Assembly: GCF_055900595.2 (NCBI RefSeq) | Contig: NZ_CM148325.1 | Reading direction: 5' to 3' (one strand) | DNA length: 64,000 bases | Shown here: positions 1 to 64,000 of the stretch, one piece after another | Position numbering within the stretch: position 1 is the stretch's first letter | Layout: every line of letters starts with the position of its first letter | Program-made: the position numbers and the translations under genes | Notes under the pieces: generated by a model | Told to the model about the DNA's origin: nothing | Seen by the model: the letters and a program-made list of their open reading frames with translations, nothing else | The model's database searches: none

Positions 1-586
1 TGGTTCTTGATTCCTTTAATGGCGAGATCCCCTTAAACGGATTATCTGGCAGGTAACCGTTATCAACACCAAACTGGAACACGGCGTTAAGATTTGTCAT
101 GTAATTATTTACAGTTACAGCCGATCTCCCTGGTTGTGTAACAATATAGTTACTTTTGGGGATCTGGTATCCAGTCAGTAGCTCTTTACGAACCTCCAGT
201 AATTTTTCTTTATTAATCGATGAGGCAAGATTTTTTTCACCGATTATGCTCAGGATATTTTTGATGACGGCACGGTATGTGTTGAGTGATGTTTTGGCGA
301 CTTCAGTTTCTTTCAGTGCCAGAAATTTTTCAGCCAGTTCTTTTATGGTTAAATCTTGTCGGGCCTCACCAAATTTTTCCAGATTGCGTGAGGAGGGAAA
401 CTGTTTTGCATAGTCGAAAACACCAGTTTTTATTGCGTAACAAACAGAGGCGCGTAGTTCACCTGCAACGCGCCTGTTTTTTGCTGTGTCAGGAACCCCC
501 AGATTTTCCCTGACTCTTACGCCTTTATAAACAAACCAGATACGTAATTTCCCTCCATGGTTTTCCACGCCTGTCGGATATTTCAT
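1..586 (-). CDS. Phage integrase, N-terminal part (gene continues past the window start)
   Basis: Minus-strand frame open from ATG at 584-586 to the window edge; translation MKYPTGVENHGGKLRIWFVYKGVRVRENLG... resembles the arm-binding N-domain of lambdoid tyrosine integrases; adjacent to xis. Confidence 0.8.
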   Translation of the reverse strand, partial: MKYPTGVENHGGKLRIWFVYKGVRVRENLGVPDTAKNRRVAGELRASVCYAIKTGVFDYAKQFPSSRNLEKFGEARQDLTIKELAEKFLALKETEVAKTSLNTYRAVIKNILSIIGEKNLASSINKEKLLEVRKELLTGYQIPKSNYIVTQPGRSAVTVNNYMTNLNAVFQFGVDNGYLPDNPFKGISPLKESRT

Positions 587-620
587 TTCAACCTCTCTCA
601 TTAGTTAGTGTGGCTTTTAG

Positions 621-872
621 TCAAGTAAGATGACGTCTTGGTCTCGCTGATGCCTGGCGCTCAATCCAGCGATCAATTTCTTCCAGGTTGTAAAAGCATG
701 GACTGTTATCCCATGGCATACCGTCATGAGCGACATGCTTATATTCCCTTCCTTCCATAAACGATTTTTCCCGGGCCTTTTTTAACGTACCTTTTTTTAT
801 TCCTTTCAGCGCAATTAACTGCTCTTCGGATACCCATTTGCCGGGAGAGACAATCATGATTACTTCGCTCAT
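621..872 (-). CDS. Excisionase-like protein
   Basis: 83-aa ORF directly upstream of int on the same strand; small basic protein typical of prophage Xis. Confidence 0.7.
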   Translation of the reverse strand: MSEVIMIVSPGKWVSEEQLIALKGIKKGTLKKAREKSFMEGREYKHVAHDGMPWDNSPCFYNLEEIDRWIERQASARPRRHLT

Positions 873-944
873 CGATTTCTTTATCTCTTACATCAGACGA
901 GCGCCGGTTGCAGAATACCAGTCACAACCGGCGACAGTTGAACA

Positions 945-3416
945 TTAAGAATCAGCCTGACTCGGGATCAGTTTTTGCCAGATAACTGAAACGTATTTTG
1001 CCTGGTAACGGGCGTCATCAAGTGCATTATGCCGCTCACCTTCGAATGGAATAGCCGTTCTGGCATCGAAGTCTATGGCTTTCCCCAGCTCAACGATTGT
1101 GCGTACATCGCGATCGTTGTAGTAACGCCACGGGCAGGGGATCCCCTGCCGTTCGTATGAACGGCGCAAAATCGTGTTGTCGAAGTTGGCTCCATTTCCC
1201 CAGACCTGAACAAAAAATTCACCGGAGTTTTCGTCGATAAATTCCCGCAATTGTAACAGTGCATCATCTAACGGGATTTCATCGGTCATAATGGCAGACT
1301 GCGCTTCACGTGATTGCTTCAGCCACCATTTAATGACGTCACGATCAATGACTCCGCCAGCAGTATTCAGATCTATGGTCTTGCTAAATTCCGGTCCCAT
1401 ATCTCCGGTTTGTGGATCGAAAAATATTGCGCCTATTGAGATAATCGGGGCATCAGGATTTTTTCCCATGGTTTCAAGGTCGATCATTAGATGGTCACAC
1501 GTCCTGCTGGTGGATGTGATAACGTGATGACCGTTCACCGTAATTAAGGGATCTGCCGTCTCGCCAGTTTCACTATCGCTGGCGTGATCCTGAGCGCTGC
1601 CAGCATTCTCCTTGTGTGGATGTTCAGCGCCTTCCATTTTCTCCGAATCGTCTTCCTGAACTTCAACCTGGTTCTTGTCATCGAATGTTTCCTGGTATGT
1701 TGCGTCGCCCATCACCGCACCACATTCAGGGCAGTTGCCGCCGCCGGTCTGACCGTAGGCGGTGCAGATTTTTTCCGCTTCCTGTTGCGCTACTGGCTCA
1801 GGTTGTTTCGTTTCTGGCTCGTTTTGTAACGCATTTGGGCTGTTTTGTTCCGCTTTCTGGTCGTTCTGTTCCGTTTCTTGCTGGTTCTGGTTCACTGAAT
1901 CGCGGGTTTCAATCCCCTTCACCCATTTCGGATCATTCGGATCGCTAATCCCTGCAACAAATTCACCACGTGATACAGCAAGCAACTGATTGGCGTCAGG
2001 CTGGCTGATATTGGCTGCCTGCATAATTTTGTTTACTTCGTCAGCGGTAATTTTTACCGGCTCTGGTTGTGCGGTCGTGTCAGATGCACCAGTATTTTGT
2101 TGTGAACCTGAGTATGTACCGTTTTTGCGGGCGAAATATTCTTCTTTCGTGATTTCAGTAGCCCCGGCAGCCAGCGCCTTATCCAGACCAGAAAGTTTGT
2201 TTGCGCGACCGTATTTTTCGCCATCCTTGTCGGTAAAGAGGAAGTAGAACGGCCCCTCACGCTCTACAGATGGTTCGACTTCCACTTTGCATTCAGTTTT
2301 TTCGTTGCCCGGAATTGCCGTTTCCACTGCATCAGTTTCTGGTACTGGCGACGAGAGAGTATCAGTTGCGCTCTGATTTGTTCCTTCATCTTCAAACACG
2401 CCCTTTGTAGTCAGGTATTTAGTAATGTATTTGTTCAGTGCCACAGGGTCTTTGTGAATGTCGATCGGACGTTCACGGACAAGGCCAAAAATAGTCTGGC
2501 GGTCGTAGCGAAGGGCATCAGGCTGTTTGCGCATTGATGCCGAGATACGCTTCCAGTCTTCGCGGTCGTTGTCGATAACTTCATTTTTTGCCCAGCGATG
2601 GATGCTGCCGTCAATGTTTCCGGCATCCACATCACCAGGCCAGAGAGCGTAGGCCAGTTCGTCATCCAGTGTTTTCCATGTCTGCTTGTATTCGCGATGA
2701 GTGGCAGCAATGACCGGGTTGATTTTTCCTGTTGAATTTTCAGTGTGCTGTTGATTGGCTCTGGCGCGGGCGAGATCAACAACAGACGTGTATTTTCCGG
2801 TTTCCTTGCGTTCATTTTCGCGACGTTTTTTCCAGATGCGCATCTCTGCCTGAATTTCGGGCCATTTAGCTCCAGGATTACATTTATGTTTAACCCACCC
2901 GATGGCATGCAGCTTAAGCTCCGGATACATGGCGTTAACTTCTGGCATTTTCATCAACGCTTCAACGATATGTCCGTCGAATGTTGCCATGTCTTCCTGC
3001 AACAATTCCTGCGCGCTAATCACCATATCAACGGTGATGTTTTCACATGTGTCGAACTTAACCATGACAGCGTTCTGTACTTCAGGGGCCAGCTTGTCAA
3101 AAGTGACGTTCATCGGATCTGATTCAGTCTCAACCGGGACAAAGGAAGCAGACTCCTCATCCCAGCGGTTTTCCTGCATATATTCAGCATCCCAGGAATC
3201 GAGGGCAGGGCGGGGTATACCGGGTTTATCCTCGCAAACAAGAAATTTATAAGCGCAGTCCTGAGCAACCGGATAATGTTCCAGGAATTGCCAGTGAAAT
3301 TTTGCGCGGGCGCGACGTTCATCACCGGCTTCAATGGCAGTGGCTACAGCGATTGCACCTTCTTCCTTTATTGCCTGTTCGTCCGGAATGGCGGCGCAAA
3401 TAAAGACTTTACTCAT
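945..3416 (-). CDS. Exonuclease-like early protein (823 aa) with C-terminal DnaQ/DEDDh-type 3'-5' exonuclease domain
   Basis: C-terminal motifs HLMIDLETMG, GANFDNTIL and HNALDDARYQAKY; central CPECG zinc-ribbon-like motif; Q/E-rich linker; position equivalent to lambda exo region. Confidence 0.75.
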   Translation of the reverse strand: MSKVFICAAIPDEQAIKEEGAIAVATAIEAGDERRARAKFHWQFLEHYPVAQDCAYKFLVCEDKPGIPRPALDSWDAEYMQENRWDEESASFVPVETESDPMNVTFDKLAPEVQNAVMVKFDTCENITVDMVISAQELLQEDMATFDGHIVEALMKMPEVNAMYPELKLHAIGWVKHKCNPGAKWPEIQAEMRIWKKRRENERKETGKYTSVVDLARARANQQHTENSTGKINPVIAATHREYKQTWKTLDDELAYALWPGDVDAGNIDGSIHRWAKNEVIDNDREDWKRISASMRKQPDALRYDRQTIFGLVRERPIDIHKDPVALNKYITKYLTTKGVFEDEGTNQSATDTLSSPVPETDAVETAIPGNEKTECKVEVEPSVEREGPFYFLFTDKDGEKYGRANKLSGLDKALAAGATEITKEEYFARKNGTYSGSQQNTGASDTTAQPEPVKITADEVNKIMQAANISQPDANQLLAVSRGEFVAGISDPNDPKWVKGIETRDSVNQNQQETEQNDQKAEQNSPNALQNEPETKQPEPVAQQEAEKICTAYGQTGGGNCPECGAVMGDATYQETFDDKNQVEVQEDDSEKMEGAEHPHKENAGSAQDHASDSETGETADPLITVNGHHVITSTSRTCDHLMIDLETMGKNPDAPIISIGAIFFDPQTGDMGPEFSKTIDLNTAGGVIDRDVIKWWLKQSREAQSAIMTDEIPLDDALLQLREFIDENSGEFFVQVWGNGANFDNTILRRSYERQGIPCPWRYYNDRDVRTIVELGKAIDFDARTAIPFEGERHNALDDARYQAKYVSVIWQKLIPSQADS

Positions 3417-3509
3417 TTTGTTTTAACCTCATGACAGATTTAAGGGTGAACAAATCCCTGCCATTGCTGGCATATAAGAATGAAATCGGATGTTTATTAC
3501 GGAACTGTT

Positions 3510-3701
3510 TTAAAGACCTGCCGGGATTTCGTTATTATCCTGGTGAATAACTTTATCGACAGGGTAACAGTTACCGGGAATTTTCTGTTCGGTTGCTGCA
3601 GTCACACACTCCTGCATTGTCCTGTGAACACTGACTGCAATATCAACTGGTTCTCCGGAAACAAGAAAAACTGTCAGAACAAGTGCAAATGCTGTATTCA
3701 T
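3510..3701 (-). CDS. ydfD: YdfD-like small protein (Qin-type)
   Basis: 63 aa from the internal start MNTAFALVLTVFLVSGEPVD...; hydrophobic N-terminus; directly downstream of dicB. Confidence 0.6.
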   Translation of the reverse strand: MNTAFALVLTVFLVSGEPVDIAVSVHRTMQECVTAATEQKIPGNCYPVDKVIHQDNNEIPAGL

Positions 3702-3886
3702 TGCCAGCATCCTTTTTGTATCGGACGTAAACGGGCCAGCATTGAAAGAATGCATACTTTATTTAATAGCTCCCGTTCTTGTTTTCTCTTGTTAATGGCA
3801 TCTTCAGTAAATACTGGGTTACTGATAGTGACACCAATTTCAAAACAACCTTCAGACGTATTAACGTTTGGTAATAACGTTTTCAT
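3698..3886 (-). CDS. dicB: Cell division inhibitor DicB
   Basis: 62 aa MKTLLPNVNTSEGCFEIGVTISNPVFTEDAINKRKQERELL... closely matches DicB as I recall it; GAGGA RBS 7 nt upstream; downstream of DicF. Confidence 0.8.
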   Translation of the reverse strand: MKTLLPNVNTSEGCFEIGVTISNPVFTEDAINKRKQERELLNKVCILSMLARLRPIQKGCWQ

Positions 3887-4057
3887 TATCGCGTCCTCAA
3901 CAATGAATTTTGTGATGCAGTGCCTGGTGCCTCCAGGTGACGTTAACCAGTTAACAATTAACGTCGGATACAGAGAATCCACCCATAACACTGTTTTTGG
4001 TTTTAACTGTTCCGCGTGCGCTCAGCCGCATTCACCGCATCACAAAATTCACTTTAA

Positions 4058-4113
4058 AAACGGCGGCAGAGCAGTCACGGAGTAAAACTGATACCGCTAA
4101 ACGTCACCAGAAA
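4058..4113 (-). ncRNA. dicF: DicF small RNA (ftsZ-targeting sRNA of Qin-type prophages)
   Basis: Minus-strand sequence ttttctggtgacgtttagcggtatcagttttactccgtgactgctctgccgccg followed by a T-run; near-identical to DicF as I recall it. Confidence 0.8.
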
Positions 4114-4372
4114 ATTGATAACAGAGGGCGTTGCAGCGGGGTTGTCACTTAAGCGTATGGTCAACCTGACAACCCGGTGTCCTCAACGGGGAAGGAATAA
4201 CCCCGCCATACTTACCGCCGCGCCATTTCGCGGGTTGCCACAACCGGAAGCGCACGGTCGAATTAAATTTAACGACACCGTACAGTGAGACGAACTTCGC
4301 CGTGCGCTTTCGTGTTGTGTGCCTGCTTTTAACCACGTCAGGCGAGGTGGTATCCTTAAAATCACCACAGTT

Positions 4373-4948
4373 TTAAGGATTCATTAAGCAATGTCGCAAC
4401 CACCAATAAATCCGCTTAAGAACATGAAAATTGATTACTGGTATAAAGCGCTTACAGTTGTTGGCGCTGCGTTGTTTGTCTTTAATGGAACGTCTTTTTT
4501 TGACAGATATTCCGTTGTTCCATTGGGTTTTTTGTCCTCCGGCATCTTTTTTATTGGTTTGGGGGAGTGGATTAATCACCCTCTCAAAGTGAGATTTATT
4601 GGTCCTGGAGTTTGGACTCGTGGATATAATCGTTCTTCGTGCGCACTCGGTATCATCTTCGACATACTTGGTTGTTTCCTGATTGTTACAGGAGTCGTCA
4701 AGTTCTTCTGATGTAAAACCGCAAATGGGGCACGTAACGGGAATTTTGAAAAGCGTTTCTCCGGGTTCCAGAACAAAATTTTCTGCGGTCTGATTTTGCT
4801 TCTCATATTTGTGCTCCGCGTCATTGTGAGAGCACATTCTTATTCTGAGGGCCTGTTTAAACTCACTGAAGCTGAGAGCTTCTTCGCCTTCGGCAAGGCC
4901 TTCGAAGTATTCTTCGTAAGCCTTTTCCATGATTGTGTCGAAATCCAT
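4373..4948 (-). CDS. Early-left ORF, YdfB/YdfC-like region (3' boundary uncertain)
   Basis: Acidic N-terminal part MDFDTIMEKAYEEYFEGLAEGEE... looks protein-like; C-terminal half is low-complexity and overlaps the plus-strand membrane ORF. Confidence 0.35.
   Translation of the reverse strand: MDFDTIMEKAYEEYFEGLAEGEEALSFSEFKQALRIRMCSHNDAEHKYEKQNQTAENFVLEPGETLFKIPVTCPICGFTSEELDDSCNNQETTKYVEDDTECARRTIISTSPNSRTNKSHFERVINPLPQTNKKDAGGQKTQWNNGISVKKRRSIKDKQRSANNCKRFIPVINFHVLKRIYWWLRHCLMNP
4391..4711 (+). CDS. Putative small membrane protein (3 predicted TM helices), opposite strand to the early-left operon
   Basis: 106-aa ORF with AAGGA RBS about 8 nt upstream of the ATG; hydrophobic segments ALTVVGAALFVF, VVPLGFLSSGIFFIGLGEWI, ALGIIFDILGCFLIVTGVV. 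Confidence 0.45.
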   Translation: MSQPPINPLKNMKIDYWYKALTVVGAALFVFNGTSFFDRYSVVPLGFLSSGIFFIGLGEWINHPLKVRFIGPGVWTRGYNRSSCALGIIFDILGCFLIVTGVVKFF

Positions 4949-4949
4949 A

Positions 4950-5105
4950 TCACTCACCTGAGTTTCTTTCCAGCCAGCGACGGGCACCATTTTCGGTTTT
5001 AAACGTTTTGCTTTTGGTATACGTCATCGCGGTGAACGTGCCGTCCTGGTTGGGAAACACGCCGTACACCAGAGATTCGCTGTTGCCAAGATCGATAGTA
5101 TCCAT
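4950..5105 (-). CDS. ydfA: YdfA-like small protein (first gene of early-left operon)
   Basis: 51 aa MDTIDLGNSESLVYGVFPNQDGTFTAMTYTKSKTFKTENGARRWLERNSGE with GAGG RBS; size and position match Qin ydfA. Confidence 0.55.
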   Translation of the reverse strand: MDTIDLGNSESLVYGVFPNQDGTFTAMTYTKSKTFKTENGARRWLERNSGE

Positions 5106-5311
5106 GCTGACCTCATTTCCCCTTAACGCCGGGGTAGCGGAACAAAAACCTGCTGCATAGTTATTAAAGTTGAACCCTGCCGTCATGTTCTTACGCCTCG
5201 GGCTGGCTACTTAACCCCTGACCACTGCCTGGTAACTCGACGTATTGCCCTGCATTCTGTGGGGCGGGGTGAGGGAATGAATGAAGTTTAGAAAAATGAA
5301 CATTTAAGGTC

Positions 5312-5333
5312 AATGTTTTTTTATCAAAACATT
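5312..5333. promoter_or_regulatory. Candidate left operator: palindrome AATGTTTT-N6-AAAACATT
   Basis: Inverted repeat in the cI-distal intergenic region; same half-site recurs next to the cI start; an extra AACATT half-site lies at 5299-5304. Confidence 0.35.
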
Positions 5334-5397
5334 TTAAGCAGGCAGCTGTTACGCCATCACTACGATGGCATACAGTTAATCAAATAGATGAGGTTGG

Positions 5398-6036
5398 TTA
5401 AATATCTTTTTGAATTTTAAAGCATACTCCCAATATGCAAGATAGATCATCCAGCATAATTGAAGGGTAGCGAGGATTCGTGGGGACTAAAAGAATATCC
5501 GGCCCTTCTATCTCCAGTTTGCGAATGACAGGCGTTGTGGTCCCTTTGGGTAAGGCAAGGACAATATTTCCTGGTTGTACGATTCGATCGGGATCAACAA
5601 AAACTGTTGAACCATTTGGGATGGAAACTCCACCACCAGATGTCGACATACTGTCACTCTCTAGAACAACAGCAAAGGTATTGGCCGGGATTTCTCCGAC
5701 AAGCTGCACACAAGAGGTTATTGAGGAATTTTTCATATAATCACTCCAGCTTGCTGCCTGCTGAAGTGATAGTAGCGGAACCGTTTTTATCGGCGGTAAA
5801 GATAGATCAAGCGAATCACCTGTATTTAACTCTCCTCCATTAAGAAGCCAATTTTCGTTTACTTTCAATATCTTTGCCAGTGAGCTTATGTAACGCGAGG
5901 ACGGCGCTCCTCCACCGTTCATCCATTGACTTACGGAGCCTTTTGATGCGCCAGTGGCATTGACAAGGTCTTTGCCTTTCAAGTTTAGCGCATGCATACG
6001 TTGGGTTATGCGTTCAGATATTGTTTGCTTGTTCAT
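5398..6036 (-). CDS. CI-like prophage repressor (HTH plus S24 LexA-like autopeptidase domain)
   Basis: 212 aa; N-terminal HTH region (LKGKDLVNATGASKGSVSQWMNG), C-terminal S24-like region; divergent from the cro-like gene. Confidence 0.85.
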   Translation of the reverse strand: MNKQTISERITQRMHALNLKGKDLVNATGASKGSVSQWMNGGGAPSSRYISSLAKILKVNENWLLNGGELNTGDSLDLSLPPIKTVPLLSLQQAASWSDYMKNSSITSCVQLVGEIPANTFAVVLESDSMSTSGGGVSIPNGSTVFVDPDRIVQPGNIVLALPKGTTTPVIRKLEIEGPDILLVPTNPRYPSIMLDDLSCILGVCFKIQKDI

Positions 6037-6054
6037 GTTTTGATTTTAAAACAC
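6034..6054. promoter_or_regulatory. Candidate right operator: ATGTTTT-N6-AAAACA palindrome
   Basis: Same half-sites as 5312-5333, located between cI and cro. Confidence 0.3.
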
Positions 6055-6069
6055 AGATGGTTTTGTTTC

Positions 6070-6099
6070 TTGACTTTCTTTGGTTTTGATTATTAAACT
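6070..6099 (+). promoter_or_regulatory. Candidate PR promoter (-35 TTGACT, -10 TAAACT, 18-bp spacer)
   Basis: Sigma70-like hexamers upstream of the cro-like gene with GGAG RBS at 6118-6121. Confidence 0.4.
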
Positions 6100-6128
6100 T
6101 TTGGCGTTCAGTTTTATGGAGCGAATCA

Positions 6129-6370
6129 TGAAAAAATCAGAAGTATTAGGCTATTTTGGCGGAGTTGTTAAAACAGCCGCCGCTCTAGGAACGTCAAAAA
6201 CCACAGTCAGCATGTGGGGGGAAGACGTTCCGTGGAAATGGGCGTTGCTAATTCAGGCAGTCACTGCCGGGGCGCTCAAATATGAGTTACACATACCGAC
6301 GGTTGTCATTCCCGGTTCTGATCATAATCCGCCTTCTAACCAAGGGGGGATTCATGAAAATCAAGCATGA
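6129..6370 (+). CDS. Cro-like HTH regulator
   Basis: MKKSEVLGYFGGVVKTAAALGTSKTTVSMWGEDVPW... small HTH protein divergent from cI. Confidence 0.75.
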
Positions 6371-6779
6371 ACACATCCGCATGGCGATGAATGCCTGGGC
6401 ACGTCCTGATGGCGAAAAAGTTCCGGCAGCTGGAATAACCCAGGCTTATTTTGAGTTGGGTATGACGTTTCCTAAACTGTACGACGACAGCCATCCGGAA
6501 GCCCTGGCTCGCAATACCCAGAAAATTTTCCGCTGGATAGAGAAAGACACCCCTGATGCAGTTGAAAAAATTCAGGCGTTGTTACCAGCGATCGAAAAGG
6601 CAATGCCACCTTTGCTGGTGGCCAGAATGCGCAGCCACAGTTCAGCTTATTTTCGGGAGCTGGTGGAGACGCGGGAGCGACTGGTGAGAGACGCTGATGA
6701 TTTTGTCGCAGTGGCAATCGCCGGTTTCAATCAGATGAACCGTGGTGGCCCGGCTGGAAATGCTGTGGCAGTACATTGA
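6354..6779 (+). CDS. CII-like / YdaT-family regulatory protein
   Basis: 141 aa starting MKIKHEHIRMAMNAWARPDGEK with a G-rich RBS; overlaps the end of cro. Confidence 0.6.
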   Translation: MKIKHEHIRMAMNAWARPDGEKVPAAGITQAYFELGMTFPKLYDDSHPEALARNTQKIFRWIEKDTPDAVEKIQALLPAIEKAMPPLLVARMRSHSSAYFRELVETRERLVRDADDFVAVAIAGFNQMNRGGPAGNAVAVH

Positions 6780-6850
6780 CTGACAATAGCCATATCGAAT
6801 CGCTTCCGGCAACTCGTGAGTAAAAAGATTCGGTATCAGAAGAGGTGAGT

Positions 6851-7921
6851 ATGGCTAACGCCTGGCTCAGATTATGGCATGACATGCCAAATGACCCTAA
6901 GTGGCGAACAATTGCCAGGGTGTCAGGGCAGCCAATTGCAACAGTGATGGCAGTGTATATCCACCTCCTGGTGAGCGCGTCACGAAATGTCACGCGAGGT
7001 CACATTGATGTCACGACAGAAGATTTGGCAAGTGCGCTCGACGTGACAGAAGAGGTAATTGATTCAATTTTGCAGACGATGCAGGGGCGGGTACTTGATG
7101 GTGATTTAATCACTGGATGGGAAAAACGCCAGGTGCTGAAAGAGGACAACGGTAATATTTCGCAAACCGCAAAATCTCCGGCAGAGCGCAAGAGGGCGCA
7201 GCGAGAGAGGGAAAGAAAGCGGGAACAAAATGGCGATTGTCACGGCGAGTCACGAAATGTCACGCACATGTCACGACGAGTCACGACAGATAAAGATACA
7301 GATAAAGATACAGATCAAGAAGATCAAAACACTATGGTCCATGGCGTAAAAAACGCCGCGAACCAGGCAGGGGATGTTCAGACCGTCAATCTTGGTCAGC
7401 CAGCAGGCACGACACCGGAAGCCGATTCAGCGTATGCGCTGAAAGCCGATTCGGGCGCTGTGCAGCAGGTGATGACCGCAAGGCAGGAGCAATCACACCA
7501 ACTTCAGCAGCCTGAAGCCGATTCCGCCATTCAGCGGGAAGCCGATCGGGTAGTCCCGGAAAACACCGGGCAGCCTGTGGGACGAGTGGATTATCCTGAT
7601 GTGTTCGAACAGGTCTGGCGGGAATACCCGTTGCGTGCCGGGGCAAACCCGAAGAAATCCGCTTTCAGTGCCTGGAAGGCCAGATTACGCGAGGGGGTGC
7701 CACCAGAGGCCATGCTGGATGGCGTGAGGCGTTACGCAAGATACCTGGCGGCTACCGGGAAAACGGGAACGGAATTTGTTCAGCGAGCGACGACGTTTTT
7801 TGGACCGGACCGGAATTTTGAAAACCCCTGGTTGCTCCCGGTAAGCGGTACGAACAACCAGCGTTGTGTGAATCATATTTCTGAACCGGATACCGAAATT
7901 CCACCGGGCTTCAGGGGGTAA
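6851..7921 (+). CDS. Replication initiation protein (O-like, DUF1376/YdaU-type N-terminus) containing origin iterons
   Basis: N-terminal MANAWLRLWHDMPNDPKWRTIARVSG...; GAGG RBS; two clusters of GTCACG repeats inside the gene. Confidence 0.7.
   Translation: MANAWLRLWHDMPNDPKWRTIARVSGQPIATVMAVYIHLLVSASRNVTRGHIDVTTEDLASALDVTEEVIDSILQTMQGRVLDGDLITGWEKRQVLKEDNGNISQTAKSPAERKRAQRERERKREQNGDCHGESRNVTHMSRRVTTDKDTDKDTDQEDQNTMVHGVKNAANQAGDVQTVNLGQPAGTTPEADSAYALKADSGAVQQVMTARQEQSHQLQQPEADSAIQREADRVVPENTGQPVGRVDYPDVFEQVWREYPLRAGANPKKSAFSAWKARLREGVPPEAMLDGVRRYARYLAATGKTGTEFVQRATTFFGPDRNFENPWLLPVSGTNNQRCVNHISEPDTEIPPGFRG
6979..7019. repeat. Iteron cluster 1 (GTCACG-type repeats at about 10-bp phasing)
   Basis: gtcacgaaatgtcacgcgaggtcacattgatgtcacgacag. 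Confidence 0.7.
7239..7315. repeat. Iteron cluster 2 plus adjacent tandem repeat gataaagataca x2
   Basis: gtcacggcgagtcacgaaatgtcacgcacatgtcacgacgagtcacgacag, then ataaagatacagataaagatacagat; the 16-mer tcacgaaatgtcacgc is shared exactly with cluster 1. Confidence 0.7.
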
Positions 7922-7961
7922 GTGTGTATTTCAGGTCATGAGGTAATTTTCAGGAGGACTT

Positions 7962-8387
7962 GTGGCAAAAGTTTTTACACAAGAAGAGCGAGAAAAAATT
8001 AAGGGGCAGGTTGTTGAACTTGTACGTCTGAGTGGTCGCGAGACGTTACGGGCTCTGGAGGCTAAAACCGGTGCATCAAGGTATTACATAAGCACTCTCG
8101 CCAGAGAGCTGGTTGCCAGCGGCGATGTATACAACTCTGGTTACGGATTATTCCCGTCTGAACAGGCTCGTAAGGACTGGCAAAATGCCCGCAAAAAACT
8201 CTCAAGGGCAAAGCTGAAGAAAAAAACATCTGTGGTTGATCCGGACCTTATCTGGTCATTACCTGACGGAGAAATACGTCGCTACGACAGTCGTCTAAAC
8301 ATAATCTGTCGCGAGTGCCGGAAGAGCGAAGTTATGCAGCGCATACTGGCATTTTATCAGGGAAATGTTTGGTATTTATTGAAATGA
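7962..8387 (+). CDS. Hypothetical phage protein (possible HTH), replication-module position
   Basis: 141-aa ORF with GTG start 4 nt after AGGAGG; no recognisable catalytic motif. Confidence 0.5.
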   Translation: MAKVFTQEEREKIKGQVVELVRLSGRETLRALEAKTGASRYYISTLARELVASGDVYNSGYGLFPSEQARKDWQNARKKLSRAKLKKKTSVVDPDLIWSLPDGEIRRYDSRLNIICRECRKSEVMQRILAFYQGNVWYLLK

Positions 8388-8595
8388 CGAGATTAAAGAG
8401 CATTAGTTCAGATATTAATTGACACTTCGGTTGCATAAGACTAGAACTAGTGTGATTGGCATCTTTGTACCAAAAACGGACATTACAGTGTATGGTTAAT
8501 TCTGCCTGTCAAATAACTTACATTCATCAAATGATCGAAATTATGACTTAGCTCAACAATTAGGTTTAGCATGGGTCATATGACTAGAGTGTAGC

Positions 8596-8612
8596 AACTT
8601 TCTGCTATAATT
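8596..8612 (+). promoter_or_regulatory. Candidate extended -10 promoter (TGcTATAAT)
   Basis: ctgctataat upstream of the KTSC-like gene with AAGGA RBS. Confidence 0.4.
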
Positions 8613-8627
8613 TAATAAGGATAAAAA

Positions 8628-8855
8628 ATGCCAGCTTATGCTAATAAAGGCGGTAATTCGGGTATAGTGTTTTATGAGATTACTCCAGATGCTATCACAG
8701 TACAGTTTAAAGATGGATGGAAATACGTTTACGATTCTACAAAACCAGGGGCTTCAACGGTCTCTAGGATGAAAGAGTTAGCCCAGGCTGGGCATGGGCT
8801 AAATAGTTTTATTAGTAGTGTGGTTAAGAAAAATTTCTCACGTAAATACCTTTAA
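8628..8855 (+). CDS. KTSC-domain-like small protein
   Basis: 75 aa with VFYEITPDAITVQFKDGWKYVY motif; good RBS. Confidence 0.55.
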   Translation: MPAYANKGGNSGIVFYEITPDAITVQFKDGWKYVYDSTKPGASTVSRMKELAQAGHGLNSFISSVVKKNFSRKYL

Positions 8856-9008
8856 TTTTAATTGAGGGTGGGAAGGACTATCACCCTCATAATTCTTCAC
8901 CATTCAATCAAGAGCAATTCAAGGTGATTTGCTCTGTACATAGTCGGTTAGTTAGCACTTCGTAATTTATTGAATAGAAGGCTTTTGGAACAGTATCTTC
9001 ACTCGTGC

Positions 9009-9257
9009 TTATCGCCCAGCAGATTTAGCAAGAATAGTCTCGAGCATTTCTGGTACGTTGCCTTTAGCATTGATAGTTGCTGTTCGGTAAGCTAGTTGAT
9101 TTTTTGAGAGATTGATTCCTGTAAGTGCTTCAATTTCGTTGCAGGCCTTACCCCATTCTACCCAGTTTTCAGACAAAAAAGATTCAAGATGATCCGCAAA
9201 TATAGCAATATCATTAGTAACTGTTGCAGCTGGAATATAGACTATGCGAAAAGCCAT
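9009..9257 (-). CDS. Hypothetical protein (82 aa), possibly Rem-like
   Basis: Clean 82-aa ORF convergent with the KTSC gene; size and position near hok recall Qin rem; no motif recognised. Confidence 0.4.
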   Translation of the reverse strand: MAFRIVYIPAATVTNDIAIFADHLESFLSENWVEWGKACNEIEALTGINLSKNQLAYRTATINAKGNVPEMLETILAKSAGR

Positions 9258-9579
9258 TGGTTGACTACTTCAATGTATCCTGTATCAACAATGAAAATGT
9301 CCGTTCTTCGCTCACAGAATTAGTGCGACAGCTTCGCACCAAGAGCTGACATTGTAATATCCGACAGGCTATTGCCTGTCAGTTAACAGTTACGTGTTAT
9401 AAAAGGTCAGGCGGGATCCTGACTAGGTGTGTTTAAAGAAGTGCTGGTGGTGAGCGGGTGTTGTGTCCAATTTCCACAGAAAAAAATCTGAGAAACTATA
9501 CCCAATAGTTGTATTGAATCACTGACGAGACAGCCTCATATTTATCAGGACTGGTGTACTTCCAATTCAGGAGGTTGTC

Positions 9580-9669
9580 GTGCTGGTTCTCAAATGTGCG
9601 CTAGCTATTGCGGCTGTAATGGCAATTTATTGTCTTGCTGTTGTTCTTACGGATCGCCTTTCTGATTGA
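9580..9669 (+). CDS. Candidate small hydrophobic peptide (29 aa, GTG start)
   Basis: AGGAGG at 9569-9574, 5 nt before GTG; encodes VLVLKCALAIAAVMAIYCLAVVLTDRLSD; absent from the ORF track because of size and GTG start. Confidence 0.35.
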   Translation: MLVLKCALAIAAVMAIYCLAVVLTDRLSD

Positions 9670-9823
9670 TTTTATATTGGCGAGGTGACGTGAGTTAAGT
9701 AGAATTGCTGCGGGTGCTTGAGGCTATCTGCCTCAGGCATGAACACCAACGGCAGATAGAGAAAAGCCCCAGTTAACATTACGCGTCCTGCAAGACGCTT
9801 AACATTAATCTGAGGCCAATTTC

Positions 9824-10036
9824 ATGCTAGACACATGTAGGTTAGCCTCTTACGTGCCGGAAGGCAAGGAGAAGCAGGCTATGAAGCAGCAAAAGGCGAT
9901 GTTAATCGCCCTGATCGTCATCTGTTTAACCGTCATAGTGACGGCACTGGTAACGAGGAAAGACCTCTGCGAGGTACGAATCCGAACCGGCCAGACGGAG
10001 GTCGCTGTCTTCACAGCTTACGAACCTGAGGAGTAA
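9824..10036 (+). CDS. mok: mok-like reading frame overlapping hok
   Basis: 70-aa frame that starts upstream of and reads through hok, as in hok/sok loci. Confidence 0.5.
   Translation: MLDTCRLASYVPEGKEKQAMKQQKAMLIALIVICLTVIVTALVTRKDLCEVRIRTGQTEVAVFTAYEPEE
9881..10036 (+). CDS. hok: Hok/Gef-family type I toxin
   Basis: 51 aa MKQQKAMLIALIVICLTVIVTALVTRKDLCEVRIRTGQTEVAVFTAYEPEE, Hok family (HokD/RelF-like as I recall it). Confidence 0.85.
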   Translation: MKQQKAMLIALIVICLTVIVTALVTRKDLCEVRIRTGQTEVAVFTAYEPEE

Positions 10037-10106
10037 GAGACTAAGCGGGGGAGAAATCCCTCGCCACCTCTGATGAGTCAGGCATCCTCAATGCACCCGC
10101 GCTTAA

Positions 10107-10125
10107 CCCGCTTCGGCGGGTTTTT
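10107..10125 (+). terminator. Rho-independent terminator after hok
   Basis: cccgcttcggcgggttttt. Confidence 0.7.
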
Positions 10126-10140
10126 CTAGCATCTACCTGG

Positions 10141-10170
10141 TTGACAAAGTCGATGTTAAATGGAAATATG
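10141..10170 (+). promoter_or_regulatory. Candidate promoter of the 10203-11959 cassette (TTGACA-N17-AAATAT)
   Basis: Perfect -35 hexamer at 10141-10146, weak -10; a second TTGACA at 10172-10177. Confidence 0.3.
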
Positions 10171-10202
10171 GTTGACACCAAAACAACAAGGATATTACGG
10201 TC

Positions 10203-10817
10203 ATGCAGAATTTATCTCAACAGTTGTTAGAAGCATATGACAAGGAGTGCCGCAAAGAGCTTTCGATCGCGTTAGCACAGGCTTATCTTCATTCGCATAT
10301 GAAGGCAAAAGAGTTTGGTTCTTTTTGGGCTCAAGCACAGTCATATTTGCGCTGGTTTTATGCCGATGCATTGCTTGAGAATGCGGCTAAGCGTGTGGGG
10401 CTGGATTTTGAAGTCGGTAGCAATGCTGCTAAAAATTGTAAACACATTGCGATTCACTCGAACAACTGGAAAATGACGGCACATCATTTATCGGGTAATG
10501 CGCCACTTCCTAAGCAGGCATTGTATAGAGCTGTTTACGCTAATCAAAATTATGAATTGAATTTTGGGGATGAAAATGCCGACTCCCTGGATGGGAGAGC
10601 GTCTGGTGGACATGTTTATATGTTACATGATGGCAGTAATCAGCACTTGTCCAAACTGAATTTAACTGTTCCTTCTTCGGATAATTACGGGATTCTTTAT
10701 ACTGAGTCTTTACCAATTATGACGATGGTAGAAGTTGAAGCAGAAAATGTGGATTCTGAGATTGAAGATAAAATCAAGATTCTTACCGAACAAATAATTA
10801 AATCACAGCAATCATGA
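10203..10817 (+). CDS. Hypothetical protein (204 aa), first gene of a two-gene accessory cassette
   Basis: ORF with AAGGA RBS; no recognisable domain; stop overlaps the start of the next gene (ATGA). Confidence 0.6.
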   Translation: MQNLSQQLLEAYDKECRKELSIALAQAYLHSHMKAKEFGSFWAQAQSYLRWFYADALLENAAKRVGLDFEVGSNAAKNCKHIAIHSNNWKMTAHHLSGNAPLPKQALYRAVYANQNYELNFGDENADSLDGRASGGHVYMLHDGSNQHLSKLNLTVPSSDNYGILYTESLPIMTMVEVEAENVDSEIEDKIKILTEQIIKSQQS

Positions 10818-11959
10818 GCATGAATATCGCACAAACACCATTTACTGATAAATCGTTTAATCCTCGTCGCCTTGAGGAGGCAAGAGAGGCAAAAGGGTTG
10901 ACGATGGCTGAACTTGCCAGAGTGCTCAATATTTCAAGACAAGCTATTTCGTCATTTGAGAAGGGGTTGAAGTCTCCCTCTGCTGATACACTTTCTGCAA
11001 TAGCCAAGGTGTTAGGATTTCCAGAACGATTTTTCTTAGCCTCCAGTGCTTCTCCATCTCTGGAGGGGGCGATTCATTTTAGAAGTCGTTCAACTGCGAC
11101 CAAAAAGGCTCGAGTTACAGGGAAAACACGTGGGCGTTGGGCGGCATTAATATTGGATGAATGTCTAAAATATGCTCAATTACCAGATGTGGTTCTGCCT
11201 GAATTCGATATTATTGATTTTGAGGTTCTGTCTCTATCTGATATTGAGGATATGTCCACCCAATTAAGGCGTTTTTGGGGGTTAGGTGATGGTCCAATAC
11301 TCAATTTAACTAGACTTGTTGAAAATAAAGGAATCGTGGTTTCTCATTTACCTTCTGGTGAGAAAGTTGATGCCTTTTCGTTCTGGCATAATGGGCGGCC
11401 TTTAATTATGTTAGATAGCTCGAAGACGGCTGTTCGCATGCGATTTAGTCTTGCTCATGAACTTGGCCATTTAATTATGCATAGGGCAGTGGAGGATGAC
11501 TACCTGAATGATAAAGAATTATTCGACCTGGTGGAGTTGCAGGCCGATTATTTTGCCTCCAGCTTTTTAATGCCAGCCACCACTTTCGGGCGTGAATTTT
11601 ATAGTCCAAATTTATCAGCGTTAGAACGATTAAAACTACGTTGGATTACATCTATCGGTAGTATTGCCATGAGGAGTCATAGCCTTAAGTTAATCAGCGA
11701 TAATCAGAAAAGCTATATATTTAAGCAATTAGCGCCATTCCATCGTAGGGAGCCGTTAGATGATGCAATCCCAAAAGAAGAGCCTGAGTTACTTAATAAG
11801 TTACTTTTACTTCTTGATAAGCATTCAATCATAAAGGTAACTGAGTTAACTGATATCTTTGCTCTTCCCTTAAATGAGTTATCTGCAATTACACGATTTA
11901 AAGAATCAGATATGATTCATTCTGACAATGTTATTTCATTTACCATAAAACAAAAATAA
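10814..11959 (+). CDS. HTH_XRE - ImmA/IrrE (COG2856, M78-like) zinc metallopeptidase fusion protein
   Basis: N-terminal XRE HTH (LTMAELARVLNISRQAISSFEKG); HEXXH motif HELGHLIMH at 11456-11470 followed by ELQADYFASSFLMP, typical of ImmA/IrrE. Confidence 0.8.
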   Translation: MSMNIAQTPFTDKSFNPRRLEEAREAKGLTMAELARVLNISRQAISSFEKGLKSPSADTLSAIAKVLGFPERFFLASSASPSLEGAIHFRSRSTATKKARVTGKTRGRWAALILDECLKYAQLPDVVLPEFDIIDFEVLSLSDIEDMSTQLRRFWGLGDGPILNLTRLVENKGIVVSHLPSGEKVDAFSFWHNGRPLIMLDSSKTAVRMRFSLAHELGHLIMHRAVEDDYLNDKELFDLVELQADYFASSFLMPATTFGREFYSPNLSALERLKLRWITSIGSIAMRSHSLKLISDNQKSYIFKQLAPFHRREPLDDAIPKEEPELLNKLLLLLDKHSIIKVTELTDIFALPLNELSAITRFKESDMIHSDNVISFTIKQK

Positions 11960-11971
11960 TTCTCATTCATA

Positions 11972-11994
11972 CCCGCCTCGGCGGGTTTTTGTTT
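11972..11994 (+). terminator. Rho-independent terminator after the cassette
   Basis: cccgcctcggcgggtttttgtttt. Confidence 0.7.
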
Positions 11995-12065
11995 TACGTA
12001 TTCTGGTTTACAATCCACAGGCCAGCCTGAACAACTGGCACCTGCTGCGCCAGCAGAGACAACCG

Positions 12066-12344
12066 ATGGCGCACGATACCAAATTACACAATTCTGATGA
12101 TTCTGCCGTCTTTGCCAGCAGGCACGGGCGGCGCTCTCACGCATTTAAATCTGATTGGTACCAGCATCCCCCATGCACTGAAGAACAGGCCGAATGGCTG
12201 ATTCATTCTTACCGCAGGCGCGGGTTCGAGGTTAAGAAAGCTCTCAGTCTCGACTATCGGCACTGGATAATCTCTGTCAGGCTGCCTTATTCCGAACGCC
12301 CACCACGTGCGTCCCGCACTTTCCAGCAACGGATCTGGAGGTAA
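12066..12344 (+). CDS. Hypothetical protein (92 aa), possibly a frame-separated N-terminal piece of the DUF968 gene
   Basis: Protein-like ORF whose 3' end overlaps the DUF968 ORF in another frame. Confidence 0.35.
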   Translation: MAHDTKLHNSDDSAVFASRHGRRSHAFKSDWYQHPPCTEEQAEWLIHSYRRRGFEVKKALSLDYRHWIISVRLPYSERPPRASRTFQQRIWR

Positions 12345-13395
12345 CGTGCGGGTATTACTTAGACCTGTTCTGGTGCCAGAGCTTGGGCTGGTGGTCCTTA
12401 AACTAGGCCGTGAATCCATGCCGGTATTCCACAATACCCGGGTACTGGTGGAGCCGGAACCGAAAAGCATGCGTAATCTGCCGTCCGGGGTCGTTCCTGC
12501 CGTTCGCCAGCCGCTGGTGGAAGACAAAACATTGCTGCCGTTTTTCAGTAACGCACGGGTGATTCGTGCTGCTGGTGGTGCTGGTGCATTGTCTGACTGG
12601 CTGTTGCGCCATATTAAATCCTGCCAGTGGCCGCACGGCGATTATCATCACAGCGAAACCGTCATTCACCGTTATGGTACCGGCGCAATGGTGTTGTGCT
12701 GGCACTGCGACAACCAACTGCGTGACCAGACATCCGAATCACTCGAGCAACTTGCTCATCAAAACCTGTCAGCATGGATGATTGACGTCATCGGTCACGC
12801 AATAAGCGGTACGCAGGAGCGTGAATTATCTCTGGCTGAATTATCCTGGTGGGCGCTCCGCAATCAGGTGGCGGACGCGCTACCGGAAGCGGTATTACGT
12901 CGTTCGCTGGGATTACCAGCGGAAAAAATCTGCTCGGTGTACCGCGAGAGCGACATCGTACCGGGAGAGCAGACCGCCACCAGCATATTGAAACAACGCA
13001 CAAAAAATCTTGCACCGTTGCCTTACGCCCACCAGCAACAAAAACCACCACAGGAAAAGACGGTGGTAAGCATCACCGTTGATCCAGAGTCTCCGGAATC
13101 TTTCATGAAGCTGCCTAAACGTCACCGTTGGGTTAAGGAGAAATACACACGCTGGGTTAAGACACAGCCGTGTGCTTGCTGCGGGATGCCAGCCGACGAT
13201 CCGCATCATCTGATTGGTCACGGGCAGGGCGGAATGGGAACCAAAGCACATGATCTCTTTGTGTTGCCTTTGTGCAGAAAGCATCACGACGAGTTGCATA
13301 CGGATACCGTGGTATTTGAAGAGAAGTATGGCTCCCAACTGGAGCTGATTTTTCGATTTATCGATCGCGCGCTGGCAATTGGTGTGCTGGCCTAA
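12307..13395 (+). CDS. DUF968-family protein with C-terminal HNH-like motif (YdfU-like); start uncertain
   Basis: C-terminal [17 protein letters not shown]...HHDELH zinc-finger/HNH-like motif; located just upstream of Q. Confidence 0.65.
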
Positions 13396-13412
13396 TTTTG
13401 TGGAGTAAGTTG

Positions 13413-13790
13413 ATGCGTGATATTCAGATGGTTCTTGAGCGTTGGGGGGCATGGGCGGCTAATAATCATGAAGATGTGACCTGGTCGTCCATTGCCGCTG
13501 GTTTTAAGGGATTAATTCCTTCAAAAGTAAGATCTCGTCCGCAATGCTGTGACGATGACGCGATGATCATTTGTGAATGTATGGCTCGCCTGAGAAAAAA
13601 CAACAGCGATTTACATGGTTTATTGGTGGACTATTATGTCGGCGGCATGACTTTTATGGCGCTTGCACGTAAGCATGGGCGATCTGATTGTTGGGTTGGC
13701 AGGATGCTCCAGAAAGCTGAGGGCGTAGTGGAGGGCATGCTGATGGTATTGGATCTCCGATTGGAGATGGATGCTGATTGTTCGAAATAA
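13413..13790 (+). CDS. Late antiterminator Q (phage 82/21 QuuD type)
   Basis: [31 protein letters not shown]...[16 protein letters not shown] matches the QuuD-like Q family. Confidence 0.85.
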
Positions 13791-13889
13791 TTAAAGGAAA
13801 AGTTGCTGTCTGATTGTCATTAGTCTAACATTTTAAATGTTGGAATCGCAACGTAGTTATTATCATATAACAGCTTGTTTCCTGATTTA

Positions 13890-13918
13890 GCCAGCCTCCC
13901 CAAAGGCTGGTTTTTTTC
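13890..13918 (+). terminator. Candidate tR' terminator downstream of Q
   Basis: agccagcctccccaaaggctggttttttt. Confidence 0.6.
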
Positions 13919-13945
13919 TAATAAGTATCATTTCGGGTAGGGATT

Positions 13946-14476
13946 TTATTGTTTAACCCATAATAATTCATTGACATTGAATCCCAACTTTTGAGCGGTT
14001 CGCACATAGTCTGCTTTTACTTTATCTGGAATAGTTGGGGTCCTTGCCAGAATCCATAGGTATTCTCTGTTCGAACCACTAACAAGAGCATACTTATACT
14101 CATCATCCAGTTTGATTACATTATAGCCACCATAGAAGGGGCCAAAAAACGAAACCTTCAACGCTGCAGTTTTAGTATCTCCAGTAAAGTATGCTTTACC
14201 TTCGCTCTCGCTCCATTTATTTTTCGTTGGATCGTATCCACGGTTAAGTACACGAATCCCTCCGTCGTTCCGTTTTCCATAAGTAGCGCTGACCTGCTCC
14301 AGACCACGTTCGAACCGGTTCTCGAGGCGAGCTATTTCATACCATTTTCCGAGGTAGCGGTTGGCGTCAAAATTTGTAATCGGCTGCACACCTTTAGGTG
14401 GTGTCGGGGCCTTACATGCTATAAGAGTGAAAGAGAGTGCAATGCCAGTCAACACAGGCCATAACTTCATAATCAA
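13946..14476 (-). CDS. blc: Bacterial lipocalin Blc-like outer-membrane lipoprotein (moron)
   Basis: Lipobox LIAC; KWYEIARLENRFERGLEQV and FFGPFYGGYNVI motifs match Blc. Confidence 0.85.
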   Translation of the reverse strand: MIMKLWPVLTGIALSFTLIACKAPTPPKGVQPITNFDANRYLGKWYEIARLENRFERGLEQVSATYGKRNDGGIRVLNRGYDPTKNKWSESEGKAYFTGDTKTAALKVSFFGPFYGGYNVIKLDDEYKYALVSGSNREYLWILARTPTIPDKVKADYVRTAQKLGFNVNELLWVKQ

Positions 14477-14662
14477 TCCTGTACTTTTGATAGTTGAGAG
14501 TAAGTATGAAAGATAGATGATTACGACCGATCACTTAAAGAACTTTCATACTATATTAGGAATAGTCCATAACAGAAAAATTGTCAGTGATGACGTCAGA
14601 AAGGCAATTTATTCCGTGCACTACACAGTTTATGTGTTAATGAATTAGTCAAGGGGGAGGAT

Positions 14663-15622
14663 ATGATAAAAAAACCTGTGATTGGAATCAGCGGTTGTTT
14701 GGCCGGTTCTGCTGTTCGTTTTGATGGTGGTCACAAAAGAGCTGACTTTTTAATGGACAAATTAGTGGAATGGGTAACATTCAGACCAGTATGTCCGGAA
14801 ATGGCTATAGGGCTGCCAGTTCCGCGTCCTGCTCTACGTCTTGTGCGCTCGAAGCAAGGAAATATACGGATGTGTTTCAGCCACGACCAGAATGAGGATG
14901 TGACAGAGAGAATGACAGAGTTTAGTCGTTCTTATATGCACAAATTAAAGGATGTATCGGGGTTTGTGGTTTGTGCTAAATCTCCCAGCTGTGGCATGGA
15001 GCGCGTGCGTGTCTATGATGAAAATGGTAATCGAGGTCGTAAAGATGGAGTGGGACTATTTACGAGCACTTTGATGGAAAAGTTTTCCTGGCTACCGGTT
15101 GAAGAGGATGGGCGATTACATGATCCAGTGCTTCGTGAGAATTTTGTTGAAAGAGTTTTTGCTTTGCATGAGCTCAATCACCTTTACAAGGAGAAATTAT
15201 CAAGAAGAGAGTTATTAGCTTTTCATAGTCGTTATAAGCTTCAGTTGTTGGCGCATAGTCAGGCAGGCTATAAAGATATGGGACCATTTGTGGCTGCAAT
15301 ACACGAGTGGGCGGACCTTGAATCATACTTTGAGGTGTATCGTGATAAGCTGATGGCGATTCTCAGAAAACCTGCATCACGTAAAAATCACACGAATGTG
15401 CTGATGCATATACAGGGGTATTTTAGTAATTACTTAAGTACACGCCAGCGTAAAGAGTTGACCGAGGTTATACTTAACTATCGCTTTGGCACATTGCCTC
15501 TTCTTGCGCCGTTGACTCTGCTGAAGCATTATCTGGGTGAGTATCCTAATGATTACTTGCTTACACAGAATTACTTCGATCCCTATCCGGAAGAACTGGC
15601 TCTAAGACTGATGGTGAATTAA
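14663..15622 (+). CDS. DUF523 (TudS-like) / DUF1722 two-domain protein (YbgA family)
   Basis: N-terminal GISGCLAG with further conserved Cys; C-terminal DUF1722-like half. Confidence 0.65.
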   Translation: MIKKPVIGISGCLAGSAVRFDGGHKRADFLMDKLVEWVTFRPVCPEMAIGLPVPRPALRLVRSKQGNIRMCFSHDQNEDVTERMTEFSRSYMHKLKDVSGFVVCAKSPSCGMERVRVYDENGNRGRKDGVGLFTSTLMEKFSWLPVEEDGRLHDPVLRENFVERVFALHELNHLYKEKLSRRELLAFHSRYKLQLLAHSQAGYKDMGPFVAAIHEWADLESYFEVYRDKLMAILRKPASRKNHTNVLMHIQGYFSNYLSTRQRKELTEVILNYRFGTLPLLAPLTLLKHYLGEYPNDYLLTQNYFDPYPEELALRLMVN

Positions 15623-16019
15623 CTGTATGCGATATCATCTGAAAGTGATGAGTTCCTGTATGCAGGATATTTACAATCGTAAAAACTACACTATGATACC
15701 CATAGTGTCAGTTTGTATAAAAATCCTGTTCACGCTGAAGAAAACATTGAGATGCAATTTAATGTTGGTAAACATACCAGCCCCAAAAGATTTTATTCAA
15801 TCTGTTTTTATATGAAGATATTTCAAGTGAATATTAAGAGTATATAATATTATTATTGCACGCAGCTATTATAATATAACAGATTAGTTTAATGATTTGT
15901 TTTTTGTGAGTTAAACACATGGTTTTATAGTTGTGATGCAATGAGATTTTCCTTATTGTTGAACTGGCGAATATTGATTTTCCACCTATACTTACCTGGT
16001 GTAACCCCAGTGATATCAG

Positions 16020-16742
16020 GTGGATAATATGCCATACATATGTTCTGTCATTTTGGTGTTGAACTCGTTTGGTGTCCGAATTGGTAAAGAAGATATTTTG
16101 TTTAAAAAAGGAAGTGCTGTCCTCATCGAATACAATTTAAAAGATCTTTTTTCGTCAAATACAGATCATCTAATGATCGTAGATGTTGAGGAGAAAACAG
16201 TTAATGATTTCTTTAAAAACTACACACTCTCACCTTTTTCTGTAAGAAGGTTTTATCCGTCATACTTGATAGTAGAATGTGAAGATTTTTCATTGTTAAG
16301 GAACTTGGTTGCATGCTTGAATTGTGATAGCAAAACCGTGGATGTAGTTAGAAATCAAATATCACTTGCATGTCTTGCTGTCTTATCTTCAGAGAAAATA
16401 GTGCAAAGTTTTTTGTTCGGAAGTCTTAATAGCTTAGGTTGTAAAGTTAAGGCTATTATTCACTCGGATATCTCAGCGTCATGGAGACTTTGTGATATAT
16501 CTTCAAGATTATATATGAGCGAGAGTTTGTTAAAAAGAAAATTAAAAGACGAAGGATTATCGTTTAGTAAATTAATTCTTGAAGAACGAATGATGATGGC
16601 GCAAAGATTATTGATCTACAGTAACCATACTGTCGGCAAGGTGGCGGGAATATGCGGGTATGACAATGCATCATATTTTGTAAGTGTTTTTAGAGGATAT
16701 TTTGGTGTGCCTCCGCACCAATATTTATCAAGATTTTCTTAG
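16020..16742 (+). CDS. AraC-family transcriptional regulator (AppY/YbcM-like moron)
   Basis: C-terminal AraC HTH (ICGYDNASYFVSVFRGYFGVPPHQY); AT-rich flanks. Confidence 0.8.
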   Translation: MDNMPYICSVILVLNSFGVRIGKEDILFKKGSAVLIEYNLKDLFSSNTDHLMIVDVEEKTVNDFFKNYTLSPFSVRRFYPSYLIVECEDFSLLRNLVACLNCDSKTVDVVRNQISLACLAVLSSEKIVQSFLFGSLNSLGCKVKAIIHSDISASWRLCDISSRLYMSESLLKRKLKDEGLSFSKLILEERMMMAQRLLIYSNHTVGKVAGICGYDNASYFVSVFRGYFGVPPHQYLSRFS

Positions 16743-16932
16743 AAGATATGATGTGATGGCATTTTATAAAGTTATTTTTTGAAGTGTAAGATTATACGAT
16801 ATTTTTAGCTACGCCAGAATAATTGCTGGCGTTTTTCTTTTTGAATAGATGTTCGGGCCTTACGCTAATGTAACTTCTTTCCTTCTTCGAACCAAACCGT
16901 GTACACCATCCGTTATCTGCGGAGGTGAGGCT

Positions 16933-17148
16933 ATGAAATCCATGGATAAGTTAACAACGGGCATCGCCTACAGCACCTCTGCAGGCAGTGCTGGCTACTG
17001 GTTTTTACAGTTGCTCGATAAAGTCACGCCCTCACAGTGGGCGGCAATAGGTGTATTGGGTAGTCTGGTATTTGGCATGCTGACGTATCTGACAAACCTT
17101 TATTTCAAGATTAAAGAAGACAGGCGTAAGGTTGCGAGAAGAGAGTAA
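16933..17148 (+). CDS. Phage 21 S21-type pinholin with dual-start motif
   Basis: [31 protein letters not shown]...IKEDRRK close to S21/EssD; strong RBS GGAGGTGAGG; second ATG at 16942. Confidence 0.85.
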
Positions 17149-17152
17149 TCCA

Positions 17153-17704
17153 ATGACTCAAGACTATGAACTGGTTGTGAAAGGAGTTCGCAATTTTGAG
17201 AATAAAGTGGCGGTAACTGTAGCCTTACGGGACAAAAAACACTTTGACGGTGAAATTTTTGACCTGGACATCTCGCTGGACCGTGTTGAAGGTGCCGCGC
17301 TGGAGTTTTATGAGGCAGCAGCCAGAAGGAGCATCAGACAGGTCTTCCTGGATGTTGCTGCCGGGTTATGTGAAGGGGATGAGCAGTCGCCGGAAAAGCG
17401 CCCCATAATTTTAGAGGCGCAGAATGTGTGGATAACCTACAAAGGAAAGCTACCGGGAAGAATTACTGGTTCTCTGAAGACGCCACCGACGGCATTGCGG
17501 TCAGAAAAAGATGATATTGAATCGCCCATTGAAAAACTGGAGGGCAGCGTCGCTGATCTGAATAAAAAATTGTCGGTGCTGATTCCTTCTGAAGATGAAA
17601 AAAAACGCCGCGATGAGCAGTTTGCGGCGTTTTACGATTATTGCATTGAAGTTACTCGCAGGAATTTTGTGAAGATTTTTGAGGAGGGTAAATCTCTTCA
17701 GTAA
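17153..17704 (+). CDS. YdfR-like (DUF1327) protein with long C-terminal extension
   Basis: MTQDYELVVKGVRNFENKV... matches the YdfR N-terminus as I recall it; about 183 aa here. Confidence 0.6.
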   Translation: MTQDYELVVKGVRNFENKVAVTVALRDKKHFDGEIFDLDISLDRVEGAALEFYEAAARRSIRQVFLDVAAGLCEGDEQSPEKRPIILEAQNVWITYKGKLPGRITGSLKTPPTALRSEKDDIESPIEKLEGSVADLNKKLSVLIPSEDEKKRRDEQFAAFYDYCIEVTRRNFVKIFEEGKSLQ

Positions 17705-17912
17705 GCTTATTGGCGGACGCTGCAATTAATTCAGGAAGGTCCGCAAGGTCATCTGTCAGTGGATATGATGAAAAATCGGCGGCAGTTCTGTTAAGAAGCG
17801 CTTTAACTAATTCCTTTTCCTTCTCCGGCAACAAGTTGATTAGAGCTACGACTGCTTGCCTGAGTGCGATTAAATCAGCAAAAGTTTGTTTAGGTAGATT
17901 TGTGTAATCCAT
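17652..17912 (-). CDS. Hypothetical protein (86 aa) antisense inside the lysis cassette
   Basis: ORF with GAGG RBS 6 nt upstream of its ATG; non-repetitive sequence; 3' end overlaps the ydfR-like gene convergently. Confidence 0.45.
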   Translation of the reverse strand: MDYTNLPKQTFADLIALRQAVVALINLLPEKEKELVKALLNRTAADFSSYPLTDDLADLPELIAASANKLTEEIYPPQKSSQNSCE

Positions 17913-18025
17913 AGTCGCCTCTGTGTTTATCAGATTGACATCCTCCTCCCGCCAGTGCCCATCACTGGTGAGGTAAGATTTAACATATCCGGGGATTTGA
18001 AGCCGATAAATCCTGATAAATATCC

Positions 18026-19053
<1,028 letters not shown>

Positions 19054-19416
19054 ATTAATATTAAATCGGATTATTTTTAGCGCTGAATGTGAAATTTAAA
19101 TAAAAAGGACTCTTCCATGAGTCAAAATCCTTGAAATCTTAAGGGTAAGATAAAAGGTCATTAGACAGAATGACACGTTTTATTAATAAATAAAGCTATT
19201 GTTTCATTCGTGTGTTTTTCTTTACAAAAGTAATCCTTGCTATGGTTGGTTAATCATGCGTTAATGGTGTTCTGGTTTGTTACAAAATTATCTGAAGCAG
19301 TCATTGTTATAATTTTATTATTTGTACCTCTTGAGATTTCCTTGTTGGTTTTTCTCTCTGATATTTTTTTTCGGACCATTCTGCCCAAGGGCTAACTTCT
19401 TCAAAAGGTAATAATG

Positions 19417-19629
19417 ATGTCTAACAAAATGACTGGTTTAGTGAAATGGTTTAACCCTGAAAAAGGTTTTGGTTTCATCACGCCGAAAGATGGTAGCAAA
19501 GATGTGTTTGTCCATTTCTCAGCTATTCAGAGCAACGATTTCAAAACGTTAACTGAGAATCAGGAAGTCGAATTTGGTATTGAGAACGGACCTAAAGGCC
19601 CCGCGGCTGTTCATGTTGTGGCACTTTGA
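19417..19629 (+). CDS. cspI: Cold shock protein (CspI-like)
   Basis: [38 protein letters not shown]... cold-shock domain. Confidence 0.9.
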
Positions 19630-19828
19630 GGTAGATAATATTACAAACCATATTCACTTTAGATGCCCGTGTTGCCATGGTTCTCAGTATAGAACATCAT
19701 CTTTTGATGTTTCTGACAGGAATCCTTTCGGGGCAAAATGTATCTTTTGTAAATCAATGATGATTACATTTGATAATATTTCACAATACTTAAATGTTAG
19801 CCGTCTATCGTTAGATTTAAGAAAGTGA
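19613..19828 (+). CDS. Possible small Cys4 zinc-ribbon protein
   Basis: [10 protein letters not shown]...CIFCKS motif; weak RBS; start overlaps the csp stop. Confidence 0.3.
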
Positions 19829-19900
19829 AAATGAAGGCTCCTTCGGGAGCTTTTTTTCTTAGTGTCTAGTCGATGGATACTCACATAATACGGTAACATT

Positions 19901-20131
19901 ATGAAAAAAATAATAGTTTTTTTTAACTCTGAACCAGCAATGGTAGTGCCAGTGATGACCGGAGTTAACACCATCATGCGTGAATATCCAAATGGCGAAA
20001 CAACACACCTCACTGTAATGGCTGCAGGGTTTCCATCTCTGACCGGAGATCATAAAATCATTTATGTAGCAGCGGATCGACATGTAACTTCAGAAGAAAT
20101 TCTGGAAGCAGCAATGAGACTCTTGAATTGA
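19901..20131 (+). CDS. Hypothetical protein (76 aa)
   Basis: Clean ORF in the cold-shock moron cluster. Confidence 0.45.
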   Translation: MKKIIVFFNSEPAMVVPVMTGVNTIMREYPNGETTHLTVMAAGFPSLTGDHKIIYVAADRHVTSEEILEAAMRLLN

Positions 20132-20303
20132 TTTGATTCTAATGCATTGATAATAAATGATAATCATCTTTATCTGTTTGTGTGAAATTTAGACCGTCGT
20201 ATGTTGATTATTGCGATGTTTCATCTTATCTTTTATACGTTTGCTCCATATAATTGACACTACTGTGTACCAGGAAAGTCATAACAGACTAAAAGAGGAA
20301 ATG

Positions 20304-20477
20304 ATGAACATTGAAGAGTTAAAAACAAAAACAGAAGCAGATATTTCTGAATATATAACAAAAAAAATCATTGAGCTTAAGAAAAAGACCGGGAAAGAAG
20401 TTACCAGTATCCAGTTTACTGCACGGGAAAAAATGACTGGTCTTGAAAGCTATGATATCAAGATTGATTTAATCTAG
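20304..20477 (+). CDS. gnsB: GnsA/GnsB-family protein
   Basis: MNIEELKTKTEADISEYITKKIIELKKKTGKEVTSIQFTAREKMTGLESYDIKIDLI; AGAGGAA RBS. Confidence 0.8.
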   Translation: MNIEELKTKTEADISEYITKKIIELKKKTGKEVTSIQFTAREKMTGLESYDIKIDLI

Positions 20478-20770
20478 TCTGTTTAGTATTAGCATCAATT
20501 TCTCATCAGATGCTATTCAACAATACAAATTACCCATAAACCTCGTTTTTACGGGGTTTTGTTATATTTAAACATTACCGAATAGGTATAAATCTCGATT
20601 GTCGATGGTATTGGTTGTGTGACAATACCTAGTCTTTCCGGTATGCCTGATGAGAATACAAACGACAGATTATGTAAGGGAAACGCGCTGAATCTTTAAC
20701 TCTTTCATGCTGAGTGATTTGACGTTATATTTTTAGCCGTAAGTGAAGAGCAAACGCATGGAGCGACAAA

Positions 20771-20977
20771 ATGCATAAAGATCAATACACTGATGCCCCC
20801 TCCCAGGAGCAGGTTCGTGTAAAAACTATGCTTAATAGCACCATTTCGATGGGTTACCCGGATGTTGTAATTGCATGTATAGAACATCAAGTGTCTCTGG
20901 AAGCATTCAGGGCAATTGAGGCCGCGTTAGTAAAGCACGATAAGAATACGAAGGATTATTCCCTGGTGGTTGACTGA
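20771..20977 (+). CDS. Hypothetical protein (68 aa)
   Basis: ORF upstream of the terminase region. Confidence 0.4.
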
Positions 20978-21299
20978 TCACCATAACTGCTAACCATTCT
21001 GACCATTTCACAAGTGACAGAGTCAATATCGTATTCTGTCACTGTCAGGCTAATACAGCAATGCAATTCAACTACAGCAATGCCTCGTATTTAGGTGAAT
21101 TTACAATATCGTCCAGTTCGGATGCCGGCTGCATTTCTGAAGATAAGGCATTTCGGTTCTCGTATTTTCCCCTCATGCTCGTCAGTCCTGCGCGTAGTAA
21201 GAAACAGGACACTCACACTAATTTGTGTGGGCATGCTGTGATGTCCTTCTGAATTATCCCCATGCCATTATGTAAAGCTCTGTTACAGATGCTCGTCAC

Positions 21300-21400
21300 G
21301 GTTGTCAGGCTGTCGGGTCCTCCCAGTGGGGGGCCCTGCCACGGGGCGGGAGCGTCGCGGAAAAAGGCTAGTTTTTGCATTTCCATGGCGGCGGCAGCAT
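21300..21400. other. Candidate cos / packaging-site region
   Basis: GC-rich island (cacggggcgggagcgtcgcgg, ggcggcggcagc) in an AT-rich intergenic region just upstream of the small terminase gene. Confidence 0.3.
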
Positions 21401-21527
21401 GTTTGGTAATTTATTGATAATTAAAAGTTATTTCCCTTTTCACCTGTACAATATTTTTTTCTTCCTGTCATTAGACCAGTTTGCAATTAATTGAAATATA
21501 TAAATAAACCTGATTTTCACCTGCCAG

Positions 21528-22067
21528 ATGGAGTTGCTTATGTCAAATGTGAGCGGGATCGGTGATGCTTATTACTGGAGTGTTTTTAAAATCGCCGAGG
21601 CCTTTGGGCTTCACCGGGACACAGTAAAAAAACGGCTCCTCGCGGCCAACACTCCTGTGGCTGCGACTGTCAGGGGGAACCCCGTTTACGCCCTGCAGCA
21701 TGTCGGGCCCGCCCTGTTTAGTGTGAAGCATGAGGCAGCAGACTCTGTTCATGATCCATCCCGTATGGAGCCGAAAGAGAGAAAGGACTGGTACCAGTCT
21801 GAAAATGAAAGGATCAAGCTGGAAAAGGAGCAGCGAAAACTCATCCCAGTTGATGAAGTAGTCATCGTCTATTCGTCCATGAGAAAGGCTGTCGTCCAGG
21901 TTCTGGAGACAATTCCGGATGTTCTTGAACGCGATTGCGCTCTGACTCCTCAGGCCGTCGGCGTTGTACAGCAGGCCATTGATGACCTGCGATACACTCT
22001 TCAGGAAAAATCCTACGAGGCTTGTGCTGCTGAATTAATTCCTGATGAGGAAGGAGAGAGTCTCTAG
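21528..22067 (+). CDS. Terminase small subunit (Nu1-like); start may be 21540
   Basis: Position and size; immediately upstream of the large terminase. Confidence 0.75.
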   Translation: MELLMSNVSGIGDAYYWSVFKIAEAFGLHRDTVKKRLLAANTPVAATVRGNPVYALQHVGPALFSVKHEAADSVHDPSRMEPKERKDWYQSENERIKLEKEQRKLIPVDEVVIVYSSMRKAVVQVLETIPDVLERDCALTPQAVGVVQQAIDDLRYTLQEKSYEACAAELIPDEEGESL

Positions 22068-22075
22068 GAGGAATA

Positions 22076-24175
22076 ATGGGTTTTTCATCAGCCCGAAATT
22101 TGGGAAGGGACATATCGGCAGGATTTTCCCCACCACGTCGCATGCCGATTTCGGAGGCTGTTAAAAAATTCATGCGTGTTCCCAAGGGGGCTGGTAACTC
22201 GGTGCCATGGGATCCTGAACTGACACCCTACATCATTGAGCCCATGAACTGCCTGGCATCGCGTGAATACGATGCGGTGATTTTTGTTGGTCCTGCGCGA
22301 ACAGGGAAGACCATTGGTCTGATCGATGGATGGATTGTCTATACCATCGTTTGCGATCCTTCGGACATGCTCGTTGTGCAGATGACCGAAGATAAGGCCC
22401 GCGAGCATTCTAAAAAGCGCCTCGACAGAACGTTCAGAAGCAGTGCGGCGGTAAAGAAAAGAATGAGTCCACGTCGTAACGACAATAATGTCCATGATAA
22501 GACGTTCAGGGATGGCTCGTTCCTTAAAATTGGTTGGCCCTCGGTCAACATTATGTCGTCGTCGGATTACCGGTTTGTCGCCTTAACCGATTACGACCGT
22601 TTTCCGGAGAATATCGACAGCGAGGGTGATGGTTTCTCCCTGGCCTCAAAACGTACCACCACATTTATGTCCGCCGGGATGACTCTGGTGGAGAGCTCGC
22701 CGGGACGTGACATCTGCGACAGCAAATGGCGACGTAAGTCGCCTCATGAAGCGCCACCGACGACTGGTATTCTTTCCCTTTACAATCGTGGTGACCGCCG
22801 CCGCTGGTACTGGCCATGTCCGCACTGCGGTGAATATTTTCAGCCAGCTATGGATGCCATGACCGGCTACCGTAATGAACCGGATCCCTTTAAAGCCAGT
22901 GAGGCGGCGTATCTACTTTGCCCGCACTGCAGCGGCATTATCACTGCGGAGAAAAAGCGTGAGCTCAATAGTGCAGGAGTCTGGTTGCGTGAAGGTCAGG
23001 TCATTGATCGTAACGGCAACGTTTCCGGTGAACCGCGCCGCTCCCGTATCGCCAGTTTCTGGATGGAAGGGCCAGCTGCTGCGTATCAGACCTGGGCGCA
23101 ACTGGTTTACAAATTACTGACTGCAGAACAGGAGTATGAAGCGACAGGAAGCGAAGAAACACTCAGGGCGGTTATCAACACCGACTGGGGATTGCCTTAT
23201 CTTCCTCGTGCCAGCATGGAGCAACGAAAAAGTGAACTGCTTGAGCAGCGGGCAGAGCCAGTTCCTTCCTGCAGTGTGCCGGATGGCGTTAATTTCCTTG
23301 TGGCGACAGTGGATGTGCAGGCGGGACGTCATCGCCGTTTTGTGGTTCAGGTAACTGGCTATGGCAGTCGTGGCGAACGCTGGATTATTGATCGTTACAA
23401 TATCACGCAGTCATTGCGCAGTGACTGCGACGGGGAGAGCCAGCGAATTGATCCGGCCAGCTATCCGGAAGACTGGGATGTCCTGCTGACGGATGTTTTT
23501 CATAAAAGCTGGCCGCTGGCCTCCGATCCTTCTCAACAAATGCGACTGATGGCAATGGCGGTGGACTCCGGCGGTGAAGACGGGGTCACTGATAATGCCT
23601 ATAAATTCTGGCGTCGTTGCCGTCGTGATGGCCTTGGTAAACGTATTTACCTGTTTAAGGGCGACAGCATCCGGCGCGCAAAACTGATCACCCGTACATT
23701 CCCTGATAACACCGGACGAACGGGCCGACGGGCGCAGGCCGCAGGTGATGTGCCGCTCTGGCTTCTTCAGACGGATGCACTGAAAGACCGGGTGAATAAC
23801 GCGTTATGGCGTGACTCGCCAGGTCCCGGCTATGTGCATTTCCCTGACTGGCTGGGGAGCTGGTTTTACGACGAACTGACGTATGAAGAGCGGAGCAGTG
23901 ACGGGAAATGGAGTAAGCCGGGTCGCGGTGCCAACGAAGCTTTTGACCTGATGGTGTATGCCGAGGCTCTGGTCATTCTGCATGGATACGAAAAGATCCG
24001 CTGGCCGGATGCACCGGAGTGGGCGAGCCGGGAAACCTGGCTGGAGTGTGTCCCGGACAGTACCGAACCGTCACCCTCACCGGAACCGGTATCCACGCCT
24101 GTTAAAAAACAAAAACGGAAGAAAACAGTAACTGACGATGTTAACCCCTGGCTGACTTCCGGAGGATGGTTATGA
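22076..24175 (+). CDS. Terminase large subunit (lambda gpA-like)
   Basis: 699 aa with Walker A (GPARTGKT) and C-terminal nuclease-type regions. Confidence 0.9.
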   Translation: MGFSSARNLGRDISAGFSPPRRMPISEAVKKFMRVPKGAGNSVPWDPELTPYIIEPMNCLASREYDAVIFVGPARTGKTIGLIDGWIVYTIVCDPSDMLVVQMTEDKAREHSKKRLDRTFRSSAAVKKRMSPRRNDNNVHDKTFRDGSFLKIGWPSVNIMSSSDYRFVALTDYDRFPENIDSEGDGFSLASKRTTTFMSAGMTLVESSPGRDICDSKWRRKSPHEAPPTTGILSLYNRGDRRRWYWPCPHCGEYFQPAMDAMTGYRNEPDPFKASEAAYLLCPHCSGIITAEKKRELNSAGVWLREGQVIDRNGNVSGEPRRSRIASFWMEGPAAAYQTWAQLVYKLLTAEQEYEATGSEETLRAVINTDWGLPYLPRASMEQRKSELLEQRAEPVPSCSVPDGVNFLVATVDVQAGRHRRFVVQVTGYGSRGERWIIDRYNITQSLRSDCDGESQRIDPASYPEDWDVLLTDVFHKSWPLASDPSQQMRLMAMAVDSGGEDGVTDNAYKFWRRCRRDGLGKRIYLFKGDSIRRAKLITRTFPDNTGRTGRRAQAAGDVPLWLLQTDALKDRVNNALWRDSPGPGYVHFPDWLGSWFYDELTYEERSSDGKWSKPGRGANEAFDLMVYAEALVILHGYEKIRWPDAPEWASRETWLECVPDSTEPSPSPEPVSTPVKKQKRKKTVTDDVNPWLTSGGWL

Positions 24176-24384
24176 ACCAGAATGATATCGAAGCCATGAT
24201 TCAGCGTTATACGGAAGCTGAAATGGCGGTGCTGGACGGAAAATCCGTCACCTTTAATGGTCAGCAGATGACCATGGAAAACTTATCTGAGATCCGGCAG
24301 GGACGGCAGGAGTGGGAGCGCCGCCTTGCGGCTCTGATTACACGACGACGGGGGCATCCCGGGTACCGGCTGGCGAGGTTCTGA
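24166..24384 (+). CDS. Head-tail joining protein (gpW-like)
   Basis: Small ORF between terminase and portal, overlapping both. Confidence 0.7.
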   Translation: MVMNQNDIEAMIQRYTEAEMAVLDGKSVTFNGQQMTMENLSEIRQGRQEWERRLAALITRRRGHPGYRLARF

Positions 24385-25892
24385 TGGCAATTCTTGATGA
24401 TGTGATTGGCGTTTTTTCACCAGGATGGAAAGCGGCAAGGCTGCGTTCCCGGGCGGTGATCCAGGCTTATGAGGCCGTAAAAACGACGCGGACACACAAA
24501 GCCCGGCGGGAAAACCGAACTGCCGACCAGTTAAGCCTCTACGGGGCCGTGTCGTTACGTGAGCAGGCCCGTTACCTTGATAACAACCACGATCTGGTCA
24601 TTGGTGTATTTGACAAGCTGGAAGAACGGGTGGTGGGGAAAAACGGGATTATTGTCGAGCCACATCCGGTATTACGCAATGGGGCCATTGCCCGTGATCT
24701 GGCAGCGGAGATACGCACCCGATGGAGTGAATGGTCTGTCAGTCCGGAAGTTACCGGGCAGTTTACCCGTCCGATGCTGGAACGTCTGATGCTGCGTACC
24801 TGGCTGCGCGATGGTGAGGTGTTTGCCCAGATGGTTTCCGGGCGCATAAACAGCCTGACGCCTTCTGCCGGTGTTCATTTCTGGCTGGAGGCACTCGAGC
24901 CAGACTTTATTCCCATGACCAGTGATGAGAGCAACAGGCTGAATCAGGGCGTGTTTGTTGATGACTGGGGGCGTCCCGAAAAATATCTGGTGTATAAAAG
25001 TCGTCCTGTATCCGGACGGCAGATGGAAACCAAAGAAGTGGATGCAGAGCGAATGCTGCATCTTAAATTTGTTCGCCGTCTGCACCAGATGCGCGGGACG
25101 TCTTTATTGTCCGGTGTGCTGATCCGCCTCAGTGCCCTGAAAGAATATGAAGATTCTGAGCTGACTGCAGCAAGGATCGCTGCTGCTCTGGGGATGTACA
25201 TCCGCAAAGGCGACGGACAGAGCTATGAAACGGATGGTAATGACAGCAAGGAGAATGAACGCGAGCTTACCATTCAGCCAGGCATTATTTACGACGATCT
25301 GAAACCCGGCGAAGAAATCGGAATGGTGAAGTCGGATCGCCCCAATCCTAACCTTGAAACTTTTCGTAATGGTCAGTTGCGTGCCGTGGCGGCGGGCAGT
25401 CGTCTGAGTTTTTCCAGTACAGCGCGCAACTATAACGGCACTTACAGCGCCCAGCGTCAGGAGCTGGTTGAATCCACTGATGGCTACCTGATCCTGCAGG
25501 ACTGGTTTATTGGTGCCGTCACCCGCCCGATGTATCGTGCCTGGCTGAAACAGGCTGTGGCATCCGGTGTTATCAGGCTACCCCGCGATCTTGACCGTTC
25601 TTCACTGTATACCGCGGTGTATTCCGGACCGGTGATGCCGTGGATTGACCCTGTTAAGGAGGCTGAGGCCTGGAAAATTCAGATTCGTGGTGGAGCGGCG
25701 ACAGAATCAGACTGGGTACGTGCAGGTGGTCGTAATCCGGATGATGTCAAACGTCGGCGCAAGGCAGAAATTGATGAAAACCGCAAGCTGGATCTGGTAT
25801 TTGATACCGATCCGGCCAGTGATAAAGGAGGCAGCAGTGCCGCAACGAAACGACAGGAGCCGCAGCACACCGACGACCAGTCCGAAGAATAA
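24384..25892 (+). CDS. Portal protein (lambda gpB-like)
   Basis: About 500 aa starting MAILDDVIG; ATG overlaps the W stop (TGATG). Confidence 0.85.
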   Translation: MAILDDVIGVFSPGWKAARLRSRAVIQAYEAVKTTRTHKARRENRTADQLSLYGAVSLREQARYLDNNHDLVIGVFDKLEERVVGKNGIIVEPHPVLRNGAIARDLAAEIRTRWSEWSVSPEVTGQFTRPMLERLMLRTWLRDGEVFAQMVSGRINSLTPSAGVHFWLEALEPDFIPMTSDESNRLNQGVFVDDWGRPEKYLVYKSRPVSGRQMETKEVDAERMLHLKFVRRLHQMRGTSLLSGVLIRLSALKEYEDSELTAARIAAALGMYIRKGDGQSYETDGNDSKENERELTIQPGIIYDDLKPGEEIGMVKSDRPNPNLETFRNGQLRAVAAGSRLSFSSTARNYNGTYSAQRQELVESTDGYLILQDWFIGAVTRPMYRAWLKQAVASGVIRLPRDLDRSSLYTAVYSGPVMPWIDPVKEAEAWKIQIRGGAATESDWVRAGGRNPDDVKRRRKAEIDENRKLDLVFDTDPASDKGGSSAATKRQEPQHTDDQSEE

Positions 25893-25905
25893 TTCCTGGT
25901 TCAGG

Positions 25906-27864
25906 ATGCAGGCTGGTCACCAGAGTGACGCGGATATTTATATTTATGACGAGATTGGTTTCTGGGGTGTTACAGCGAAGCAGTTTATCAGTGATCTGAA
26001 TGCACTGGGCGATATCACCCACATTAATCTCCATATCAATTCACCGGGTGGCGATGTCTTTGAAGGCATCGCCATTTTTAATGCGCTGAAAACACATGGT
26101 GCGTCCATTACCGTTTATGTCGACGGTGTGGCGGCGTCAATGGCGTCGGTCATTGCGATGGTGGGAAACCCGGTCATTATGCCGGAAAACACCTTCATGA
26201 TGATTCATAAACCATTTGGCTTTACGGGCGGTGATGCGGAGGACATGCGCACCTATGCCGACCTGCTCGATAAGGTTGAGGCGGTTCTGTTACCCGCTTA
26301 TGCACAGAAAACCGGGAAAACCACCGATGAAATTGCTGCCATGCTGGCGGATGAGACCTGGATGTCCGGTGCCGAATGTCTGGCACATGGATTTGCTGAT
26401 CAGGTGACGCCAGCCGTTAAGGCAATGGCATGTATTCAGTCAAAACGTACAGAGGAATTTAAAAAGATGCCGGAATCCATTCGAAACATGATTACTCCGC
26501 CACGCAACAGTGCTCCACGCGTACAGGATGATGAACCTGCAGCCTCCCGGACGCCAGTGCAGGCAGCAGCACCCGTGGTGGATGAAAACAGTATCCGTGC
26601 GCAGGTACTGGCAGAGCAAAAAGCGCGTGTAAACGGTATTAATGATCTGTTTGCCATGTTTGGCGGGCGTTATCAGACGCTGCAGGCTCAGTGTCTTGCC
26701 GATCCTGAGTGTTCGCTGGAGCAGGCCCGCGAAAAGCTGTTGAACGAGATGGGGCGCGAGTCCACGCCATCCAATAAAAATACACCGGCTCATATTTATG
26801 CTGGTAACGGTAATTTTGTGGGGGACGGGATCCGCCAGGCGCTGATGGCGCGTGCCGGATTTGAAAAAACCGAACGTGATAATGTCTACAACGGGATGAC
26901 CCTGCGTGAATATGCCCGTATGTCACTGACTGAACGGGGTATTGGGGTTTCCGGTTATAACCCGATGCAGATGGTCGGTGCGGCGTTCACCCACAGTACG
27001 TCTGACTTCGGTAATATTCTGCTGGATGTTGCGAACAAAGCCATTCTGCAGGGCTGGGAAGATGCTCCTGAAACCTATGAACAATGGACGCGGAAAGGTC
27101 AGTTGTCTGATTTTAAAATTGCCCATCGTGTGGGTATGGGGGGCTTCAGTGCTCTGCGTCAGGTGCGTGAAGGGGCGGAATATAAATACGTCACCACCGG
27201 AGATAAACAGGCCACTATTGCACTGGCGACCTATGGCGAGCTGTTCAGTATCACCCGTCAGGCCATTATCAATGATGATCTGAATATGCTGACCGATGTC
27301 CCGATGAAACTGGGCCGTGCGGCGAAATCCACTATTGCCGATCTGGTTTATGCCATTCTGACGTCTAACCCGAAAATCTCCACAGATAATGTAAGTCTGT
27401 TCGATAAAGCGAAACATGCAAACGTACTGGAGAGCGCTGCAATGGACGTGGCATCGCTGGATAAAGCCCGCCAGTTGATGCGCGTTCAGAAAGAGGGGGA
27501 GCGTCATCTGAATATTCGTCCTGCGTTCGTACTGGTACCGACGGCGATGGAGTCTGTTGCTAACCAGGTCATTCGCTCCTCAAGTGTCAAGGGGGCTGAC
27601 ATTAACGCCGGTATTATTAACCCGGTGAAAGATTTTGCGACCGTTATTGCAGAGCCTCGTCTTGATGATAACAGCCAGACCACCTTCTACCTGGCTGCGT
27701 CAAAAGGCTCCGATACGATTGAAGTGGCTTATCTCAACGGTGTGGATACGCCATATATTGATCAGATGGAGGGCTTCAGTGTGGATGGCGTGACAACGAA
27801 AGTGCGTATTGACGCCGGTGTCGCGCCAGTTGATCACCGCGGTCTGGTGAAATGTACGGCGTAA
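25906..27864 (+). CDS. Head maturation protease (ClpP/S49-like) fused to major capsid domain; start uncertain
   Basis: N-terminal ClpP-like region (DEIGFWGV...HINSPGGDVFEG...MIHKP); C-terminal capsid-like domain. Confidence 0.75.
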   Translation: MQAGHQSDADIYIYDEIGFWGVTAKQFISDLNALGDITHINLHINSPGGDVFEGIAIFNALKTHGASITVYVDGVAASMASVIAMVGNPVIMPENTFMMIHKPFGFTGGDAEDMRTYADLLDKVEAVLLPAYAQKTGKTTDEIAAMLADETWMSGAECLAHGFADQVTPAVKAMACIQSKRTEEFKKMPESIRNMITPPRNSAPRVQDDEPAASRTPVQAAAPVVDENSIRAQVLAEQKARVNGINDLFAMFGGRYQTLQAQCLADPECSLEQAREKLLNEMGRESTPSNKNTPAHIYAGNGNFVGDGIRQALMARAGFEKTERDNVYNGMTLREYARMSLTERGIGVSGYNPMQMVGAAFTHSTSDFGNILLDVANKAILQGWEDAPETYEQWTRKGQLSDFKIAHRVGMGGFSALRQVREGAEYKYVTTGDKQATIALATYGELFSITRQAIINDDLNMLTDVPMKLGRAAKSTIADLVYAILTSNPKISTDNVSLFDKAKHANVLESAAMDVASLDKARQLMRVQKEGERHLNIRPAFVLVPTAMESVANQVIRSSSVKGADINAGIINPVKDFATVIAEPRLDDNSQTTFYLAASKGSDTIEVAYLNGVDTPYIDQMEGFSVDGVTTKVRIDAGVAPVDHRGLVKCTA

Positions 27865-27950
27865 ACGTCGCAGACAACAACTCTGATGGCCCGTAAGGGC
27901 TTTTTTTGTACCTGAAATCAGCCCCTGAACGGGGCTGTGCGGAGACAGTT

Positions 27951-28274
27951 ATGGCAAAGAATTTTGTAGAAGAAGGAAAAACGGTGGCGATTGTTGCCAG
28001 TGCAGCCATCAGCAGCGGAGAGCTGGTGCAGGTGGGTGATGTTTTTGCGGTGGCGCTGACCGATATTCCACAGGGTGAAACAGGCGACGGCATGACCGAA
28101 GGTGTGTTTATGCTGCCTAAGCTGAAAACGGATGACATGAAAACGGGTAAGAAGGTTTATCTGAAGTCCGGAAAAGTTCAGCTGACTAACAGCGGCTCTG
28201 ATCCGCTGGTCGGGGTTGTCTGGGCAGATGCCGGAACCAGTGCAGAAGAAGTGCCGGTAAAACTCAATGTCTGA
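27951..28274 (+). CDS. Head protein (lambda Fi position)
   Basis: 107 aa with GGAG RBS between the capsid and FII-like genes. Confidence 0.5.
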   Translation: MAKNFVEEGKTVAIVASAAISSGELVQVGDVFAVALTDIPQGETGDGMTEGVFMLPKLKTDDMKTGKKVYLKSGKVQLTNSGSDPLVGVVWADAGTSAEEVPVKLNV

Positions 28275-28542
28275 TCCCTTTTCCCGGCTGGCAGCGCGTA
28301 TGGATGCGATCACGGTCAGAAAGATGGGAAAGACAGCCTCGATTAATGATGTCGATATGACTGTGATCCCGGGAGAAACACTGGCAGAGCTGAATGCTCT
28401 GTCCGGACCTGCGGTCTCTCTGGTGGTGTTTTCTTCGGGATACCGCCCACGGCGCGGGGATCGCGTTGTTTATGACGGACAACAATGGACGGTCACACGG
28501 CATGAACGCTTTAACGGTAAGCCAATGATCTTTATTGAGTAA
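28267..28542 (+). CDS. Head-tail joining protein (FII-like)
   Basis: RRGDRVVYDGQQWTVTRHERF resembles the lambda FII C-terminus. Confidence 0.65.
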   Translation: MSDPFSRLAARMDAITVRKMGKTASINDVDMTVIPGETLAELNALSGPAVSLVVFSSGYRPRRGDRVVYDGQQWTVTRHERFNGKPMIFIE

Positions 28543-28553
28543 AGAGGTGTGGG

Positions 28554-29144
28554 ATGAAGGGGCTTGAGAATGCCATCCGCAATCTGAACAGCCTTGATAC
28601 CCGTATGGTGCCACAGGCCAGCGCATGGGCGATAAACCGTGTGGCACAGAAAGCGGTCTCGGTTGCCACCCGGCAGGTTGCCGGGAATACCGTTGCGGGA
28701 GATAACCAGGTGAAAGGGATCCCCCTGAAACTGGTACGTCAGCGTGTCCGGGTGTTTAAAGCCAGTCCGTCAGGAAAAATGACGGCCAGGATCCGCGTTA
28801 ACCGGGGCAATCTGCCCGCCATCAAACTGAACACAACACGGCGGCGTGCTGGTGAAGGACTGAGAGTGGGAAAATACTTTTTCCGGGGGGCATTTGTTCA
28901 GCAACTGGCGAATGGCCGCTGGCATGTTCTGAGGCGTCTTCCTGAAGCGCGTTTTGCAACAGGGCATGACCATCAGGGCAGGCCAAGAAAAAATCGTCTT
29001 CCTGTGGAGGTAGTGAAAATCCCGCTGTCCGGACCGCTGACACAGGCATTTGAAGATGCCCGCGACCACATCATTGCTGCGGAAATGCCGAAACAGCTGG
29101 GGTATGCACTGAAACAACAACTGAGGTTATGGCTGACCCGATGA
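28554..29144 (+). CDS. Tail completion protein (Z-like)
   Basis: Position between FII and U. Confidence 0.65.
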   Translation: MKGLENAIRNLNSLDTRMVPQASAWAINRVAQKAVSVATRQVAGNTVAGDNQVKGIPLKLVRQRVRVFKASPSGKMTARIRVNRGNLPAIKLNTTRRRAGEGLRVGKYFFRGAFVQQLANGRWHVLRRLPEARFATGHDHQGRPRKNRLPVEVVKIPLSGPLTQAFEDARDHIIAAEMPKQLGYALKQQLRLWLTR

Positions 29145-29542
29145 ACCGACATACACAAATCCGCCAGGTCGTACTGGCACGCCTTCGGGAACAGTGTGGA
29201 GACAGCGCCACGTTTTTTGACGGGCTTCCGGCATTTATTGATGCGCAGGAACTGCCTGCCGTGGCGGTGTGGCTGAGTGATGCTCAGTACACCGGAAAAA
29301 TGACGGATGAAGATGACTGGCAGGCTGTTCTGCATATTGCCGTCTTCATCCGGGCACAGGCACCGGATTCAGAGCTGGATATGTGGATGGAGAGCACCAT
29401 TTTCCCGGCCCTGAATGATGTACCGGCACTTTCCGGACTCATCGACACCCTGAACCCACTCGGTTTTAACTATCAACGTGATAATGAGATGGCCACCTGG
29501 GCGATGGCGGAAATCACGTACCAGATCACGTACACGAATTAA
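29129..29542 (+). CDS. Tail terminator protein (gpU-like)
   Basis: ATFFDGLPAFIDAQELPAVAVWLSDAQYTG...DSELDMWMES matches lambda U. Confidence 0.9.
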   Translation: MADPMNRHTQIRQVVLARLREQCGDSATFFDGLPAFIDAQELPAVAVWLSDAQYTGKMTDEDDWQAVLHIAVFIRAQAPDSELDMWMESTIFPALNDVPALSGLIDTLNPLGFNYQRDNEMATWAMAEITYQITYTN

Positions 29543-29552
29543 GGAGGTGGTA

Positions 29553-30296
29553 ATGACCACACCAAATCCACTGGCAAAGACGAAAGGTGCGGGGACGACG
29601 TTCTGGATGTATACCGGCAACGGCGATGCGTTTGCGAACCCTTTGTCGGACACTGACTGGCTGCGTCTTGCGATGGTGAAGGATCTGCAACCTGGCGAAA
29701 TGACCGCTGATGCAGAAGATGACACTTATCTCGATGATGAAGATGCAGACTGGAAAACGACAACCCAGGGGCAGAAATCCGTTGGTGATACTTCGGCGAC
29801 GCTGGCCTGGCGTCCGGGTGACAGCGGGCAGAAAAAACTGGTTCAGTTGTTCGACTCCGGTGAAGTCTGCGCGTTTCGTATCAAATATCCCAACGGCACT
29901 GTTGATGTTTTCCGTGGCTGGCTGAGCTCACTGGGTAAAACCATTGCCTCAAAAGACGTGATGACCCGCACTGTGAAAATCAGCGGTGTGGGGCGTCCGT
30001 ATCTGGCAGAGGAAGGCACTGAAACCGTGAGCGTTACCGGGCTGACAGTATCACCGGCGTCTGCCAGTGTAAAAGTGGGAGCAACCACCACGCTGACCTT
30101 TACAGTAAAACCTGACGGAGCCAGTGACAAAGCGATCAGTGTGCATTCGTCAGATCCACAGACTGCCACGGTTACCCTGAACGGACTTGTGGCCACGGTA
30201 AAAGGCGTGAAGCAGGGCAGTGTCAGCATTGTGGGCATGACCGCTGACGGGAATTTTGTGGCTGTGACTGCGGTGACTGTCAGCGCAGCAGGTTAA
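29553..30296 (+). CDS. Major tail protein (gpV-like) with C-terminal Ig-like domain
   Basis: MTTPNPLAKTKGAGTTFWMYTG...LDDEDADWKTT matches lambda V. Confidence 0.9.
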   Translation: MTTPNPLAKTKGAGTTFWMYTGNGDAFANPLSDTDWLRLAMVKDLQPGEMTADAEDDTYLDDEDADWKTTTQGQKSVGDTSATLAWRPGDSGQKKLVQLFDSGEVCAFRIKYPNGTVDVFRGWLSSLGKTIASKDVMTRTVKISGVGRPYLAEEGTETVSVTGLTVSPASASVKVGATTTLTFTVKPDGASDKAISVHSSDPQTATVTLNGLVATVKGVKQGSVSIVGMTADGNFVAVTAVTVSAAG

Positions 30297-30316
30297 CAGG
30301 ACGATACTCATCATTT

Positions 30317-30340
30317 GCCCCGGTTATGCGGGGCTTTTTT
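30317..30340 (+). terminator. Intrinsic terminator-like hairpin between V and G
   Basis: gccccggttatgcggggc followed by tttttt. Confidence 0.55.
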
Positions 30341-30356
30341 GCAGGTGGAGAACATG

Positions 30357-30743
30357 ATGTTTCTGAAACAGGACACGTTTAATTATGAAAAACAGTCCGT
30401 GGTGCTCAGTGAGCTGTCCGGGCTGCAGAGAATTGAATATCTGACGTTTGTTCAGCAGCGAACGGCAAAGTTTGATGCCGTGGAGGGAGAACTGCCGGAG
30501 GCTGAACGACAGATTGCTTTTCTGCGGATGGGGATGGATATCAATGCCTGGCTGGTTTCCCGCTCACTGTGGAATGCGGATCAGTCTAAGGATGTAGAGA
30601 CGCTTTGCGCATCCGTTATTACAACATGGTCGTATGATGCCCTGGGTGCGGGGGCGGAGATGGTTCTGTCGCTGAGCGGTATGGGGGCCATTGATAATGC
30701 CGTGGATGATGAGCATGAGGCGCTGACGCCGGAAAAGTCCTGA
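30357..30743 (+). CDS. Tail assembly chaperone G
   Basis: MFLKQDTFNYEKQSVVLSELSGLQRIEYL matches lambda G. Confidence 0.85.
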   Translation: MFLKQDTFNYEKQSVVLSELSGLQRIEYLTFVQQRTAKFDAVEGELPEAERQIAFLRMGMDINAWLVSRSLWNADQSKDVETLCASVITTWSYDALGAGAEMVLSLSGMGAIDNAVDDEHEALTPEKS

Positions 30744-31081
30744 CGCGGGAAATGCAGTTTGTCATGCGGCTTGCCCGGGAGTTCCGGCGGGCAGACTGGC
30801 GGCGGATGCTGTCGGAAATGTCGGCCACTGAGCTTGGTGAGTGGGGCGATTATTTCCGGATGCAGAGCTTCAGTGATGTGTGGATGGATGCGCAGTTTGC
30901 CTCGCTGAAGGCATTGATCGTGAGAATGGTGTCCGGCAGCAGTGATGCTGCGGTGGCTGATTTCAGCCTTTTACCGGAAGAGAACGGGATACCGGAGCGA
31001 ACGGACGAAGAACTGATGCATCTTGGGGAAGGTATTTCCGGAGGTGTGCGTTATGGACCAGATAGCCAACCTGGTCATTGA
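30677..31081 (+). CDS. Tail assembly protein T segment (expected as G-T fusion via -1 frameshift)
   Basis: -1 frame is open from 30677 across the G stop into the T-like ORF. Confidence 0.7.
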
Positions 31082-34000
31082 TTTGGGGATTGATGCGGCA
31101 GAGTTTAAAAATGAAATTCCCCGTATCAAAAACCTTCTGAATGGTGCAGCCAGCGATGCAGAACGGTCTTCTGCCCGTATGCAGCGTTTTATGGAGCGTC
31201 AGACTCAGGCCGCCCGGCAGACAACGCAGGCAGCTTCTTCGGCTGCAACAGCCGCATCCGTCCATGCGCAGACGGTGGAGAAGAACGCACAGGCTCATGA
31301 ACGCATGGCCCGCGAGGTGGAGAAAACCCGCCAGCGCATGGAGGCACTGAGCCAGAAAATGCGCGAGGAACAGGCGCAGGCCATCGCTCTGGCGGAGGCT
31401 CAGGATAAAGCGGCTGCTGCGTTTTATCGTCAGATTGACAGTGTGAAACAGGCCAGTGCGGGGCTGCAGGAATTACAGCGTATTCAGCAGCAGATCCGAC
31501 AGGCCAGAAACAGTGGCGGGATTGGTCAGCAGGATTATCTGGCGCTGATTTCTGAGGTTACGGCGAAAACCCGTGTTCTTACGCAGGCTGAGGCAGAGGC
31601 TACCCGACAGAAAGTGGCGTTTATCCGTCAGCTTAAAGAGCAGGCAACCCGCCAGAATCTTTCTTCTTCTGAGTTGCTTCGTGCCAGGGCTGCCCAGCTG
31701 GGGGTAAGCAGTGCTGCAGAAGTGTATATCCGCAAAATGGAGCGGGCAGGAAAAGCCACGCATTCGCTGGGTCTGAAAAGTGCAGCGGCCCGCCAGGAGA
31801 TAGGCGTTCTGATAGGTGAACTGGCCCGCGGCAATTTAGGGGCGCTGAGGGGATCCGGGATAACGCTGGCTAACCGTGCCGGATGGATAGACACACTGAT
31901 GTCACCGAAAGGCATGATGCTGGGCGGGGTTATTGGCGGTATTACCGCGGCCGTCTATGGTCTGGGTAAAGCCTGGTATGACGGTCAGAAGGAGGGGGAA
32001 GAATTTAACCGCCAGCTGTCGCTGACGGGGCATTATGCCGGAGTCACTGCCGGGCAGCTGTGGACGCTCAGTCGTGCTATTTCCGGGAATGGTATCACGC
32101 AACATGCTGCAGCCGGTGCGCTGGCTCAGGTGGTGGGGAGTGGTGCATTTCGTGGAAACGATATCGGTATGGTGGCGAGAGCTGCCGCACAGATGGAGCG
32201 ATCGGTTGGCCAGTCGGTCAGCGATACCATAAATCAGTTTAAGCGGCTGAAGGATGATCCTGTAAATGCCGCGAAGTCTCTGGACAATGAGCTGCATTTT
32301 CTTACTGCCACTCAGCTTGAGCAGATACGCGTCCTTGGAGAGCAGGGGCGGTCCAGTGATGCGGCACGGATAGCCATGTCTGCACTGGCAGAGGAAACCG
32401 GTCGGCGTACTGCGGATATTGATAATAACCTCAATGCGCTGGGCAGTACGCTGCAAACTTTGTCTGACTGGTGGAAGCAGTTCTGGGATGCGGCCATGAA
32501 TATTGGTCGTGAAGATTCGCTGGATGCGCAGATTGCCACTTTGCAGGAGAAAGTGTCGCGGGCGAAAAGACTCCCCTGGACGGCATCATCTTCTCAGGTT
32601 GAATACGATCAGCAGCGTCTTAACGATCTTCAGGAGAAAAAACGCCAGAAGGATTTGCAGGATGCAAAAGAGCAGGCAGAGCGGAATTATCAGGAGCAAC
32701 AGAAACGCCGTAATGCTGAAAATGCTGCACTGAACCGGATGAATGAAACGGAAGCTGCACGACATCAGCGTGAAATTGCGCGTATTAATGCCATGCAGTA
32801 CGCCGATCAGGCTGTCAGGGATGCGGCGATACAACGTGAAAATGAACGTTACGAGAAAGCCCTGGCATCCGGTAAGAAAAAAACACGCGAAACCCGTAAT
32901 GATGAGGCCACCCGGTTATTGCTGCAGTACAGTCAGCAACAGGCACAGGTGGAAGGACAGATTGCTGCTGCCAGACAGTCAGCAGGCATTGCCACGGAAA
33001 GGATGACAGAAGCGCATAAACAGCTCCTGGCTCTGCAGCAGCGCATCAGCGACCTGGACGGGAAAAAACTGACGGCAGATGAAAAGAGTGTGCTGGCCCG
33101 TAAAGATGAACTGATTCAGGCACTGACGCTGCTGGATGTAAAACAGCAGGAGCTTCAGAAACAGACGGCACTCAACGAGCTGAAGAAAAAACAATTCAGC
33201 TGACCAGTCAACTGGCTGAAGAAGAGCGCGCTCAGCGTCAGCAACATGACCTGGATATCGCCACGGTGGGTATGGGTGATCAGCAGCGACAGCGATATCA
33301 GGTACAACTGAGTCTTCGCCAGAAATACCAGCAACAGCTGGAGCAGTTGAGGCGGGATAGTGAGCAGAAAGGGACATATAACACGGATGACTACAGAAAG
33401 GCCGAGCAGGCGCTGACGGAGAGCCTGAACCGACAACTGAATGAGAATCGCCGTTACTGGCAACAGCTTGAAGTTGTGCAGGGTAACTGGAAAAACGGAG
33501 TCCTGCGTGCATTTCAGGATTTTACCGTGGATGCAGATAATACGGCAGAAACAGCAGAACAGGTGTTCTCGTCAGCCTTCAGCAACATGGGAAATGGCCT
33601 GGCAACTTTTGTCACTACCGGCAAACTCAATTTCAAATCCTTCACCTCTTCTGTGCTGTCAGATATGGCGAAAATCCTGGCGCAGGCAACCATGATGAAA
33701 TCGATAAAAGGGATTGGCAGTGTACTGGGATTTGATCTCAGCAGCCTTTCCCTGAATGCCAATGGGGGGATTTATCAGTCTGCTGATTTGAGTCGTTACA
33801 GTGGCACGGTGGTTAACCGTCCGACGTTTTTTGCTTTTGCAAAAGGCGCGGGTGTGATGGGGGAAGCGGGACCTGAAGCCATTCTGCCATTGCGTCGTGG
33901 TGCTGACGGTAAGCTGGGGGTTGTGGCGGATATTGGGGGTTCAGGTATGGCGATGTTTTCCCCGCAGTACAACATCGAGATCAATAACGATGGCACGAAC

Positions 34001-34117
34001 GGGCAGATAGGTCCGGCTGCCCTGAAGGCGGTTTATGACCTCGGGAAAAAAGCGGCAGCGGACTTTATGCAACAGCAGGCCCGTGATGGTGGTCGGTTAA
34101 GTGGAGCATATCGGTAA
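31053..34117 (+). CDS. Tail tape measure protein (gpH-like), interrupted by an apparent frameshift near 33186-33203
   Basis: Two consecutive ORFs (frame 0 to 33203, -1 frame open from 33110) both with tape-measure character; GGAGGTG RBS before ATG 31053. Confidence 0.8.
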
Positions 34118-34446
34118 TGGAGACGTTTCACTGGAAAGTGCGCCCGGATATGAATGTGGTATCAGAGCCGAAAGTGGTGACAGTGAAGCTGGGCGATGGT
34201 TATGAACAGCGTCGTGCGGCGGGACTGAATAACCAGTTGTCGACTTACAGCGTGACGATACGTGTTCGTAAATGTGAACACCCATCTTTAAAAGCCTTTC
34301 TGGAACGGCACGGTGGCGTCCGTGCATTTCAGTGGACGCCACCTTATGACTGGAAACCGATCAGGGTGGTTTGTCGTAAATGGTCGGCAAGCGTGGGGGC
34401 GCTGTGGGTAACCATAACGGCAGATTTTGAACAGGTCGTGGCATAG
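34117..34446 (+). CDS. Minor tail protein M
   Basis: METFHWKVRPDMNVVSEP... matches lambda M. Confidence 0.9.
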   Translation: METFHWKVRPDMNVVSEPKVVTVKLGDGYEQRRAAGLNNQLSTYSVTIRVRKCEHPSLKAFLERHGGVRAFQWTPPYDWKPIRVVCRKWSASVGALWVTITADFEQVVA

Positions 34447-34455
34447 GAGGCTCTG

Positions 34456-35154
34456 ATGCAGGATATTCCACAGGAAACACATCATGAGACGACACGCCTC
34501 ACTCAGTCAGCCCAGGTGGTGCTCTGGGAAATCGATCTGACAGAGGTCGGTGGTGAACGTTATTTTTTCTGTAATGAGCAGAACGAAAAAGGTGAGCCGG
34601 TTACCTGGCAGGGGCGGCAGTATCAGGCATACCCCATTCAGGGGACGGGATTTGAACTGAACGGCAAGGGCAGTGCTGCCCGTCCGACACTGACGGTTTC
34701 TAACCTGCACGGAATGGTCACCGGGATGGCGGAAGACCTGCAGAGTCTGGTCGGCGGAACGGTGGTCAGGCGTAAGGTTTACGCCCGTTTTCTGGATGCG
34801 GTGAACTTCGTCAACGGAAACAGTGACGCCGATCCGGAGCAGGAGGTGATCAGCCGCTGGCGCATCGAGCAGTGCAGCGAACTGAGCGCGGTCAGTGCCT
34901 CTTTTGTACTGTCCACGCCGACGGAAACGGACGGTGCTGTTTTTCCGGGACGTATTATGCTGGCCAACACCTGCACCTGGACCTATCGCGGCGATGAGTG
35001 CGGTTATAGCGGTCCGGCGGTCGCGGATGAATATGATCAGCCGACGTCCGATATCACGAAGGATAAATGCAGCAAATGCCTGAGCGGCTGTAAGTTCCGC
35101 AATAACGTCGGCAACTTTGGCGGTTTTCTTTCCATTCACAAACTTTCGCAGTAA
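34456..35154 (+). CDS. Minor tail protein L
   Basis: Lambda L-like, conserved Cys cluster at the C-terminus. Confidence 0.9.
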   Translation: MQDIPQETHHETTRLTQSAQVVLWEIDLTEVGGERYFFCNEQNEKGEPVTWQGRQYQAYPIQGTGFELNGKGSAARPTLTVSNLHGMVTGMAEDLQSLVGGTVVRRKVYARFLDAVNFVNGNSDADPEQEVISRWRIEQCSELSAVSASFVLSTPTETDGAVFPGRIMLANTCTWTYRGDECGYSGPAVADEYDQPTSDITKDKCSKCLSGCKFRNNVGNFGGFLSIHKLSQ

Positions 35155-35158
35155 TTCC

Positions 35159-35902
35159 ATGACAGAGACAGAATCAGCGATTCTGGCGCACGCCCGGCGA
35201 TGTGCGCCAGCGGAGTCGTGCGGCTTCGTGGTGAGAGCGCCGGAGGGGGAAAGATATTTCCCCTGCGTGAATATCTCCGGTGAGCCGGAGGCGTATTTCC
35301 GGATGTCGCCGGAGGACTGGCTGCAGGCAGAGATGCAGGGTGAGATTGTGGCACTGGTCCACAGTCACCCCGGTGGTCTGCCCTGGCTGAGTGAGGCCGA
35401 CCGGCGGCTGCAGGTGCAGAGTGATTTGCCGTGGTGGCTGGTTTGCCGGGGAGCGATTCACAAGTTCCGCTGTGTGCCACATCTTTCCGGGCGGCGCTTT
35501 GAGCACGGGGTGACGGACTGTTACACGCTGTTCCGGGATGCTTACCATCTGGCGGGGATTGAGATGCCGGATTTTCATCGCGAGGATGACTGGTGGCGTA
35601 ACGGTCAGAATCTCTATCTGGATAATCTGGAGGCCACAGGGCTGTATCAGGTGCCGTTGTCAGCGGCGCAGCCGGGCGATGTGCTGCTGTGCTGTTTTGG
35701 TTCATCGGTGCCGAATCATGCCGCCATTTACTGTGGTGACAGCGAGCTGCTGCACCATATTCCTGAACAACTGAGCAAACGAGAGAGGTACACCGACAAA
35801 TGGCAGCGACGCACACACTCCCTCTGGCGTCACCGGGCATGGCACGCATCTGCCTTTACGGGGATTTACAACGATTTGGCCGCCGCATCGACCTTCGAGT
35901 GA
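35159..35902 (+). CDS. Tail assembly protein K (MPN/JAB plus NlpC/P60-like)
   Basis: VALVHSHPGG motif; lambda K-like. Confidence 0.9.
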   Translation: MTETESAILAHARRCAPAESCGFVVRAPEGERYFPCVNISGEPEAYFRMSPEDWLQAEMQGEIVALVHSHPGGLPWLSEADRRLQVQSDLPWWLVCRGAIHKFRCVPHLSGRRFEHGVTDCYTLFRDAYHLAGIEMPDFHREDDWWRNGQNLYLDNLEATGLYQVPLSAAQPGDVLLCCFGSSVPNHAAIYCGDSELLHHIPEQLSKRERYTDKWQRRTHSLWRHRAWHASAFTGIYNDLAAASTFE

Positions 35903-36447
35903 AAACGGGGTCCGAAGCCATCCGGGCGCTGGCCATGCAGATCCCGGCGTTTCGTCAGAAACTGAGCGACGGCTGGTACCAGGTACGCATTGCCGGGCGT
36001 GATGCCGGTGAAACCGAATTGTCTGCCCGTCTTAATGAGCCGCTGGCAAATGGTGCCGTGATCCACATCGTGCCGCGTCTGGCGGGAGCTAAAAGTGGCG
36101 GTGTGTTTCAGGTGGTGCTGGGGGCGGCGCTGATTGCGGTGGCATGGTGGAACCCTGTGGGCTGGCTGGGAGCCGCGGCTGTATCGGGTATGTATGCGGC
36201 AGGGGCCAGTATGATCCTGGGCGGAGTGGCGCAGATGCTGGCACCGAAAGCCAGGACGCCCACGGCAGCAAGTACAGATAACGGCAAACAGAACACCTAT
36301 TTCTCCTCACTGGATAACATGGTTGCCCAGGGCAATGTTCTGCCCGTTCTGTACGGTGAAATGCGCGTGGGGTCGCGGGTGGTCTCTCAGGAGATCAGCA
36401 CGGCAGACGAAGGGGATGGTGGTCAGGTTGTGGTGATTGGTCGCTGA
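35800..36447 (+). CDS. Tail assembly protein I
   Basis: MAATHTLPLASPGMARICLYGDLQRFG... matches lambda I; overlaps K. Confidence 0.9.
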   Translation: MAATHTLPLASPGMARICLYGDLQRFGRRIDLRVKTGSEAIRALAMQIPAFRQKLSDGWYQVRIAGRDAGETELSARLNEPLANGAVIHIVPRLAGAKSGGVFQVVLGAALIAVAWWNPVGWLGAAAVSGMYAAGASMILGGVAQMLAPKARTPTAASTDNGKQNTYFSSLDNMVAQGNVLPVLYGEMRVGSRVVSQEISTADEGDGGQVVVIGR

Positions 36448-36507
36448 TGAAAAACGTTTTATGTGAAACCGCCTCCGGGCGGTTTTGTCGTTTATGGAGC
36501 GTTAGGA

Positions 36508-39500
36508 ATGGGTAAAGGCAGCAGTAAGGGGCATACTCCGCGCGAAGCGAAGGACAACCTGAAGTCCACGCAGTTGCTGAGTGTGATCGATGCCATCAGC
36601 GAAGGGCCGGTTGAAGGTCCGGTAGATGGATTAAAAAGCGTGCTGCTGAACAGTACGCCAGTGCTGGACATTGAGGGGAATACCAACATCTCCGGCGTCA
36701 CGGTGGTGTTCCGGGCCGGTGAGCAGGAGCAAACACCGCCGGAGGGATTTGAATCCTCCGGCTCCGAGACGGTGCTGGGTACGGAAGTGAAATACGACAC
36801 GCCGATCACCCGGACCATCACGTCGGCAAACATTGACCGACTGCGTTTTACCTTCGGCGTGCAGGCACTGGTGGAAACCACCTCAAAGGGGGACAGGAAT
36901 CCGTCGGAAGTCCGCCTGCTGGTTCAGATACAACGTAACGGTGGCTGGGTGACGGAAAAAGACATCACCATTAAAGGCAAAACCACCTCACAGTATCTGG
37001 CCTCGGTGGTGGTGGGTAACCTGCCGCCGCGCCCGTTCAATATCCGGATGCGCAGGATGACGCCGGACAGCACCACAGACCAACTGCAGAACAAAACGCT
37101 CTGGTCGTCATACACCGAAATCATCGATGTGAAACAGTGCTACCCGAACACGGCACTGGTTGGCGTGCAGGTGGACTCGGAGCAGTTCGGCAGCCAGCAG
37201 GTGAGCCGTAATTATCATCTTCGCGGGCGCATTCTGCAGGTGCCGTCGAACTATAACCCGCAGACGCGGCAATACAGCGGTATCTGGGACGGAACGTTAA
37301 AACCGGCATACAGCAACAACATGGCCTGGTGTCTGTGGGATATGCTGACCCACCCGCGCTACGGCATGGGGAAACGTCTTGGTGCGGCAGATGTGGATAA
37401 ATGGGCGCTGTATGTCATCGGCCAGAATTGCGACCAGTCGGTGCCGGACGGCTTTGGCGGTACGGAGCCGCGCATCACCTGTAACGCTTACCTGACCACA
37501 CAACGTAAGGCGTGGGATGTGCTCAGTGATTTCTGCTCGGCGATGCGCTGTATGCCGGTATGGAGCGGGCAGACGCTGACGTTCGTGCAGGACCGACCGT
37601 CGGATAAGGTGTGGACCTATAACCGCAGTAATGTGGTGATGCCGGATGATGGCGCGCCGTTCCGCTACAGCTTCAGCGCCCTGAAAGACCGCCATAATGC
37701 CGTTGAGGTGAACTGGATTGACCCGGATAACGGCTGGGAGACGGCAACAGAGCTTGTGGAGGACTCGCAGGCCATTGCCCGTTACGGTCGTAACGTCACG
37801 AAGATGGATGCCTTTGGCTGTACCAGCCGGGGGCAGGCACACCGCGCCGGGCTGTGGCTGATTAAAACGGAGCTGCTGGAAACGCAGACGGTGGACTTCA
37901 GCGTGGGTGCCGAAGGGCTTCGCCATGTGCCGGGCGATGTTATTGAAATCTGCGATGATGACTATGCCGGTATCAGCATCGGTGGTCGCGTGCTGGCGGT
38001 GAACAGCCAGACCCGGACGCTGACGCTCGACCGTGAAATCACGCTGCCATCCTCCGGCACCACGCTGATAAGCCTGGTTGACGGTGAGGGTAATCCGGTC
38101 AGCGTGGAGGTCCAGTCCGTCACCGACGGCGTGAAGGTGAAAGTGAGCCGTGTTCCTGACGGCGTTGCTGAATACAGCGTGTGGGGGCTGAAGTTGCCGA
38201 CGTTGCGCCAGCGCCTGTTCCGCTGCGTGAGTATCCGTGAGAACGACGACGGCACGTATGCCATCACTGCCGTGCAGCATGTACCGGAGAAAGAGGCCAT
38301 CGTGGATAACGGGGCGCACTTTGACGGTGACCAGAGCGGCACGGTGAATGGTGTCACGCCGCCAGCAGTGCAGCACCTGACCGCAGAAGTCACTGCAGAC
38401 AGCGGGGAATATCAGGTGCTGGCGCGATGGGACACACCGAAGGTGGTGAAGGGCGTGAGCTTCCTGCTTCGCCTGACCGTGGCAGCGGATGACGGCAGTG
38501 AGCGGCTGGTCAGCACGGCCCGGACGACGGAAACCACTTACCGCTTCACACAACTGGCTCTGGGGAACTACAGGCTGACAGTCCGGGCAGTAAATGCGTG
38601 GGGGCAGCAGGGCGATCCGGCGTCGGTATCGTTCCGGATTGCCGCACCGGCAGCGCCGTCGCGGATTGAGCTGACGCCGGGCTATTTTCAGATAACCGCC
38701 ACGCCGCATCTTGCGGTTTATGATCCGACGGTACAGTTTGAGGTCTGGTTCTCGGAAAAACGGATTGCTGATATCAGGCAGGTTGAAACCAGCGCGCGTT
38801 ATCTTGGTACGGCGCTGTACTGGATAGCCGCCAGTATCAATATCAAACCGGGTCGTGATTATTACTTTTATATCCGCAGTGTGAACACCGTCGGCAAATC
38901 GGCATTCGTGGAGGCTGTTGGTCGGGCGAGCGATGATGCGGAAGGTTACCTGGATTTTTTCAAAGGCCAGATAACCGAATCCCATCTCGGCAAGGAGCTG
39001 CTGGAAAAAGTCGAGCTGACGGAGGATAACGCCAGCAGACTGGAGGAGTTTTCGAAAGAGTGGAAGGACGCCAGTGATAAGTGGAATGCCATGTGGGGCG
39101 TCAAAATTGAGCAGACCAAAGACGGCAAACATTATGTCGCGGGTATTGGCCTCAGTATGGAGGATACAGAGGAAGGCAAACTGAGTCAGTTTCTGGTTGC
39201 CGCCAATCGTATCGCGTTTATTGACCCGGCAAACGGGAATGAAACGCCGATGTTTGTGGCGCAGGGCAACCAGATATTCATGAACGACGTGTTCCTGAAA
39301 CGCCTGACGGCCCCCACCATTACCAGCGGCGGTAATCCTCCGGCATTTTCCCTGACACCGGATGGGCGGCTGACGGCGAAAAATGCCGATATCAGCGGTA
39401 ACGTGAATGCGAACTCCGGGACGCTCAACAACGTCACGATTAACGAGAACTGTCGGGTTCTGGGAAAACTGTCCGCGAACCAGATTGAAGGCGATCTCGT

Positions 39501-39903
39501 TAAAACAGTGGGCAAAGCTTTCCCCCGGGACTCCCGTGCACCGGAGCGGTGGCCATCAGGGACCATTACCGTCAGGGTTTATGACGATCAGCCGTTTGAC
39601 CGGCAGATTGTTATTCCGGCGGTGGCATTCAGCGGCGCTAAACATGAGAGAGAGCATACTGATATTTACTCCTCATGCCGTCTGATAGTGCGGAAAAACG
39701 GTGCTGAAATTTATAACCGTACCGCGCTGGATAATACGCTGATTTACAGTGGCGTTATTGATATGCCTGCCGGTCACGGTCACATGACGCTGGAGTTTTC
39801 GGTGTCAGCATGGCTGGTAAATGACTGGTATCCCACAGCAAGTATCAGCGATTTGCTGGTTGTGGTGATGAAGAAAGCCACCGCAGGCATCAGTATCAGC
39901 TGA
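36508..39903 (+). CDS. Host specificity protein J (central tail fibre)
   Basis: Near-identical to lambda J over most of its length as I recall it; C-terminal about 150 aa diverge. Confidence 0.9.
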
Positions 39904-39922
39904 ATTTTATAACCCATATACG

Positions 39923-39946
39923 GGCGCCAGAAATGGCGCCTTTTTT
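39923..39946 (+). terminator. Rho-independent terminator after J
   Basis: gggcgccagaaatggcgcctttttt. Confidence 0.7.
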
Positions 39947-39970
39947 ATTGCAGAAAAGCGAGAGGTAATT

Positions 39971-40570
39971 ATGCGTAAAGTTTGTGCAGCCATTTTGTCC
40001 GCAGCCATCTGTCTGTCCGTATCCGGTGCGCCTGCATGGGCATCTGAACATCAGTCCACGCTGAGCGCGGGGTATCTTCATGCCTCGACGAACGTTCCCG
40101 GCAGCGATGATCTTAACGGGATTAACATGAAATACCGTTATGAGTTTACGGACACACTGGGGCTGGTGACGTCATTCAGCTATGCAGGAGACAAGAATCG
40201 CCAGCTTACCCGTTACAGCAATACCCGCTGGCATGAAGATTCCGTGCGTAACCGCTGGTTCAGCGTGATGGTGGGGCCGTCTGTGCGCGTGAATGAATGG
40301 TTCAGCGCGTATGCGATGGCGGGTATGGCTTACAGCCGTGTGTCGACTTTTTCCGGGGATTATCTCCGCGTAACTGACAATAAGGGGAAAACGCACGATG
40401 TGCTGACCGGAAGTGATGACGGTCGCCACAGCAACACGTCTCTGGCGTGGGGAGCTGGCGTGCAGTTTAACCCGACCGAATCCGTGGCCATTGATATTGC
40501 TTATGAAGGCTCCGGCAGTGGTGACTGGCGCACTGACGGTTTCATCGTGGGTGTCGGTTATAAATTCTGA
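39971..40570 (+). CDS. lom: Lom-like outer-membrane protein (Ail/Lom family)
   Basis: Signal peptide plus beta-barrel, ends with aromatic residue; lambda Lom-like. Confidence 0.85.
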
Positions 40571-40596
40571 TTAGCCAGGTAACACAGTGTTATGAC

Positions 40597-40623
40597 AGCC
40601 CGCCGGTTCAGGCGGGCTTTTTG
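40597..40623 (+). terminator. Rho-independent terminator after lom
   Basis: agcccgccggttcaggcgggcttttt. Confidence 0.7.
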
Positions 40624-41330
40624 TGCACAGAAAACCCCCAGCTAGGCTGGGGGTTCCGGAAAGCTTTCAGCTTTGAGCCAGTTATTAAAACCCCTTTTGA
40701 TTTGTTAAAACACCTTGCGGTCTGGCAACTGCAAGTGTCAAACAAGAAATCAAAAGGGGGTCCCAATGGGGGACGAAAAGAGCTTAGCGCACACCCGCTG
40801 GAACTGTAAATATCACATAGTTTTTGCGCCGAAATACCGAAGACTGGCGTTTTACGGAGAGAAGCGTAGGGCGATAGGCAGTATTTTGAGAAAGCTGTGT
40901 GAGTGGAAAAGCGTACGGATTCTGGAAGCAGAGTGCTGCGCAGATCATATCCATATGCTTGTGGAAATCCCACCCAAAATGAGCGTATCCGGCTTTATGG
41001 GATATCTGAAAGGGAAAAGCAGTCTGATGCTTTACGAGCAGTTTGGGGATTTGAAATTCAAATACAGAAACAGGGAGTTCTGGTGCCGAGGGTACTATGT
41101 CGATACGGTGGGTAAGAACACGGCGAAGATACAGGACTACATAAAGCACCAGCTTGAAGAGGATAAAATGGGGGAGCAGTTATCGATTCCATATCCGGGC
41201 AGCCCGTTTACGGGCCGTAAGTAACGAAGTTGAATGCAAATGTCAGATCGTATGCGCCTGTTAGGGCGCGGCTGGTAACAGAGCCTTACAGGCGCATTTG
41301 AAAAACCTCCGGCTATGCCGGAGGATATTT
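40621..41330 (+). mobile_element. IS200-family insertion sequence (about 710 bp, boundaries approximate)
   Basis: Left-end hairpin cccccagctaggctggggg, second stem-loop over the RBS, tnpA, right-end hairpin cctccggctatgccggagg. Confidence 0.8.
40766..41224 (+). CDS. tnpA: IS200 transposase TnpA (HUH Y1 transposase)
   Basis: MGDEKSLAHTRWNCKYHIVFAPKYRR...HIHMLVEIPPKMSVS matches IS200 TnpA. Confidence 0.9.
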   Translation: MGDEKSLAHTRWNCKYHIVFAPKYRRLAFYGEKRRAIGSILRKLCEWKSVRILEAECCADHIHMLVEIPPKMSVSGFMGYLKGKSSLMLYEQFGDLKFKYRNREFWCRGYYVDTVGKNTAKIQDYIKHQLEEDKMGEQLSIPYPGSPFTGRK

Positions 41331-41345
41331 ATTTGTGGAGTGGAT

Positions 41346-43751
41346 ATGGCAGCAGTAAAAATCTCAGGTGTGCTGAAAGATGGTGCGGGAAAACCAATAC
41401 AGAACTGCACTATTCAACTGAAGGCAAAGCGTAACAGCACCACGGTACTGGTGAACACGGTGGCTTCTGAAAATCCGGATGAAGCCGGACGTTACAGCAT
41501 GGATGTTGAGTATGGCCAGTACAGCGTCACCCTGCTGGTTGAAGGTTTTCCGCCTTCACATGCCGGGACCATTACCGTCTATGAAGGCTCCAGACCAGGT
41601 ACGCTGAATGATTTTCTCGGTGCCATGACGGAAGATGATGTCATGCCGGAGGCATTGCGTCGTTTTGAGGCAATGGTGGAAGAAGTGGCACGCAACGCCG
41701 AAGCCGCCTCTCAGAGCGCAGCGGCGGCAAAGAAATCCGAAACTGCAGCGGCATCATCAAAGAACGCGGCGAAAACCTCAGAAACGAATGCAGCTAATAG
41801 TGCACAGGCGGCAGCGACCTCAAAGACTGCATCGGCAAACTCCGCGACAGCAGCCAAAAAATCAGAAACCAACGCGAAAAATAGCGAGACAGCCGCAAAG
41901 ACGAGCGAAACCAACGCAAAGTCCAGCCAGACGGCAGCGAAAACCAGCGAAACGAATGCCAAAGCCAGTGAAACTGCGGCAAAAAACAGCCAGGTTGCAG
42001 CAGCCCAAAGCGAGAGCGCGGCAGCCGGTTCTGCGACTTCAGCAGCTGGATCAGCAACTGCTGCGGCTAACAGCCAGAAAGCTGCGAAGACGAGTGAAAC
42101 TAACGCAAAGTCCAGCCAGACGGCAGCGAAGACCAGCGAAACGAATGCCAAAACCAGCGAAACTGCGGCGAAAAACAGTCAGGATGCAGCAGCCCAAAGC
42201 GAGAGTGCTGCAGCTGGTTCTGCAAGCGCGGCGGCTGCTTCTGCCACTGCATCAGCTAACAGTCAAAAAGCAGCAAAAACCAGTGAAACCAACGCAAAGG
42301 CGAGCGAGACTGCGGCGGCGAACTCGGCGCAAGCATCGGCAGCAAGCCAGACAGCAGCTAAAGCAAGTGAAGACGCAGCCAGAGAGTATGCAAGCCAGGC
42401 AGCGGAGCCGTATAAACAAGTTTTGCAGCCGTTGCCCGATGTGTGGATACCGTTTAATGATTCACTGGATATGATTACGGGCTTTTCGCCATCATATAAA
42501 AAAATTGTTATTGGCGACGATGAAATAACAATGCCTGGCGACAAGATTGTAAAGTTTAAACGCGCATCGAAAGCAACTTACATTAATAAATCTGGTGTGC
42601 TGACAGAGGCTGCCATTGACGAGCCACGATTTGAACGTGATGGCCTGCTTATTGAGGGGCAAAGAACTAACCTGCTAATCAATTCAACAAATCCGACTAA
42701 ATGGAACAAGTCGTCAAATATGATCTTAAGTGCATCAGGTGTAGATGATTTCGGATTCCAGTACGCAAAATTTACATTAAAACCAGAAATGGTAGGGCAA
42801 ATTTCAGCGATTAACATAGTAACCGTTTCCGGCAGTAAAGGTTTTGATGTAACAGGCGGAGAAAAGTATGTAACCATATCATGCAGGGTGCAAAGTGGCA
42901 CTCCAAATTTAAGATGCCGATTACGATTTGAAAACTATGATGGTTCTACCTACACATTCTTAGGTGACGCTTACTTAAATACGACAGATTTATCTATTGA
43001 TAAGACGGGTGGTGCCGCTAATCGCATTACTGCAAGGGCTGTTAAAGATGAAGCAAGCAAATGGATCTTTTTTGAGGCGACAATTAAGGCACTTGATACA
43101 GAAAATATGATAGGTGGAATGGTTCAGTATGCCCCGGCAAAAGGAGTGGGCACTGGCGCGGATGATTATATTTATATTGCGACCCCTCAAGTTGAAGGTG
43201 GGGCGTGCGCTTCATCGTTTATTATAACAGGCGCATCCCCTGTAACACGCGCCAGCGATATTGTGACGGTCCCCATTTCTCTAAATTGGTGCAATCCCGC
43301 TATTAGTTCATTAGCAGAAGTTAATACCAATTGGGATGAATCGCCAAACAAAGAAGGTAGCGCACGTATTCTTAATATTTCCACTACGGGAGATACAACT
43401 GAAATTGCAGATGAAAGTTATATGTATTTGGGGTATACATCTTTGGGAGCACGCGCAATCATTACAAATGGTAAAGGCACTAAAATAGAATATAAAAGCG
43501 TTATAGAACGACCAGAGAGAAAAAGCATTATCGGCTTTAGATTCACAGAAAGTCGAGAATTGTGTGTTGTGGTTAACGGTAATATTGGTGCTAAGGTAGT
43601 TTCTCCTTATAAAAAACACAAATATACAGGAGGCTTCATTAATATTGGTGGTCAATCATCATCCGGCAACCGTCACCTATTTGGACACGTTCGAAATCTG
43701 CGTATTTGGCACAAGGCATTGACTGATGCTCAGATGGGGGAGTCAATCTAA
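41346..43751 (+). CDS. Side tail fibre protein (Stf-like)
   Basis: N-terminus MAAVKISGVLKDGAGKPIQNCTIQLKAKRNSTTV matches Stf; Ala/Ser/Thr-rich repeats; divergent C-terminal domain. Confidence 0.85.
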   Translation: MAAVKISGVLKDGAGKPIQNCTIQLKAKRNSTTVLVNTVASENPDEAGRYSMDVEYGQYSVTLLVEGFPPSHAGTITVYEGSRPGTLNDFLGAMTEDDVMPEALRRFEAMVEEVARNAEAASQSAAAAKKSETAAASSKNAAKTSETNAANSAQAAATSKTASANSATAAKKSETNAKNSETAAKTSETNAKSSQTAAKTSETNAKASETAAKNSQVAAAQSESAAAGSATSAAGSATAAANSQKAAKTSETNAKSSQTAAKTSETNAKTSETAAKNSQDAAAQSESAAAGSASAAAASATASANSQKAAKTSETNAKASETAAANSAQASAASQTAAKASEDAAREYASQAAEPYKQVLQPLPDVWIPFNDSLDMITGFSPSYKKIVIGDDEITMPGDKIVKFKRASKATYINKSGVLTEAAIDEPRFERDGLLIEGQRTNLLINSTNPTKWNKSSNMILSASGVDDFGFQYAKFTLKPEMVGQISAINIVTVSGSKGFDVTGGEKYVTISCRVQSGTPNLRCRLRFENYDGSTYTFLGDAYLNTTDLSIDKTGGAANRITARAVKDEASKWIFFEATIKALDTENMIGGMVQYAPAKGVGTGADDYIYIATPQVEGGACASSFIITGASPVTRASDIVTVPISLNWCNPAISSLAEVNTNWDESPNKEGSARILNISTTGDTTEIADESYMYLGYTSLGARAIITNGKGTKIEYKSVIERPERKSIIGFRFTESRELCVVVNGNIGAKVVSPYKKHKYTGGFINIGGQSSSGNRHLFGHVRNLRIWHKALTDAQMGESI
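41901..42278 (+). repeat. Tandem direct repeat (about 189 bp x2) inside stf
   Basis: acgagcgaaaccaacgcaaagtccagccagacggcagcgaaaaccagcgaaacgaatgcc... repeated with few substitutions. Confidence 0.75.
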
Positions 43752-44032
43752 TGAAAGATTTAACACTCAAATTTGCCGACAGGGCCGACTTTTCGGCTTT
43801 TATGGGAAGTATTGGCTATTATAATGACGAGTCGATGCAGGATGATATTCTGATTGATGTGATAGGTAACGTGTACAAAGAAACCGGAGAGCTGACTGAA
43901 GATGGCGAACCGGTATGTGTTAAGGAAGATGGATATTTTGTAAACGTGCGCATCATTAAGGATACGCAAATATCGTCATTATTCGATGAATACGCGGTTG
44001 CTGTTGAGCATCAACTTCGTGGCTGGATGTGA
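43751..44032 (+). CDS. Hypothetical tail-fibre-associated protein (93 aa)
   Basis: ORF starting at the stf stop. Confidence 0.5.
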   Translation: MKDLTLKFADRADFSAFMGSIGYYNDESMQDDILIDVIGNVYKETGELTEDGEPVCVKEDGYFVNVRIIKDTQISSLFDEYAVAVEHQLRGWM

Positions 44033-44041
44033 GGTAGAGAA

Positions 44042-44746
44042 ATGGCTACATCAACAGTAATTCCGGGAGACATCACCACGCTGAAGGGAGATGTTAGTAA
44101 AGCAAAGGAAGATATTTCCTCTATTAACGGAAAAGTATCAACGCTTCAGACTGATATGGCCAGTGCAAAGCAGGATATCAGCACCAGATACACAAAAACT
44201 GAAGTTGATAATAAGCTGAAAAACAAAGTGGAAGTGAACGATCTGGAAAGTGGTCGTTATGGCGGAGATTTTTACCCGCTGACTGGCCGTGAAGCGTTTT
44301 ATTTATGGGGATTGGGCACAACTACAGCGGCGGCAAATCTTTATCTTAATCCTGACCCTGCAATTTCGTCTGTGCTGCGGTCAACATCGTCTATCCGCTA
44401 TAAACATTCAGTAGAGACGATAGATTCAGAGCACGCCGATCTCATTTTCAGGATGCGCCCTGTGTGGTACAGGTCGCAATGCGAAAATGACAGGCGTGAC
44501 TGGGGATTCTATGGATTGATTGCCGAGGAAGTTGGAGAAATTGCCCCTCAGTTTGTTCACTGGCGACCAGCCAACGAAGATGATGCACCGGAAACCATTT
44601 CCAGCAATGGCCTTGTTGCCGAAGGTGTAATGTACGAACGTCTGGTTGTTCCACTGATTCACCATATCCAGAAGCTGACTGAAAGAGTTGATGAACTTGA
44701 GTCAGAATTAAAGTTGTTATCCGTTTCCCGAAGCGATATCGGATAA
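44042..44746 (+). CDS. Tail-fibre-related protein with C-terminal chaperone-like (S74-type) domain
   Basis: N-terminal coiled-coil; C-terminal GFYGLIAEEVGEIAPQFVHWRP resembles the intramolecular chaperone domain of fibre/spike proteins. Confidence 0.5.
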   Translation: MATSTVIPGDITTLKGDVSKAKEDISSINGKVSTLQTDMASAKQDISTRYTKTEVDNKLKNKVEVNDLESGRYGGDFYPLTGREAFYLWGLGTTTAAANLYLNPDPAISSVLRSTSSIRYKHSVETIDSEHADLIFRMRPVWYRSQCENDRRDWGFYGLIAEEVGEIAPQFVHWRPANEDDAPETISSNGLVAEGVMYERLVVPLIHHIQKLTERVDELESELKLLSVSRSDIG

Positions 44747-44756
44747 AGGAGGCGTA

Positions 44757-45050
44757 ATGGATATAACACCTTTCCTTCATGCACTTTGTGCTGTGGCTGC
44801 GCAGGTACTGGTTGGTCTTTTTACCGGAAACTGGGCTTACGGGGCGATAGCTGGTTGTACGTTCTTCATTGCGCGTGAACATACCCAGGCAGAATATCGC
44901 TGGATTGAAATGTTCGGGCATGGCAAGCGTATGAATATGCCGTGGTGGGGCGGTTTTGATCCGCGTGCGTGGGATGTGGCAAGCCTGATGGATTTTGCTG
45001 TGCCGGTGGTGGCGTGTCTGCTGGTCTGGCTGTTGGTTAATCGTGGGTGA
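44757..45050 (+). CDS. Small membrane protein (97 aa, 2 TM)
   Basis: RBS AAGGAGG before the ATG; two hydrophobic helices. Confidence 0.5.
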   Translation: MDITPFLHALCAVAAQVLVGLFTGNWAYGAIAGCTFFIAREHTQAEYRWIEMFGHGKRMNMPWWGGFDPRAWDVASLMDFAVPVVACLLVWLLVNRG

Positions 45051-45064
45051 AAAAAGGTGAGCTG

Positions 45065-45178
45065 TATATGCAACGGAGGAAGAAACCTCGTTGCGGGAAG
45101 CCTTGAAGAAGTATCGGGTGTTGCTGAACCGTGTTGATACGTCAACTGCACAGGATATTGAATGGCCAGCACTGCCGT
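45065..45178 (+). pseudogene. Remnant of a tail fibre assembly gene (Tfa C-terminus only)
   Basis: Translation [34 protein letters not shown] matches the conserved Tfa C-terminus; no N-terminal part. Confidence 0.65.
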
Positions 45179-45277
45179 AGGGTAAAACATATAAATTCTA
45201 TAATTAGATGTATCTTTCCATTTACGGCAAGGAAGGGGGCTTGGAAGACGTAAGGCATCTCACACCGAGATTATTTT

Positions 45278-45868
45278 TTATATGTCAGGTGTCTGAAGTT
45301 TTGCTTTGGCTCTTAAAATGGTTTGCCGCGAGGTTTTGAATTCCCGGGCAATGGCACTTATACTTACACCTGACTTAATCCGTTCGAATACCACCTGTTT
45401 CTGTTCTTCATTTAACACAGGTGGTCGACCAAAACGTTTCCCTGCGCCCCGGGCTCTTACTATCCCGGAATGAGTGCGTTCAAGTAAAAGGTCTCGTTCA
45501 AATTCAGCGACTGCTGAAATTACTTGCATCATCATTTTTCCTGTTGGACTGGTCAGGTCAATGCCCCCCAATGCTAAGCAATGCACTCTGATACCTGTTT
45601 CGGTCAGTTGTTCCACTGTTTTCCTGATATCCATTGCATTACAACCAAGGCGATCCAGTTTTGTCACAATCAATTGATCACCACATTTCAGGCGAGCAAG
45701 CAACCGGTTAAAACCAGGACGCTCACTGGTTGCTGCTGAGCCGCTAATGTGTTCTTCGATTATTTGCTGAGGTTTGATTTTAAAACCTGCACTTTCGATT
45801 TCCCGGCGTTGATTTTCGGTGGTCTGATCCAGCGTTGATATCCGACAGTAAGCAAAAATTCGAGACAT
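45278..45868 (-). CDS. pin: Pin-type serine DNA invertase
   Basis: [29 protein letters not shown]... matches PinQ/PinR as I recall them. Confidence 0.9.
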
Positions 45869-46184
45869 AGTGAGACTCTATACGAAATTGGTGTTCATAT
45901 CATAATGCATCTCAGAAAATAATTTTGATTATTTTTGTGCATGTTTGTATGTACACGTTCGAAAATAAACGAATGCGTATGCAACCCCGTAATTTTGGTG
46001 AGACCCAAAATCGATTTTGTGAAAAATGGCTTTAACTCGGTTTGTTTTTCGAGTTCCGGGCGGACTCAAGGAAGAAGAATAGTGTTGCGTGTTATTTTAA
46101 CCAGATTTCAAGTTGTTTGGTCGTGGAAAAGTGGAGCAAAATGTTGTTAAAGTGGAAAAATGATAAAAAAGTAAGTTTATTATA

Positions 46185-46418
46185 TTACATTTTACCATTT
46201 AAATTTTGGTTGTCTTTAAGAACTGATATCGCTGTTTGTAATAATTCTTTGTTATCCAGCCATGATTTTTTCTTTATGTTTCCTTCAATGTAATCAAGCA
46301 ATGTTCTGGTATTGATAGGTCTTCCCTGTTTTGCTACTTCCACTACAGCATCCCCTAGGATAATTCTGACTTCAGGAAGCTGCGCAGGGAACCACTTTAG
46401 GGTGTCTTTTGATTTCAT
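46185..46418 (-). CDS. ydfK: YdfK-like cold-shock-associated protein
   Basis: 77 aa MKSKDTLKWFPAQLPEVRIILGDAVVEVAKQGRPINTRTLLDYIEG... matches YdfK/YnaE. Confidence 0.8.
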   Translation of the reverse strand: MKSKDTLKWFPAQLPEVRIILGDAVVEVAKQGRPINTRTLLDYIEGNIKKKSWLDNKELLQTAISVLKDNQNLNGKM

Positions 46419-47203
46419 GAATATATTCCTTAAAATATTATTGATTTTCATTGCGATATTGTATGTCTGATTCAGGATATGTTGACTTATACATCGGTTT
46501 TGTCTGGGTTATTGGATATGCCAATCCCTAATTTTATTAGAGCATGACTAAAAATGCTGAATATGATAAGGAGCGAAGTGATTATCAGTATGCTGTTCAT
46601 ATAGCCTCGAATTATTAATGTGTTATATATGATATAGTTGACAATTTTTATCCTGGGTGTTCTTAAAGTTCGTAGATAAACATTGTCGTTTCAGGTATAC
46701 AGGAATGCTAACAGATGGCGGCAAAAATCAGGCGGTTTATGGCGCAAGCTGAAGTGGCAACTGCAAACTATCTTATGCAGAGACTCTACACGGATTGGGT
46801 TTAAAAGTATACATAGATAACAGTTTTTATCTGAAGAAGAAAAATATCAAGGTGATATAGCCTATATGCCTTTGATGCGGAGGAATGAATGTGATGGGAG
46901 TGATGTATCTGAATAGTTGAAAAACCGCAGACACGCCTTATGCAAGAACGTGCTGCGGTTGGCTGGTAAATTTTTCGATAGTGCGAGTATTGAATGATTT
47001 CCAGCCGTTATTGATTTTACGCGTAACTCCATGAAAAAACTACTTATCTGTTGAGGAGTTTTTTTGGGGCATATATGGGACAGAAATAGGCCCCAGATAG
47101 ACACTGAGATCGAACTTAGGATGCTTTTTAAAAAATGCAACTATCTGAAAAAACCTAGAAAACGCCAAGGAAACCACAGGATGGGAAAAAACACCTGTGA
47201 ATC

Positions 47204-48487
47204 ATGGATTTCCAGTTATATTCGCTCGGCGCAGCGTTAGTGTTTCATGAAATATTTTTTCCTGAATCATCAACGGCAATGGCGTTAATTCTGGCAATGG
47301 GAACCTACGGTGCAGGTTATGTGGCGCGTATTGTCGGAGCATTTATTTTCGGCAAAATGGGCGACAGAATCGGGCGTAAAAAAGTGCTCTTTATTACCAT
47401 CACTATGATGGGGATCTGTACCACCTTAATTGGTGTGCTGCCGACCTATGCACAAATTGGTGTGTTTGCGCCAATTTTGCTGGTGACGCTGCGTATTATT
47501 CAGGGGCTGGGGGCAGGCGCGGAAATTTCCGGTGCCGGTACGATGCTGGCGGAATATGCGCCAAAAGGTAAGCGCGGAATTATCTCCTCATTTGTTGCTA
47601 TGGGGACTAACTGCGGAACCTTGAGCGCAACGGCAATCTGGGCCTTTATGTTCTTCATTCTCAGTAAAGAGGAACTGTTGGCGTGGGGATGGCGTATACC
47701 GTTCCTGGCGAGCGTTGTCGTGATGGTCTTTGCTATCTGGTTGCGTATGAATCTGAAAGAAAGCCCGGTCTTTGAGAAGGTTAACGACAGCAACCAACCG
47801 ACAGCAAAACCTGCACCTGCTGGTAGCATGTTCCAGAGCAAATCCTTCTGGCTGGCAACAGGGCTGCGTTTTGGTCAGGCTGGTAACTCAGGTTTAATTC
47901 AGACTTTCCTTGCAGGCTATTTAGTGCAGACGTTATTGTTTAACAAAGCAATTCCAACAGATGCATTGATGATCAGTTCGATTCTCGGCTTTATGACCAT
48001 TCCGTTCCTTGGTTGGTTATCCGATAAAATTGGTCGCCGGATCCCGTATATTATTATGAATACCTCTGCGATTGTGCTGGCGTGGCCAATGCTTTCTATC
48101 ATCGTAGATAAAAGCTATGCCCCGAGCACCATTATGGTTGCACTGATTGTGATTCATAACTGTGCGGTGCTGGGATTATTTGCTCTGGAAAACATTACCA
48201 TGGCAGAAATGTTCGGCTGTAAAAACCGCTTTACCCGGATGGCCATTTCTAAAGAAATTGGTGGTCTTATCGCTTCCGGTTTTGGTCCTATCCTGGCGGG
48301 TATTTTCTGCACCATGACGGAATCCTGGTATCCGATCGCCATTATGATCATGGCATATTCAGTGATTGGTTTAATCTCTGCGCTGAAAATGCCAGAAGTG
48401 AAAGACCGTGATTTAAGTGCACTGGAAGATGCCGCGGAAGATCAACCGCGTGTTGTAACAGCTGCGCAACCTTCAAGAAGTCTGTAA
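47204..48487 (+). CDS. ydfJ: MFS transporter YdfJ, 5'-truncated by the prophage insertion
   Basis: 427-aa MFS ORF starting at the prophage/host junction; matches the ydfJ C-terminal fragment. Confidence 0.8.
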   Translation: MDFQLYSLGAALVFHEIFFPESSTAMALILAMGTYGAGYVARIVGAFIFGKMGDRIGRKKVLFITITMMGICTTLIGVLPTYAQIGVFAPILLVTLRIIQGLGAGAEISGAGTMLAEYAPKGKRGIISSFVAMGTNCGTLSATAIWAFMFFILSKEELLAWGWRIPFLASVVVMVFAIWLRMNLKESPVFEKVNDSNQPTAKPAPAGSMFQSKSFWLATGLRFGQAGNSGLIQTFLAGYLVQTLLFNKAIPTDALMISSILGFMTIPFLGWLSDKIGRRIPYIIMNTSAIVLAWPMLSIIVDKSYAPSTIMVALIVIHNCAVLGLFALENITMAEMFGCKNRFTRMAISKEIGGLIASGFGPILAGIFCTMTESWYPIAIMIMAYSVIGLISALKMPEVKDRDLSALEDAAEDQPRVVTAAQPSRSL

Positions 48488-48576
48488 ATCCTCCATCCCT
48501 TCTCTTACCGGAGAGGGGATTTTTTATTCATATAACAAAACATGCAGCTTGCCATATTTAAATTTAAGGAATTGTT

Positions 48577-50037
48577 ATGGGAAATAATTTGTTATCAGCA
48601 AAAGCGACGCTCCCTGTTTATGATCGTAATAACCTGGCCCCAAGAATTGTTCATTTAGGCTTTGGTGCATTTCACCGTGCGCATCAGGGCGTGTATGCCG
48701 ATATTCTTGCTACGGAACATTTCAGTGACTGGGGATATTATGAGGTCAATTTAATCGGCGGCGAACAGCAAATTGCCGATTTACAACAGCAAGATAATCT
48801 TTATACCGTTGCGGAAATGTCGGCCGATGCGTGGACGGCTCGCGTCGTTGGCGTCGTTAAAAAAGCCTTGCACATACAAATAGATGGCTTAGAAACCGTG
48901 CTGGCTGCGATGTGTGAACCGCAAATCGCGATTGTCTCTCTGACAATCACCGAAAAAGGGTATTTCCACTCTCCGGCGACCGGACAGTTAATGCTCGATC
49001 ACCCGATGGTCGTTGCCGACGTGCAAAATCCCCACCAGCCGAAAACTGCAACAGGGGTGATTGTTGAGGCGCTGGCTCGCCGTAAAGCGGCAGGACTTCC
49101 CGCATTTACCGTCATGTCATGTGACAACATGCCAGAAAACGGTCATGTTATGCGTGACGTTGTCACTTCCTACGCGCAAGCTGTTGATGTAAAACTGGCA
49201 CAATGGATCGAAGAAAACGTGACTTTCCCATCAACAATGGTGGACCGTATTGTGCCCGCAGTGACGGAGGATACGCTGGCGAAAATCGAACAACTTACCG
49301 GTGTGCGCGATCCTGCTGGCGTTGCCTGTGAACCTTTCCGCCAGTGGGTAATAGAAGATAACTTTGTTGCCGGACGTCCGGAATGGGAAAAAGCGGGAGC
49401 CGAACTGGTTAGTGATGTGCTGCCTTATGAAGAGATGAAGTTGCGCATGCTCAACGGCAGTCATTCATTCCTGGCGTATCTGGGGTATCTTGCCGGATAT
49501 CAGCACATTAATGACTGCATGGAAGATGAACATTATCATCATGCAGCGTATGCCTTGATGTTGCAGGAACAAGCGCCCACGCTGAAAGTGCAGGGCGTTG
49601 ATTTGCAAGATTACGCTAACCGATTAATTGAACGCTATAGCAACCCGGCGCTACGTCATCGAACCTGGCAGATTGCGATGGATGGCAGCCAGAAATTGCC
49701 ACAGCGGATGTTGGATTCTGTTCGCTGGCATCTGGCGCATGACAGCAAGTTCGATCTGCTGGCGCTGGGCGTCGCGGGTTGGATGCGTTATGTCGGTGGT
49801 GTTGATGAACAGGGAAATCAGATAGAAATCAGTGACCCACTGTTACCTGTTATTCAGAAGGCAGTACAAAGTAGTGCTGAAGGGAAAGCGCGCGTCCAGT
49901 CATTGCTGGCGATTAAGGCGATCTTTGGTGATGATTTACCGGGCAATAGCTTGTTTACTGCAAAAGTGACGGAAGCGTACTTGTCTTTATTAGCGCATGG
50001 CGCAAAAGCGACCGTGGCGAAATATTCCGTGAAGTAA
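48577..50037 (+). CDS. ydfI: Mannitol/mannonate dehydrogenase family oxidoreductase
   Basis: 486 aa with N-terminal Rossmann motif [11 protein letters not shown]. Confidence 0.85.
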
Positions 50038-50072
50038 AAAAAGCAATGCCGCCATCGGCGGCATTCACACGC

Positions 50073-50276
50073 TTAGTTCATGCCGAGACGAATCAGGTCC
50101 AGAGGTGCCAGTTTCTCTTCACAACCTTCAACAACTACGGTTTTTCCGCGGCGGATTTGCTCAGCGGTCAGACCTTCAGTATCAATCGACAGGATCTTGC
50201 CAGTGTGACCGGTGCCGCTAACCATAACACGGCTGCCAGTGGTGATTGCGTTACGGTTACGATCGTAGGTCGTCAT
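50073..50276 (-). CDS. ydfZ: Small protein YdfZ
   Basis: 67-aa [32 protein letters not shown]... Confidence 0.75.
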
Positions 50277-50452
50277 AGGTGTTTTCTCCTTTCTGATTTA
50301 CAGTCGAAGCCCACGTAACGGGCGCAATATAAATACTCCTGTCGAGTGAAATATTTTTTGTTTTTGATCAAGCTCACATCTTTTTTGATGCATGCATGAG
50401 CCATATGACGGAGGGAAAAACTCTCACCCCGGATGGGATGAGAGGAAATGAA

Positions 50453-51139
50453 TTACTCTTCGCTAAACCAGTCGCTGTTTTCCTGGCGGATCTGGCGCAC
50501 GGATTCGCTGATTTCCTGCAAATGTTGCGTCATTGCACGTTCTACCGCATCGCCATCACGTTTTTGCAGGGCAGAGAAAATATCAAGATGCTGGCGTAAC
50601 AGCATTTCTGGTGGAGAAACGTGGTCGAAACTCATATAGCGCACGCGATCAACGGTCGCTTTCAGGTTCTCAATGGTATCCCACGCCAGTTGACAGTCGG
50701 CAATCTGCGTCAGGAGTTGATGGAAGTTGTCATCAAGTTCAAAAAAATCATCCAGTTGCTTGCGCTCAATGGCAATGCGTTGCTGGTGAAGATTTTGTTC
50801 CAGTTGGTAGCACTGGCTTTCGGTAATCATGCTCGCCGCCCGACGCGCCACCGCGCACTCAATGGCCTGACGGATAAAACTGCAGTTGCGCACCTGGGCC
50901 ATGGAAATTTTGTTGACGTAGCTGCCACGCTGCGGACGAATTTGAATCAGGCCGTTTTCCGCCAGTTTAATAAAGGCTTCACGAACCGGCTGGCGTGACA
51001 CATTGAAACGAACAGAAACTTCTTTTTCCGACAACGGTGTGCCTGGTGCAATCAGGCAATGGACAATGTCGCGGCGAAGAATACGATAAATCTGCTGATT
51101 GACAGGCTGTGTGGGATTAAGTTGCGTTTCGACGGTCAT
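50453..51139 (-). CDS. rspR: GntR/FadR-family transcriptional regulator
   Basis: N-terminal GntR HTH, FadR-like C-domain; ydfH/rspR position. Confidence 0.8.
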
Positions 51140-51227
51140 TCGTTCTTGCTTGTGAGTGAGTTAACTGCATGAGTCTACCACTTTTTTGTGACAAGCAATA
51201 ACCCGGCAGTTACGCCGGGTATAAAAA

Positions 51228-51974
51228 TTACTGACGGTGGACATTCAGTCCGGCATAGCTTTGGGTAACCGGCATCATTTCCAGGGTATTGATATTGACG
51301 TGAGCAGGCAGCGTTGACACCCACCAGACGGCTTCGCTGACATCTTCTGGCGTCAATGCAACTGTGTTTTGATAGGTTTTTTCCGCTTTACCGTCATCAC
51401 CTTTAAAGCGGACATTGGAAAACTCGGTGCCACCCACCAGTCCCGGTTCGATGTCTGTGACACGTACTGCCGTACCGTGCAGATCTGTGCGTAGATTAAG
51501 GCTGAACTGACGAACAAACGCTTTCGTCGCACCATAAACGTTACCACCAGCATACGGCCAGCTGCCTGCCGTGGAGCCAATGTTAATGATATGACCATGA
51601 TTACGTTCAACCATACCCGGTAAGACGGCCCGCGTCATATATACCAGGCCTTTGTTGTTGGTATCAATCATCGTTTCCCAGTCTTCAACGCTGGCTTTAT
51701 GCGCAGGCTCCATGCCCAGCGCCAGACCGGCATTGTTTACCAGGATATCAATATTGCACCACTCGGCAGGAAGCGATGCCAGCATCTCTTCAATAGCGGC
51801 GCGATTACGAACGTCCAGTTGGGCGATATACAGATTATCACCCAGTTCGTCTTTTAACTCCTGCAACCGCTCCTGGCGACGGCCAGTGGCGATAACTTTA
51901 TGCCCTTGTTGAATAAAACGACGAGTAATGCATTCACCAAAACCTGCCGTTGCTCCAGTTACTAAAACGATCAT
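51228..51974 (-). CDS. ydfG: NADP-dependent short-chain dehydrogenase (3-hydroxy acid dehydrogenase)
   Basis: MIVLVTGATAGFG Rossmann motif; SDR family. Confidence 0.85.
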   Translation of the reverse strand: MIVLVTGATAGFGECITRRFIQQGHKVIATGRRQERLQELKDELGDNLYIAQLDVRNRAAIEEMLASLPAEWCNIDILVNNAGLALGMEPAHKASVEDWETMIDTNNKGLVYMTRAVLPGMVERNHGHIINIGSTAGSWPYAGGNVYGATKAFVRQFSLNLRTDLHGTAVRVTDIEPGLVGGTEFSNVRFKGDDGKAEKTYQNTVALTPEDVSEAVWWVSTLPAHVNINTLEMMPVTQSYAGLNVHRQ

Positions 51975-52110
51975 CTCACTGTTCCTCAACGCTTTTGTGT
52001 GTCAATAACATAGCACGTGATGCTTAAGAGCGGGTAATACTGGTTTGCAAGATTGCACTCCGTTATCAGTAAGCCTACGCTATGGAACACCTCGCGTTCA
52101 GGAGAAGAAA

Positions 52111-54156
52111 ATGACAACAATGAATCCTTTCCTTGTGCAAAGCACACTGCCGTATCTGGCTCCCCATTTTGATCAAATTGCCAATCATCACTATCGACCG
52201 GCATTTGATGAGGGAATGCAGCAAAAGCGGGCCGAAATTGCCGCCATTGAGCTCAACCCGCAAACACCTGATTTCAACAATACTATTCTGGCACTGGAGC
52301 AGAGTGGGGAACTGCTGACCCGCGTCACCAGCGTTTTTTTTGCGATGACTGCGGCGCATACCAATGATGAATTACAGCGTCTTGATGAGCAGTTTTCCGC
52401 TGAACTGGCAGAACTGGCTAATGATATCTATCTGAACGGTGAATTATTCGCGCGAGTAGATGCTGTCTGGCAGCGCCGTGAATCCGAGGGGCTTGATAGT
52501 GAATCCATTCGCCTGGTGGAGGTTATTCATCAACGTTTTGTCCTTGCCGGAGCCAAACTTGCACAAGCTGATAAAGCAAAATTAAAAGTTCTTAATACAG
52601 AAGCTGCGACCCTGACCAGCCAGTTTAACCAGCGGTTACTTGCGGCAAATAAATCCGGCGGTCTGGTTCTGGACGATATTGCGCAACTGGCTGGGATGAG
52701 CGAGCAGGAGATTGCGCTGGCGGCAGAGGCGGCTCGCGAGAAAGGTCTGGATAACAAATGGCTTATTCCGCTGCTGAATACCACCCAGCAACCGGCGCTT
52801 GCTGAACTGCGCGATCGCGCGACGCGTGAAAAACTATTCACTGCGGGCTGGACTCGGGCAGAAAAAAATGACGCTAACGATACCCGTGCCATTATTCAAC
52901 GGCTGGTGGAGATCCGCGCGCAGCAGGCAAAACTGCTTGGTTTCCCTCATTATGCTGCATGGAAAATCGCCGATCAGATGGCAAAAACGCCTGAAGCAGC
53001 ACTCAACTTTATGCGGGAAATTGTCCCGGCCGCGCGTAAGCGAGCAGACGATGAACTTGCGTCTATTCAGACGGTTATTGAAAAGCAGCAAGGCGGATTT
53101 ATCGCCCAGCCTTGGGACTGGGCATTTTATGCCGAACAGGTACGGCGAGAGAAATTTGATCTTGATGAGGCGCAGCTCAAGCCATATTTTGAATTAAACA
53201 CGGTATTGAATGAAGGTGTATTCTGGACCGCGAATCAGCTCTTCGGTATTAAGTTTGTCGAACGTTTTGATATTCCTGTCTACCATCCTGACGTTCGTGT
53301 GTGGGAAATTTTTGATCATAATGGCGTGGGGCTGGCGTTATTTTACGGTGATTTCTTCGCCCGTGATTCAAAAAGCGGCGGTGCATGGATGGGCAATTTT
53401 GTTGAGCAATCAACGCTGAATGAAACGCATCCGGTAATTTATAACGTCTGCAATTATCAGAAACCCGCTGCCGGTGAACCTGCGTTGTTACTCTGGGATG
53501 ATGTGATAACCTTATTCCATGAATTTGGTCATACGCTGCACGGCCTTTTTGCCCGCCAGCGTTATACCACGCTTTCCGGTACCAACACGCCGCGTGATTT
53601 TGTCGAATTTCCATCGCAAATCAACGAACACTGGGCAACGTATCCGCAGGTATTCGCTCGCTACGCCCGGCATTATCAGAGCGGGGCAGCAATGCCTGAC
53701 GAACTGCAACAGAAAATGCGTAAAGCCAGCCTGTTCAACAAAGGGTATGAGATGAGCGAACTGCTTAGCGCCGCACTTCTCGATATGCGCTGGCATTGCC
53801 TGGAAGAAAACGAAGCAATACAGGATGTCGATGATTTCGAATTGCGGGCGCTGGTGGCGGAAAATATGGATCTTCCTGCTATACCGCCACGCTATCGCAG
53901 CAGTTATTTCGCCCATATTTTTGGTGGCGGATATGCCGCAGGTTATTACGCTTATCTGTGGACGCAAATGTTGGCCGATGATGGTTACCAGTGGTTTGTT
54001 GAGCAGGGCGGATTAACGCGTGAAAATGGGAGGCGTTTTCGCGAGGCGATCCTTTCCAGAGGTAACAGCGAAGATCTGGAACGCCTGTATCGACAATGGC
54101 GCGGTAAGGCTCCTCAGATTATGCCGATGCTGCAACATCGTGGCTTGAACGTATAA
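52111..54156 (+). CDS. dcp: Dipeptidyl carboxypeptidase Dcp (M3 metallopeptidase)
   Basis: MTTMNPFLVQSTLPYLAPHFDQIANHHYRP...; HEFGHTLH zinc motif. Confidence 0.9.
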   Translation: MTTMNPFLVQSTLPYLAPHFDQIANHHYRPAFDEGMQQKRAEIAAIELNPQTPDFNNTILALEQSGELLTRVTSVFFAMTAAHTNDELQRLDEQFSAELAELANDIYLNGELFARVDAVWQRRESEGLDSESIRLVEVIHQRFVLAGAKLAQADKAKLKVLNTEAATLTSQFNQRLLAANKSGGLVLDDIAQLAGMSEQEIALAAEAAREKGLDNKWLIPLLNTTQQPALAELRDRATREKLFTAGWTRAEKNDANDTRAIIQRLVEIRAQQAKLLGFPHYAAWKIADQMAKTPEAALNFMREIVPAARKRADDELASIQTVIEKQQGGFIAQPWDWAFYAEQVRREKFDLDEAQLKPYFELNTVLNEGVFWTANQLFGIKFVERFDIPVYHPDVRVWEIFDHNGVGLALFYGDFFARDSKSGGAWMGNFVEQSTLNETHPVIYNVCNYQKPAAGEPALLLWDDVITLFHEFGHTLHGLFARQRYTTLSGTNTPRDFVEFPSQINEHWATYPQVFARYARHYQSGAAMPDELQQKMRKASLFNKGYEMSELLSAALLDMRWHCLEENEAIQDVDDFELRALVAENMDLPAIPPRYRSSYFAHIFGGGYAAGYYAYLWTQMLADDGYQWFVEQGGLTRENGRRFREAILSRGNSEDLERLYRQWRGKAPQIMPMLQHRGLNV

Positions 54157-54200
54157 ACACAACCAATGGCTGTCCTGGAGATATCGCCAGGCCAGCCTGG

Positions 54201-54719
54201 TTATAGCAGTAATTGCAGCAGCTGGGCGAGGGCAAACCTCACCGCTAAAGCTAATACCGTTTCGCAGTCGCCAGCAAAATGCATAACCGCAGTGTAGTTC
54301 TGGCCTTTAATATGCCACGCGAACCAGACGGTACCCGCTGGCGTACCATCTTCACCGCCCTCCGGTCCGCCGTAGCCGGTAATGGCAATACTGACATCAG
54401 CATCCGCACGCTCTATGGCACCGGTTGCCATTTCTGCTGCCACTTTCTCACTCACCGCAGAATATCGTTCAAGAGATTGCTGGCTTACGCTGAGGATTTT
54501 CATCTTTGCCTGATCGGTGAAAGTAACAAAGCCTGCACCGTAAAATTTGGGTGTATCTTCAGCTGCACACAGGGCGCTAGCCAACTTACCGCCGGTGCAT
54601 GATTCGGCGGTAGTTAAGCGTAATTGATCCGCGATAAGTCTTTGACTCAACGCGGATGTCAGGTTTTCAATAGTGTCGGTATCTGCGAGTTGTACAATTT
54701 TATCTTTATTAATGTTCAC
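54201..54719 (-). CDS. ydeJ: CinA-like C-terminal domain protein
   Basis: 172-aa ORF matching YdeJ. Confidence 0.8.
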   Translation of the reverse strand: MNINKDKIVQLADTDTIENLTSALSQRLIADQLRLTTAESCTGGKLASALCAAEDTPKFYGAGFVTFTDQAKMKILSVSQQSLERYSAVSEKVAAEMATGAIERADADVSIAITGYGGPEGGEDGTPAGTVWFAWHIKGQNYTAVMHFAGDCETVLALAVRFALAQLLQLLL

Positions 54720-54994
54720 TGTTTTTTGTCCACGCTATTATATGTAAAGGTGATTTGCTTTTTCTGTATGCTCGTCCAATATAATAATTTTCAAACATAT
54801 AAATCCGATTATTCTGAAAATATGTTTAAGACTCTTCAATCTTCTTAACTTTAGTGAGTTAAATTCTCTGAATATTTGACAGCTAGTTGGCTGATTTTAA
54901 ATGCCTTATAACAATTGGCAGTATTCTTATTTGGCAATTATAAAAATAGCAACCAGACTTAATAAGTCAAACCAAACGCAATTAAGGAGTTAGT

Positions 54995-55387
54995 ATGAAA
55001 TTTCAGGCCATTGTATTAGCAAGTTTTCTTGTCATGCCTTATGCGTTGGCAGATGACCAGGGCGGTTTAAAACAGGATGCAGCGCCACCACCGCCTCATG
55101 CAATAGAAGATGGCTATCGCGGAACCGATGATGCAAAAAAAATGACCGTTGATTTCGCAAAAACCATGCACGATGGCGCTTCGGTTTCACTACGCGGTAA
55201 TTTGATTTCTCACAAAGGAGAGGACCGTTACGTTTTTCGCGATAAGAGCGGTGAAATTAATGTTGTTATTCCTGCGGCAGTCTTTGATGGACGAGAAGTT
55301 CAGCCGGACCAGATGATCAACATTAGCGGCAGTCTGGATAAGAAAAGCGCGCCGGCCGTCGTTCGGGTCACTCATTTGCAGAAATAA
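54995..55387 (+). CDS. ydeI: Periplasmic OB-fold (BOF) protein YdeI
   Basis: Signal peptide plus YdeI-like sequence. Confidence 0.85.
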
Positions 55388-55641
55388 AAATAAATTAGCC
55401 TGATGGCCTGAACTACTGGGCCATTAGGGTATTGGGTTATGCTATTTGTCATCCTTTTAATTGCGATAATGCAGAGTTAATTTATAGAATTAAACACTTT
55501 TTTATCTGCTGATTTTGTTTTAAATCACAATGTTATCTCAGAGATGGCTCATAACTTCGGATTTCTATGAAAATATTGACGTAATTTTGCTTTTCTCTCG
55601 TTAGAATAGCGCGCACAAGGAACTGTGAAAAAGGAGTGGCA

Positions 55642-56532
55642 ATGATCAAGAAGACAACGGAAATTGATGCCATCTTGTTAAATCTCAATAAGGCTATCGA
55701 TGCCCACTACCAGTGGCTGGTAAGTATGTTTCACAGCGTGGTCGCGAGAGATGCCAGTAAGCCAGAAATAACGGATAACCATTCTTATGGACTGTGCCAG
55801 TTTGGTCGGTGGATTGATCATCTGGGGCCACTCGATAACGATGAATTACCTTACGTTCGGCTAATGGATTCTGCCCATCAACATATGCATAACTGTGGTC
55901 GGGAATTAATGCTGGCTATTGTTGAAAATCACTGGCAGGACGCGCATTTCGACGCCTTTCAGGAAGGGTTGCTTTCTTTTACTGCGGCATTAACCGATTA
56001 CAAAATTTATTTGCTGACGATCCGTAGCAATATGGATGTTTTGACGGGTTTGCCGGGTCGTCGGGTTCTTGATGAATCCTTTGATCATCAGTTACGCAAC
56101 GCTGAACCTCTGAATCTTTATTTAATGTTGTTGGATATTGACCGATTTAAATTGGTTAATGATACCTACGGGCATTTAATCGGCGATGTAGTATTACGCA
56201 CCCTGGCAACTTACTTAGCCAGTTGGACGCGCGATTACGAAACGGTTTATCGCTACGGTGGCGAAGAATTTATCATTATTGTGAAAGCGGCTAATGATGA
56301 AGAAGCATGTCGTGCAGGTGTCAGAATTTGCCAGTTAGTCGATAACCATGCCATCACACATTCTGAAGGGCATATCAACATTACCGTGACTGCTGGTGTG
56401 AGTCGTGCATTTCCTGAAGAGCCTCTGGATGTGGTCATTGGAAAAGCGGACCGGGCAATGTATGAGGGTAAGCAAACCGGAAGAAATCGCTGTATGTTTA
56501 TTGACGAACAAAACGTGATTAACCGAGTTTAA
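55642..56532 (+). CDS. dgcZ: Diguanylate cyclase DgcZ (zinc-sensing domain plus GGDEF)
   Basis: MIKKTTEIDAILLNLNKAIDAHYQWL...; RYGGEEF GGDEF motif. Confidence 0.9.
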   Translation: MIKKTTEIDAILLNLNKAIDAHYQWLVSMFHSVVARDASKPEITDNHSYGLCQFGRWIDHLGPLDNDELPYVRLMDSAHQHMHNCGRELMLAIVENHWQDAHFDAFQEGLLSFTAALTDYKIYLLTIRSNMDVLTGLPGRRVLDESFDHQLRNAEPLNLYLMLLDIDRFKLVNDTYGHLIGDVVLRTLATYLASWTRDYETVYRYGGEEFIIIVKAANDEEACRAGVRICQLVDNHAITHSEGHINITVTAGVSRAFPEEPLDVVIGKADRAMYEGKQTGRNRCMFIDEQNVINRV

Positions 56533-56577
56533 GCTCCGTTTAACATTCATTGAGAAAACTGATGCTACTGTGTCAAC

Positions 56578-56677
56578 GATCCGTTATCAGTGCAGGAAAA
56601 TGCCTGTTAGCGTAAAAGCAAAACACAAATCTATCCATGCAAGCATTCACCGCCGGTTTACTGGCGGTTTTTTTTCG
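56578..56677 (+). ncRNA. mgrR: Candidate MgrR small RNA (boundaries approximate)
   Basis: Intergenic position between dgcZ and mgtS; ends at intrinsic terminator ccgccggtttactggcggtttttttt. Confidence 0.45.
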
Positions 56678-56750
56678 CCGTCATAAAAATCAGGCCCCTT
56701 GTACACAGTTGTAACAAGGGGCCGGTTAGGTGAGGGATTATCTCCGTTCA

Positions 56751-56846
56751 TTAGTCATCCCATTTGTGGCTGAAATACGCGGCCAGAAAACCAGAAAATA
56801 AAATTATTCCCAGTACGGCCATAAAAACATTCATATTACCCAGCAT
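56751..56846 (-). CDS. mgtS: Small membrane protein MgtS (YneM), 31 aa
   Basis: Minus-strand MLGNMNVFMAVLGIILFSGFLAAYFSHKWDD; not in the ORF track because of size. Confidence 0.8.
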   Translation of the reverse strand: MLGNMNVFMAVLGIILFSGFLAAYFSHKWDD

Positions 56847-56972
56847 TATTTGCCTCCGTTTATGGTGTGGTGTGTTTCCTCGCTTACCTTAATTTTCATC
56901 TCAATGAGAAAGATATTAGCAGAGGTAACCTAAACGAAGGCTGAATTAAATTTTTATTGTGTTCGACTTAAA

Positions 56973-58160
56973 TCAACAAAGCGCGGGCTGCCCCCACGGT
57001 CTTGCACGAATCCCTTTTAACATCAGCACCCACGCAGCAATGATCACCAACGCTAAGATGATAAACAGCGAGGAAGGCGGCAGGCTGGTTAGCACTACGC
57101 CACTCACTAATGGGTTAATCGCCGCACCAAGCCAGCCTAAAGACTGAGCGGAAAAATAGCTGGCTTTCATTCCTGCCGGCGCAATATGGTCAATCAACAT
57201 ATACTCGCCCGGCGCATAAATGATTTCACCGACAGTAAATACCGCAGCTGACATACCCCACAATAGCAGGCTGTTGCCGGAAAAAATAAAACCGACCAGC
57301 CCAATGACGAAACAGAGGGTGCCTGCTGTCATCAGCGCGCGGATGTTAGCCGGGTTAAGGCGGCGGCCCACGGAATATTGCAACGTAACCACCATGGCAG
57401 CATTCACCGGAAGAACAACCGCGACCACCTTTTCGGCAAAATCCCCATCAGCAATCACCATCACATATTGTGAAATGCATGAAGCAAATGCGCCGCTAAC
57501 AAAAGAAGCCAGAAAACCAGAGCAGGTAAACCACAACAGTGCTTTATCTTGTAATAAAACTTTCGGCGACCAGACACTGCCTGTTTCCGTGGCGATGATT
57601 TTCTCGCTGCGCTTTACCCAAATTTGAATGAAAAGCATGGGAAACGCGGAACAGATAGCTGCCAGCCAAAAGGGCAGATTGATGCTCTGCATCACCAACA
57701 GCGTGCCGAGCGGCGGACCGATGGTCCAGCCAATGTTGAGCATGGTGTAGTTGATTGAGAAGATTTTCGTTTTGCTGGTGGACGAAAGATTGTCGGCAAA
57801 CCAGGCTTTCAACACGGTAGCAAAAACGGAATAGGCGCAGTTAATAAGGGCAAAAAAGAGCACCACCAGCGTCACGTTATTCACTAAAGGAATGGCAATA
57901 AAACCGCTAGCGAAGGCGGTAATTGCCAGTAACATATAGCGTTTCTTGTCGAACTTATCCGCCAGGATACCAAAACCGAGGCTAAAAACGACGCCAATAG
58001 TGAGCGCAATTGTCATCGCATAACCGATTAGATCGACACTCAGGCTGTACTGGCGACTCAAGTAAATGGTCATAAATGGCAGCGTAGCGCCGCGTCCGAT
58101 GGTTAATAACAACGACGAGGCAAGAAGGGCGCTGGTAGAGCGTCGTAGGGATAAGTTCAT
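56973..58160 (-). CDS. ydeE: MFS transporter YdeE
   Basis: 395 aa, 12-TM MFS. Confidence 0.85.
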   Translation of the reverse strand: MNLSLRRSTSALLASSLLLTIGRGATLPFMTIYLSRQYSLSVDLIGYAMTIALTIGVVFSLGFGILADKFDKKRYMLLAITAFASGFIAIPLVNNVTLVVLFFALINCAYSVFATVLKAWFADNLSSTSKTKIFSINYTMLNIGWTIGPPLGTLLVMQSINLPFWLAAICSAFPMLFIQIWVKRSEKIIATETGSVWSPKVLLQDKALLWFTCSGFLASFVSGAFASCISQYVMVIADGDFAEKVVAVVLPVNAAMVVTLQYSVGRRLNPANIRALMTAGTLCFVIGLVGFIFSGNSLLLWGMSAAVFTVGEIIYAPGEYMLIDHIAPAGMKASYFSAQSLGWLGAAINPLVSGVVLTSLPPSSLFIILALVIIAAWVLMLKGIRARPWGQPALC

Positions 58161-58354
58161 TTGTCTGTCCGGCAGTGCGTTTCGTTATGTTTTGTTTTAG
58201 AGATGTAAAGAAATAGCATGGCAAAAATCCGAAGTATAGCGACTTATTTGCGCATTAATGCCGTCGTAACCGGCGACTAACGAATCAACTGTTAAAGAAA
58301 AGTAAATTCAGCTAAGTTGATTGCTTACAAAAGATGAAATTCAGAGGCGGTAGA

Positions 58355-59254
58355 ATGTCGCGAAAAGATGGGGTGTTGGCGCTACTGGTAGTGGTCGTAT
58401 GGGGGCTAAATTTTGTGGTCATCAAAGTGGGGCTTCATAACATGCCACCGCTGATGCTGGCCGGTTTGCGCTTTATGCTAGTCGCTTTTCCGGCCATCTT
58501 TTTTGTCGCACGACCGAAAGTACCACTGAATTTGCTGCTGGGGTATGGATTAACCATCAGTTTTGCGCAGTTTGCCTTTCTGTTCTGTGCCATAAATTTT
58601 GGTATGCCTGCTGGGCTGGCCTCACTGGTATTACAGGCTCAGGCGTTTTTTACTATTGTGCTCGGTGCGTTTACTTTTGGCGAACGGCTGCACGGTAAGC
58701 AACTGGCGGGGATCGCGTTAGCGATTTTTGGCGTACTGGTGTTAATCGAAGATAGTTTTAACGGTCAGCATGTGGCGATGCTCGGCTTTATGTTGACCCT
58801 GGCGGCAGCATTTAGTTGGGCGTGCGGCAATATCTTCAATAAAAAAATAATGTCACACTCAACGCGTCCGGCAGTGATGTCGCTGGTCATCTGGAGCGCA
58901 TTAATCCCGATCATTCCTTTCTTTGTTGCCTCGCTGATTCTCGATGGTTCCGCAACCATGATTCACAGCCTGGTCACTATCGATATGACCACCATCTTGT
59001 CTCTGATGTATCTGGCGTTTGTGGCGACAATTGTTGGTTATGGGATCTGGGGGACGTTACTGGGACGCTATGAAACCTGGCGGGTTGCACCGTTATCGTT
59101 ACTGGTGCCCGTAGTAGGACTGGCAAGTGCAGCACTATTATTGGATGAACGCTTAACGGGTCTGCAATTCTTTGGTGCGGTGCTCATTATGACCGGGCTA
59201 TATATCAATGTGTTTGGTATGCGGTGGCGTAAAACCGTGAAAGTGAGAGGCTAA
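58355..59254 (+). CDS. eamA: Cysteine/O-acetylserine exporter EamA
   Basis: MSRKDGVLALLVVVVWGLNFVVIKVGL...; EamA/DMT family. Confidence 0.85.
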   Translation: MSRKDGVLALLVVVVWGLNFVVIKVGLHNMPPLMLAGLRFMLVAFPAIFFVARPKVPLNLLLGYGLTISFAQFAFLFCAINFGMPAGLASLVLQAQAFFTIVLGAFTFGERLHGKQLAGIALAIFGVLVLIEDSFNGQHVAMLGFMLTLAAAFSWACGNIFNKKIMSHSTRPAVMSLVIWSALIPIIPFFVASLILDGSATMIHSLVTIDMTTILSLMYLAFVATIVGYGIWGTLLGRYETWRVAPLSLLVPVVGLASAALLLDERLTGLQFFGAVLIMTGLYINVFGMRWRKTVKVRG

Positions 59255-59284
59255 AAGGCCCCGAGATGTCGGGGCCAGAATAAA

Positions 59285-59503
59285 TTACATAGCGTGTTGA
59301 TTATAATAGGGCACGCCGAGCGCATCCGACTTATCACTGCCAGTACCCATGTGATTTAAATCAAACGGTGGTTGTTCCTGCGATGGGGGAACAACCACCA
59401 CATTGCCACAGGAAGTAACAACCGGCTGCGTGGTTTGTTCCGCAAAGCTCTGCGCAGAGAAGAGAATAAGCGCAGTTACCATTGCGGATAAAAGTGGTTT
59501 CAT
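59285..59503 (-). CDS. marB: MarB periplasmic protein
   Basis: 72 aa with signal peptide; downstream of marA. Confidence 0.85.
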   Translation of the reverse strand: MKPLLSAMVTALILFSAQSFAEQTTQPVVTSCGNVVVVPPSQEQPPFDLNHMGTGSDKSDALGVPYYNQHAM

Positions 59504-59534
59504 GATTGCCTCAGTGACGTTGTCACGTTATCAA

Positions 59535-59918
59535 CTAGCTGTTGTAATGATTTAATGGATGTAAAAAGCGCGATTCGCCCTGCATATTGGTCATCCGGTA
59601 TTTATGTGGCGGAACATCAAAGTAATTTTTGAAGGTTCGGGTCAGAGTTTGTTGCGACTCGAAGCCATATCGTTCTGCCAGATAGAGTATCGGCTCGTTA
59701 CTTTCCTTCAGCTTTTGCGCGATTTCCGTCATCTTACGGCTGCGGATGTATTGGCCTAATGAATGACCGGTTTCTTTTTTAAACATCCGTTGCAGGTGCC
59801 ATTTGGAGTAACCCGAACGCTCTGACACTTTCTCCAGTGACAGTGGCGATTCCAGGTTATCCTCGATCCAGTCCAAAATGCTATGAATGGTAATAGCGTC
59901 AGTATTGCGTCTGGACAT
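59535..59918 (-). CDS. marA: Multiple antibiotic resistance activator MarA (AraC family)
   Basis: [52 protein letters not shown]... Confidence 0.9.
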
Positions 59919-59937
59919 CGTCATACCTCTTTTTTGT

Positions 59938-60372
59938 TTACGGCAGGACTTTCTTAAGCAAATGCTCAAGTGTTGCCACTTCGTCCGCCGTCAGGTTTTT
60001 TGTTAATTCTTGATGCAGGTCCTGGCCAACTAATTGATGGCATTGTTCACATATTGCCGCGCCGCTGGTGGTAAGTTTTACCAGTACGCCGCGCTTATCA
60101 TTCGGGTTCGGCAACCTTTCCACCCAGCCTTTACAAACCAGGCGATCCAGCATACGGGTCAGCGCTCCCAGGTCGACCGACAACACTTTTTTCAGTTCAA
60201 CCGGAGTAATACACGACGCGCAGCGGATAGAGCAGAGCACCTTAAACTGTGCCGCGGTAATATCCAGCGGAGACAGATACTCGTTAAGCAGGCGATCTTT
60301 CTTCTGATTAACCATATGGATTAAGCGACCCAATGGAATAATTTCATTGAACAGATCGCTGGTACTTTTCAC
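59938..60372 (-). CDS. marR: Repressor MarR
   Basis: [51 protein letters not shown]... Confidence 0.9.
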
Positions 60373-60377
60373 ATTAG

Positions 60378-60424
60378 TTGCCCTGGCAAGTAATTAGTTG
60401 CAGGGGATAATATTGCCCAGGCAA
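60378..60424. promoter_or_regulatory. marO operator region with two MarR-type palindromes
   Basis: TTGCCCTGGCAA at 60378-60389 and TTGCCCAGGCAA at 60413-60424, directly upstream of marR. Confidence 0.7.
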
Positions 60425-60583
60425 GTATAAGTCAAATGAATGAATTGACCGATGCCACGTTTTGCTAAATCGGTTCAAGTTTTGGTCAATGCGATTCAAG
60501 GCTAGCTAAAGAGTGACACTTTATCGTTGTTTACCCCTTATACTTTTCGCTGATAACCCAGATACACAGGATAACAACCACTA

Positions 60584-61249
60584 ATGTTAGATTTGTTTAA
60601 AGCAATAGGCCTGGGGCTGGTGGTGTTACTGCCGTTAGCTAACCCATTAACAACTGTCGCGTTATTTCTTGGTCTGGCAGGCAACATGAACAGTGCCGAA
60701 CGTAATCGTCAGTCGTTGATGGCCTCGGTGTACGTCTTTGCCATCATGATGGTGGCGTATTACGCCGGGCAACTGGTGATGGATACATTTGGCATTTCGA
60801 TTCCCGGTCTGCGAATTGCAGGCGGCTTAATCGTCGCGTTTATCGGTTTTCGGATGCTCTTTCCGCAACAGAAAGCGATTGATTCACCGGAAGCGAAAAG
60901 CAAGTCGGAAGAGCTGGAAGATGAACCCAGCGCCAATATTGCCTTTGTACCTCTGGCAATGCCTAGTACCGCCGGTCCGGGAACCATTGCGATGATTATT
61001 AGCTCGGCGTCCACTGTGCGTCAGAGTTCAACCTTCGCTGATTGGGTACTGATGGCTGCGCCGCCGCTGATCTTTTTCCTGGTGGCGGTTATTTTGTGGG
61101 GAAGCCTACGCAGCTCTGGCGCAATTATGCGGCTGGTGGGCAAGGGGGGAATTGAAGCGATCTCCCGTCTGATGGGATTCCTGCTGGTATGTATGGGTGT
61201 GCAGTTTATTATTAACGGCATCCTGGAAATCATTAAAACGTATCATTAA
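60584..61249 (+). CDS. marC: MarC-family inner membrane protein
   Basis: 221-aa membrane protein divergent from marRAB. Confidence 0.85.
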
Positions 61250-61273
61250 AAAAGGCCCGAATGGGCCTTTCAA

Positions 61274-62464
61274 CTATTGCGTCTGTTCTTCGAGTGTCAC
61301 TGGCCAGCGGCGAAAAATGATGATTGACCATATTAACGCGGCAAAAGCAGGCACCGCGCCCACATAACCAATCATCGACATTGACCAGTGCAGACTGACC
61401 TGATTACCTACCAACGCGCCAGCGCCGATTCCAATATTAAATATTCCCGAGAATAGCGCCATCGCGACGTCGGTGGCATCTGGTGCCAGCGCCAGCACTT
61501 TAACCTGCATACCAAGCCCGATGATCATCATCGCGATCCCCCAGAAAATACTCAGCACCCCGAGGTGTATTTCACTGTTCGCCGCAGGTAGCAGCAGTGC
61601 GAGGCACACCAGCAACAACGCAATCGCCGTACTCACCAACGCAGACGCATACTGATTACCCAGTTTACCGAAAATCACGCTGCCAATAATGCCCGCACCA
61701 CCGAGTAATAACAGTAATGCCGTGGCAAAGTTGGCGCTGAATCCCGCAATGTTTTGCACAAAAGGCTCGATATAGCTGTATGCCGTGTAATGGGCGGTGA
61801 CAACCACCACAGTTAACAAATAAATGCTCATCAATGCCGGGCGGCGGAACAATAGCGGAAGGCTTTTCAACGACCCTGAATGCTCGCTGGGGAGTAAGGG
61901 AAGTAACTTAATCAGGCACAGAAGGGTGATAAATGCCCCGATACCGATCGCGAAGAAGGTCATACGCCAACCGAAATACTGCCCCACAATGCGCCCGAGA
62001 GGTAAACCTAATACCATCGCCAGAGCTGTACCGGTGGCAATTAAACTCAATGCCTGTGCTCGCTTTCCGGCCGGAGCCATACGGATCGCCAGAGACGCCG
62101 TAATCGACCAGAAAATCGCATGTGCAAAAGCTACACCAATGCGACTGATCACCAGAACGGTAAAGCTCCACGACAAAAAAGACAGTACATGGCTGGCAAT
62201 AAACACCACAAACAGGCAGATCAGTAATTTGCGGCGTTCAACCTGGCTTGTCATTAGCATAAAAGGCAATGACATTAGCGCCACTACCCATGCATAAATG
62301 GTTAACATGATACCGACTTGAGCGGTTTGCATATGGAAACTTTGTGCGATGTCAGAAAGCAGGCCAACAGGGACAAATTCGGTAGTATTGAAGATGAAAG
62401 CGGCGACTGCCAGCGTAACGACCCGTAGCCACGCCACTTTGCGGGAAACAGTGTTTGTTGTCAT
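61274..62464 (-). CDS. sotB: MFS sugar efflux transporter (SotB/YdeA)
   Basis: 396-aa MFS protein. Confidence 0.85.
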
Positions 62465-62611
62465 AACAGATTATCGGGTGAGTTGCGAAAAGTAATGAAA
62501 TGATCTTAAAACGGTTAATGATGTGAATACAATGCATTTGTGATCTGGATCGCATTTCCATCTCTCTGACGGTTGTTCTGTCACGCGTCAGAGAGTTGTT
62601 AACATCACATT

Positions 62612-63727
62612 TTAATGACGATCAGGAAGGTCTGGCGTTTTGGTGGCTGATGGTAAAGGTGGCCTCACAGGGGAACGAGGCCTGTTGTCCAGTAGTTCTT
62701 CGTTACTAATTTTGGGCGGAATTTCATTTTTTACAAAAAGTTTTAAAATCTTGCGTGCCATACGATGGATACTTTTATCTTCACTTAATAATGCCGGTAT
62801 CAACACATCATTCAGGTCATTTTCATTAGGTTTCATAAAAATTTGAAAGTGCAATAACATATTTGTAAAAAATAAGAATAGACTCTGAAAGTGAGGTATT
62901 TCTTTGTTTGATAAAAGCGATAAAAAGCAGATACAAACTTCAGGTAGTACTTGTTTGTTAGAACCTAATGAATCCATGAGGTTTTGTAATAACTCCTCTT
63001 TTAATGGGTTATCCTTTATGTCGTAGATGGCGGTGATTAAGTTTGGGTTTTTATTCGCGAACCACCTGTGGACCTGCGGCTTATTCCATAGTCGTGGGAG
63101 TATGACAAAATTACCACGAGAGATAAAGTTCAGTACGAATAAATCAAACTGACGTAAGTAATCTGCAGCGGTATGATGCTCAGGAGGAAGAGGTTCAATA
63201 TGTGGAGTATGAGACCTTTTGATGGGGACGCCGGGGCTGATCATTGGAAATTGTTCAATAAAGTCATTAAGAAACAGAAAGAGCACACGCTCGACGCCGG
63301 TCTGAAAGGCCCGACCCATAGTGACAGGCTTTGGGTCGGGAGCACAATAAATATTAATTTCCCCATCGTGGCGAAAATTATCTAAATAAATAGGGCTTAA
63401 ATTTATTACTACCTGAAATTCAATGTTTTCTTTATGTCTTCCATTCTTAACAGGATAAGTGAGTTTAAATTGAACCTTTTCATTGTATAGCGTGTCGTTA
63501 TCTCGGAAAGTTGTCCTCTGTATATAAGATAGGTTATCAAGATTATTGAATATCTTTTTGGTGTTTGAATTGATGTTTAAAGACGTACGCCACTCCTCAT
63601 CACATATTATAATGCTGAGCGCATCAATAAAATCCTTCAAAACTTCTTTTACCTGAGGTGCAATATTGCGAACGGGAAAATCATCAGGAAGTGAGATGAA
63701 ATTGCTGATGCTTACTGGCGTAACCAT
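62612..63727 (-). CDS. yneK: Uncharacterised protein (YneK-like)
   Basis: 371-aa ORF in AT-rich DNA; position next to ydeA matches yneK. Confidence 0.7.
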   Translation of the reverse strand: MVTPVSISNFISLPDDFPVRNIAPQVKEVLKDFIDALSIIICDEEWRTSLNINSNTKKIFNNLDNLSYIQRTTFRDNDTLYNEKVQFKLTYPVKNGRHKENIEFQVVINLSPIYLDNFRHDGEINIYCAPDPKPVTMGRAFQTGVERVLFLFLNDFIEQFPMISPGVPIKRSHTPHIEPLPPEHHTAADYLRQFDLFVLNFISRGNFVILPRLWNKPQVHRWFANKNPNLITAIYDIKDNPLKEELLQNLMDSLGSNKQVLPEVCICFLSLLSNKEIPHFQSLFLFFTNMLLHFQIFMKPNENDLNDVLIPALLSEDKSIHRMARKILKLFVKNEIPPKISNEELLDNRPRSPVRPPLPSATKTPDLPDRH

Positions 63728-63804
63728 ATTTGCCCCATATAGTCATAAGTCATCGGAACATCACTATATAGAGCATATGAGCTGCAAGAACTATCAAAAA
63801 TAGC

Positions 63805-64000
63805 TCATTGGGAAGACTGTTTTGCTGAGTCAGGCACATCGAGCAGTTGAATAAACGCTTCAAGAGGACGCGTTTTCGCACCGCGACGCCAGACCAGCCA
63901 GGTTGTTAACCAACGCCATTGCTCAGCCAACGGCCACGCTTCAACCTGGTGATGCCCCGGCATACTTTCCAGCATTGAGCGTGGGATAAGTGCAATGCCC
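63805..64000 (-). CDS. yneJ: LysR-family regulator, C-terminal part (gene starts beyond the window end)
   Basis: Minus-strand frame open to the window edge, ending ...[27 protein letters not shown]. Confidence 0.6.

Follow-up and report, generated by a model that had tools for sequence, protein, structure and literature searches.

A Probable Complete hok/mok/sok Type I Toxin–Antitoxin Cassette of the hokD/hokW Type in a Qin-Like Lambdoid Prophage of Escherichia coli

The Locus and Its Prophage Setting

The window analysed here is a stretch of 64,000 nucleotides of contig NZ_CM148325.1 (assembly GCF_055900595.2), and all positions given below are those of this stretch. Between positions 9677 and 10127 lie a hok toxin gene, a longer mok reading frame, the promoter, folding elements and terminator of a hok mRNA and, on the opposite strand, the sequence of a Sok antisense RNA, which together very probably make up a complete hok/mok/sok type I toxin–antitoxin cassette in a Qin-like lambdoid prophage of Escherichia coli. 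The interval 9700-10125, proposed for the locus by a first-pass annotation made from the sequence, is accurate and runs from the −10 box of hok to the terminator. The RefSeq annotation of the region consists of the hokD coding sequence only, leaving the mok reading frame, Sok and the mRNA elements unrecorded.

Over positions 1-20167 the window is 99.94% identical to E. coli strain Ch1, in which the counterpart region is a lambdoid prophage integrated beside rspA-rspB, a site which we take to be the position of Qin on the K-12 map. The cassette occupies an accessory-gene position, with replication genes on one side and the Q antiterminator on the other. The upstream side comprises a replication initiator (6845-7921) and a Ren-like gene (7962-8387), followed by two small ORFs which separate the latter from the hok locus. 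On the downstream side, a two-gene pair (10203-11959, plus strand) is located directly after the hok terminator and precedes a DUF968/ydfU-like gene and then the Q antiterminator. The first member of the pair encodes a 204-aa protein matching the PADLOC model RmrT (E = 7.5e-10), and the second a 381-aa protein combining an HTH domain with an ImmA/IrrE-type peptidase, which matches PADLOC RmrA (E = 5.5e-102) and an NCBIfam model for the spr1629-family antitoxin; the pair would correspond to a RosmerTA-like anti-phage defence system.

The first-pass annotation had described the locus as solitary, devoid of flanking relB and relE genes, and this description stands. A tblastn comparison of the K-12 RelB and RelE proteins with the whole 64 kb window yields no significant match, the best one (E = 0.015 over 35 aa) being located at 49938, and matches to the RelB/RelE families are absent among the ORFs upstream of hok, so that the relBEF operon arrangement of the K-12 Qin prophage does not occur here.

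The hok and mok Reading Frames

The hok coding sequence (9881..10036, plus strand) encodes a peptide of 51 aa and is preceded by a Shine–Dalgarno (SD) sequence AGGAG at 9867-9871. The peptide, previously described as HokD/RelF-like, shares 100% identity with K-12 HokD, and a protein identical to it carries the HokD annotation in RefSeq. It matches the Pfam family HOK_GEF (PF01848, E = 3.5e-23) over the full length of the model, as well as PHROG 251, labelled "MokW-like host killing" (E = 2.8e-33), and displays the features of a Hok/Gef-type toxin, i.e., a size of about 50 aa and an N-terminal transmembrane helix. Two general Hok-family NCBIfam models match below their curated cut-offs (48.5 vs 73 bits), and no PADLOC model matches Hok itself.

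The mok reading frame (9824..10036, plus strand, 70 aa), taken from the ORF list, is preceded by an SD sequence GAGG at 9812-9815. The overlapping mok frame reported by the first-pass annotation is thus present, but it is not a shifted frame: mok is read in the same frame as hok, and Mok consists of Hok extended by 19 aa at the N-terminus, a layout also found in mokW of phage 933W. Its start is located upstream of hok and inside the Sok target, and its sequence overlaps that of hok. The exact 70-aa Mok sequence occurs on at least 1000 contigs.

Codon 47 of Hok is TAC followed by G (10019-10022, plus strand), within the sequence UUACGAA, which is presumably a context for TadA A-to-I editing, converting Tyr to Cys. 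A survey preprint (bioRxiv 10.1101/2025.08.07.668861) states that hokD mRNA undergoes such Tyr to Cys editing by TadA.

The hok mRNA and Its Predicted Conformations

A sigma-70-like promoter of hok and mok occurs at 9677..9705 on the plus strand, with a −35 box TTGGCG (9677-9682) and a −10 box TAGAAT (9700-9705) separated by a 17-nt spacer, and scores 9/12 consensus matches in a promoter scan. Among 87 unique complete loci collected from IMG/VR and reference records, the −10 box is kept, whereas the sequence upstream of about 9690 varies. Transcription is predicted to start at about 9712, which is also where position 1 of the Rfam hok/sok leader model RF01794 falls. The covariance-model search suggested by the first-pass annotation recovers this leader at 9712-9886 (plus strand) with 115.8 bits (gathering score 59, E = 1e-25), the model being fully covered (1-157).

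The full-length mRNA, of about 416 nt (9712..10127, plus strand), parallels in its architecture the hok mRNA of the plasmid R1 type, its start and 3′ processing being predicted, and folds with a minimum free energy (MFE) of −167.6 kcal/mol (z = −7.1 vs shuffled sequences). It ends at an intrinsic terminator (10105..10127), made of a hairpin at 10105-10122 (AACCCGC UUCG GCGGGUU, 7 bp in the MFE fold) followed by UUUCU; the terminator that the locus had been credited with is therefore recovered, and it is shared with K-12 hokD. Both this terminator and the Sok promoter were missed by a promoter/terminator consensus scan and were placed according to sequence, folds and homology.

At its 5′ end, the mRNA carries the tac element (GGGUGCUUGAGG, 9712..9723), which is nearly invariant in the 87 loci, with minor variation at 9712 only. 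In the first 29 nt of the nascent transcript folded alone, tac is buried in an 11-bp hairpin (−19.2 kcal/mol), and the metastable 5′ hairpin predicted to sequester it covers 9714..9740. Farther downstream occur ucb (AAGCCCC, 9764..9770), the anti-SD of mok, and the Sok-target hairpin (9812..9849), in which the mok SD is paired with dcb (GCCUC, 9845-9849) and which exposes an apical loop CUAGACA containing the YUNR-type motif CUAG. Beyond the coding sequence, a 3′ UTR hairpin (10045-10064) precedes the fbi element (CCUCAA-U-GCACCC; CCUCAAUGCACCC) at 10086..10098. The first-pass annotation had considered that disrupted structural elements would point to a decayed locus; tac, fbi, ucb and dcb are all intact in the predicted folds.

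Depending on the length of the transcript, two different conformations are predicted. In the full-length fold (9712-10127), tac and fbi form a stem of 12 bp interrupted by a single bulged U, with pair probabilities of 0.90-1.00, and 9766-9772 pairs with 9810-9816, so that ucb covers the mok SD. In the fold of a 3′-shortened transcript (9712-10083), deprived of fbi and the terminator, GGG.GCUU (9712-9719) pairs with AAGCCCC (9764-9770) to give a tac/ucb stem, and GAGGC (9812-9816) pairs with GCCUC (9845-9849) to give the SDmok/dcb stem of the target hairpin; this hairpin, absent from the full-length fold, is also part of the Rfam consensus structure. According to the model established for R1, a metastable 5′ hairpin works during transcription, the full-length mRNA is closed by the tac/fbi stem while ucb masks the mok SD, and the 3′-trimmed mRNA adopts the tac/ucb and SDmok/dcb pairings that make Sok binding and translation possible (PMC9841398). 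The predicted folds appear to reproduce this published switch, which is suggestive but not conclusive. Since an R1-type control (the intact locus L130) failed to refold in a simple MFE test once fbi was removed, the switch predicted in silico for the window counts as supportive evidence only.

The 3′ UTR of hok (10045-10126, plus strand) weakly resembles isrK (RF01394), a family of Salmonella prophage sRNAs, with 26.1 bits for a gathering score of 50 (E = 0.003).

The Sok Antisense RNA

A Sok antisense RNA of about 71 nt is predicted on the minus strand (9762..9832, transcribed from 9832 to 9762), the ends being placed from the sequence. It consists of a 15-nt single-stranded 5′ tail, a long hairpin and a UUUU run, and the sokW annotation of 933W maps by alignment onto the same coordinates. 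Its promoter (9839..9867, minus strand), read from the sequence, comprises a −35 box TTGCCT (9867..9862) and a −10 box TAACCT (9844..9839) with a 17-nt spacer, in the minus-strand sequence CTCC-TTGCCT-TCCGGCACGTAAGAGGC-TAACCT-ACATGT-G, which leads to a start at about 9832. The −35 box is invariant and the −10 box nearly so (9841 being G or A) in the 87 loci; the −10 box contains 3/6 consensus bases and was left unscored by the consensus scan. Folding energies of the predicted RNA lie between −28.7 and −31.4 kcal/mol, and a version that is slightly longer gives z = −5.6; the RNA shows a terminator-like 3′ end, and its hairpin is extended by about 16 nt compared to the Rfam consensus.

At the level of sequence, the locus thus appears to encode its antisense RNA in cis under a separate promoter, the RNA combining a single-stranded 5′ tail with a terminator hairpin. 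The first-pass annotation had expected such a complementary RNA and a minus-strand promoter, and had regarded their absence as an argument against the locus; both are found, except that Sok is located not upstream of the locus but inside it, overlapping the mok start. In the hokW-sokW system of phages 933W and Sp5, mutation of the Sok promoter abolishes the antitoxin activity (PMC8621323).

Relationships with Other hok/sok Systems

Among the closest known systems is hokW-sokW, including mokW, from the Stx2 phages 933W and Sp5/VT2-Sakai, which shares 94.4% nucleotide identity with the window transcript over 390 nt; the copies of 933W and Sp5 are identical to each other in the compared region. 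The in-frame mok layout, the hexamers of the Sok promoter, the extended Sok hairpin and the lambdoid prophage context are common to them and to the window. The differences reside in the C-terminus of the toxin (TAYEPEE in the window, VDYESEK in HokW), in five substitutions affecting the Sok 5′ tail and the target loop in 933W, and in the flanking genes. In addition, nothing resembling window 10100-10127 follows fbi in 933W (about 2910-2960) and Sp5: the sequence there is unrelated, and the terminator hairpin common to the window and K-12 hokD is missing, so that hokW mRNA must acquire its 3′ end in another way. As reported by Takada et al., HokW is toxic and is neutralised by sokW expressed from its own promoter (PMC8621323), a neutralisation which partly requires RNase III and Hfq (PMC8621323), and the absence or presence of hokW-sokW halves or doubles, respectively, the release of Sp5 after mitomycin C treatment (PMC8621323). 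The 3′ exonucleolytic processing of the mRNA, cleavage of the duplex by RNase III and killing upon Sok depletion, which are shown for this 94%-identical system, may likewise take place in the window cassette.

The hok/mok/sok (parB) locus of plasmid R1 contains the same set of elements in the same order; its predicted tac-fbi closure and 5′ stems match those of the window, and its Sok promoter has the same position relative to the hok SD. The R1-type comparison refers to locus L130; the plasmid copies L127, L128, L129 and L131 were rejected for this purpose, having IS elements inside or a replaced 3′ end. The tac-fbi stem reads GGCGCUU/AAGCGCC in the L130 fold and GGGUGC../..GCACCC in the window, the position and role of fbi being equal, and the 5′ stem shows a compensated difference, CUUUCUGCC/GGCAGAAAG in R1 versus CUAUCUGCC/GGCAGAUAG in the window. 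Moreover, mok and hok are read in different frames in R1, as seen from the L130 sequence, whereas they share one frame in the window; the carrier is a plasmid in one case and a prophage in the other, and the proteins of the R1 and prophage types share about 44% identity, a figure stated for HokW (PMC8621323).

The third relative, hokD (relF) from the Qin prophage of K-12, encodes an identical 51-aa toxin but occurs as the third gene of relB-relE-hokD. Its homology with the window is restricted to 9867-10125 (97.3% identity), a segment containing the SD, the coding sequence, the 3′ UTR, fbi and the terminator, to which a shared downstream ydfU region has to be added. Immediately upstream of hokD, K-12 carries relB-relE in place of 9712-9866, i.e., of tac, ucb, the mok start and sok with its promoter. 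The homology breaks off within the Sok −35 box, so that K-12 has kept the hok SD, coding sequence, fbi and terminator, and misses tac, ucb, the mok start and sok. Just past the hok terminator, the homology of the window to K-12 and to other phages stops, and K-12 possesses rem where the window possesses the RosmerTA-like pair. On the alignment, relB-relE-hokD of K-12 is best read as a derived truncation and the solitary complete form as the commoner, ancestral state, which agrees with the statement, attributed to Pedersen and Gerdes (1999) where they are cited in PMC7232551, that the K-12 hok loci were inactivated by IS elements, point mutations or rearrangement.

Distribution of the Cassette

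Of 5426 complete E. coli genomes, 3848 contain at least one complete copy of the cassette, counted as such whenever 80% or more of window 9650-10150 was covered; the number of matching places per genome has a median of 2 and reaches 10. The relB-relE-hokD block occurs in 1163 of the same 5426 genomes. The isolated phages Tritos, HannyBb and mEp460 also harbour the cassette, in the same accessory-gene position. Given these numbers and these phages, the absence of relBE, which the first-pass annotation had implicitly treated as an oddity, is not unusual. The cassette type is already known, and the window contains an ordinary complete copy of a well-known RNA-controlled system. Its significance mainly concerns annotation, K-12 hokD being a truncated remnant, whereas the intact hokD-type cassette belongs to the standard cargo modules of lambdoid prophages.

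A Variable Segment in the Sok-Recognition Region

Across the 87 loci, the hok coding sequence is 93-100%, and mostly 99-100%, identical to that of the window, and most of the leader is similarly kept. The exception consists of a 22-nt segment (9817-9838) spanning the Sok 5′ tail, the apex of the target hairpin and mok codons 2-5, where the mean pairwise difference amounts to 32.7%, compared to 4.9% for the rest of the transcript, and which is the most variable 22-nt stretch of all. At least eight discrete alleles are distributed among cassettes that are otherwise 95-99% identical, and the target hairpin is kept in nearly all of them, as determined from individual folds of each allele, since the register of the stem shifts between alleles. 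In the ten IMG genomes containing at least two loci, a small sample which may include assembly duplicates, the alleles differ in seven and are shared in three.

It is conceivable, although rather doubtful, that these alleles reflect a diversifying selection for private Sok-hok recognition. In that case, the addiction or lysis-timing switch of each co-resident prophage would remain independent of the others, without cross-protection, and the segment would be of modest interest for understanding how multiple prophages avoid antitoxin cross-talk.

Proposed Mechanism, Function and Alternative Interpretations

The cassette can with considerable confidence be regarded as a complete, self-contained system of the hokD/hokW type, which by homology to hok/sok of plasmid R1 and hokW-sokW of Sp5 would operate in the same manner as these. 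A constitutive promoter would deliver the hok mRNA, whose 5′ hairpin would conceal tac as long as synthesis proceeds. In the finished molecule, the pairing of tac with fbi near the 3′ end, together with the masking of the mok ribosome-binding site by ucb, would result in a stable mRNA that is neither translatable nor visible to Sok. A slow trimming of the 3′ end would remove fbi, allowing tac to capture ucb and the mok SD/dcb hairpin to display the recognition loop. As long as the unstable Sok RNA is present, it would bind this loop through its 5′ tail and the resulting duplex would be destroyed; once Sok is depleted, as could happen when the prophage is lost or induced or when transcription is shut off, mok and subsequently hok would be translated, and the Hok peptide would depolarise the inner membrane. 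The likely functions are prophage addiction and an aid to lysis and phage release when Sok drops after induction, the latter as shown for Sp5. A further role in abortive infection upon shut-off of host transcription is a possibility; R1 hok/sok is known to act against T4, as cited in PMC10305079.

The weak −10 box of Sok leaves some room for an intact-looking locus that is functionally silent, killing and stabilising nothing, like the chromosomal hokA, hokB and hokC tested in the 1990s, which gave no post-segregational killing (Pedersen and Gerdes 1999, in the summary contained in bioRxiv 10.1101/2025.08.07.668861). Such a silent state is nevertheless unlikely: all elements are kept, tac, the hok SD and the Sok −35 box are essentially invariant and the coding sequences mostly 99-100% identical in the 87 loci, hokW-sokW of Sp5, to which the locus is nearly identical, is active and influences the release of the phage, and the expressed HokD peptide is described as toxic in the same preprint (bioRxiv 10.1101/2025.08.07.668861). 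Activity of the cassette in vivo is thus considered probable, with a confidence that stays somewhat below that attached to its structure.

It could also be imagined, inasmuch as the K-12 arrangement with its 1163 of 5426 genomes is not rare, that the solitary form is the derived one, produced in this strain by the loss of relBE from an ancestral relB-relE-hokD operon. The place of relBE is, however, occupied here (9712-9866) by the hok leader found throughout the family, which contains tac, ucb, the mok start and sok, is recognised by Rfam and is homologous to that of R1, and it is exactly this part that K-12 lacks, with a break inside the Sok −35 box; as a deletion cannot create the hok leader, a loss of relBE is most improbable. 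The idea that a chance ORF happens to lie among chance hairpins, for which nothing speaks beyond the small size of the ORF, deserves hardly any credit in view of the Rfam (E = 1e-25) and Pfam (E = 3.5e-23) matches, the fold z-score of −7.1 and the thousands of conserved copies. [quoted passage not shown]

Other Features of the Window

Immediately upstream of the cassette, a hydrophobic ORF of 29 aa (MLVLKCALAIAAVMAIYCLAVVLTDRLSD, 9580-9669, plus strand) follows an invariant AGGAGG and terminates shortly before the −35 box of hok. The conserved sequence upstream of it extends from about 9420, and the region 9400-9700 which contains the ORF recurs in 1670 E. coli genomes with a conservation of about 91-93%, nearly always lacking any annotation. 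Approximately half of the substitutions in the ORF are synonymous (11 aligned loci), and a longer version of it is called "membrane protein" in a few GenBank records.

Elsewhere in the window, Rfam models identify, all above their gathering scores, DicF (4061-4112, minus strand, 64.8 bits), a cspA-type thermoregulator leader upstream of a cold-shock-protein ORF (19259-19675, plus strand, 112.8 bits), STnc490 (40633-40756, plus strand, 146.4 bits) and STnc560 (56544-56757, plus strand, 280.2 bits).

Follow-up and report, generated by a model that had tools for sequence, protein, structure and literature searches.

The gene arrangement in which a toxin is followed by an antitoxin combining a helix-turn-helix (HTH) domain with a Zn-peptidase was shown to constitute a toxin–antitoxin (TA) system in the vmi480/vmi470 pair of the Vibrio mimicus element MGIVmi1, where the toxin Vmi480 is lethal when expressed alone and is neutralised by co-expression of Vmi470 (Luo et al. 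2015, PMC4671572). There, the 198-aa toxin precedes the 362-aa antitoxin by a gap of 5 bp, and the pair has its own promoter. RosmerTA, with its toxin RmrT and antitoxin RmrA, was then named and shown to defend against phages (Millman et al. 2022, 10.1101/2022.05.11.491447); its founding member from Escherichia coli OLC-716, in which a toxin gene is followed by a co-oriented gene for an XRE HTH + Zn-peptidase antitoxin in the ~370–380-aa range, is listed as “Verified” in Table S11 of that study, and the corresponding delta-rmrA construct could not be transformed. The same architecture is seen in the prophage-borne pair E101_02645/02644 of E. coli E101, which makes clpP essential (Rousset et al. 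2021), a ClpP dependence known for this pair only. The E101 toxin (WP_001179380.1) has a reported identity of 33% to Vmi480 and by sequence probably belongs to the Vmi480 subfamily; it was absent among the cluster members that we looked up and among the divergent E. coli loci. Further, rmrA is essential in three Pectobacteriaceae, and the phage-encoded RmrTA of the Gordonia phage Kita, with an ImmA-type RmrA and a toxin without a recognised domain, conferred narrow anti-phage protection in E. coli (Ernits et al. 2023). In the literature searched we found no report, for any RosmerTA, of the biochemical activity of the toxin or of the trigger of the system.

Two further groups of systems share parts of this organization. 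The CapH/CapP pair of CBASS, ImmR/ImmA of ICEBs1 and DdrO/IrrE of Deinococcus likewise combine an XRE HTH repressor with an M78 metallopeptidase; in these, repressor and peptidase are made as two proteins and control other genes, with the peptidase cleaving the repressor upon a damage signal. In the E. coli pangenome, the abortive-infection defence system PD-lambda-2 features an Xre-peptidase fusion 3′ of a toxin-like gene, in a three-gene unit coding for a HigB-like protein, the Xre-peptidase and a P4-antitoxin-like protein (Vassallo et al. 2022).

Our analysis of a 64,000-nt stretch of the contig NZ_CM148325.1 (assembly GCF_055900595.2; hereafter the window) indicates that a two-gene cassette within it is a further member of the already described RosmerTA type, and very probably represents a TA moron of a Tritos/Qin-like lambdoid E. 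coli prophage. A preliminary description of this DNA had presented the cassette as a candidate undescribed module; this label has to be dropped, as the architecture has been known as a TA system since 2015 and under the name RosmerTA since 2022, and both proteins match the respective PADLOC models, RmrT and RmrA. Among the features that define a RosmerTA system, the cassette displays an RmrA component, an intact HExxH motif with a downstream Glu, and an adjacent, co-oriented gene of the RmrT family; its putative toxin has no sequence homologue among the RmrT proteins validated by experiment.

The cassette proper, comprising the promoter, rmrT, rmrA and a terminator, spans ~10136–11994 (1.87 kb; Table 1). 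We recovered both of its reading frames at the coordinates given earlier, with the ATG of gene 2 overlapping the TGA of gene 1 by 4 bp (ATGA, 10814–10817); a second in-frame ATG at 10820 yields the 379-aa version of the gene 2 product used by some annotations. To the left lie the sok RNA (9712–9886) and hok/mok (9824–10036), and to the right a DUF968/HNH ydfU-like gene (12307–13395) followed by Q (13398–13790), which bears out the accessory setting near hok/mok and Q noted previously.

Table 1. Features of the cassette and its junctions, with positions in the window
Feature	Position	Strand	Remarks
Hairpin terminator after hokD (ACCCGCTTCGGCGGGTTTTT), left copy of the flanking direct repeat	10106..10125	+	hairpin at ~10105–10122, followed by a T-run
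Repeat 1, TGGTTGACA, candidate RmrA operator, contains the −35	10138..10146	+	left end of the conserved cassette
Candidate −10, AAATAT, 3/6 matches, 17 nt after the −35	10164..10169	+	read from the sequence
Repeat 2, TGGTTGACA, candidate second operator, 31 bp after repeat 1	10169..10177	+	abuts the −10, covers the expected transcription start
rmrT-like gene 1, putative toxin, WP_001180546.1	10203..10817	+	204 aa
rmrA-like gene 2, putative antitoxin and autoregulator, WP_000062344.1	10814..11959	+	381 aa
HTH of gene 2	aa 18–73, nt 10865–11032	+	Pfam HTH_3 aa 20–73
M78 peptidase domain of gene 2	aa 170–287, nt 11321–11674	+	Pfam Peptidase_M78
HELGH zinc-binding/catalytic motif, H215 E216 H219 (aa 215–219)	11456..11470	+	
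E241 of gene 2, likely third zinc ligand	11534–11536	+	
Intrinsic terminator of the cassette (ACCCGCCTCGGCGGGTTTTT), right copy of the flanking direct repeat	11971..11990	+	scan: 11971–11986, followed by a T-run
Resident CTGGTTTACAA element just 3′ of the insertion	12003..12013	+	from an alignment of the junction to the empty site in strain SCU-113

The affinities of gene 2 are clear-cut: it matches the PADLOC RmrA model PDLC03947 with an E-value of 5.5e-102 along aa 11–380 (model positions 7–381 of 383), and shows 31% identity over 354 aa to the RmrA of E. coli OLC-716 (E 4e-41) and 35% identity to the Vibrio Vmi470 (E 4e-50). Pfam models delineate the HTH_3 (4.6e-16) and Peptidase_M78 (6.3e-18) domains, confirming the fusion of an XRE HTH with an ImmA/IrrE peptidase seen in the preliminary description, as well as its exact placement of the HELGH motif; the C-terminal part past the M78 domain has no assigned domain. 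The NCBIfam model for the spr1629 antitoxin reaches 187 bits, short of the 335 that it requires. Across 11 RmrA proteins paired with three different toxin families, H215, E216, H219, H223 and E241 do not vary, and in the same comparison an FR motif following the HTH is also invariant between gene 2 and the OLC-716 RmrA. Both the HTH and the HExxH...E peptidase site of the RmrA are intact. The other PADLOC matches of gene 2 are to capP (1.5e-21), capH (1.7e-10) and, in the peptidase core, PD-Lambda-2_B (0.002), and its matches in the PDB are CapP (7t5t), the Xre-family regulator of ICEBs1 (7t8i), DdrO and IrrE (3dte). Unlike the two-protein CapH/CapP, ImmR/ImmA and DdrO/IrrE systems, gene 2 has the HTH and the peptidase fused in one 381-aa chain and is paired with a putative toxin.

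The product of gene 1 had been said to contain no recognisable domain. This holds for Pfam, where neither gene 1 nor the 50 family members have a match, and for NCBIfam, with none in gene 1, but not for defence-system libraries: gene 1 is recovered by four PADLOC RmrT models, the best being PDLC03933 with a modest, partial match (aa 47–161, E 7.5e-10), and all ten relatives that were scanned match this model, with E-values down to 3.6e-40 over the full length. A profile search retrieved 78 relatives among representatives of clusters at 50% identity, nearly all of 195–230 aa; a word-indexed protein search retrieved close relatives only, even with a profile. The family corresponds to the PADLOC PDLC03933/34/37/40 group; some 300 proteins in AFDB50 are its structural neighbours, almost all of them annotated as “uncharacterized”. 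It shows no similarity to the 239-aa OLC-716 RmrT, a member of another sequence family (PDLC03935; BLASTP E 2.3, hhalign probability 0.15), or to Vmi480 of the PDLC03929 subfamily (2.3e-34; hhalign probability 0.11), whose sequence we recovered by searching a genome collection with the sequences of the cloning primers. The RmrT subfamily of gene 1 is distinct in sequence from every validated Rosmer toxin. Since RmrT is by definition a set of sequence-unrelated families, this dissimilarity does not exclude membership in RosmerTA, and Ernits et al. suggest that RmrT families unrelated in sequence have a common fold; the toxin role of gene 1 accordingly rests on its position, its conserved pairing and its being covered by the RmrT models.

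Profile and structure searches had been proposed earlier for this protein; an AF2 model of it appears to have a restriction-endonuclease-like fold. This model was built from a 50-sequence alignment; one from 9 close homologues was unusable (pLDDT 38.6). From the PDB came nothing: Foldseek with the gene 1 model gave no match below E 0.1, and sequence and profile searches with its RmrT family found none. The positions conserved in the 50 family members are Y28, N74, N78, H81, T92, R109, N116, H142 and E181; neither strand 2 nor strand 3 carries an acidic residue or a Lys that is conserved. We hence rejected a canonical PD-(D/E)xK nuclease, of which the catalytic Asp ... (Asp/Glu)-x-Lys motif is absent. 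Gene 1 is soluble, without a transmembrane or hydrophobic segment, whereas the toxin of phage Kita, for which transmembrane regions are predicted, depolarises the membrane; a membrane-depolarising toxin of the Kita RmrT kind was rejected on this ground. The combination of solubility and a restriction-endonuclease-like predicted fold makes a nucleic-acid target more probable than a membrane one.

The region upstream of gene 1 agrees with the own promoter suggested for the cassette, offering a perfect −35 (TTGACA, 10141–10146) within a conserved 65-bp block; the −10 is weak, such that the promoter is not listed by a consensus scan, and TAAAAT or CAAAAT takes its place in orthologous cassettes. 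The 9-mer TGGTTGACA occurs just twice in the whole window. Its first copy, at which the similarity to other cassettes starts, is invariant in five related cassettes (L002, L003, L004, L010 and L026), ~65 nt 5′ of the start codon; 18 of the 29 loci retrieved keep both copies at a spacing of exactly 31 bp, and the 65-bp block including both copies is kept in cassettes with unrelated flanks and with saturated synonymous sites. The two hairpins said to bracket the cassette are both supported by their folding energies (left, −13.9 kcal/mol, z −2.43, not flagged in a consensus terminator scan; right, −12.1 kcal/mol, z −3.15), but only the right one belongs to it. The left hairpin occurs in the empty site too, immediately 3′ of hokD, which makes it a resident sequence and a boundary marker outside the cassette. 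Orthologous cassettes each end with a hairpin directly 3′ of the stop codon, with differing stem sequences.

Comparison with the empty site establishes the cassette as a precise 1.87-kb insertion between the hokD terminator and the ydfU–Q block. The left hairpin (10106–10125) and the right terminator (11971–11990) are identical at 19 of 20 positions, and the resident CTGGTTTACAA element differs by one base from CTGGTTGACAA at 10137–10147; together, these elements make up a direct repeat of ~42 nt that flanks the insert. Among 5,426 complete E. coli genomes, 40 carry the cassette and at least 3,496 the empty site. Its position varies by phage, including the cI–N gap, the nin region, a site after Q and tRNAs, and one between the terminase and prohead protease genes; the positions include the opposite strand inside a head-gene module. 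Nine contexts of this toxin subfamily were long enough to be judged; all are phages or mobile islands, with insertion points of the kind that defence morons typically use (the immunity and nin regions, and the stx position).

Each relative of gene 1 that we examined lies directly 5′ of an RmrA-like gene. In the loci L002–L011, over which toxin identity falls from 73% to 24%, a co-oriented gene for a 374–384-aa HTH + M78 protein directly follows the toxin gene, overlapping it or at most 10 nt away. The genes diverge in parallel (gene 1/gene 2 identities of 65/70, 73/80 and 44/59%), and their orthologues show pN of 0.12–0.40 against pS of 0.75–0.87. Thus, both genes are under purifying selection and always travel together. 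These results strengthen the earlier view of an accessory moron, as an empty site is demonstrable and the pair recurs outside this phage, in ten independent contexts and at varied positions. The broader proposal of a TA-like or anti-phage module, with gene 1 as the effector and the HTH–ImmA/IrrE protein as the antitoxin or regulator, likewise gains from homology, pairing and the empty site; toxicity and phage defence we infer for this particular copy by analogy.

Three other interpretations need to be weighed against a defensive RosmerTA moron. The pair could act purely in addiction or stabilisation of the prophage, or be selfish, with no role against other phages: vmi480/vmi470 and the E101 pair have been characterised as TA modules only, the cassette adjoins hok/sok, a classical post-segregational killing locus, and protection by the validated systems is narrow, the Kita RmrTA having acted on 2 BASEL phages. 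However, two RosmerTA systems did protect against phage when tested, every judgeable context of the subfamily is a phage or mobile island with the cassette at a defence-moron insertion point, and plasmid-style addiction would bring little gain to a chromosomally integrated prophage; we consider a purely addictive or selfish role unlikely. An exchange of roles, in which the HTH-peptidase is toxic and is inhibited, or served as a sensor, by the 204-aa protein, has a precedent in PD-lambda-2, where the Xre-peptidase alone was toxic on overexpression and the upstream gene rescued (Vassallo 2022), and Ernits et al. regard toxin/antitoxin assignment as uncertain at the ImmA/Rosmer edge of their network. 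It is nevertheless very unlikely here: the similarity of gene 2 to PD-Lambda-2_B is marginal when set against that to RmrA, the two closer validated relatives have the toxin upstream and the HTH-peptidase as the antidote, and the cassette has two genes rather than three, with no HigB match in gene 1.

Finally, the pair might be a regulatory switch of the ImmR/ImmA, IrrE/DdrO or CapH/CapP type, in which RmrA senses damage and controls genes of the prophage or nearby, and gene 1 is an accessory without toxicity. The above matches of gene 2 to CapP, CapH, 7t8i, DdrO and IrrE are in line with this, as is an operator look-alike, TGGTTTACAA, just 3′ of the cassette and 5′ of the ydfU–Q block. Yet the host prophage encodes its own CI/Cro switch, about 3,500 otherwise similar prophage sites lack the cassette, and the cassette is found at unrelated positions, including the opposite strand within a head-gene module. 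Given its own CI/Cro and the varying position of the cassette, we rejected a master regulator of the prophage; moreover, gene 1 is the sole constant neighbour of gene 2, which speaks for a self-contained pair rather than a regulator of the element. The switch as a whole thus appears scarcely credible.

Returning to the RosmerTA interpretation, the validated relatives suggest that the 204-aa upstream protein would be a growth-arresting toxin, neutralised by the co-translated RmrA. Phage infection would upset this balance, such that infected cells stop growing before the phage cycle is completed, resulting in an abortive-infection-type defence that would protect the lysogen population. Judging by the anatomy of the promoter region, the HTH of RmrA may bind both TGGTTGACA sites, over the −35 and the transcription start, and thereby autorepress the operon. 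RmrA could be likened to a repressor fused to its protease, i.e., a CapH–CapP-like pair in one chain; by this likeness, it may be the peptidase that responds to a signal, either inactivating RmrA or processing RmrT. The RmrT, in turn, probably acts on nucleic acid rather than the membrane, via the non-canonical N74, N78, H81, T92, R109, H142 and E181. A more elaborate proposal, speculative and when taken in its entirety rather improbable, is that the family of gene 1 is an effector with the restriction-endonuclease fold in a new catalytic or purely binding variant, with a conserved Asn/His/Thr/Arg constellation in place of the metal-binding D...(D/E)xK site, that poisons host or phage nucleic acid, and that RmrA is at the same time a self-contained CapH–CapP-type sensor which binds the paired TGGTTGACA and inactivates itself on a phage-derived signal.

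A literature search by accessions and locus tags returned only a table of morons in adherent-invasive E. coli LF82, and no experiment on the cassette or on its RmrT subfamily. According to this table, the LF82 lysogen transcribes the two genes at 30x and 14x above the prophage background, with hokD at 3792x (PMC9928086, Table 1). The levels of the pair could represent ~1% read-through from hokD; as such read-through could explain the values, we rejected the LF82 RNA-seq as proof of an independent cassette promoter.

These findings allow both proteins to be renamed as a RosmerTA pair, an RmrT-like toxin and an RmrA antitoxin; in RefSeq they are currently a “hypothetical protein” (WP_001180546.1) and a “helix-turn-helix domain-containing protein” (WP_000062344.1), and in phage Tritos a “hypothetical protein” and an “ImmA/IrrE metallo-endopeptidase”. 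Well delimited and expressed in a lysogen, the E. coli cassette would be a convenient model for RosmerTA: its subfamily offers a soluble putative toxin, a confident nuclease-like model and a short list of conserved residues, and the cassette itself a candidate operator of defined position, along with isogenic empty sites that occur naturally. After the example of the related E101 pair, the cassette could also render clpP and other protease genes conditionally essential. Moreover, being expressed in the LF82 lysogen, the pair may shape which phages infect adherent-invasive strains, a range of relevance to phage therapy against them.

We assign the gene pair, an rmrT-like putative toxin gene (gene 1) followed by an rmrA-like gene coding for a helix-turn-helix (HTH) and M78 peptidase protein (gene 2), to the RosmerTA system, of which it is an uncharacterised member with a different toxin subfamily. 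The preliminary description had presented the module as a candidate undescribed one, a claim that must be withdrawn: RosmerTA was already described in 2015 and 2022, and present-day defence-finding tools include models of it. Its guess of a toxin–antitoxin-like or anti-phage conflict module was nevertheless a good one. RosmerTA combines a Zn-peptidase antitoxin with a toxin of unknown function, and a delta-rmrA construct was unobtainable (Millman et al. 2022); RmrA is an ImmA-type hub antitoxin, often with an N-terminal HTH, that has many different toxin partners (Ernits et al. 2023). Gene 2 (WP_000062344.1, publicly annotated as "ImmA/IrrE metallo-endopeptidase" or "helix-turn-helix domain-containing protein") matches the PADLOC RmrA model over its entire length (E 5.5e-102). 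Gene 1 (WP_001180546.1, "hypothetical protein") matches four PADLOC RmrT models, the best at E 7.5e-10 over aa 47-161; because this direct match is modest, the link was tested independently. A profile built from nine close homologues of gene 1 and searched against 1.84 billion cluster representatives yielded 78 relatives, nearly all of 195-230 aa, and each of the 10 relatives scanned matched the RmrT model PDLC03933, at up to E 3.6e-40 and over the full length.

The pair recurs outside this phage: in all the contexts examined (loci L002 to L011, with identities to gene 1 from 73% down to 24%), the gene 1 relative is always directly followed by a co-oriented gene for a 374-384-aa HTH and M78 protein. 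The two genes diverge in parallel, with non-synonymous divergence of 0.12-0.40 against synonymous divergence of 0.75-0.87 (saturated). The cassette is a portable promoter–toxin–antitoxin–terminator unit with strict gene pairing and selection on both genes.

Features of the cassette and its surroundings (window coordinates)
Feature	Position	Strand	Remarks
DicF sRNA	4061-4112	-	Rfam, above gathering score; adjoins dicB in Tritos annotation
hok/sok locus	9712-10036		complete type I toxin–antitoxin locus (hokD/mok ORF), directly upstream of cassette
sok RNA	9712-9886		Rfam sok, 115.8 bits
Left terminator candidate	~10105-10122		-13.9 kcal/mol, z -2.43
Flanking direct repeat, ~42 nt, imperfect	10106-10147, 11971-12013		terminator hairpin plus CTGGTT(G/T)ACAA
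TGGTTGACA copies	10138-10146 and 10169-10177	+	exactly 31 bp apart
-35 hexamer TTGACA	10141-10146	+	perfect; inside first TGGTTGACA copy
-10-like hexamer AAATAT	16-17 nt after -35		TAAAAT or CAAAAT in several relatives
Gene 1 ORF	10203-10817	+	204 aa; six-frame ORF list and raw sequence
ATGA overlap of genes 1 and 2	10814-10817		ORF list and raw sequence
Gene 2 ORF	10814-11959	+	381 aa; six-frame ORF list and raw sequence
HELGH of gene 2	11456-11470		
Right terminator	11971-11986		followed by T-run; z -3.15
TGGTTTACAA	12003-12013		precedes ydfU-Q block
ydfU-like gene	right of cassette		DUF968/HNH
Q-like protein	13398-13790		130 aa
cspA-type thermoregulator	19259-19675	+	Rfam, above gathering score; precedes prophage cold-shock gene
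STnc490, STnc560	40633-40756, 56544-56757	+	Hfq-binding sRNAs; Rfam, above gathering score

Comparison with experimentally validated relatives suggests how the pair might act. In the verified OLC-716 pair from E. coli (sequences taken from the Millman supplement), RmrA shares 31% identity with gene 2 across 354 residues (E 4e-41). The RmrT of that pair, 239 aa long, falls under a separate model, PDLC03935, and resembles neither gene 1 nor the gene 1 family profile. In the earlier Vibrio mimicus vmi480/vmi470 pair, which we located in a genome collection via a published primer sequence, a 198-aa toxin gene precedes one for a 362-aa HTH-Zn-peptidase antitoxin, and Vmi480 is lethal alone and rescued by co-expression of Vmi470 (PMC4671572). 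Vmi470 and gene 2 share 35% identity (E 4e-50); Vmi480, of RmrT subfamily PDLC03929, has no sequence relationship with gene 1. A prophage pair of E. coli E101, for which identities of 33%/42% with the Vibrio pair are reported, renders clpP essential, and a Tn-seq study found rmrA, together with clpX, to be essential in three Pectobacteriaceae. By sequence, then, gene 2 is a clear homologue of validated antitoxins; our literature search found no published experiment on the RmrT subfamily of gene 1. From these homologues, gene 1 would be toxic and neutralised by RmrA, and the pair may be able to abort phage infection. The main caveat on these roles comes by analogy from the three-gene system PD-lambda-2, in which the Xre-peptidase protein is itself toxic and whose protein gene 2 resembles only marginally.

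In gene 2, Pfam places HTH_3 at aa 20-73 and Peptidase_M78 at aa 170-287, and both the HTH and the peptidase site, including the HELGH motif previously noted, are intact, with E241 as the likely third ligand. Across 11 RmrA proteins, partners of three toxin families, H215, E216, H219, H223, E241, F89-R90 and FF73-74 are invariant, which speaks for a mechanism that includes peptidase activity; by analogy with CapP, ImmA and IrrE, which gene 2 also matches, the peptidase may serve in sensing or processing. The FF dipeptide ends the HTH and FR follows ~15 residues on, in 11/11 RmrA including OLC-716 RmrA and Vmi470; one possibility is a structural hinge, another a site of (self-)cleavage or a pseudo-substrate of the peptidase. 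The ATGA overlap, present as originally described, would couple translation of the two genes; a second ATG at 10820 accounts for the 379-aa version of gene 2 in some public annotations.

In gene 1, a Pfam search found no domain. The protein is acidic (pI 5.7) and lacks a hydrophobic segment, unlike the Kita toxin, which depolarises the membrane. A confident AlphaFold2 model (50-sequence alignment; pLDDT 87.4, pTM 0.82) runs from a long N-terminal helix through three strands, a helix and three further strands to a C-terminal helix, and it has 301 Foldseek matches in AFDB50 at E <= 0.001. [quoted passage not shown] Y28, N74, N78, H81, T92, R109, N116, H142 and E181 are conserved across the family, and the canonical PD-(D/E)xK acidic and lysine residues are absent among its conserved positions. 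Action on a nucleic-acid target is plausible.

The cassette probably carries its own regulation. In an upstream alignment of divergent cassettes, similarity sets in abruptly at TGGTTGACA, ~65 nt 5' of the start codon; the second copy lies directly 3' of the -10-like hexamer, and the 64-kb window has only these two copies. Cassettes with toxin identities as low as 44% retain this promoter/repeat layout, and more divergent ones do so in part; conservation of the layout although synonymous sites are saturated indicates function. We infer that the block comprises the operon's own sigma-70 promoter and a pair of candidate sites to which the RmrA HTH would bind, autorepressing the operon. The promoter proposed earlier has a perfect -35, but its -10 is weak, which explains its absence from the scan list. 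As for the terminators proposed on either side, the right one was flagged by the scan, whereas the left one folds but went unflagged; in every cassette a hairpin terminator directly follows the stop codon, with stem sequences that vary between cassettes. The resident TGGTTTACAA is one base off the putative operator/-35 element, and RmrA might bind there too, influencing downstream prophage genes.

When 10136-11994 was removed in silico and the joined flanks were searched for in 5,426 complete E. coli genomes, at least 3,496 of them gave a single contiguous match of ~93% identity, against only 40 genomes with the cassette. Hence, the empty site is the common state and the cassette a discrete ~1.87-kb insertion; its G+C is 40% against 48% for the window. 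The hairpins of the flanking repeat are 19/20 identical, and other E. coli genomes have a single repeat copy at the empty site, which suggests cassette exchange by short-homology recombination at terminator/promoter module boundaries. Other phages carry the cassette, for example, in the nin region or next to an integrase-containing tRNA-Gly island; RmrA-like proteins are encoded by 29 deposited phage genomes, whose hosts are many. In Yersinia-type lambdoid prophages (L002 6001-7757, and L003) the cassette is placed after the cI repressor gene and before N or the reverse, at the rexAB position in lambda. In E. coli 2013C-3181 (L009 3931-5687), a 55%-identical cassette sits 3' of Q, a DNA methyltransferase and three tRNA genes, the stx position of Stx phages, adjoining TerB-family and IraM genes; its antitoxin start is 90 nt too late in RefSeq, the 383-aa ORF overlapping the toxin stop codon by 1 nt. 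A 38%-identical cassette on the opposite strand (L011 8001-9732) occupies an unusual moron site between the large terminase and prohead protease.

Escherichia phage Tritos, which is prophage 3 of the adherent-invasive strain LF82, matches the region at 99.9% identity, and several other E. coli chromosomes match it at 100%; the neighbouring genes are as first described, with sok RNA and hok/mok on the left and the ydfU-like gene and Q on the right. The Q-like protein of the window, as in strain Ecol_316, differs from the 250-aa Q of Tritos (L001 15310-16062) while the cassette is 99.9-100% identical, so the carrier prophages are mosaics that differ just downstream. In the LF82 lysogen, genes 1 and 2 are among the transcribed morons, at 30-fold and 14-fold over prophage background, with no function assigned to them, and hokD, immediately upstream, is by far the top-transcribed Tritos gene at 3792-fold (PMC9928086). 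As ~1% read-through from hokD could yield the 30- and 14-fold values, these alone are no proof of an independent promoter. What this member adds to the interest of RosmerTA is a precise empty site, a conserved promoter with a putative operator, and a predicted, nuclease-like toxin fold without the canonical catalytic residues.

Follow-up and report, generated by a model that had tools for sequence, protein, structure and literature searches.

The apparent overlap upstream of a YdfU-type HNH-domain gene in a Qin-like prophage reflects two adjacent nin-region genes

Introduction

When a short open reading frame (ORF) overlaps the 5′ end of a longer one in a different frame, it may be the detached beginning of a broken gene, the first part of a product made by programmed frameshifting, or a gene in its own right. 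This question is raised by positions 12066–13395 (+) of a 64,000-nt stretch of contig NZ_CM148325.1 (assembly GCF_055900595.2), referred to here as the window. An earlier note on this DNA recorded a 92-aa ORF at 12066–12344 (+) and an overlapping DUF968 ORF ending at 13395 (+), and offered all three explanations; the ORF list and Pfam confirm that both ORFs are present. We are highly confident that the locus comprises two separate nin-region genes, probably transcribed together and translationally coupled, the downstream one encoding a YdfU orthologue with an HNH domain and the upstream one an independent small protein.

Prophage context and distribution

The locus is a nin region, the stretch flanked by the replication genes and the antiterminator gene Q, and belongs to a Qin-like lambdoid prophage. 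Its genes run in the order cro/cI-like, YdaT, DUF977, hokD, a cassette of two genes, a terminator, the small gene, DUF968 and Q, beyond which lie lipocalin and YbgA cargo and then holin and lysozyme. The Q gene, placed at 13413–13790 (+) by PGAP coordinates and matching Pfam Phage_antitermQ with an E-value of 3e-50, fixes the pair in the nin region. Among the copies compared, the constant block is small gene–DUF968–(RusA)–Q, and the slot upstream of the small gene is occupied elsewhere by rem, by hokD alone or by ParDE.

Several features of the neighborhood vary. Q adjoins DUF968 in the window, with only positions 13396–13412 between them; a RusA resolvase gene intervenes in nine of the 11 other Escherichia loci, the exceptions being K-12 Qin and the locus L010. 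RusA appears to have been lost or replaced in the window prophage, and its co-occurrence with DUF968 elsewhere implies that DUF968 is no substitute for it. Late genes would be expected directly downstream of Q; positions 13946–15622 instead hold a Blc-like lipocalin gene (minus strand) and a YbgA-family gene, and in the annotation of the identical Ecol_316 locus holin and lysozyme come after these. The arrangement resembles moron cargo lodged between Q and the lysis genes.

The junction region was found in 4483 of 5426 complete E. coli genomes (about 83%), with two genes annotated in every sampled row of that search. One copy appears to have decayed: in Escherichia albertii CP117575.1 (L012, 2781–3838) the DUF968 frame has been shortened to 214 aa and is not annotated as a gene, the upstream small gene and the downstream RusA and Q being intact.

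Gene boundaries at the junction

The longest ORF in the DUF968 frame extends from a GTG at 12307 to 13395 (+; 362 aa) and stands in the +1 frame relative to the small ORF. The two maximal ORFs therefore share 38 nt, GTG 12307 lying inside the 92-aa ORF, and to this extent the overlap described earlier is real. The small gene (12066–12344, +) ends with TAA at 12342–12344, and a second GTG, at 12346, is found one base past this stop, in the order ATC TGG AGG TAA c GTG CGG GTA. A Shine–Dalgarno sequence, GGAGG, can be read at 12337–12341 (+); it is built from the final sense codons of the small gene, TGG AGG, and the gap between it and GTG 12346 is short, at only 4 nt.

To evaluate which GTG is used, the junction was compared across 13 E. 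coli/Escherichia copies, which comprise 11 further loci in addition to the window and K-12. In 13/13 copies the 13-mer TGGAGGTAAcGTG is the same base for base, and GGAGG is likewise unchanged in all of them. The upstream in-frame GTG (−39, 12307) is present only in the window and K-12, and the sole upstream in-frame start in the locus L011 is a TTG at −96; the other ten copies contain no in-frame start codon between the equivalent of GTG 12346 and the nearest upstream stop. Variable sites within 12307–12345 are distributed 1/1/4 over the three codon positions of the small-gene frame and 1/4/1 over those of the DUF968 frame, so that the substitutions in the "overlap" are silent in the former and non-silent in the latter. 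From this codon-position pattern, the segment evolves as the C-terminus of the small protein rather than as an N-terminal extension of YdfU.

Annotation and protein alignment agree with this placement. At the 99.9%-identical locus of E. coli Ecol_316, PGAP calls two genes whose limits are exactly these, one as a "hypothetical protein" and the other as a "DUF968 domain-containing protein", and the product from GTG 12346 is 349 aa, the length of K-12 YdfU. The DUF968 N-termini of E. coli, Klebsiella (50% identity), SfV (60%) and Vibrio phage Pel (34%) align at M/V-R-V/A-L-L...LG.V. The alignment with DUF968 homologues, YdfU included, that the earlier note had suggested thus yields an intact protein of 349 aa with a common N-terminus from GTG 12346. 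Together, the conservation pattern and the annotation place the true start of the DUF968 gene (12346–13395, +) at GTG 12346, with no overlap between the genes; the apparent overlap is a longest-ORF artefact, produced here by a chance in-frame GTG, itself unconserved, 39 nt before the true start.

With these boundaries, ribosomes would finish the small gene at TAA 12342–12344 and would start, or restart, one base further on at GTG 12346 by means of the GGAGG within its last codons. Both genes would be carried on one transcript and be translationally coupled; the proposed coupling is supported by the finding that the last codons of the small gene form the Shine–Dalgarno sequence of the next.

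Frameshift readings

A single ancestral gene broken by a frameshift mutation or sequencing error, with the 92-aa ORF as the detached DUF968 N-terminus, would leave two adjacent ORFs on the same strand in different frames with a mechanical 38-nt overlap, as observed. The same two-gene junction, however, occurs in thousands of complete genomes, and this ubiquity excludes a mutation or sequencing error. It is also identical in the 13 copies although their small proteins are only 67–85% identical to that of the window. Furthermore, full-length DUF968 relatives in other genera lack such an N-terminal piece, and the small protein is a free-standing family found beside unrelated genes.

One database protein does join the two parts and could be taken to favor a single gene. 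P0185 (438 aa) is a head-to-tail fusion of both proteins and the sole fusion seen; the absence of the segment comprising IWR, the stop and the spacer identifies it as a one-off in-frame deletion or an artefact. This NCBI entry, a singleton cluster, is K-12-like and consists of the small protein minus its last three residues, IWR, joined to YdfU. At the joint it has Met instead of Val, which implies either the loss of 13 nt together with a base change or an artefact of assembly or annotation. A phmmer search of 1.84 billion representative proteins for a fusion with DUF968 returned none. With the 92-aa query, the same search returned 65 clusters, nearly all of 50–110 aa; the two long matches of more than 300 aa (P0168 and P0180) are internally repetitive chance hits. 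Long DUF968 database entries (375–449 aa) were likewise considered as a possible conserved form and dismissed, since none is conserved: those of 375 aa are over-extended ORF calls in an alternative frame, like the maximal DUF968 ORF considered here, and the remainder are internal duplications, C-terminal read-throughs into neighboring genes and the one deletion fusion (P0185). The probability that the locus is a single broken gene is, in our estimation, practically nil.

Programmed +1 ribosomal frameshifting close to where the small gene ends would instead add a small-protein–YdfU fusion to the two separate products. The DUF968 frame is indeed open for 75 nt upstream of GTG 12346, and the last sense codon of the small gene is the rare AGG, with a stop directly after it and the Shine–Dalgarno-like GGAGG before. 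A rare codon, a stop and such a GGAGG loosely recall the +1 sites of prfB and Ty1. The sequence nevertheless contains no known +1 slippery motif (CUU UGA C or CUU AGG C), and neither tRNA-Trp nor tRNA-Arg could re-pair in the +1 frame. In the would-be transframe region, substitutions fall on the second positions of DUF968-frame codons, and the upstream open stretch varies from 66 to 99 nt among copies. Moreover, the frame relation between the two genes is itself unconserved, being +1 or +2 depending on the lineage; a conserved frameshifting device would not tolerate the difference between +2 in Klebsiella and +1 here. Sites of the prfB and dnaX type are marked by a conserved slippery motif, by a constant frame relation between the ORFs and by a transframe segment preserved as protein; none of these is seen at this junction, and programmed frameshifting is extremely unlikely.

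Every homologous locus examined carries two separately called genes with the same junction. Both frameshift proposals are rejected on this ground, as the homologues show two separate conserved genes joined in the same way, and the earlier note's third option, two genes, stands.

The small gene

The small protein of the window is identical to WP_015912508.1, as annotated in Ecol_316. Its residues 27–92 match positions 1–66 of the 66-position profile of PHROG 1212 (E = 1.2e-35), a family of unknown function; no Pfam family was matched at E ≤ 0.01, NinF (PF05810) included. By tblastn, the gene was detected in 55 phage records, down to 32–40% identity, in phages of Salmonella, Klebsiella, Yersinia, Edwardsiella, Cronobacter and Erwinia. 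At 31–48% identity, the homologues come from Salmonella, Klebsiella, Yersinia, Edwardsiella and Cronobacter phages, and the ORF is intact every time. The C-terminal tail PRxSRTYQQRxW is kept across the whole family, even at this distance. Part of this tail conservation may reflect selection on the Shine–Dalgarno signal.

Pairwise comparison among six distinct Escherichia copies gave a dN/dS of 0.12–0.23 for the core (codons 27–92), with variable sites distributed 15/15/43 over the codon positions; the L010 copy differs by an in-frame 6-nt deletion. AlphaFold2 (AF2) modeling from a 38-sequence alignment predicted a beta-alpha-beta-beta core with pLDDT above 90 at residues 30–80 and a disordered N-terminus; the roughly 66 core residues also include a basic tail. 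Purifying selection on the core and homologues in other genera indicate that the 92-aa ORF is a genuine gene rather than a chance ORF.

Codons 1–26 (12066–12143) behave differently from the core, showing no codon periodicity (variable sites 11/12/13; dN/dS about 0.5–1+). Residues 1–26 are an Escherichia-specific extension, members outside Escherichia being 66 aa and lacking it. ATG 12066 is conserved among the copies, with GGAG upstream in most, and no alternative in-frame ATG, GTG or TTG is found downstream of it. The extension is thus near-neutral, yet its ATG, reading frame and in-frame indel are maintained. In L016 and L018, an antisense "hypothetical protein" (1441–1620, minus strand) is annotated over these codons and is probably spurious.

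In K-12, the counterpart lies between rem and ydfU at about 1644306–1644584 of NC_000913.3 (L002, 1307–1585, minus strand). The ORF of MG1655 is intact and shares 78 of 92 residues with the window protein, including 63 of 66 in the core. The curated NC_000913.3 record carries no annotation for it; in PGAP-annotated K-12 derivatives, a "hypothetical protein" is found at the rem–ydfU position.

This missing annotation, together with the absence of codon periodicity in the first 26 codons, could suggest that the 92-aa ORF is no gene at all and that YdfU is the sole product, preceded by an untranslated, C-rich leader containing a Rho-dependent terminator. A very strong terminator of this kind has been reported upstream of ydfU in K-12 (PMC9160355) and would fall in or near the small ORF, and in the corresponding region of the window C exceeds G (GC skew −0.10 to −0.15). 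An untranslated leader would not, however, be expected to show the low dN/dS of the core, its excess of third-position changes or the in-frame indel of L010, nor to have intact protein-level homologues at 31–48% identity and a core that AF2 models confidently. We therefore consider it very unlikely that the ORF is not a gene. The two views are compatible, since even a gene with poor translation in a silent prophage may serve as a target of Rho.

Small gene and DUF968 as independent modules

The interpretation as two genes is further supported by loci in which each gene occurs without the other. The small gene lies directly upstream of NinG in Gifsy-2 and Edwardsiella phage GF-2, of YbcO/DUF1364 in mEp237 and phiES15, of NinX in one metagenomic contig and of a Dcm methylase gene in an Erwinia phage; in PY54 and an Enterobacter phage it precedes unrelated small ORFs. 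Conversely, DUF968 occurs without the small gene in SfV and Vibrio phage Pel, where unrelated genes precede it. The "frame-separated N-terminal piece" of the earlier note is accordingly an independent protein (PHROG 1212) that also precedes NinG, YbcO and NinX, and these neighborhoods indicate that it belongs to a family of its own rather than being a detached part of YdfU.

The pair recurs in Klebsiella phages with a TGATG overlap and with DUF968 in the +2 frame, versus +1 here. More generally, the frame of the following gene relative to the small gene is +1 in E. coli and GF-2 and +2 in Klebsiella, Gifsy-2 and mEp237. We compared the ending of the small gene in the window (12336–12344) with its equivalents, including those of L003, L004, L007, L021 and L022. 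In six of the seven junctions, the exception being that with NinX, the gene ends with TGG-(A/G)GG at the stop or one codon before it; outside the window, TGG-(A/G)GG and a stop precede NinG, YbcO or DUF968 in 5/6 loci. Because the terminal Trp-(Arg/Gly) is encoded by TGG-AGG or TGG-GGG, the final codons of the small gene would serve as the Shine–Dalgarno sequence of whichever gene follows.

The DUF968/YdfU protein

The DUF968 protein of the window shares 92% identity with K-12 YdfU (b1560) over all 349 aa. It matches Pfam DUF968 (PF06147) over model positions 1–171 of 171 with 254.6 bits (E = 6e-76; gathering threshold 27.8 bits) and PHROG 96, "HNH endonuclease", over its full length (E = 4e-172). 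Another 120 relatives, found in Vibrio, Photobacterium, Methylophaga and Yersinia, nearly all measure 323–356 aa, the few shorter ones looking truncated, and the proteins of Vibrio, Yersinia and Klebsiella (323–356 aa) carry no N-terminal piece resembling the small protein.

The HNH-like Cys/His motif noted earlier at the C-terminus is borne out by profile, structural and motif comparisons. The C-terminal HNH (His-Me finger) domain occupies residues 250–349 (13093–13392, +) and carries the pattern CxxC...HH...CxxHH...H, which in 349-aa numbering corresponds to C276-x2-C279, H287/H288 and C310-x2-H313-H314-x3-H318. Both HNHc_6 and RecA_dep_nuc match the full-length ORF weakly in Pfam. When the C-terminal 100 aa are searched in isolation, HNHc_6 reaches 26.9 bits versus a cut-off of 26.6; RecA_dep_nuc (PF16786, cut-off 26.9 bits) is not reached, scoring 16.8 bits with the full-length protein and 21.6 with the isolated domain.

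In an AF2 model based on 39 sequences (mean pLDDT 78.9), the N-terminal region is largely helical and includes a beta-hairpin (residues 105–118), residues 199–245 form a disordered linker, and a beta-beta-alpha unit lies at the C-terminus; the best structural matches of the model are HNH nucleases. This unit displays the elements of the His-Me finger fold: a beta-beta-alpha-metal arrangement in which the catalytic His ends the first strand and a metal-binding His/Asn sits in the helix, with flanking Zn-binding CxxC and CxxH. As modeled, the C-terminal domain is a Zn-stabilized HNH (His-Me finger) domain of the Ref/YbcO/Gp16 type.

No relation of the N-terminal domain to a Pfam family or to the HNH domain at the C-terminus could be detected, and no match to a solved fold was seen; searching PDB sequences with the DUF968 profile returned nothing at E ≤ 1. 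The N-terminal domain contains an invariant cluster, C93-Q94 ... C118-W119-H120-(C/H)121-D122 ... N140 (residues 93–140; 12622–12765), situated on a predicted beta-hairpin and helix, which looks like a metal site. The idea that this C-W-H-C-D-N series is a degenerate second HNH arising from internal duplication was discarded, the hhalign probability between the N- and C-terminal domains being 0.3%.

Our literature search found no biochemical study of any YdfU-type protein. By analogy with its HNH relatives, and from its nin-region position beside RusA and Q, the DUF968 protein most likely acts during lytic growth by nicking or cutting intermediates of DNA recombination or replication, the substrate being a guess because the N-terminal domain has no known counterpart. 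RecA may possibly assist it, as it does Ref and Gp16.

Leader and upstream elements

An intrinsic-terminator-like hairpin (ACCCGCC-TCGG-CGGGT) with a T-run was located by terminator scan at 11971–11995 (+). The same element follows hokD in other copies and is conserved in L010, L013 and L016–L018. Upstream of it, two overlapping genes at 10203–11959 (+) match the Rosmer anti-phage defense pair in PADLOC, a 204-aa protein corresponding to RmrT (E = 7.5e-10) and a 381-aa HTH and peptidase-M78 protein to RmrA (E = 5.5e-102). As this Rosmer-like cassette sits between hokD and the terminator that in other copies comes directly after hokD, it is inserted in a variable cargo slot.

Between the terminator-like element and the small gene, alignment of 11 copies revealed a conserved leader (12009–12057, +). 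It begins with a TACAAT box (12009–12014, +), followed 6–7 nt later by a 5-bp hairpin (GCCAG 12021–12025/CTGGC 12035–12039, +) whose loop contains an invariant CTGAAC, and then by a second hairpin (CTGCTG 12043–12048/CAGCAG 12052–12057, +) with a CGC loop, just before the ribosome-binding region. The stem of the first hairpin varies in a compensatory manner among the 11 copies, occurring as GCCAG/CTGGC, GTCAG/CTGAC with a G-U intermediate, CGGGG/TCCCG and CAGGG/CCCTG. An Rfam scan of 11700–13950, which includes the leader, gave only sub-threshold chance matches. As regards a promoter at the TACAAT box, no −35 region is conserved between copies and the promoter scan raised no flag. The layout recalls the lambda boxA–boxB (nut) arrangement, or a promoter with a 5′ stabilizing hairpin.

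A more far-reaching interpretation can be built on these features. The small gene stands immediately upstream of a His-Me-finger nuclease gene (DUF968, YbcO or NinG) in six of 10 distinct contexts, and all six are among the junctions where its terminal codons form the next Shine–Dalgarno sequence; the PHROG-1212 protein might accordingly be a dedicated, coupled partner of such nucleases, for example an inhibitor, a chaperone or a DNA-targeting subunit; separately, the leader hairpin might be an RNA control element, nut-like or of another kind, that has gone undescribed in Qin-type prophages. We regard this extended proposal as unlikely.

Implications

The gene pair is ordinary and already annotated by PGAP; no frameshift and no sequencing error is involved. 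Nor are the small protein, YdfU's N-terminal domain and the structured leader peculiar to the window; they are generic to lambdoid nin regions. The "possible frameshift" flag raised by a longest-ORF overlap was a false alarm, and its significance lies mainly in annotation hygiene: ydfU-type genes truly start at the GTG that lies one base past the upstream stop, and the curated K-12 MG1655 record misses a conserved gene under purifying selection between rem and ydfU. Beyond annotation, the homology of the YdfU HNH module to the RecA-dependent Ref and Gp16 yields a hypothesis that can be tested for this very common prophage gene of E. coli, and the small gene and structured leader recur, uncharacterized, in lambdoid nin regions.

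Comparison with known systems

The closest known counterpart is YdfU of the K-12 Qin prophage, which has the same GTG-start junction and the same place immediately upstream of the Q antiterminator gene. The unannotated 92-aa ORF of K-12 is joined to ydfU exactly as its counterpart is in the window. The two loci differ upstream of the pair, where the window has the Rosmer-like cassette and K-12 has rem. In lambda, ninF–ninG (rap) likewise has a small ORF immediately upstream of, and close against, a nuclease gene of the nin region, shortly before Q. The small protein differs from NinF itself in giving no match to the Pfam NinF family, and true NinF co-occurs with it in Erwinia and Enterobacter phages.

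Among characterized nucleases, P1 Ref (PDB 3PLW) is an HNH endonuclease that depends on RecA, and the score of the window protein is below the cut-off of the Ref family (21.6 vs 26.9 bits). The N-terminus of Ref is disordered and basic (PMC4330346), unlike that of YdfU, which is a folded domain of about 200 aa. DUF968 and DUF1364/YbcO have both been placed in group 7 of the His-Me finger nucleases (PMC5714182); YbcO of DLP12 (PDB 3G27) is nevertheless a single domain of 96 aa, unlike the two-part YdfU, and the profile search against PDB gave no match to it at the sequence level. Gp16 of S. aureus phage phiNM1 was reported in 2026 to be a RecA-dependent nickase (PMC12817073). It passes the Pfam cut-offs of both HNHc_6 and DUF968, the latter with 29.1 bits, and shares with the window protein 37% identity over 59 aa and the common motif CxxC...H...CRxHH...H. 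DUF968 proteins of Gram-positive bacteria are Orf/NinB–HNH fusions (PMC4118853). The window protein differs from this group, phiNM1 Gp16 included, in lacking the Orf/NinB N-terminal domain, and the Orf/NinB fold (PDB 1PC6) was not found in its own N-terminal domain. The likeness of YdfU to Ref and Gp16 is confined to the HNH core of roughly 60–80 aa.

Follow-up and report, generated by a model that had tools for sequence, protein, structure and literature searches.

The window analysed here, 64,000 nt of contig NZ_CM148325.1, is part of an Escherichia coli chromosome that several complete genomes match at 100% identity, and it contains a nearly complete lambdoid prophage that extends from the integrase to the tail fibres with a few pseudogenes. 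The gene for the Q antiterminator is followed by blc on the opposite strand and then, on the strand of Q, by a YbgA-family gene, an AraC-family gene and the holin gene, with lysozyme and then Rz downstream (Table 1). Open reading frames and domain matches agree with an earlier, sequence-only reading of this DNA, which had set the holin start at 16933 and had seen Q separated from the lysis genes by three inserted genes, namely blc on the opposite strand, a DUF523/DUF1722 gene and an AraC-family gene. The Q protein matches PF06530 over its full length, aligns to the Q21 structure 6P18 (E 5e-10) and, with this domain and a sigma-R4-like helix-turn-helix, is a member of the Q21/Q933W antiterminator family. 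It is 75-82% identical to the Q proteins of Stx phages and 80-85% identical to those of DLP12 and the porin phages; its recognition helix is of the RSDCW class, as is that of a second locus, L080, whose Q is 91% identical. The AraC-family protein shows full-length similarity to YdeO (2e-32), under the curated cut-off.

The region between Q and the holin is a single co-inherited module, since its two flanking spacers recur widely and the exact Q protein was found with the same downstream genes every time and in no other context. Specifically, of 5,426 complete E. coli genomes examined, 1,112 contain positions 13760-13945 with an identity of at least 90%, and the spacer preceding the holin was found in 1,069 genomes. 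Likewise, the same block with the same three signals is present in the records of IdasGreatGrand, 1H12 and 10 related lambda hybrids, all of them deposited as complete phage genomes.

Table 1. Genes and predicted transcription signals between Q and the holin gene
Feature	Position	Strand	Basis
Q antiterminator gene, 125 aa, Q21/Q933W family	13413-13790	+	PF06530, E 3e-50
Weak sigma-70-like match TTGCTG-17-TAACAT, doubtful function	13803-13831	+	Position-weight scan
Nearly invariant block ending in the terminator	13852-13919	+	Alignment of variants
Intrinsic terminator, stem AGCCAGCCT / AGGCTGGTT, loop CCCCAA, T7	13889-13917	+	Terminator scan, folding
Lipocalin Blc-like outer-membrane lipoprotein gene	13946-14476	-	PF08212; NF007786, 7e-94
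YbgA-family (DUF523/DUF1722) gene	14663-15622	+	PF04463, DUF1722
Probable Q-responsive PR′: -35 TTTACA, 16-nt spacer ATCGTAAAAACTACAC, -10 TATGAT	15670-15697	+	nhmmer, covariation
Predicted late-transcript start, A of AGTG	15704	+	Homology with mapped Sp5 PR′ +1
AT-rich leader without terminator, TATAAA at 15716-15721	15705-16028	+	Scan, folding
AraC-family (YdeO/GadX-like) regulator gene	16020/16029-16742	+	PF12833, PF00165
Intrinsic terminator ACGCCAG-aataattg-CTGGCGT, then T5CT5	16811-16842	+	Scan, folding
Class II holin gene (S21-like), first lysis gene, annotated essQ	16933-17148	+	PF04971, E 3e-34

The hairpin directly after Q is a genuine, conserved intrinsic terminator, listed by the terminator scan for the + strand only and facing the 3′ end of the convergent blc gene tail to tail. 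It consists of nine pairs, five of them G-C, around a loop of 6 nt (13889-13912), with the T7 run at 13911-13917, and its folding energy of -14.9 kcal/mol (z -4.2) was equalled by none of 200 shuffled sequences. Among 16 distinct copies of the post-Q spacer (13760-13945), 86% of columns are invariant; the 37 nt on the 5′ side of the hairpin are as strongly conserved as the hairpin itself, and in a Q-less variant, E200139, the junction falls exactly at 13852. The last ~50 nt of this block (13868-13917, from TAACAGC through the hairpin and T run) are homologous to the 3′ end of the small RNA StxS, which in Stx phages is the tR′ hairpin (PMC7547250): the window and the Stx phages both carry the hairpin GCCAGCCTCCCC...GGCTGG followed by Ts, and the local alignment with the end of the Stx leader scores 43, against 17 +/- 2.5 for shuffles (0 of 2,000 as good). 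As judged from this alignment, the post-Q hairpin shares ancestry with the tR′ and StxS 3′ end of Stx phages. Functionally, it would stop unmodified RNA polymerase arriving from Q and would thereby insulate the inserted genes from the Q transcription unit.

To place this terminator among its relatives, the late promoters of Stx phages are the closest mapped reference, dRNA-seq and Term-seq having placed PR′ of Sp5 and Sp15 at a distance of 258 nt ahead of the tR′ end (PMC7547250). The Sp5 +1 was placed at position 6457 of the corresponding locus (L004), 7 nt after TTTACG-16-TATCAT, a placement that accounts for the 258-nt length as well as for the RNase E cut reported between GU and AUU at +173. 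Units of this type recur after PF06530 Q genes in DLP12/D2, mEp460, cdtI, 1720a-02 and many IMG/VR contigs, and are composed of a promoter TTTAC(G/A)-16-TAT(G/C)(C/A)T, a leader AGTGGTTAC..., a hairpin AAACCCGCC...GGCGGGT and a T run. In 13 of the 86 loci with Q upstream, the unit starts within 60 nt of the Q stop codon; in the other 73 the distance exceeds 500 nt (median 1.67 kb), and 53 of these 73 have a terminator-like hairpin after Q, in an IMG/VR sample that is redundant and dominated by DLP12-like sequences. For instance, L080, L075 and D2 each have Q, a terminator, a reverse-strand gene and PR′, and in D2 and K-12 DLP12 the unit follows a reverse-strand porin gene, ~185 nt before the holin. 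A succession of Q, terminator, insert on the reverse strand and PR′ is therefore common in this Q family. Given that most relatives combine a post-Q hairpin with a remote PR′, a hairpin after Q is not evidence of tR′ in this family. Thus, the tR′ hairpin proposed by the sequence-only reading holds as a + strand terminator, with a z score of -4.2 and homology to the Stx tR′, and the counts of 73 of 86 and 53 of 73 speak against its role as a Q-dependent tR′; unlike tR′, it probably lies upstream of the late promoter. The +1 of a published DLP12 "promoter" amplicon corresponds to an RpoE-type promoter ~350 nt upstream of the PR′-type unit, so that the amplicon does not settle the site of Q action.

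Within the recurrent unit, the leader is the same across Q subtypes, unlike an element at about -33 to -20, a short palindrome or near-palindrome followed by an A-tract, which varies with the predicted recognition helix of Q (Table 2). It is mainly on account of this covariation that the unit is taken for the Q-responsive promoter of the whole clade, and Q proteins of the 933W/DLP12 branch appear, from the paired sequences, to recognise promoter-spacer palindromes with an A-tract, which would amount to a readable code from Q to its site. Lambda Q, which belongs to an unrelated family, has its site between the -35 and -10 elements. The Q21 site has likewise been located between -35 and -10, where it consists of two 8-bp subsites in direct repeat (Yin et al.), unlike the palindromes that make up the candidate sites of the class represented in the window.

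Table 2. Recognition helices of Q and the promoter elements found with them
Q recognition helix	Element at about -33 to -20
xSDGYIGKRLQ	TTTACGTACGTAAA
CSDTCIGKRLH (933W)	TTTACGATCGTAAA
RSDCW class (window Q, L080 Q)	TTTACAATCGTAAA
CSDGTIRKELQ	GCGTACGC
KKDEKLIRIEIQ	GCGGTCCGC
GISLNQVVIRLQ	TGTTATAACA
GISHTQILKRLQ	GGAATTCC

A profile of these PR′ units, used with nhmmer, matched one place per sequence, at the same position, in the window, IdasGreatGrand, 1H12 and TUM13867. In the window the match covers 15669-15700 (ATTTACAATCGTAAAAACTACACTATGATACC), between ybgA and araC; the E-values, 0.25 for the window and 0.011 for IdasGreatGrand, are marginal on their own. The candidate reads TTTACAATCGTAAAAA-N6-TATGAT, and its 16-mer, identical to that of the L080 PR′, has a single exact occurrence in the 64 kb, at 15670 on the + strand and with the spacing of 16 nt before TATGAT. 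Its near-palindrome TTTACAA/TCGTAAA (15670-15683) is the candidate Q-binding element. As a promoter, TTTACA-16-TATGAT agrees with the consensus at 10 of 12 positions and has the top sigma-70 score (9.84) in 13700-17000, which places a sigma-70 promoter for the late cassette at 15670-15697 on the strand of the late genes; the candidate Q-type-matched element between its -35 and -10, at 15670, is suggested by homology and by covariation in the 86 loci. In the spacer between ybgA and araC, where 46% of columns are invariant (34 loci, 16 distinct sequences), positions 15670-15687 form the longest invariant run, alignment anchors aside. These observations suggest, with moderate confidence, that 15670-15697 is the Q-responsive late promoter and that the post-Q interval is the terminator region of the Q gene.

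The sequence-only reading had instead taken 13795-13918 for the Q-dependent late promoter/terminator unit. Spelled out, this would imply TTGCTG-17-TAACAT as PR′ and a start near 13838; Q would load there and pass the hairpin at 13889, and the transcript would then cross blc in antisense, ybgA, araC and a second terminator to reach the holin. This arrangement would put the unit directly after Q, as in lambda, 21 and 933W, and would assign a late function to a hairpin homologous to the Stx tR′. TTGCTG-17-TAACAT, with 7 of 12 consensus positions, is the best sigma-70 match in 13795-13888, and its -35 hexamer and the critical -10 positions 1, 2, 3 and 6 are invariant in 16 variants; its position-weight score of 8.35 equals that of the mapped Sp5 PR′ (8.28), and GGAATCGCAACG, 16 nt before TATCAT, gives a partial Q-site-like layout. 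However, when these 130 nt were shuffled, 29% of the resulting sequences reached 8.35 in this rough scan; the match is at chance level, was not listed by the consensus promoter scan, and has its invariant positions within a spacer that is 86% invariant overall. In addition, the RSDCW-class palindrome present at 15670 has no match with up to three mismatches in 13795-13918, and the part preceding the hairpin block shows no significant resemblance to the Stx leader (p 0.68). As described above, in most relatives the post-Q terminator is clearly not tR′. The -10-like hexamers TATTAT, TATCAT and TATAAC at 13858-13871 would correspond to +20 to +33 of a start near 13838, further out than the pauses of lambda, 21 and 82, which lie at +16 to +25. 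One Stx1 phage record does annotate "putative" -35 and -10 elements at the place equivalent to 13803-13831, but this is not the PR′ start mapped by dRNA-seq (PMC7547250). Because a PR′ of the Sp5/Sp15 type with the class palindrome occurs in the window only at 15670-15697, the assignment of 13795-13918 as a Q-dependent PR′/tR′ pair is probably wrong, and we regard a complete late unit at this position as quite improbable. The strong conservation of the post-Q interval and its invariant promoter-like positions may nevertheless reflect some promoter activity.

The same conservation bears on another reading, in which 13795-13918 is also, or instead, a small-RNA gene: an RNA of ~46-81 nt, starting near 13838 or 13873 and ending at the terminator, would be a diverged relative of StxS that is made in lysogens and acts on host mRNAs via Hfq. 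Such a gene would be compatible with a late promoter at 15670. Consistent with it are the homology of the 3′ ~50 nt to StxS, the conservation of the 37 nt before the hairpin, and the predicted fold of the RNA 13839-13919 into two hairpins and a U-tail (-24 kcal/mol, z -4.1); the sequence also bears a sub-threshold resemblance to the Rfam family RF02278, a terminator-type small RNA (28.6 bits against a cut-off of 50), and StxS sequences have been noted in non-toxigenic phages (Sy et al., PMC7547250). On the other side, there is no above-chance promoter, and none of the three substitutions found in the predicted 5′ hairpin is compensatory, each falling in the loop or breaking a pair. StxS-like processing by RNase E from a 258-nt PR′ transcript has no counterpart, as only 99 nt separate the hairpin from the Q stop codon, no PR′-type unit was found upstream, and no GTATT (the GUAUU RNase E site) occurs in 13791-13925; a scan of 13300-17300 against Rfam returned two matches only, both sub-threshold and at chance level. 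The rpoS-pairing seed of StxS is also missing, the best pairing reaching -8.1 kcal/mol, compared with -25.0 for StxS and -31.8 for DsrA, and 93% of shuffles were as good; an StxS orthologue acting on rpoS was therefore rejected. Overall, a small-RNA gene in this interval is unlikely. Whole-length duplex folding against rpoS was uninformative.

With 15670-15697 as the probable late promoter, the predicted transcript would begin at 15704. The window keeps AGTG at +1 to +4 of the Sp5-type PR′ and then diverges, homology ending at +4, so that the leader common elsewhere (AAGAGTGGTTAC... and its hairpin) is absent downstream of the candidate. Indeed, a search of the window for the conserved Stx/DLP12 PR′ leader TAAGAGTGGTTAC gave no relevant match. 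Taken alone, the missing leader would suggest a window without a PR′ of the Stx/DLP12 type. If the lost leader held a pause element needed for Q loading, the promoter at 15670 might fail to load Q. A possible sigma-dependent pause element is TATAAA at 15716-15721 (+13 to +18), which resembles a -10 hexamer without its final T and is kept as TA(T/A)AAA in the variants. The 316-nt leader after 15704 is unstructured (fold z -1.4), and the scan listed no terminator-like site on the + strand between 15709 and 16700.

The terminator at 16811-16842 (-11.3 kcal/mol, z -2.5), kept in every variant and ending 91 nt short of the holin gene, is the first one after the probable PR′ and stands just upstream of the holin, and it is therefore the probable target of Q. 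The AraC-like gene separates it from the predicted start, 1.1 kb away, and to our knowledge there is no precedent for a gene-bearing interval of 1.1 kb between PR′ and its terminator. By analogy with D2 and K-12 DLP12, where a PR′-type unit lies just upstream of the holin, the late promoter might instead be sought directly before the holin, in 16743-16810, and sigma-70-like matches do occur at 16724-16752 and 16763-16792. These matches score 7.8 at most, weaker than 15670, and show no conservation between the window and 1H12 types; they lack the class-specific palindrome, and transcription starting there would have at most ~50 nt to run before the hairpin, as little as 4-12 nt for the nearest candidates. 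A pre-holin late promoter is accordingly very improbable. The sequence-only reading had named a separate late promoter directly upstream of the holin, with no read-through from Q, as the finding that would overturn it; the candidate at 15670 would answer to this in part, being a separate promoter nearer the holin that stands 1.23 kb upstream of it, so that one insert, the AraC gene, would still be read through. Of the read-through of three inserts that had been proposed, the part concerning araC, downstream of 15670, is thus retained, and the part concerning blc and ybgA, both upstream of the probable PR′, probably is not.

These features suggest the following course of late transcription. PR′ at 15670-15697 would fire constitutively, and without Q its transcript would cover the AraC-like gene and stop at 16811-16842. 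Q would load at a promoter-proximal site, and the polymerase so modified would pass this terminator, carrying transcription through the holin and the lysis genes and on into some 30 kb of late genes. With the probable PR′ 1.9 kb downstream of the post-Q hairpin, only the AraC gene, and not all three inserts, would lie in the late path; blc and ybgA would stay outside the late operon, on their own signals. In such a scheme, Q would merely lengthen the mRNA of the AraC-like gene into the lysis and virion genes. One could go further and propose, jointly with the palindrome code, that the AraC gene has replaced the PR′ leader and that the transcript otherwise wasted is the mRNA of a host-acting regulator in every lysogen; taken together, this is a tentative proposal that we consider somewhat less probable than its converse.

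It is textbook knowledge that Stx phages carry accessory genes downstream of the late promoter and ahead of the lysis genes; DLP12 is known to have a porin gene in the interval from Q to the holin, and in phage Perceval lysogens such a gene is expressed. The separation of Q from the lysis genes by inserted genes, as first noticed, is therefore ordinary in kind and was partly mis-assigned. What goes beyond the ordinary is that in this Q family the late promoter is usually displaced from Q by inserts, that it appears recognisable by a palindrome covarying with the Q helix, and that in the window an AraC-type gene would stand where the short PR′ leader is otherwise found.

The Stx phages 933W, Sp5 (VT2-Sakai) and Sp15 share with the window the Q family, the late-promoter design of TTTAC(G/A) with a palindrome, 16 nt to TAT(C/G)AT and a +1 at AGTG, and accessory genes that follow the late promoter and precede the lysis genes. 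In the Stx phages, however, the order is Q, PR′, a 258-nt leader, tR′ and inserts, with PR′ overlapping the end of a 144-aa Q, whereas in the window a 125-aa Q is followed immediately by the hairpin and, 1.9 kb later, by the probable PR′; the leader and first hairpin are replaced from +5, and the next terminator follows only after the AraC-type gene. DLP12 (quuD-nmpC-essD), D2, Perceval and ev243 resemble the window in the succession of Q, terminator, reverse-strand insert, PR′-type unit and holin. Unlike in the window, their insert is a porin gene and their PR′ unit is complete with leader and hairpin; the window has two further genes, of which the AraC-like one lies downstream of the promoter. 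The paradigm of lambda (PR′, 6S RNA, tR′) and Q21 would be matched in outline by a constitutive promoter that has a Q site in its -35/-10 spacer and by a terminator that Q-modified polymerase passes, all of which are inferred for the window. The interval from promoter to terminator is ~0.2 kb in lambda and would be ~1.1 kb here.

For annotation, these results imply that a hairpin behind Q should not be named tR′ in this Q family, and that the late promoter is to be sought by the class-specific palindrome, often 1-2 kb downstream. They also predict that the accessory gene activated on induction is here the AraC-like regulator, and neither blc nor ybgA. Should PR′ fire constitutively, as it does in lambda and Stx phages, a YdeO/GadX-like regulator may be expressed from a phage late promoter during lysogeny in about one-fifth of sequenced E. 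coli. Furthermore, Shiga toxin release is controlled by Q933-type antiterminators, and the helix-palindrome covariation offers a direct starting point for work on their DNA site.

AraC-family regulators of the YdeO/GadX-like type are otherwise represented as lambdoid-prophage cargo by PsrA, PsrB, PatE and AppY (DLP12). The AraC-like gene of the window lies directly behind the probable PR′, a placement that we did not find described for these four. Homologues of this gene elsewhere are mixed in their placement, with one located between Q and stx in an Stx2k phage that has a Q of another family, and another lying elsewhere in mEp332.

Among phages with Q genes of the Q21/933W family, the Q recognition helix varies together with the palindrome and A-tract in the spacer of the late promoter, PR' (compared at loci L109-L228, L002, L004, L011-L013, L075, and L080). 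Each of at least seven Q helix classes has a palindrome of its own. What does not differ from class to class is the transcribed leader (AAGAGTGGTTAC...) with its hairpin. Only ~30 nt past the +1, the PR' leader holds a terminator-like hairpin, AACCCGCC...GCGGGTTTTTTT (L004 6486-6510, VT2-Sakai), which is present in all PR'-type units; the mapped Stx phage transcript passes this first hairpin and, at 258 nt, reaches the second.

Coordinates of features in the window and at compared loci
Feature	Location	Strand	Position relative to other features
HTH_3 + Peptidase_M78 (ImmA/IrrE-like) gene	window 10814-11959		farther upstream of Q than the DUF968/YdfU-type gene
DUF968/YdfU-type gene, HNH-like C-terminus	window 12307-13395		immediately upstream of Q
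7-bp inverted repeat ACACTAT/ATAGTGT	within window 15688-15721		covers -10 hexamer and +1 of probable PR'
Accessory genes cspI, ynfQ/ymcF, ynfN, gnsB	window about 19414-21500 (L025 29500-30570)	late-gene strand	between Rz gene and terminase genes
RpoE-type promoter of DLP12	L016 (K-12) about 3340-3375		
PR'-type unit and hairpin of DLP12	L016 (K-12) about 3680-3760		

The probable PR' of the window lies in a symmetric arrangement (window 15688-15721) that includes the 7-bp inverted repeat. A promoter-like match on the minus strand (TTTATA-17-TATCAT; TTTACA-17-TATCAT in its 1H12 counterpart) has a -10 element that overlaps the plus-strand -10 of the probable PR'. The arrangement may serve as an operator, or else as an antisense promoter directed into ybgA.

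In the K-12 prophage DLP12, the +1 of the published lysis-cassette promoter amplicon belongs to a promoter of the RpoE type, GAACTA-16-TCACT. Some 350 nt downstream come the PR'-type unit and its hairpin, and transcripts from the RpoE-type promoter would therefore reach that hairpin before the holin gene essD.

Variants of the Q-blc-ybgA-araC-holin module occur in other E. coli strains. Strain E200139 (L010 4440-4600) carries a version without Q, in which relB-relE of a Qin-like prophage directly abuts the equivalent of window position 13852, and the conserved block, terminator, and entire blc-ybgA-araC-holin region are retained. In strain CB209 (hit H1/H2), an IS2 element splits the equivalent of window 13398-17148, the match to the module consisting of two pieces over 5.1 kb. 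Phage phiSTEC1575-Stx2k encodes an AraC-family protein (39% identical; L107 3501-4214) between the tRNA-stx2 genes and its Q gene, whose 251-aa product belongs to another family. Genes for AraC-type regulators are thus a recurrent cargo downstream of Q, even in late regions that are unrelated.

The DUF968/YdfU-type gene is wrongly named "antitermination protein Q" in some phage records. The holin-lysozyme interval (window 17132-17912) contains a 190-aa DUF1327 (ydfR-like) ORF, extended or fused, which RefSeq annotates as a truncated pseudogene and whose end is overlapped by an 86-aa minus-strand ORF; the lysis cassette thus appears to have undergone an insertion or rearrangement here. The accessory genes cspI, ynfQ/ymcF, ynfN, and gnsB, given their strand, are also in the path of late transcription.

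Follow-up and report, generated by a model that had tools for sequence, protein, structure and literature searches.

Genes for a lipocalin, a predicted tRNA 4-thiouridine desulfidase and an AraC-family regulator in the Q-to-holin slot of an Escherichia coli lambdoid prophage

Described relatives of the cassette genes

RudS proteins combine a TudS domain with a DUF1722 domain, and one of them, RudS_vir of phage 1H12, lowers tRNA 4-thiouridine (s4U) when expressed in E. coli (PMC11417400; Jamontas et al., 2024, NAR). The tRNA desulfidation obtained with RudS_vir was lower than that of other RudS proteins despite good solubility, and a uracil auxotroph supplied with 4-thiouracil had its shortest lag with RudS_vir, although no RudS variant supported growth as stand-alone TudS did (PMC11417400). 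The UVA growth delay was cut from ~105 to ~60 min by RudS_KT, which was the enzyme used in that experiment rather than the phage enzyme (PMC11417400). In Enterobacter cloacae a MerR-RudS locus was linked to UVA-induced s4U loss, the tRNA s4U dropping after UVA pre-exposure, and E. coli was stated to lack RudS (PMC11417400). The same paper is silent on the blc and araC genes that adjoin the RudS_vir gene and on a role of RudS in the phage (PMC11417400).

The two neighbors of rudS also have described relatives. As of 2020, blc was a common lambda moron, present in >50% of gut lambda phages, in which membrane-protein morons are enriched (PMC6969025). The regulators PatE (Z0321, OI-8/CP-933H), PsrA/PsrB and AppY belong to the AraC/XylS family and are all encoded on lambdoid prophages of E. 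coli; PatE, PsrB and AppY are activators of gadE/hdeA that increase survival in acid (PMC10877973, PMC10057817). The slot between genes Q and S carries stx1/stx2 or nmpC/ompD-type porin genes in other phages, and in phiSTEC1575 it contains an AraC gene, tRNAs and stx2.

We analyzed a 64,000-nucleotide stretch of DNA, here called the window, in which the same slot downstream of Q is occupied by cargo that is likewise dispensable and swapped module for module; it encodes neither a toxin nor a porin but a predicted tRNA-modification eraser, a lipocalin and a regulator. This arrangement is genuine and widespread, and much of it has been described before. We consider it fairly probable that the cluster consists of two accessory ("moron") modules, which occupy the stretch from Q to holin in a lambdoid prophage integrated at the Qin site of E. 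coli.

Gene content and borders of the cassette

The features of the locus are collected in Table 1. Three intact open reading frames are located between the antiterminator Q gene and the holin gene, the latter being followed by lysozyme and Rz genes. The preliminary description had placed three host-type genes between Q and the lysis cassette, namely those for a Blc-type lipocalin, a DUF523/DUF1722 protein and an AraC-family regulator, and this placement and all three identities were confirmed. It had also noted AT-rich flanks around the regulator gene; in agreement with this, araC itself has a GC content of 0.34, and the spacers that separate it from rudS and from holin have 0.31 and 0.37, respectively, compared to 0.44 in blc, 0.43 in rudS and 0.48 in the window. 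No RNA gene was detected in the 13.8-16.9 kb region by Rfam at gathering thresholds or by ARAGORN.

Table 1. Coordinates of the cassette genes, borders and spacer elements in the window
Feature	Position	Strand	Basis and remarks
Antiterminator Q family gene	13413..13790	+	125 aa; left border; phrog_79 'anti-termination protein Q-like' 1.5e-49; RefSeq name in a 100% identical genome
Predicted late promoter pR'	13803..13831	+	TTGCTG-17 nt-TAACAT; read by eye from the sequence
Intrinsic terminator-like hairpin, then U7	13889..13912	+	Candidate tR'; terminator scan
blc-type bacterial lipocalin lipoprotein gene	13946..14470	-	174 aa; Pfam Lipocalin_2 3.1e-43
Divergent blc/rudS spacer	14471..14662	.	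192 bp, GC 0.34; position of the MerR/MlrA-like gene in chromosomal relatives, empty here
rudS, TudS (DUF523) + DUF1722 fusion gene	14663..15622	+	319 aa; Pfam domains; phrog_3275 5.4e-225
AT-rich spacer	15623..16028	.	GC 0.31; mosaic joint of blc-rudS module and araC module at ~15837-15934, by homology break vs phage 1H12
Palindromic hairpin	15688..15708	+	66 nt after the rudS stop; both-strand terminator scan; -13.1 kcal/mol, z -5.4; poor U-tract
AraC/XylS-family regulator gene, prophage PatE/AppY group	16029..16742	+	237 aa; Pfam HTH_18 7.2e-16
Intrinsic terminator-like hairpin + U-run	16811..16832	+	Between araC and holin; terminator scan; -11.3 kcal/mol, z -2.7
Class II holin gene, essQ/essD type	16933..17148	+	Right border, start of lysis cassette; RefSeq annotation of an identical genome

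The N-terminal domain of the 319-aa protein matches the full Pfam model 2-thiour_desulf/DUF523 (PF04463; 1.2e-39, residues 7-149), and the C-terminal domain of the same polypeptide matches DUF1722 (PF08349; 9.4e-40, residues 192-309), with residues 160-315 also matching the NCBIfam YbgA model (1.9e-56). The protein is 92.5% identical to gp66 of phage 1H12, which is RudS_vir. The Fe-S cysteine triad of TudS is present at Cys12/Cys44/Cys110, which are the numbers given for RudS_vir and which align with Cys10/43/104 of TudS (6z92). Glu46 and Ser107/Ser109 are also kept in the alignment with TudS, and all of these residues are invariant or >90% conserved among 41 diverse RudS sequences. Ser239-Arg240 correspond by position to the tRNA-contact residues Ser243-Arg244 of RudS_KT. 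We predict from these features that the protein is a RudS-type [4Fe-4S] tRNA 4-thiouridine desulfidase, with free thiolated bases apparently as secondary substrates. The earlier suggestion of a thio-nucleobase or thiouridine metabolism is supported and narrowed to a tRNA 4-thiouridine eraser, whose phage ortholog has already been tested (PMC11417400). The gene for RudS_vir is the same one, has the same cassette around it (Q, blc, rudS, araC, holin) and also encodes 319 aa; the rudS of the window is a different allele (dS 0.29) and resides in a Qin-site prophage, whereas RudS_vir comes from a free phage.

The lipocalin frame extends over 13946-14476 as written; the better start is the ATG at 14470, which has AGGA 6 nt upstream and agrees with RefSeq. 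The product scores 312.4 bits against a cut-off of 267 for the NCBIfam Blc subfamily (NF007786) and matches the PDB structure 3mbt of E. coli Blc over residues 20-174 (phmmer, 4.8e-68). Its N-terminus, MKLWPVLTGIALSFTLIAC19-KAPTPP, reads as a signal peptide with the lipobox L-I-A-C19, and this region aligns with LVVAC-SSPTPP of E. coli Blc. The Lys at +2 predicts outer-membrane sorting, so that the phage Blc would be an exported outer-membrane lipoprotein that binds lipids or lysophospholipids. The E. coli chromosomal Blc (PDB 1QWD, 2ACO, 3MBT) is like the phage protein in fold family, length and lipoprotein signal but is only ~59% identical to it, compared to 72-80% for the lipocalins that adjoin chromosomal MerR-rudS genes. 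The K-12 Blc sequence behind the ~59% figure is consistent with the 3mbt alignment. The phage Blc is a paralogue acquired together with rudS rather than a copy of the host gene.

The regulator frame spans 16020-16742 as written, with a better start at the ATG at 16029, which is preceded by GGTGGA. The C-terminal double helix-turn-helix is recognized by HTH_18, by HTH_AraC (Pfam, 1e-5) and by the GadX DNA-binding domain (3.9e-21), and the protein matches phrog_1450 (8.4e-97). It is 48% identical over 237 aa to ECs_0287 of the O157 Sakai prophage Sp1, which we infer from its position to be PatE, 31% identical over 95% of AppY, and 39% identical to a regulator that phiSTEC1575-Stx2k encodes between Q and stx2; a homolog is absent from Sakai Sp6. 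An AF2 model of the regulator (pLDDT 88.9) has Rns/CsvR/ToxT as the best full-length folds in Foldseek and superimposes on 3mkl with an rmsd of 1.4-1.7 A and a TM of 0.87-0.90. The regulator has full-length homology, size, a two-domain fold and a near-identical first recognition helix (SESLLKRKLK, almost invariant across its family) in common with PatE and AppY, but the position differs, since PatE is encoded at the right end of its prophage after the tail-fibre genes and AppY at the end of DLP12. Assignments as an ortholog of YdeO (112.5 bits vs an NCBIfam equivalog cut-off of 348) or GadX (89.9 bits vs 500) were rejected, both being relatives only. The genome context of a distant homolog, P0028, was uninformative. 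Membership in the PatE/AppY group would make concrete the earlier idea that a prophage-borne AraC-family regulator could reprogram host regulons, even though 48% identity to PatE does not guarantee the same targets.

Chromosomal counterpart and distribution

In Enterobacter, Serratia, Kosakonia, Buttiauxella and Phytobacter, rudS is part of a chromosomal locus blc<-MerR->rudS, exemplified by Serratia rubidaea with the order lipocalin(-), MerR(+), RudS(+). We scanned 80 Enterobacterales loci using a 10-sequence RudS alignment, the 41-sequence alignment being too diverse for this purpose. MerR was found upstream of rudS in all 24 of the group-A RudS loci (65-76% identical to the window protein) that had enough flank, and among these 24, blc was divergent from MerR in nine and photolyase was present in none. 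In group-B loci photolyase was located directly downstream of rudS in 49/54. The E. cloacae MerR is MlrA-like; next after that family comes the light repressor CarH. The order and orientation of blc and rudS are alike in the chromosome and in the phage, and RudS is 69-76% identical. The phage copy differs in that it is without the MerR gene and without an optional eight-gene operon of the chromosomal locus (SnoaL-SDR-amine oxidase-DUF1365-CFA synthase-DUF2878-orf175-DUF3833), and in that an AraC gene is added downstream.

What is new here is that blc and rudS were not picked up independently: the two phage genes reproduce the locus blc<-MerR(MlrA-like)->rudS, which is conserved in enterobacteria and is of the type linked to UVA adaptation in E. 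cloacae. The description of three host-type genes is correct as to their identities and is refined in that blc and rudS were inherited together, from a light/UVA-associated locus of the chromosome. No description of the trio as a unit was found in the literature searched. The phage spacer is not homologous at the nucleotide level to either spacer of the chromosomal loci, blc-merR or merR-rudS, and no such homology was detected outside the coding regions, so that the MerR operator is not traceable.

The araC gene forms a module of its own, which is more mosaic. Its sequence is 74-84% identical between lineages, compared to 92-99% for blc/rudS, and no AraC homolog was encountered near any RudS locus among those scanned. 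An alternative to the two-module reading is that the AraC regulator is a local stand-in for the lost MerR and mainly controls blc and rudS from the 192-bp divergent spacer, rather than host regulons. It is consistent with the constant presence of MerR before rudS in the chromosomal loci and its absence from the phage, where the regulator gene is directly downstream instead, and with the linkage of the three genes in the same 12/12 phage records and in ~95% of E. coli carriers. We nevertheless consider it rather unlikely, given the lower GC content of araC, the separate history indicated by the mosaic joint and by the divergence between lineages, and the positions of the relatives PatE and AppY, which are encoded at unrelated prophage sites without blc or rudS and act on host promoters. 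The spacer also contains no repeated candidate operator, and its conservation is not above that of coding sequence. A 10-bp inverted repeat in it (14503-14512 / 14543-14552) was dropped as an operator, two pairs being lost in 1H12 without compensation.

Among 5426 complete E. coli genomes, blc-rudS was present in 1046, araC in 995 and the whole 3.9-kb stretch, at >=80% coverage, in 951; the trio is carried by ~18-19% of complete E. coli genomes, as well as by 12 isolated lambdoid phages. Because the 3.9-kb stretch recurs in 951/5426 genomes and 12 phage records, the arrangement does not represent chance ORFs. In phage 4A7, homology to the window breaks at 13772 and resumes at 16913, with a porin gene at the site, and many other relatives share Q and holin around a porin gene. 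The view that none of the three genes is required for phage growth is in line with such plaque-forming relatives, which have the porin gene instead.

Function, selection and expression

Building on the gene identities, catalytic residues, origin, prevalence and selection established in this analysis, the best explanation of the locus as a whole, which we hold to be reasonably likely, is a two-module cargo made up of a RudS s4U eraser with Q-linked expression and an acid-resistance regulator. Under this explanation, module 1 (blc on the minus strand, rudS on the plus strand) is a mobilized copy of the enterobacterial locus from which the MerR (MlrA/LitR-like) gene was lost, and RudS, with a [4Fe-4S] cluster on the cysteine triad, would turn tRNA s4U8 back into uridine. 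The weaker tRNA desulfidation by RudS_vir and its shortest lag on 4-thiouracil make a small-molecule role possible. The activity of the phage RudS might then be chiefly that of a TudS-like enzyme, directed at 4-thiouracil or 4-thio-UMP in free form, in salvage or detoxification, feeding uracil nucleotides to phage replication, with tRNA not the main substrate. The weak s4U removal despite a high level of soluble protein, and the presence of a TudS domain with all catalytic residues, agree with such a role, which is still somewhat less likely than control of blc and rudS by the regulator: growth support by any RudS variant fell short of stand-alone TudS (PMC11417400), the tRNA-binding DUF1722 domain is complete and subject to purifying selection, and the tRNA-contact Ser-Arg pair of RudS_KT is matched by position.

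The reading frames of all three genes are intact in the window, contrary to what would be expected of pseudogenes, and a comparison of three diverged alleles gave dN/dS values of 0.07 for blc, 0.13 for rudS and 0.20-0.22 for araC, indicating that all three are under purifying selection. Since the lowest value is that of blc, the lipocalin could be the selected gene, an outer-membrane lysogenic-conversion factor (envelope lipid homeostasis, serum or stress resistance, phage exclusion) with which rudS and araC hitchhike. That blc lies on the other strand, has a spacer to itself and is followed by a hairpin, as would be expected of a moron expressed in the lysogen, fits this proposal, as does the richness of gut lambda phages in membrane-protein morons including blc (PMC6969025). 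We regard it as quite unlikely, because rudS and araC are under purifying selection too, because the linkage of rudS to blc in chromosomes argues for shared function over hitchhiking, and because Blc has no PADLOC match; RudS and the regulator likewise had no defense family at E <= 0.01. It is very improbable that the three genes are neutral or decaying cargo and at present functionless: insertion sequences have interrupted both rudS (IS3, E. coli B derivative) and araC (IS2, strain CB209), so that loss is tolerated, and in the prophage of the window lom is disrupted and the side tail fibre truncated, but the frames are intact, dN/dS is 0.07-0.25 over alleles with dS up to 0.6, and the cassette is kept in plaque-forming phages from the human gut and the environment and in roughly a fifth of the complete E. 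coli genomes.

The two-module cargo has an expression logic that can be proposed from its layout. Both rudS and araC are co-oriented with the late operon and would lie downstream of the predicted pR'/terminator pair. The pR'-like site is conserved in three cassette-bearing phage lineages and is absent from the consensus promoter-scan matches; promoter-like sites were not in excess overall (13 vs 11.0 +/- 3.5 in shuffled sequence). The hairpin at 13889-13912 folds with -14.9 kcal/mol (z -4.3, 0/200 shuffles as good) and is conserved in 1H12 and IdasGreatGrand, as is the hairpin at 16811-16832. As a terminator of blc on the minus strand the former was unconvincing (z -0.4, no U-run). Each of the units has a hairpin after it; the one that follows rudS may terminate transcription of that unit weakly, and the araC promoter is presumed to lie within 15623-16028. 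A 62-aa ORF at 15627-15815, interrupted in 1H12 and IdasGreatGrand, is spurious.

In the lysogen, the candidate tR' would shield the cassette from pR', leaving rudS and araC to rely on weak promoters of their own. Upon induction, e.g., by UV via SOS, Q-modified RNA polymerase would transcribe rudS and araC before the lysis genes, a read-through that may be likened to that of stx in Stx phages. As blc is antisense to the late transcript, induction would oppose its expression. Erasure of s4U would be expected to lessen UVA-triggered tRNA cross-linking, translation arrest and the stringent response, and E. coli lysogens, otherwise RudS-less, would gain a trait that is chromosomal in Enterobacter. 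The AT-rich AraC/XylS regulator of module 2 is probably silenced by H-NS and most likely activates the host acid-resistance promoters gadE and hdeA, by homology with PatE, PsrB and AppY.

A bolder and more doubtful proposal is that the cassette is a transplanted UVA/light-stress module whose native MerR/LitR-like switch was discarded and which was rewired to prophage induction. SOS-inducing UV would then drive Q-dependent RudS production, stripping the photo-cross-linkable s4U8 so that sunlight-induced arrest and stringent response spare late protein synthesis, while uninduced lysogens would gain Enterobacter-like UVA tolerance.

These findings refine annotation and change no concept. RudS is present via a prophage cassette in ~1/5 of complete E. 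coli genomes, though the species has been described as RudS-less, and prophage RudS bears on work on tRNA s4U, UVA growth delay and the stringent response in natural isolates. The cassette is also relevant to B strains, where the rudS copy is broken by IS3. Through the link to the blc-MerR-rudS locus, the lipocalin and the eraser acquire a common context that can be tested, that of photo-oxidative or UVA stress, and the PatE/AppY-like regulator is one more prophage entry into the acid-resistance network. If the reading as a light-stress module is true, this would be the first phage to use a tRNA-modification eraser to protect its own lytic program.

The prophage and its Q-to-holin cassette

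The window matched the E. coli Ecol_316 genome with 100% identity across the 3.9 kb tested, and the annotation was taken from that genome. According to this annotation, the Qin site is occupied by a nearly complete lambdoid prophage, which extends from an integrase adjoining rspB, before window position 1, to a truncated ydfJ at about 48.9 kb. The preliminary description had placed three genes, here called blc, rudS and araC, between Q and the lysis genes. All three ORFs were recovered by an ORF check and by domain matches in this position, with Q on the left and holin, lysozyme and Rz on the right. Two of the start codons first chosen were slightly off, and ATG 14470 (blc) and ATG 16029 (araC) are preferred since they have better ribosome-binding sites and agree with RefSeq. 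The AT-rich flanks reported for the regulator were also found: the spacers on either side of araC have a GC content of 0.31 and 0.37 and araC itself 0.34, whereas blc and rudS have 0.43-0.44 and the window as a whole 0.48.

Features of the cassette and of the surrounding prophage
Feature	Position	Strand	Description
DicF sRNA	4061-4112	minus	with dicB
CI-like repressor	about 5398-5736	minus	annotated only as a 'LexA family protein' of 112 aa; the repressor may be truncated
sok/hokD	9712-9886	plus	type I toxin-antitoxin
RmrT match	10203-10817	plus	PADLOC model RmrT, 7.5e-10
RmrA match	10814-11959	plus	PADLOC model RmrA, 5.5e-102, full length
Q	13413-13790		antiterminator, upstream of the three genes
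Candidate pR'	13803-13831		after Q; promoter-like TTGCTG-17-TAACAT
Candidate tR'	13889-13912		after Q; strong hairpin with U7 tail, -14.9 kcal/mol, z -4.3
blc	13946-14470	minus	Blc-type lipocalin; 14476 in the preliminary description
rudS	14663-15622		TudS/DUF523 and DUF1722 fusion
Hairpin	15688-15708		after rudS
araC	16029-16742		AraC-type, HTH_18
Hairpin	16811-16832		after araC
Holin	16933-17148		downstream of the three genes, as are lysozyme and Rz
190-aa ORF	17132-17704		RefSeq: truncated YdfR-family pseudogene
86-aa ORF	17652-17912	minus	holin-lysozyme gap
Cold-shock cluster	19259-19675 on to about 20500		after Rz; cspI, ynfQ/ymcF-like, ynfN, gnsB
lom	about 39973-42988		split by ISEc10 (IS21 family)
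STnc490 (Rfam)	40633-40756		within the IS inserted in lom

Several other elements were observed in the prophage. The two overlapping low-GC genes of the nin region, located between hokD/sok and DUF968/Q, correspond to a Rosmer-type anti-phage defence pair. The lysis cassette is broken up between holin and lysozyme (17132-17912) by the 190-aa and 86-aa ORFs, neither of which matched a PADLOC model. The cold-shock cluster, in which the cspI 5' UTR contains a cspA-type thermoregulator, is a further accessory block of Qin-type prophages. Past the interrupted lom gene, the side tail-fibre gene is truncated.

RudS, Blc and their chromosomal relatives

The 319-aa protein joins a TudS/DUF523 domain (1.2e-39) to a DUF1722 domain (9.4e-40), the architecture by which RudS was defined in 2024 as an enzyme that strips 4-thiouridine (s4U) off tRNA (PMC11417400). 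RudS_vir, which is gp66 of Escherichia phage 1H12, uses Cys12, Cys44 and Cys110 as cluster ligands (PMC11417400). The window protein is 92.5% identical to gp66, and the gene order Q-blc-rudS-araC-holin is the same in both phages. The Fe-S cysteine triad expected for a TudS-like protein is retained at the same three positions, as are Glu46 and Ser107/Ser109; these residues align with the TudS catalytic residues (PDB 6z92) and are conserved across 41 diverse RudS sequences. At the sequence level, the protein is thus identified as a RudS. Every RudS protein tested, RudS_vir among them, reduced the s4U content of tRNA in E. coli. The effect of RudS_vir was smaller than that of the rest, and the lag on 4-thiouracil was shortest with RudS_vir; overexpression of another of these proteins, RudS_KT, shortened the UVA growth delay (PMC11417400).

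The lipocalin assignment was likewise upheld by Pfam (Lipocalin_2, 3.1e-43), by the NCBIfam Blc model (312 bits, cut-off 267) and by a match to E. coli Blc in the PDB (4.8e-68), and the N-terminus carries a lipoprotein signal ending in LIAC19. blc has been described as a moron, or accessory phage gene, carried by over half of the lambda phages of the gut (PMC6969025).

Close relatives of the phage RudS (70-76% identical) are encoded on the chromosomes of Citrobacter, Serratia, Klebsiella, Enterobacter and Salmonella, among others. In Serratia rubidaea the order is lipocalin (-), MerR/MlrA-like regulator (+), RudS (+), and in Citrobacter braakii rudS is the last of a nine-gene operon (SnoaL, SDR, amine oxidase, DUF1365, CFA-synthase-like, DUF2878, a 175-aa protein, DUF3833, RudS). 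A locus scan using one genome per species yielded 80 Enterobacterales RudS loci, which fall into two paralogue groups. In group A (26 loci, RudS 65-76% identical to the window protein), a MerR gene was found upstream of rudS in 24 of the 24 loci with sufficient flank, and 11 of these 24 have the eight-gene operon (SnoaL to DUF3833) between the two. In nine group-A loci blc is divergent from the MerR gene (Enterobacter cloacae, E. quasihormaechei, E. asburiae, Phytobacter, Kosakonia, two Buttiauxella and two further Enterobacter). This MerR is MlrA-like, and its next-best family match is CarH, a light-dependent repressor. The E. cloacae MerR-RudS locus has been tied to UVA-induced s4U loss and escape from growth delay (PMC11417400).

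blc and rudS are thus one unit of chromosomal origin. The phage Blc shares 72-80% identity with the lipocalins linked to RudS, against about 59% with the Blc of E. coli K-12, and the phage pair therefore derives from a group-A locus whose MerR gene it has lost. No homology was detected between the 192-bp phage blc/rudS spacer and the chromosomal spacers.

The more distant group B (54 loci, RudS 53-62% identical) lacks the MerR gene, the eight-gene operon and blc in all loci. A Pfam-checked photolyase gene lies immediately downstream of rudS in 49 of the 54, and the ybgA-phr operon of E. coli, in which ybgA is a stand-alone DUF1722 gene preceding phr, therefore resembles a group-B locus with a truncated RudS.

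The AraC-type regulator

The proposed AraC-family identity of the third gene product was borne out by a Pfam HTH_18 match (7.2e-16) and by full-length homology (48% identity) to Sakai ECs_0287. Since ECs_0287 is the sole AraC-type gene in prophage Sp1 at thrW, it was taken by position as PatE (Z0321, OI-8). The regulator is 31% identical to AppY, which is itself encoded with 100% identity by phage Kati, and 39% identical to a phiSTEC1575-Stx2k regulator whose gene is flanked by Q and the tRNA-stx2 genes. YdeO and GadX were the top-ranked NCBIfam models, with scores far under their cut-offs. In a confident AlphaFold model (pLDDT 88.9), both domains match Rns, CsvR and ToxT, and the GadX DNA-binding domain superimposes at 1.4-1.7 A. 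The homologies place the regulator in a known group of prophage regulators, three of which, PatE, PsrB and AppY, improve survival in acid and act on gadE and hdeA, which they bind or activate (PMC10877973; PMC10057817).

The gene has a far higher AT content than blc and rudS, its product is 74-84% identical between phage lineages compared to 92-99% for Blc and RudS, and homology with phage 1H12 breaks at 15837-15934. Because composition, divergence and the homology break all set it apart from blc-rudS, the regulator is a separate module. phiSTEC1575-Stx2k carries its same-family regulator at 2501-3214 and an iraM-like anti-adapter gene just ahead of holin; AraC-type morons are recurrent in the Q-to-S slot.

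Expression, distribution and significance

The promoter-like site and the hairpin after Q are kept in cassette-bearing phages; a promoter scan yielded promoter-like sites no more often than expected by chance. If the two act as pR' and tR', Q-modified polymerase would read blc in antisense and rudS and araC in sense, continuing into the lysis genes; stx in Stx phages is transcribed by such Q-dependent read-through. In the lysogen, each of the three genes would depend on a promoter of its own.

Among 5426 complete E. coli genomes, a coverage of at least 80% was reached by blc-rudS in 1046, by araC in 995 and by the entire stretch from Q to holin in 951; in the phage collection, the three genes occurred together in 12 lambdoid records, the same ones for each gene. 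In pairwise comparisons with two diverged alleles, blc had a dN/dS of 0.07-0.19, rudS of 0.13-0.33 and araC of 0.20-0.22; the upper blc and rudS values come from a near-identical allele with very few substitutions. Disrupted copies were also found: IS2 breaks araC in strain CB209, and in AS19-RrmA- (NZ_CP027430.1, 5686-9743), an E. coli B derivative, the cassette lies in the Qin prophage with rudS split by IS3 and blc and araC intact. If relatives of AS19 share this copy, B-lineage strains used for s4U and UVA work may have a broken prophage rudS, for example BL21(DE3), which was used in the RudS experiments (PMC11417400).

The cassette is real, and its earlier interpretation is supported with refinements. 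Of the three genes, two have been described before and the third is a member of a known regulator group; new here are the common chromosomal origin of blc and rudS, the loss of the MerR switch from the phage copy, the two-module structure and the prevalence figures. For the phage, an attractive proposal is that RudS would keep translation going after UV induction.
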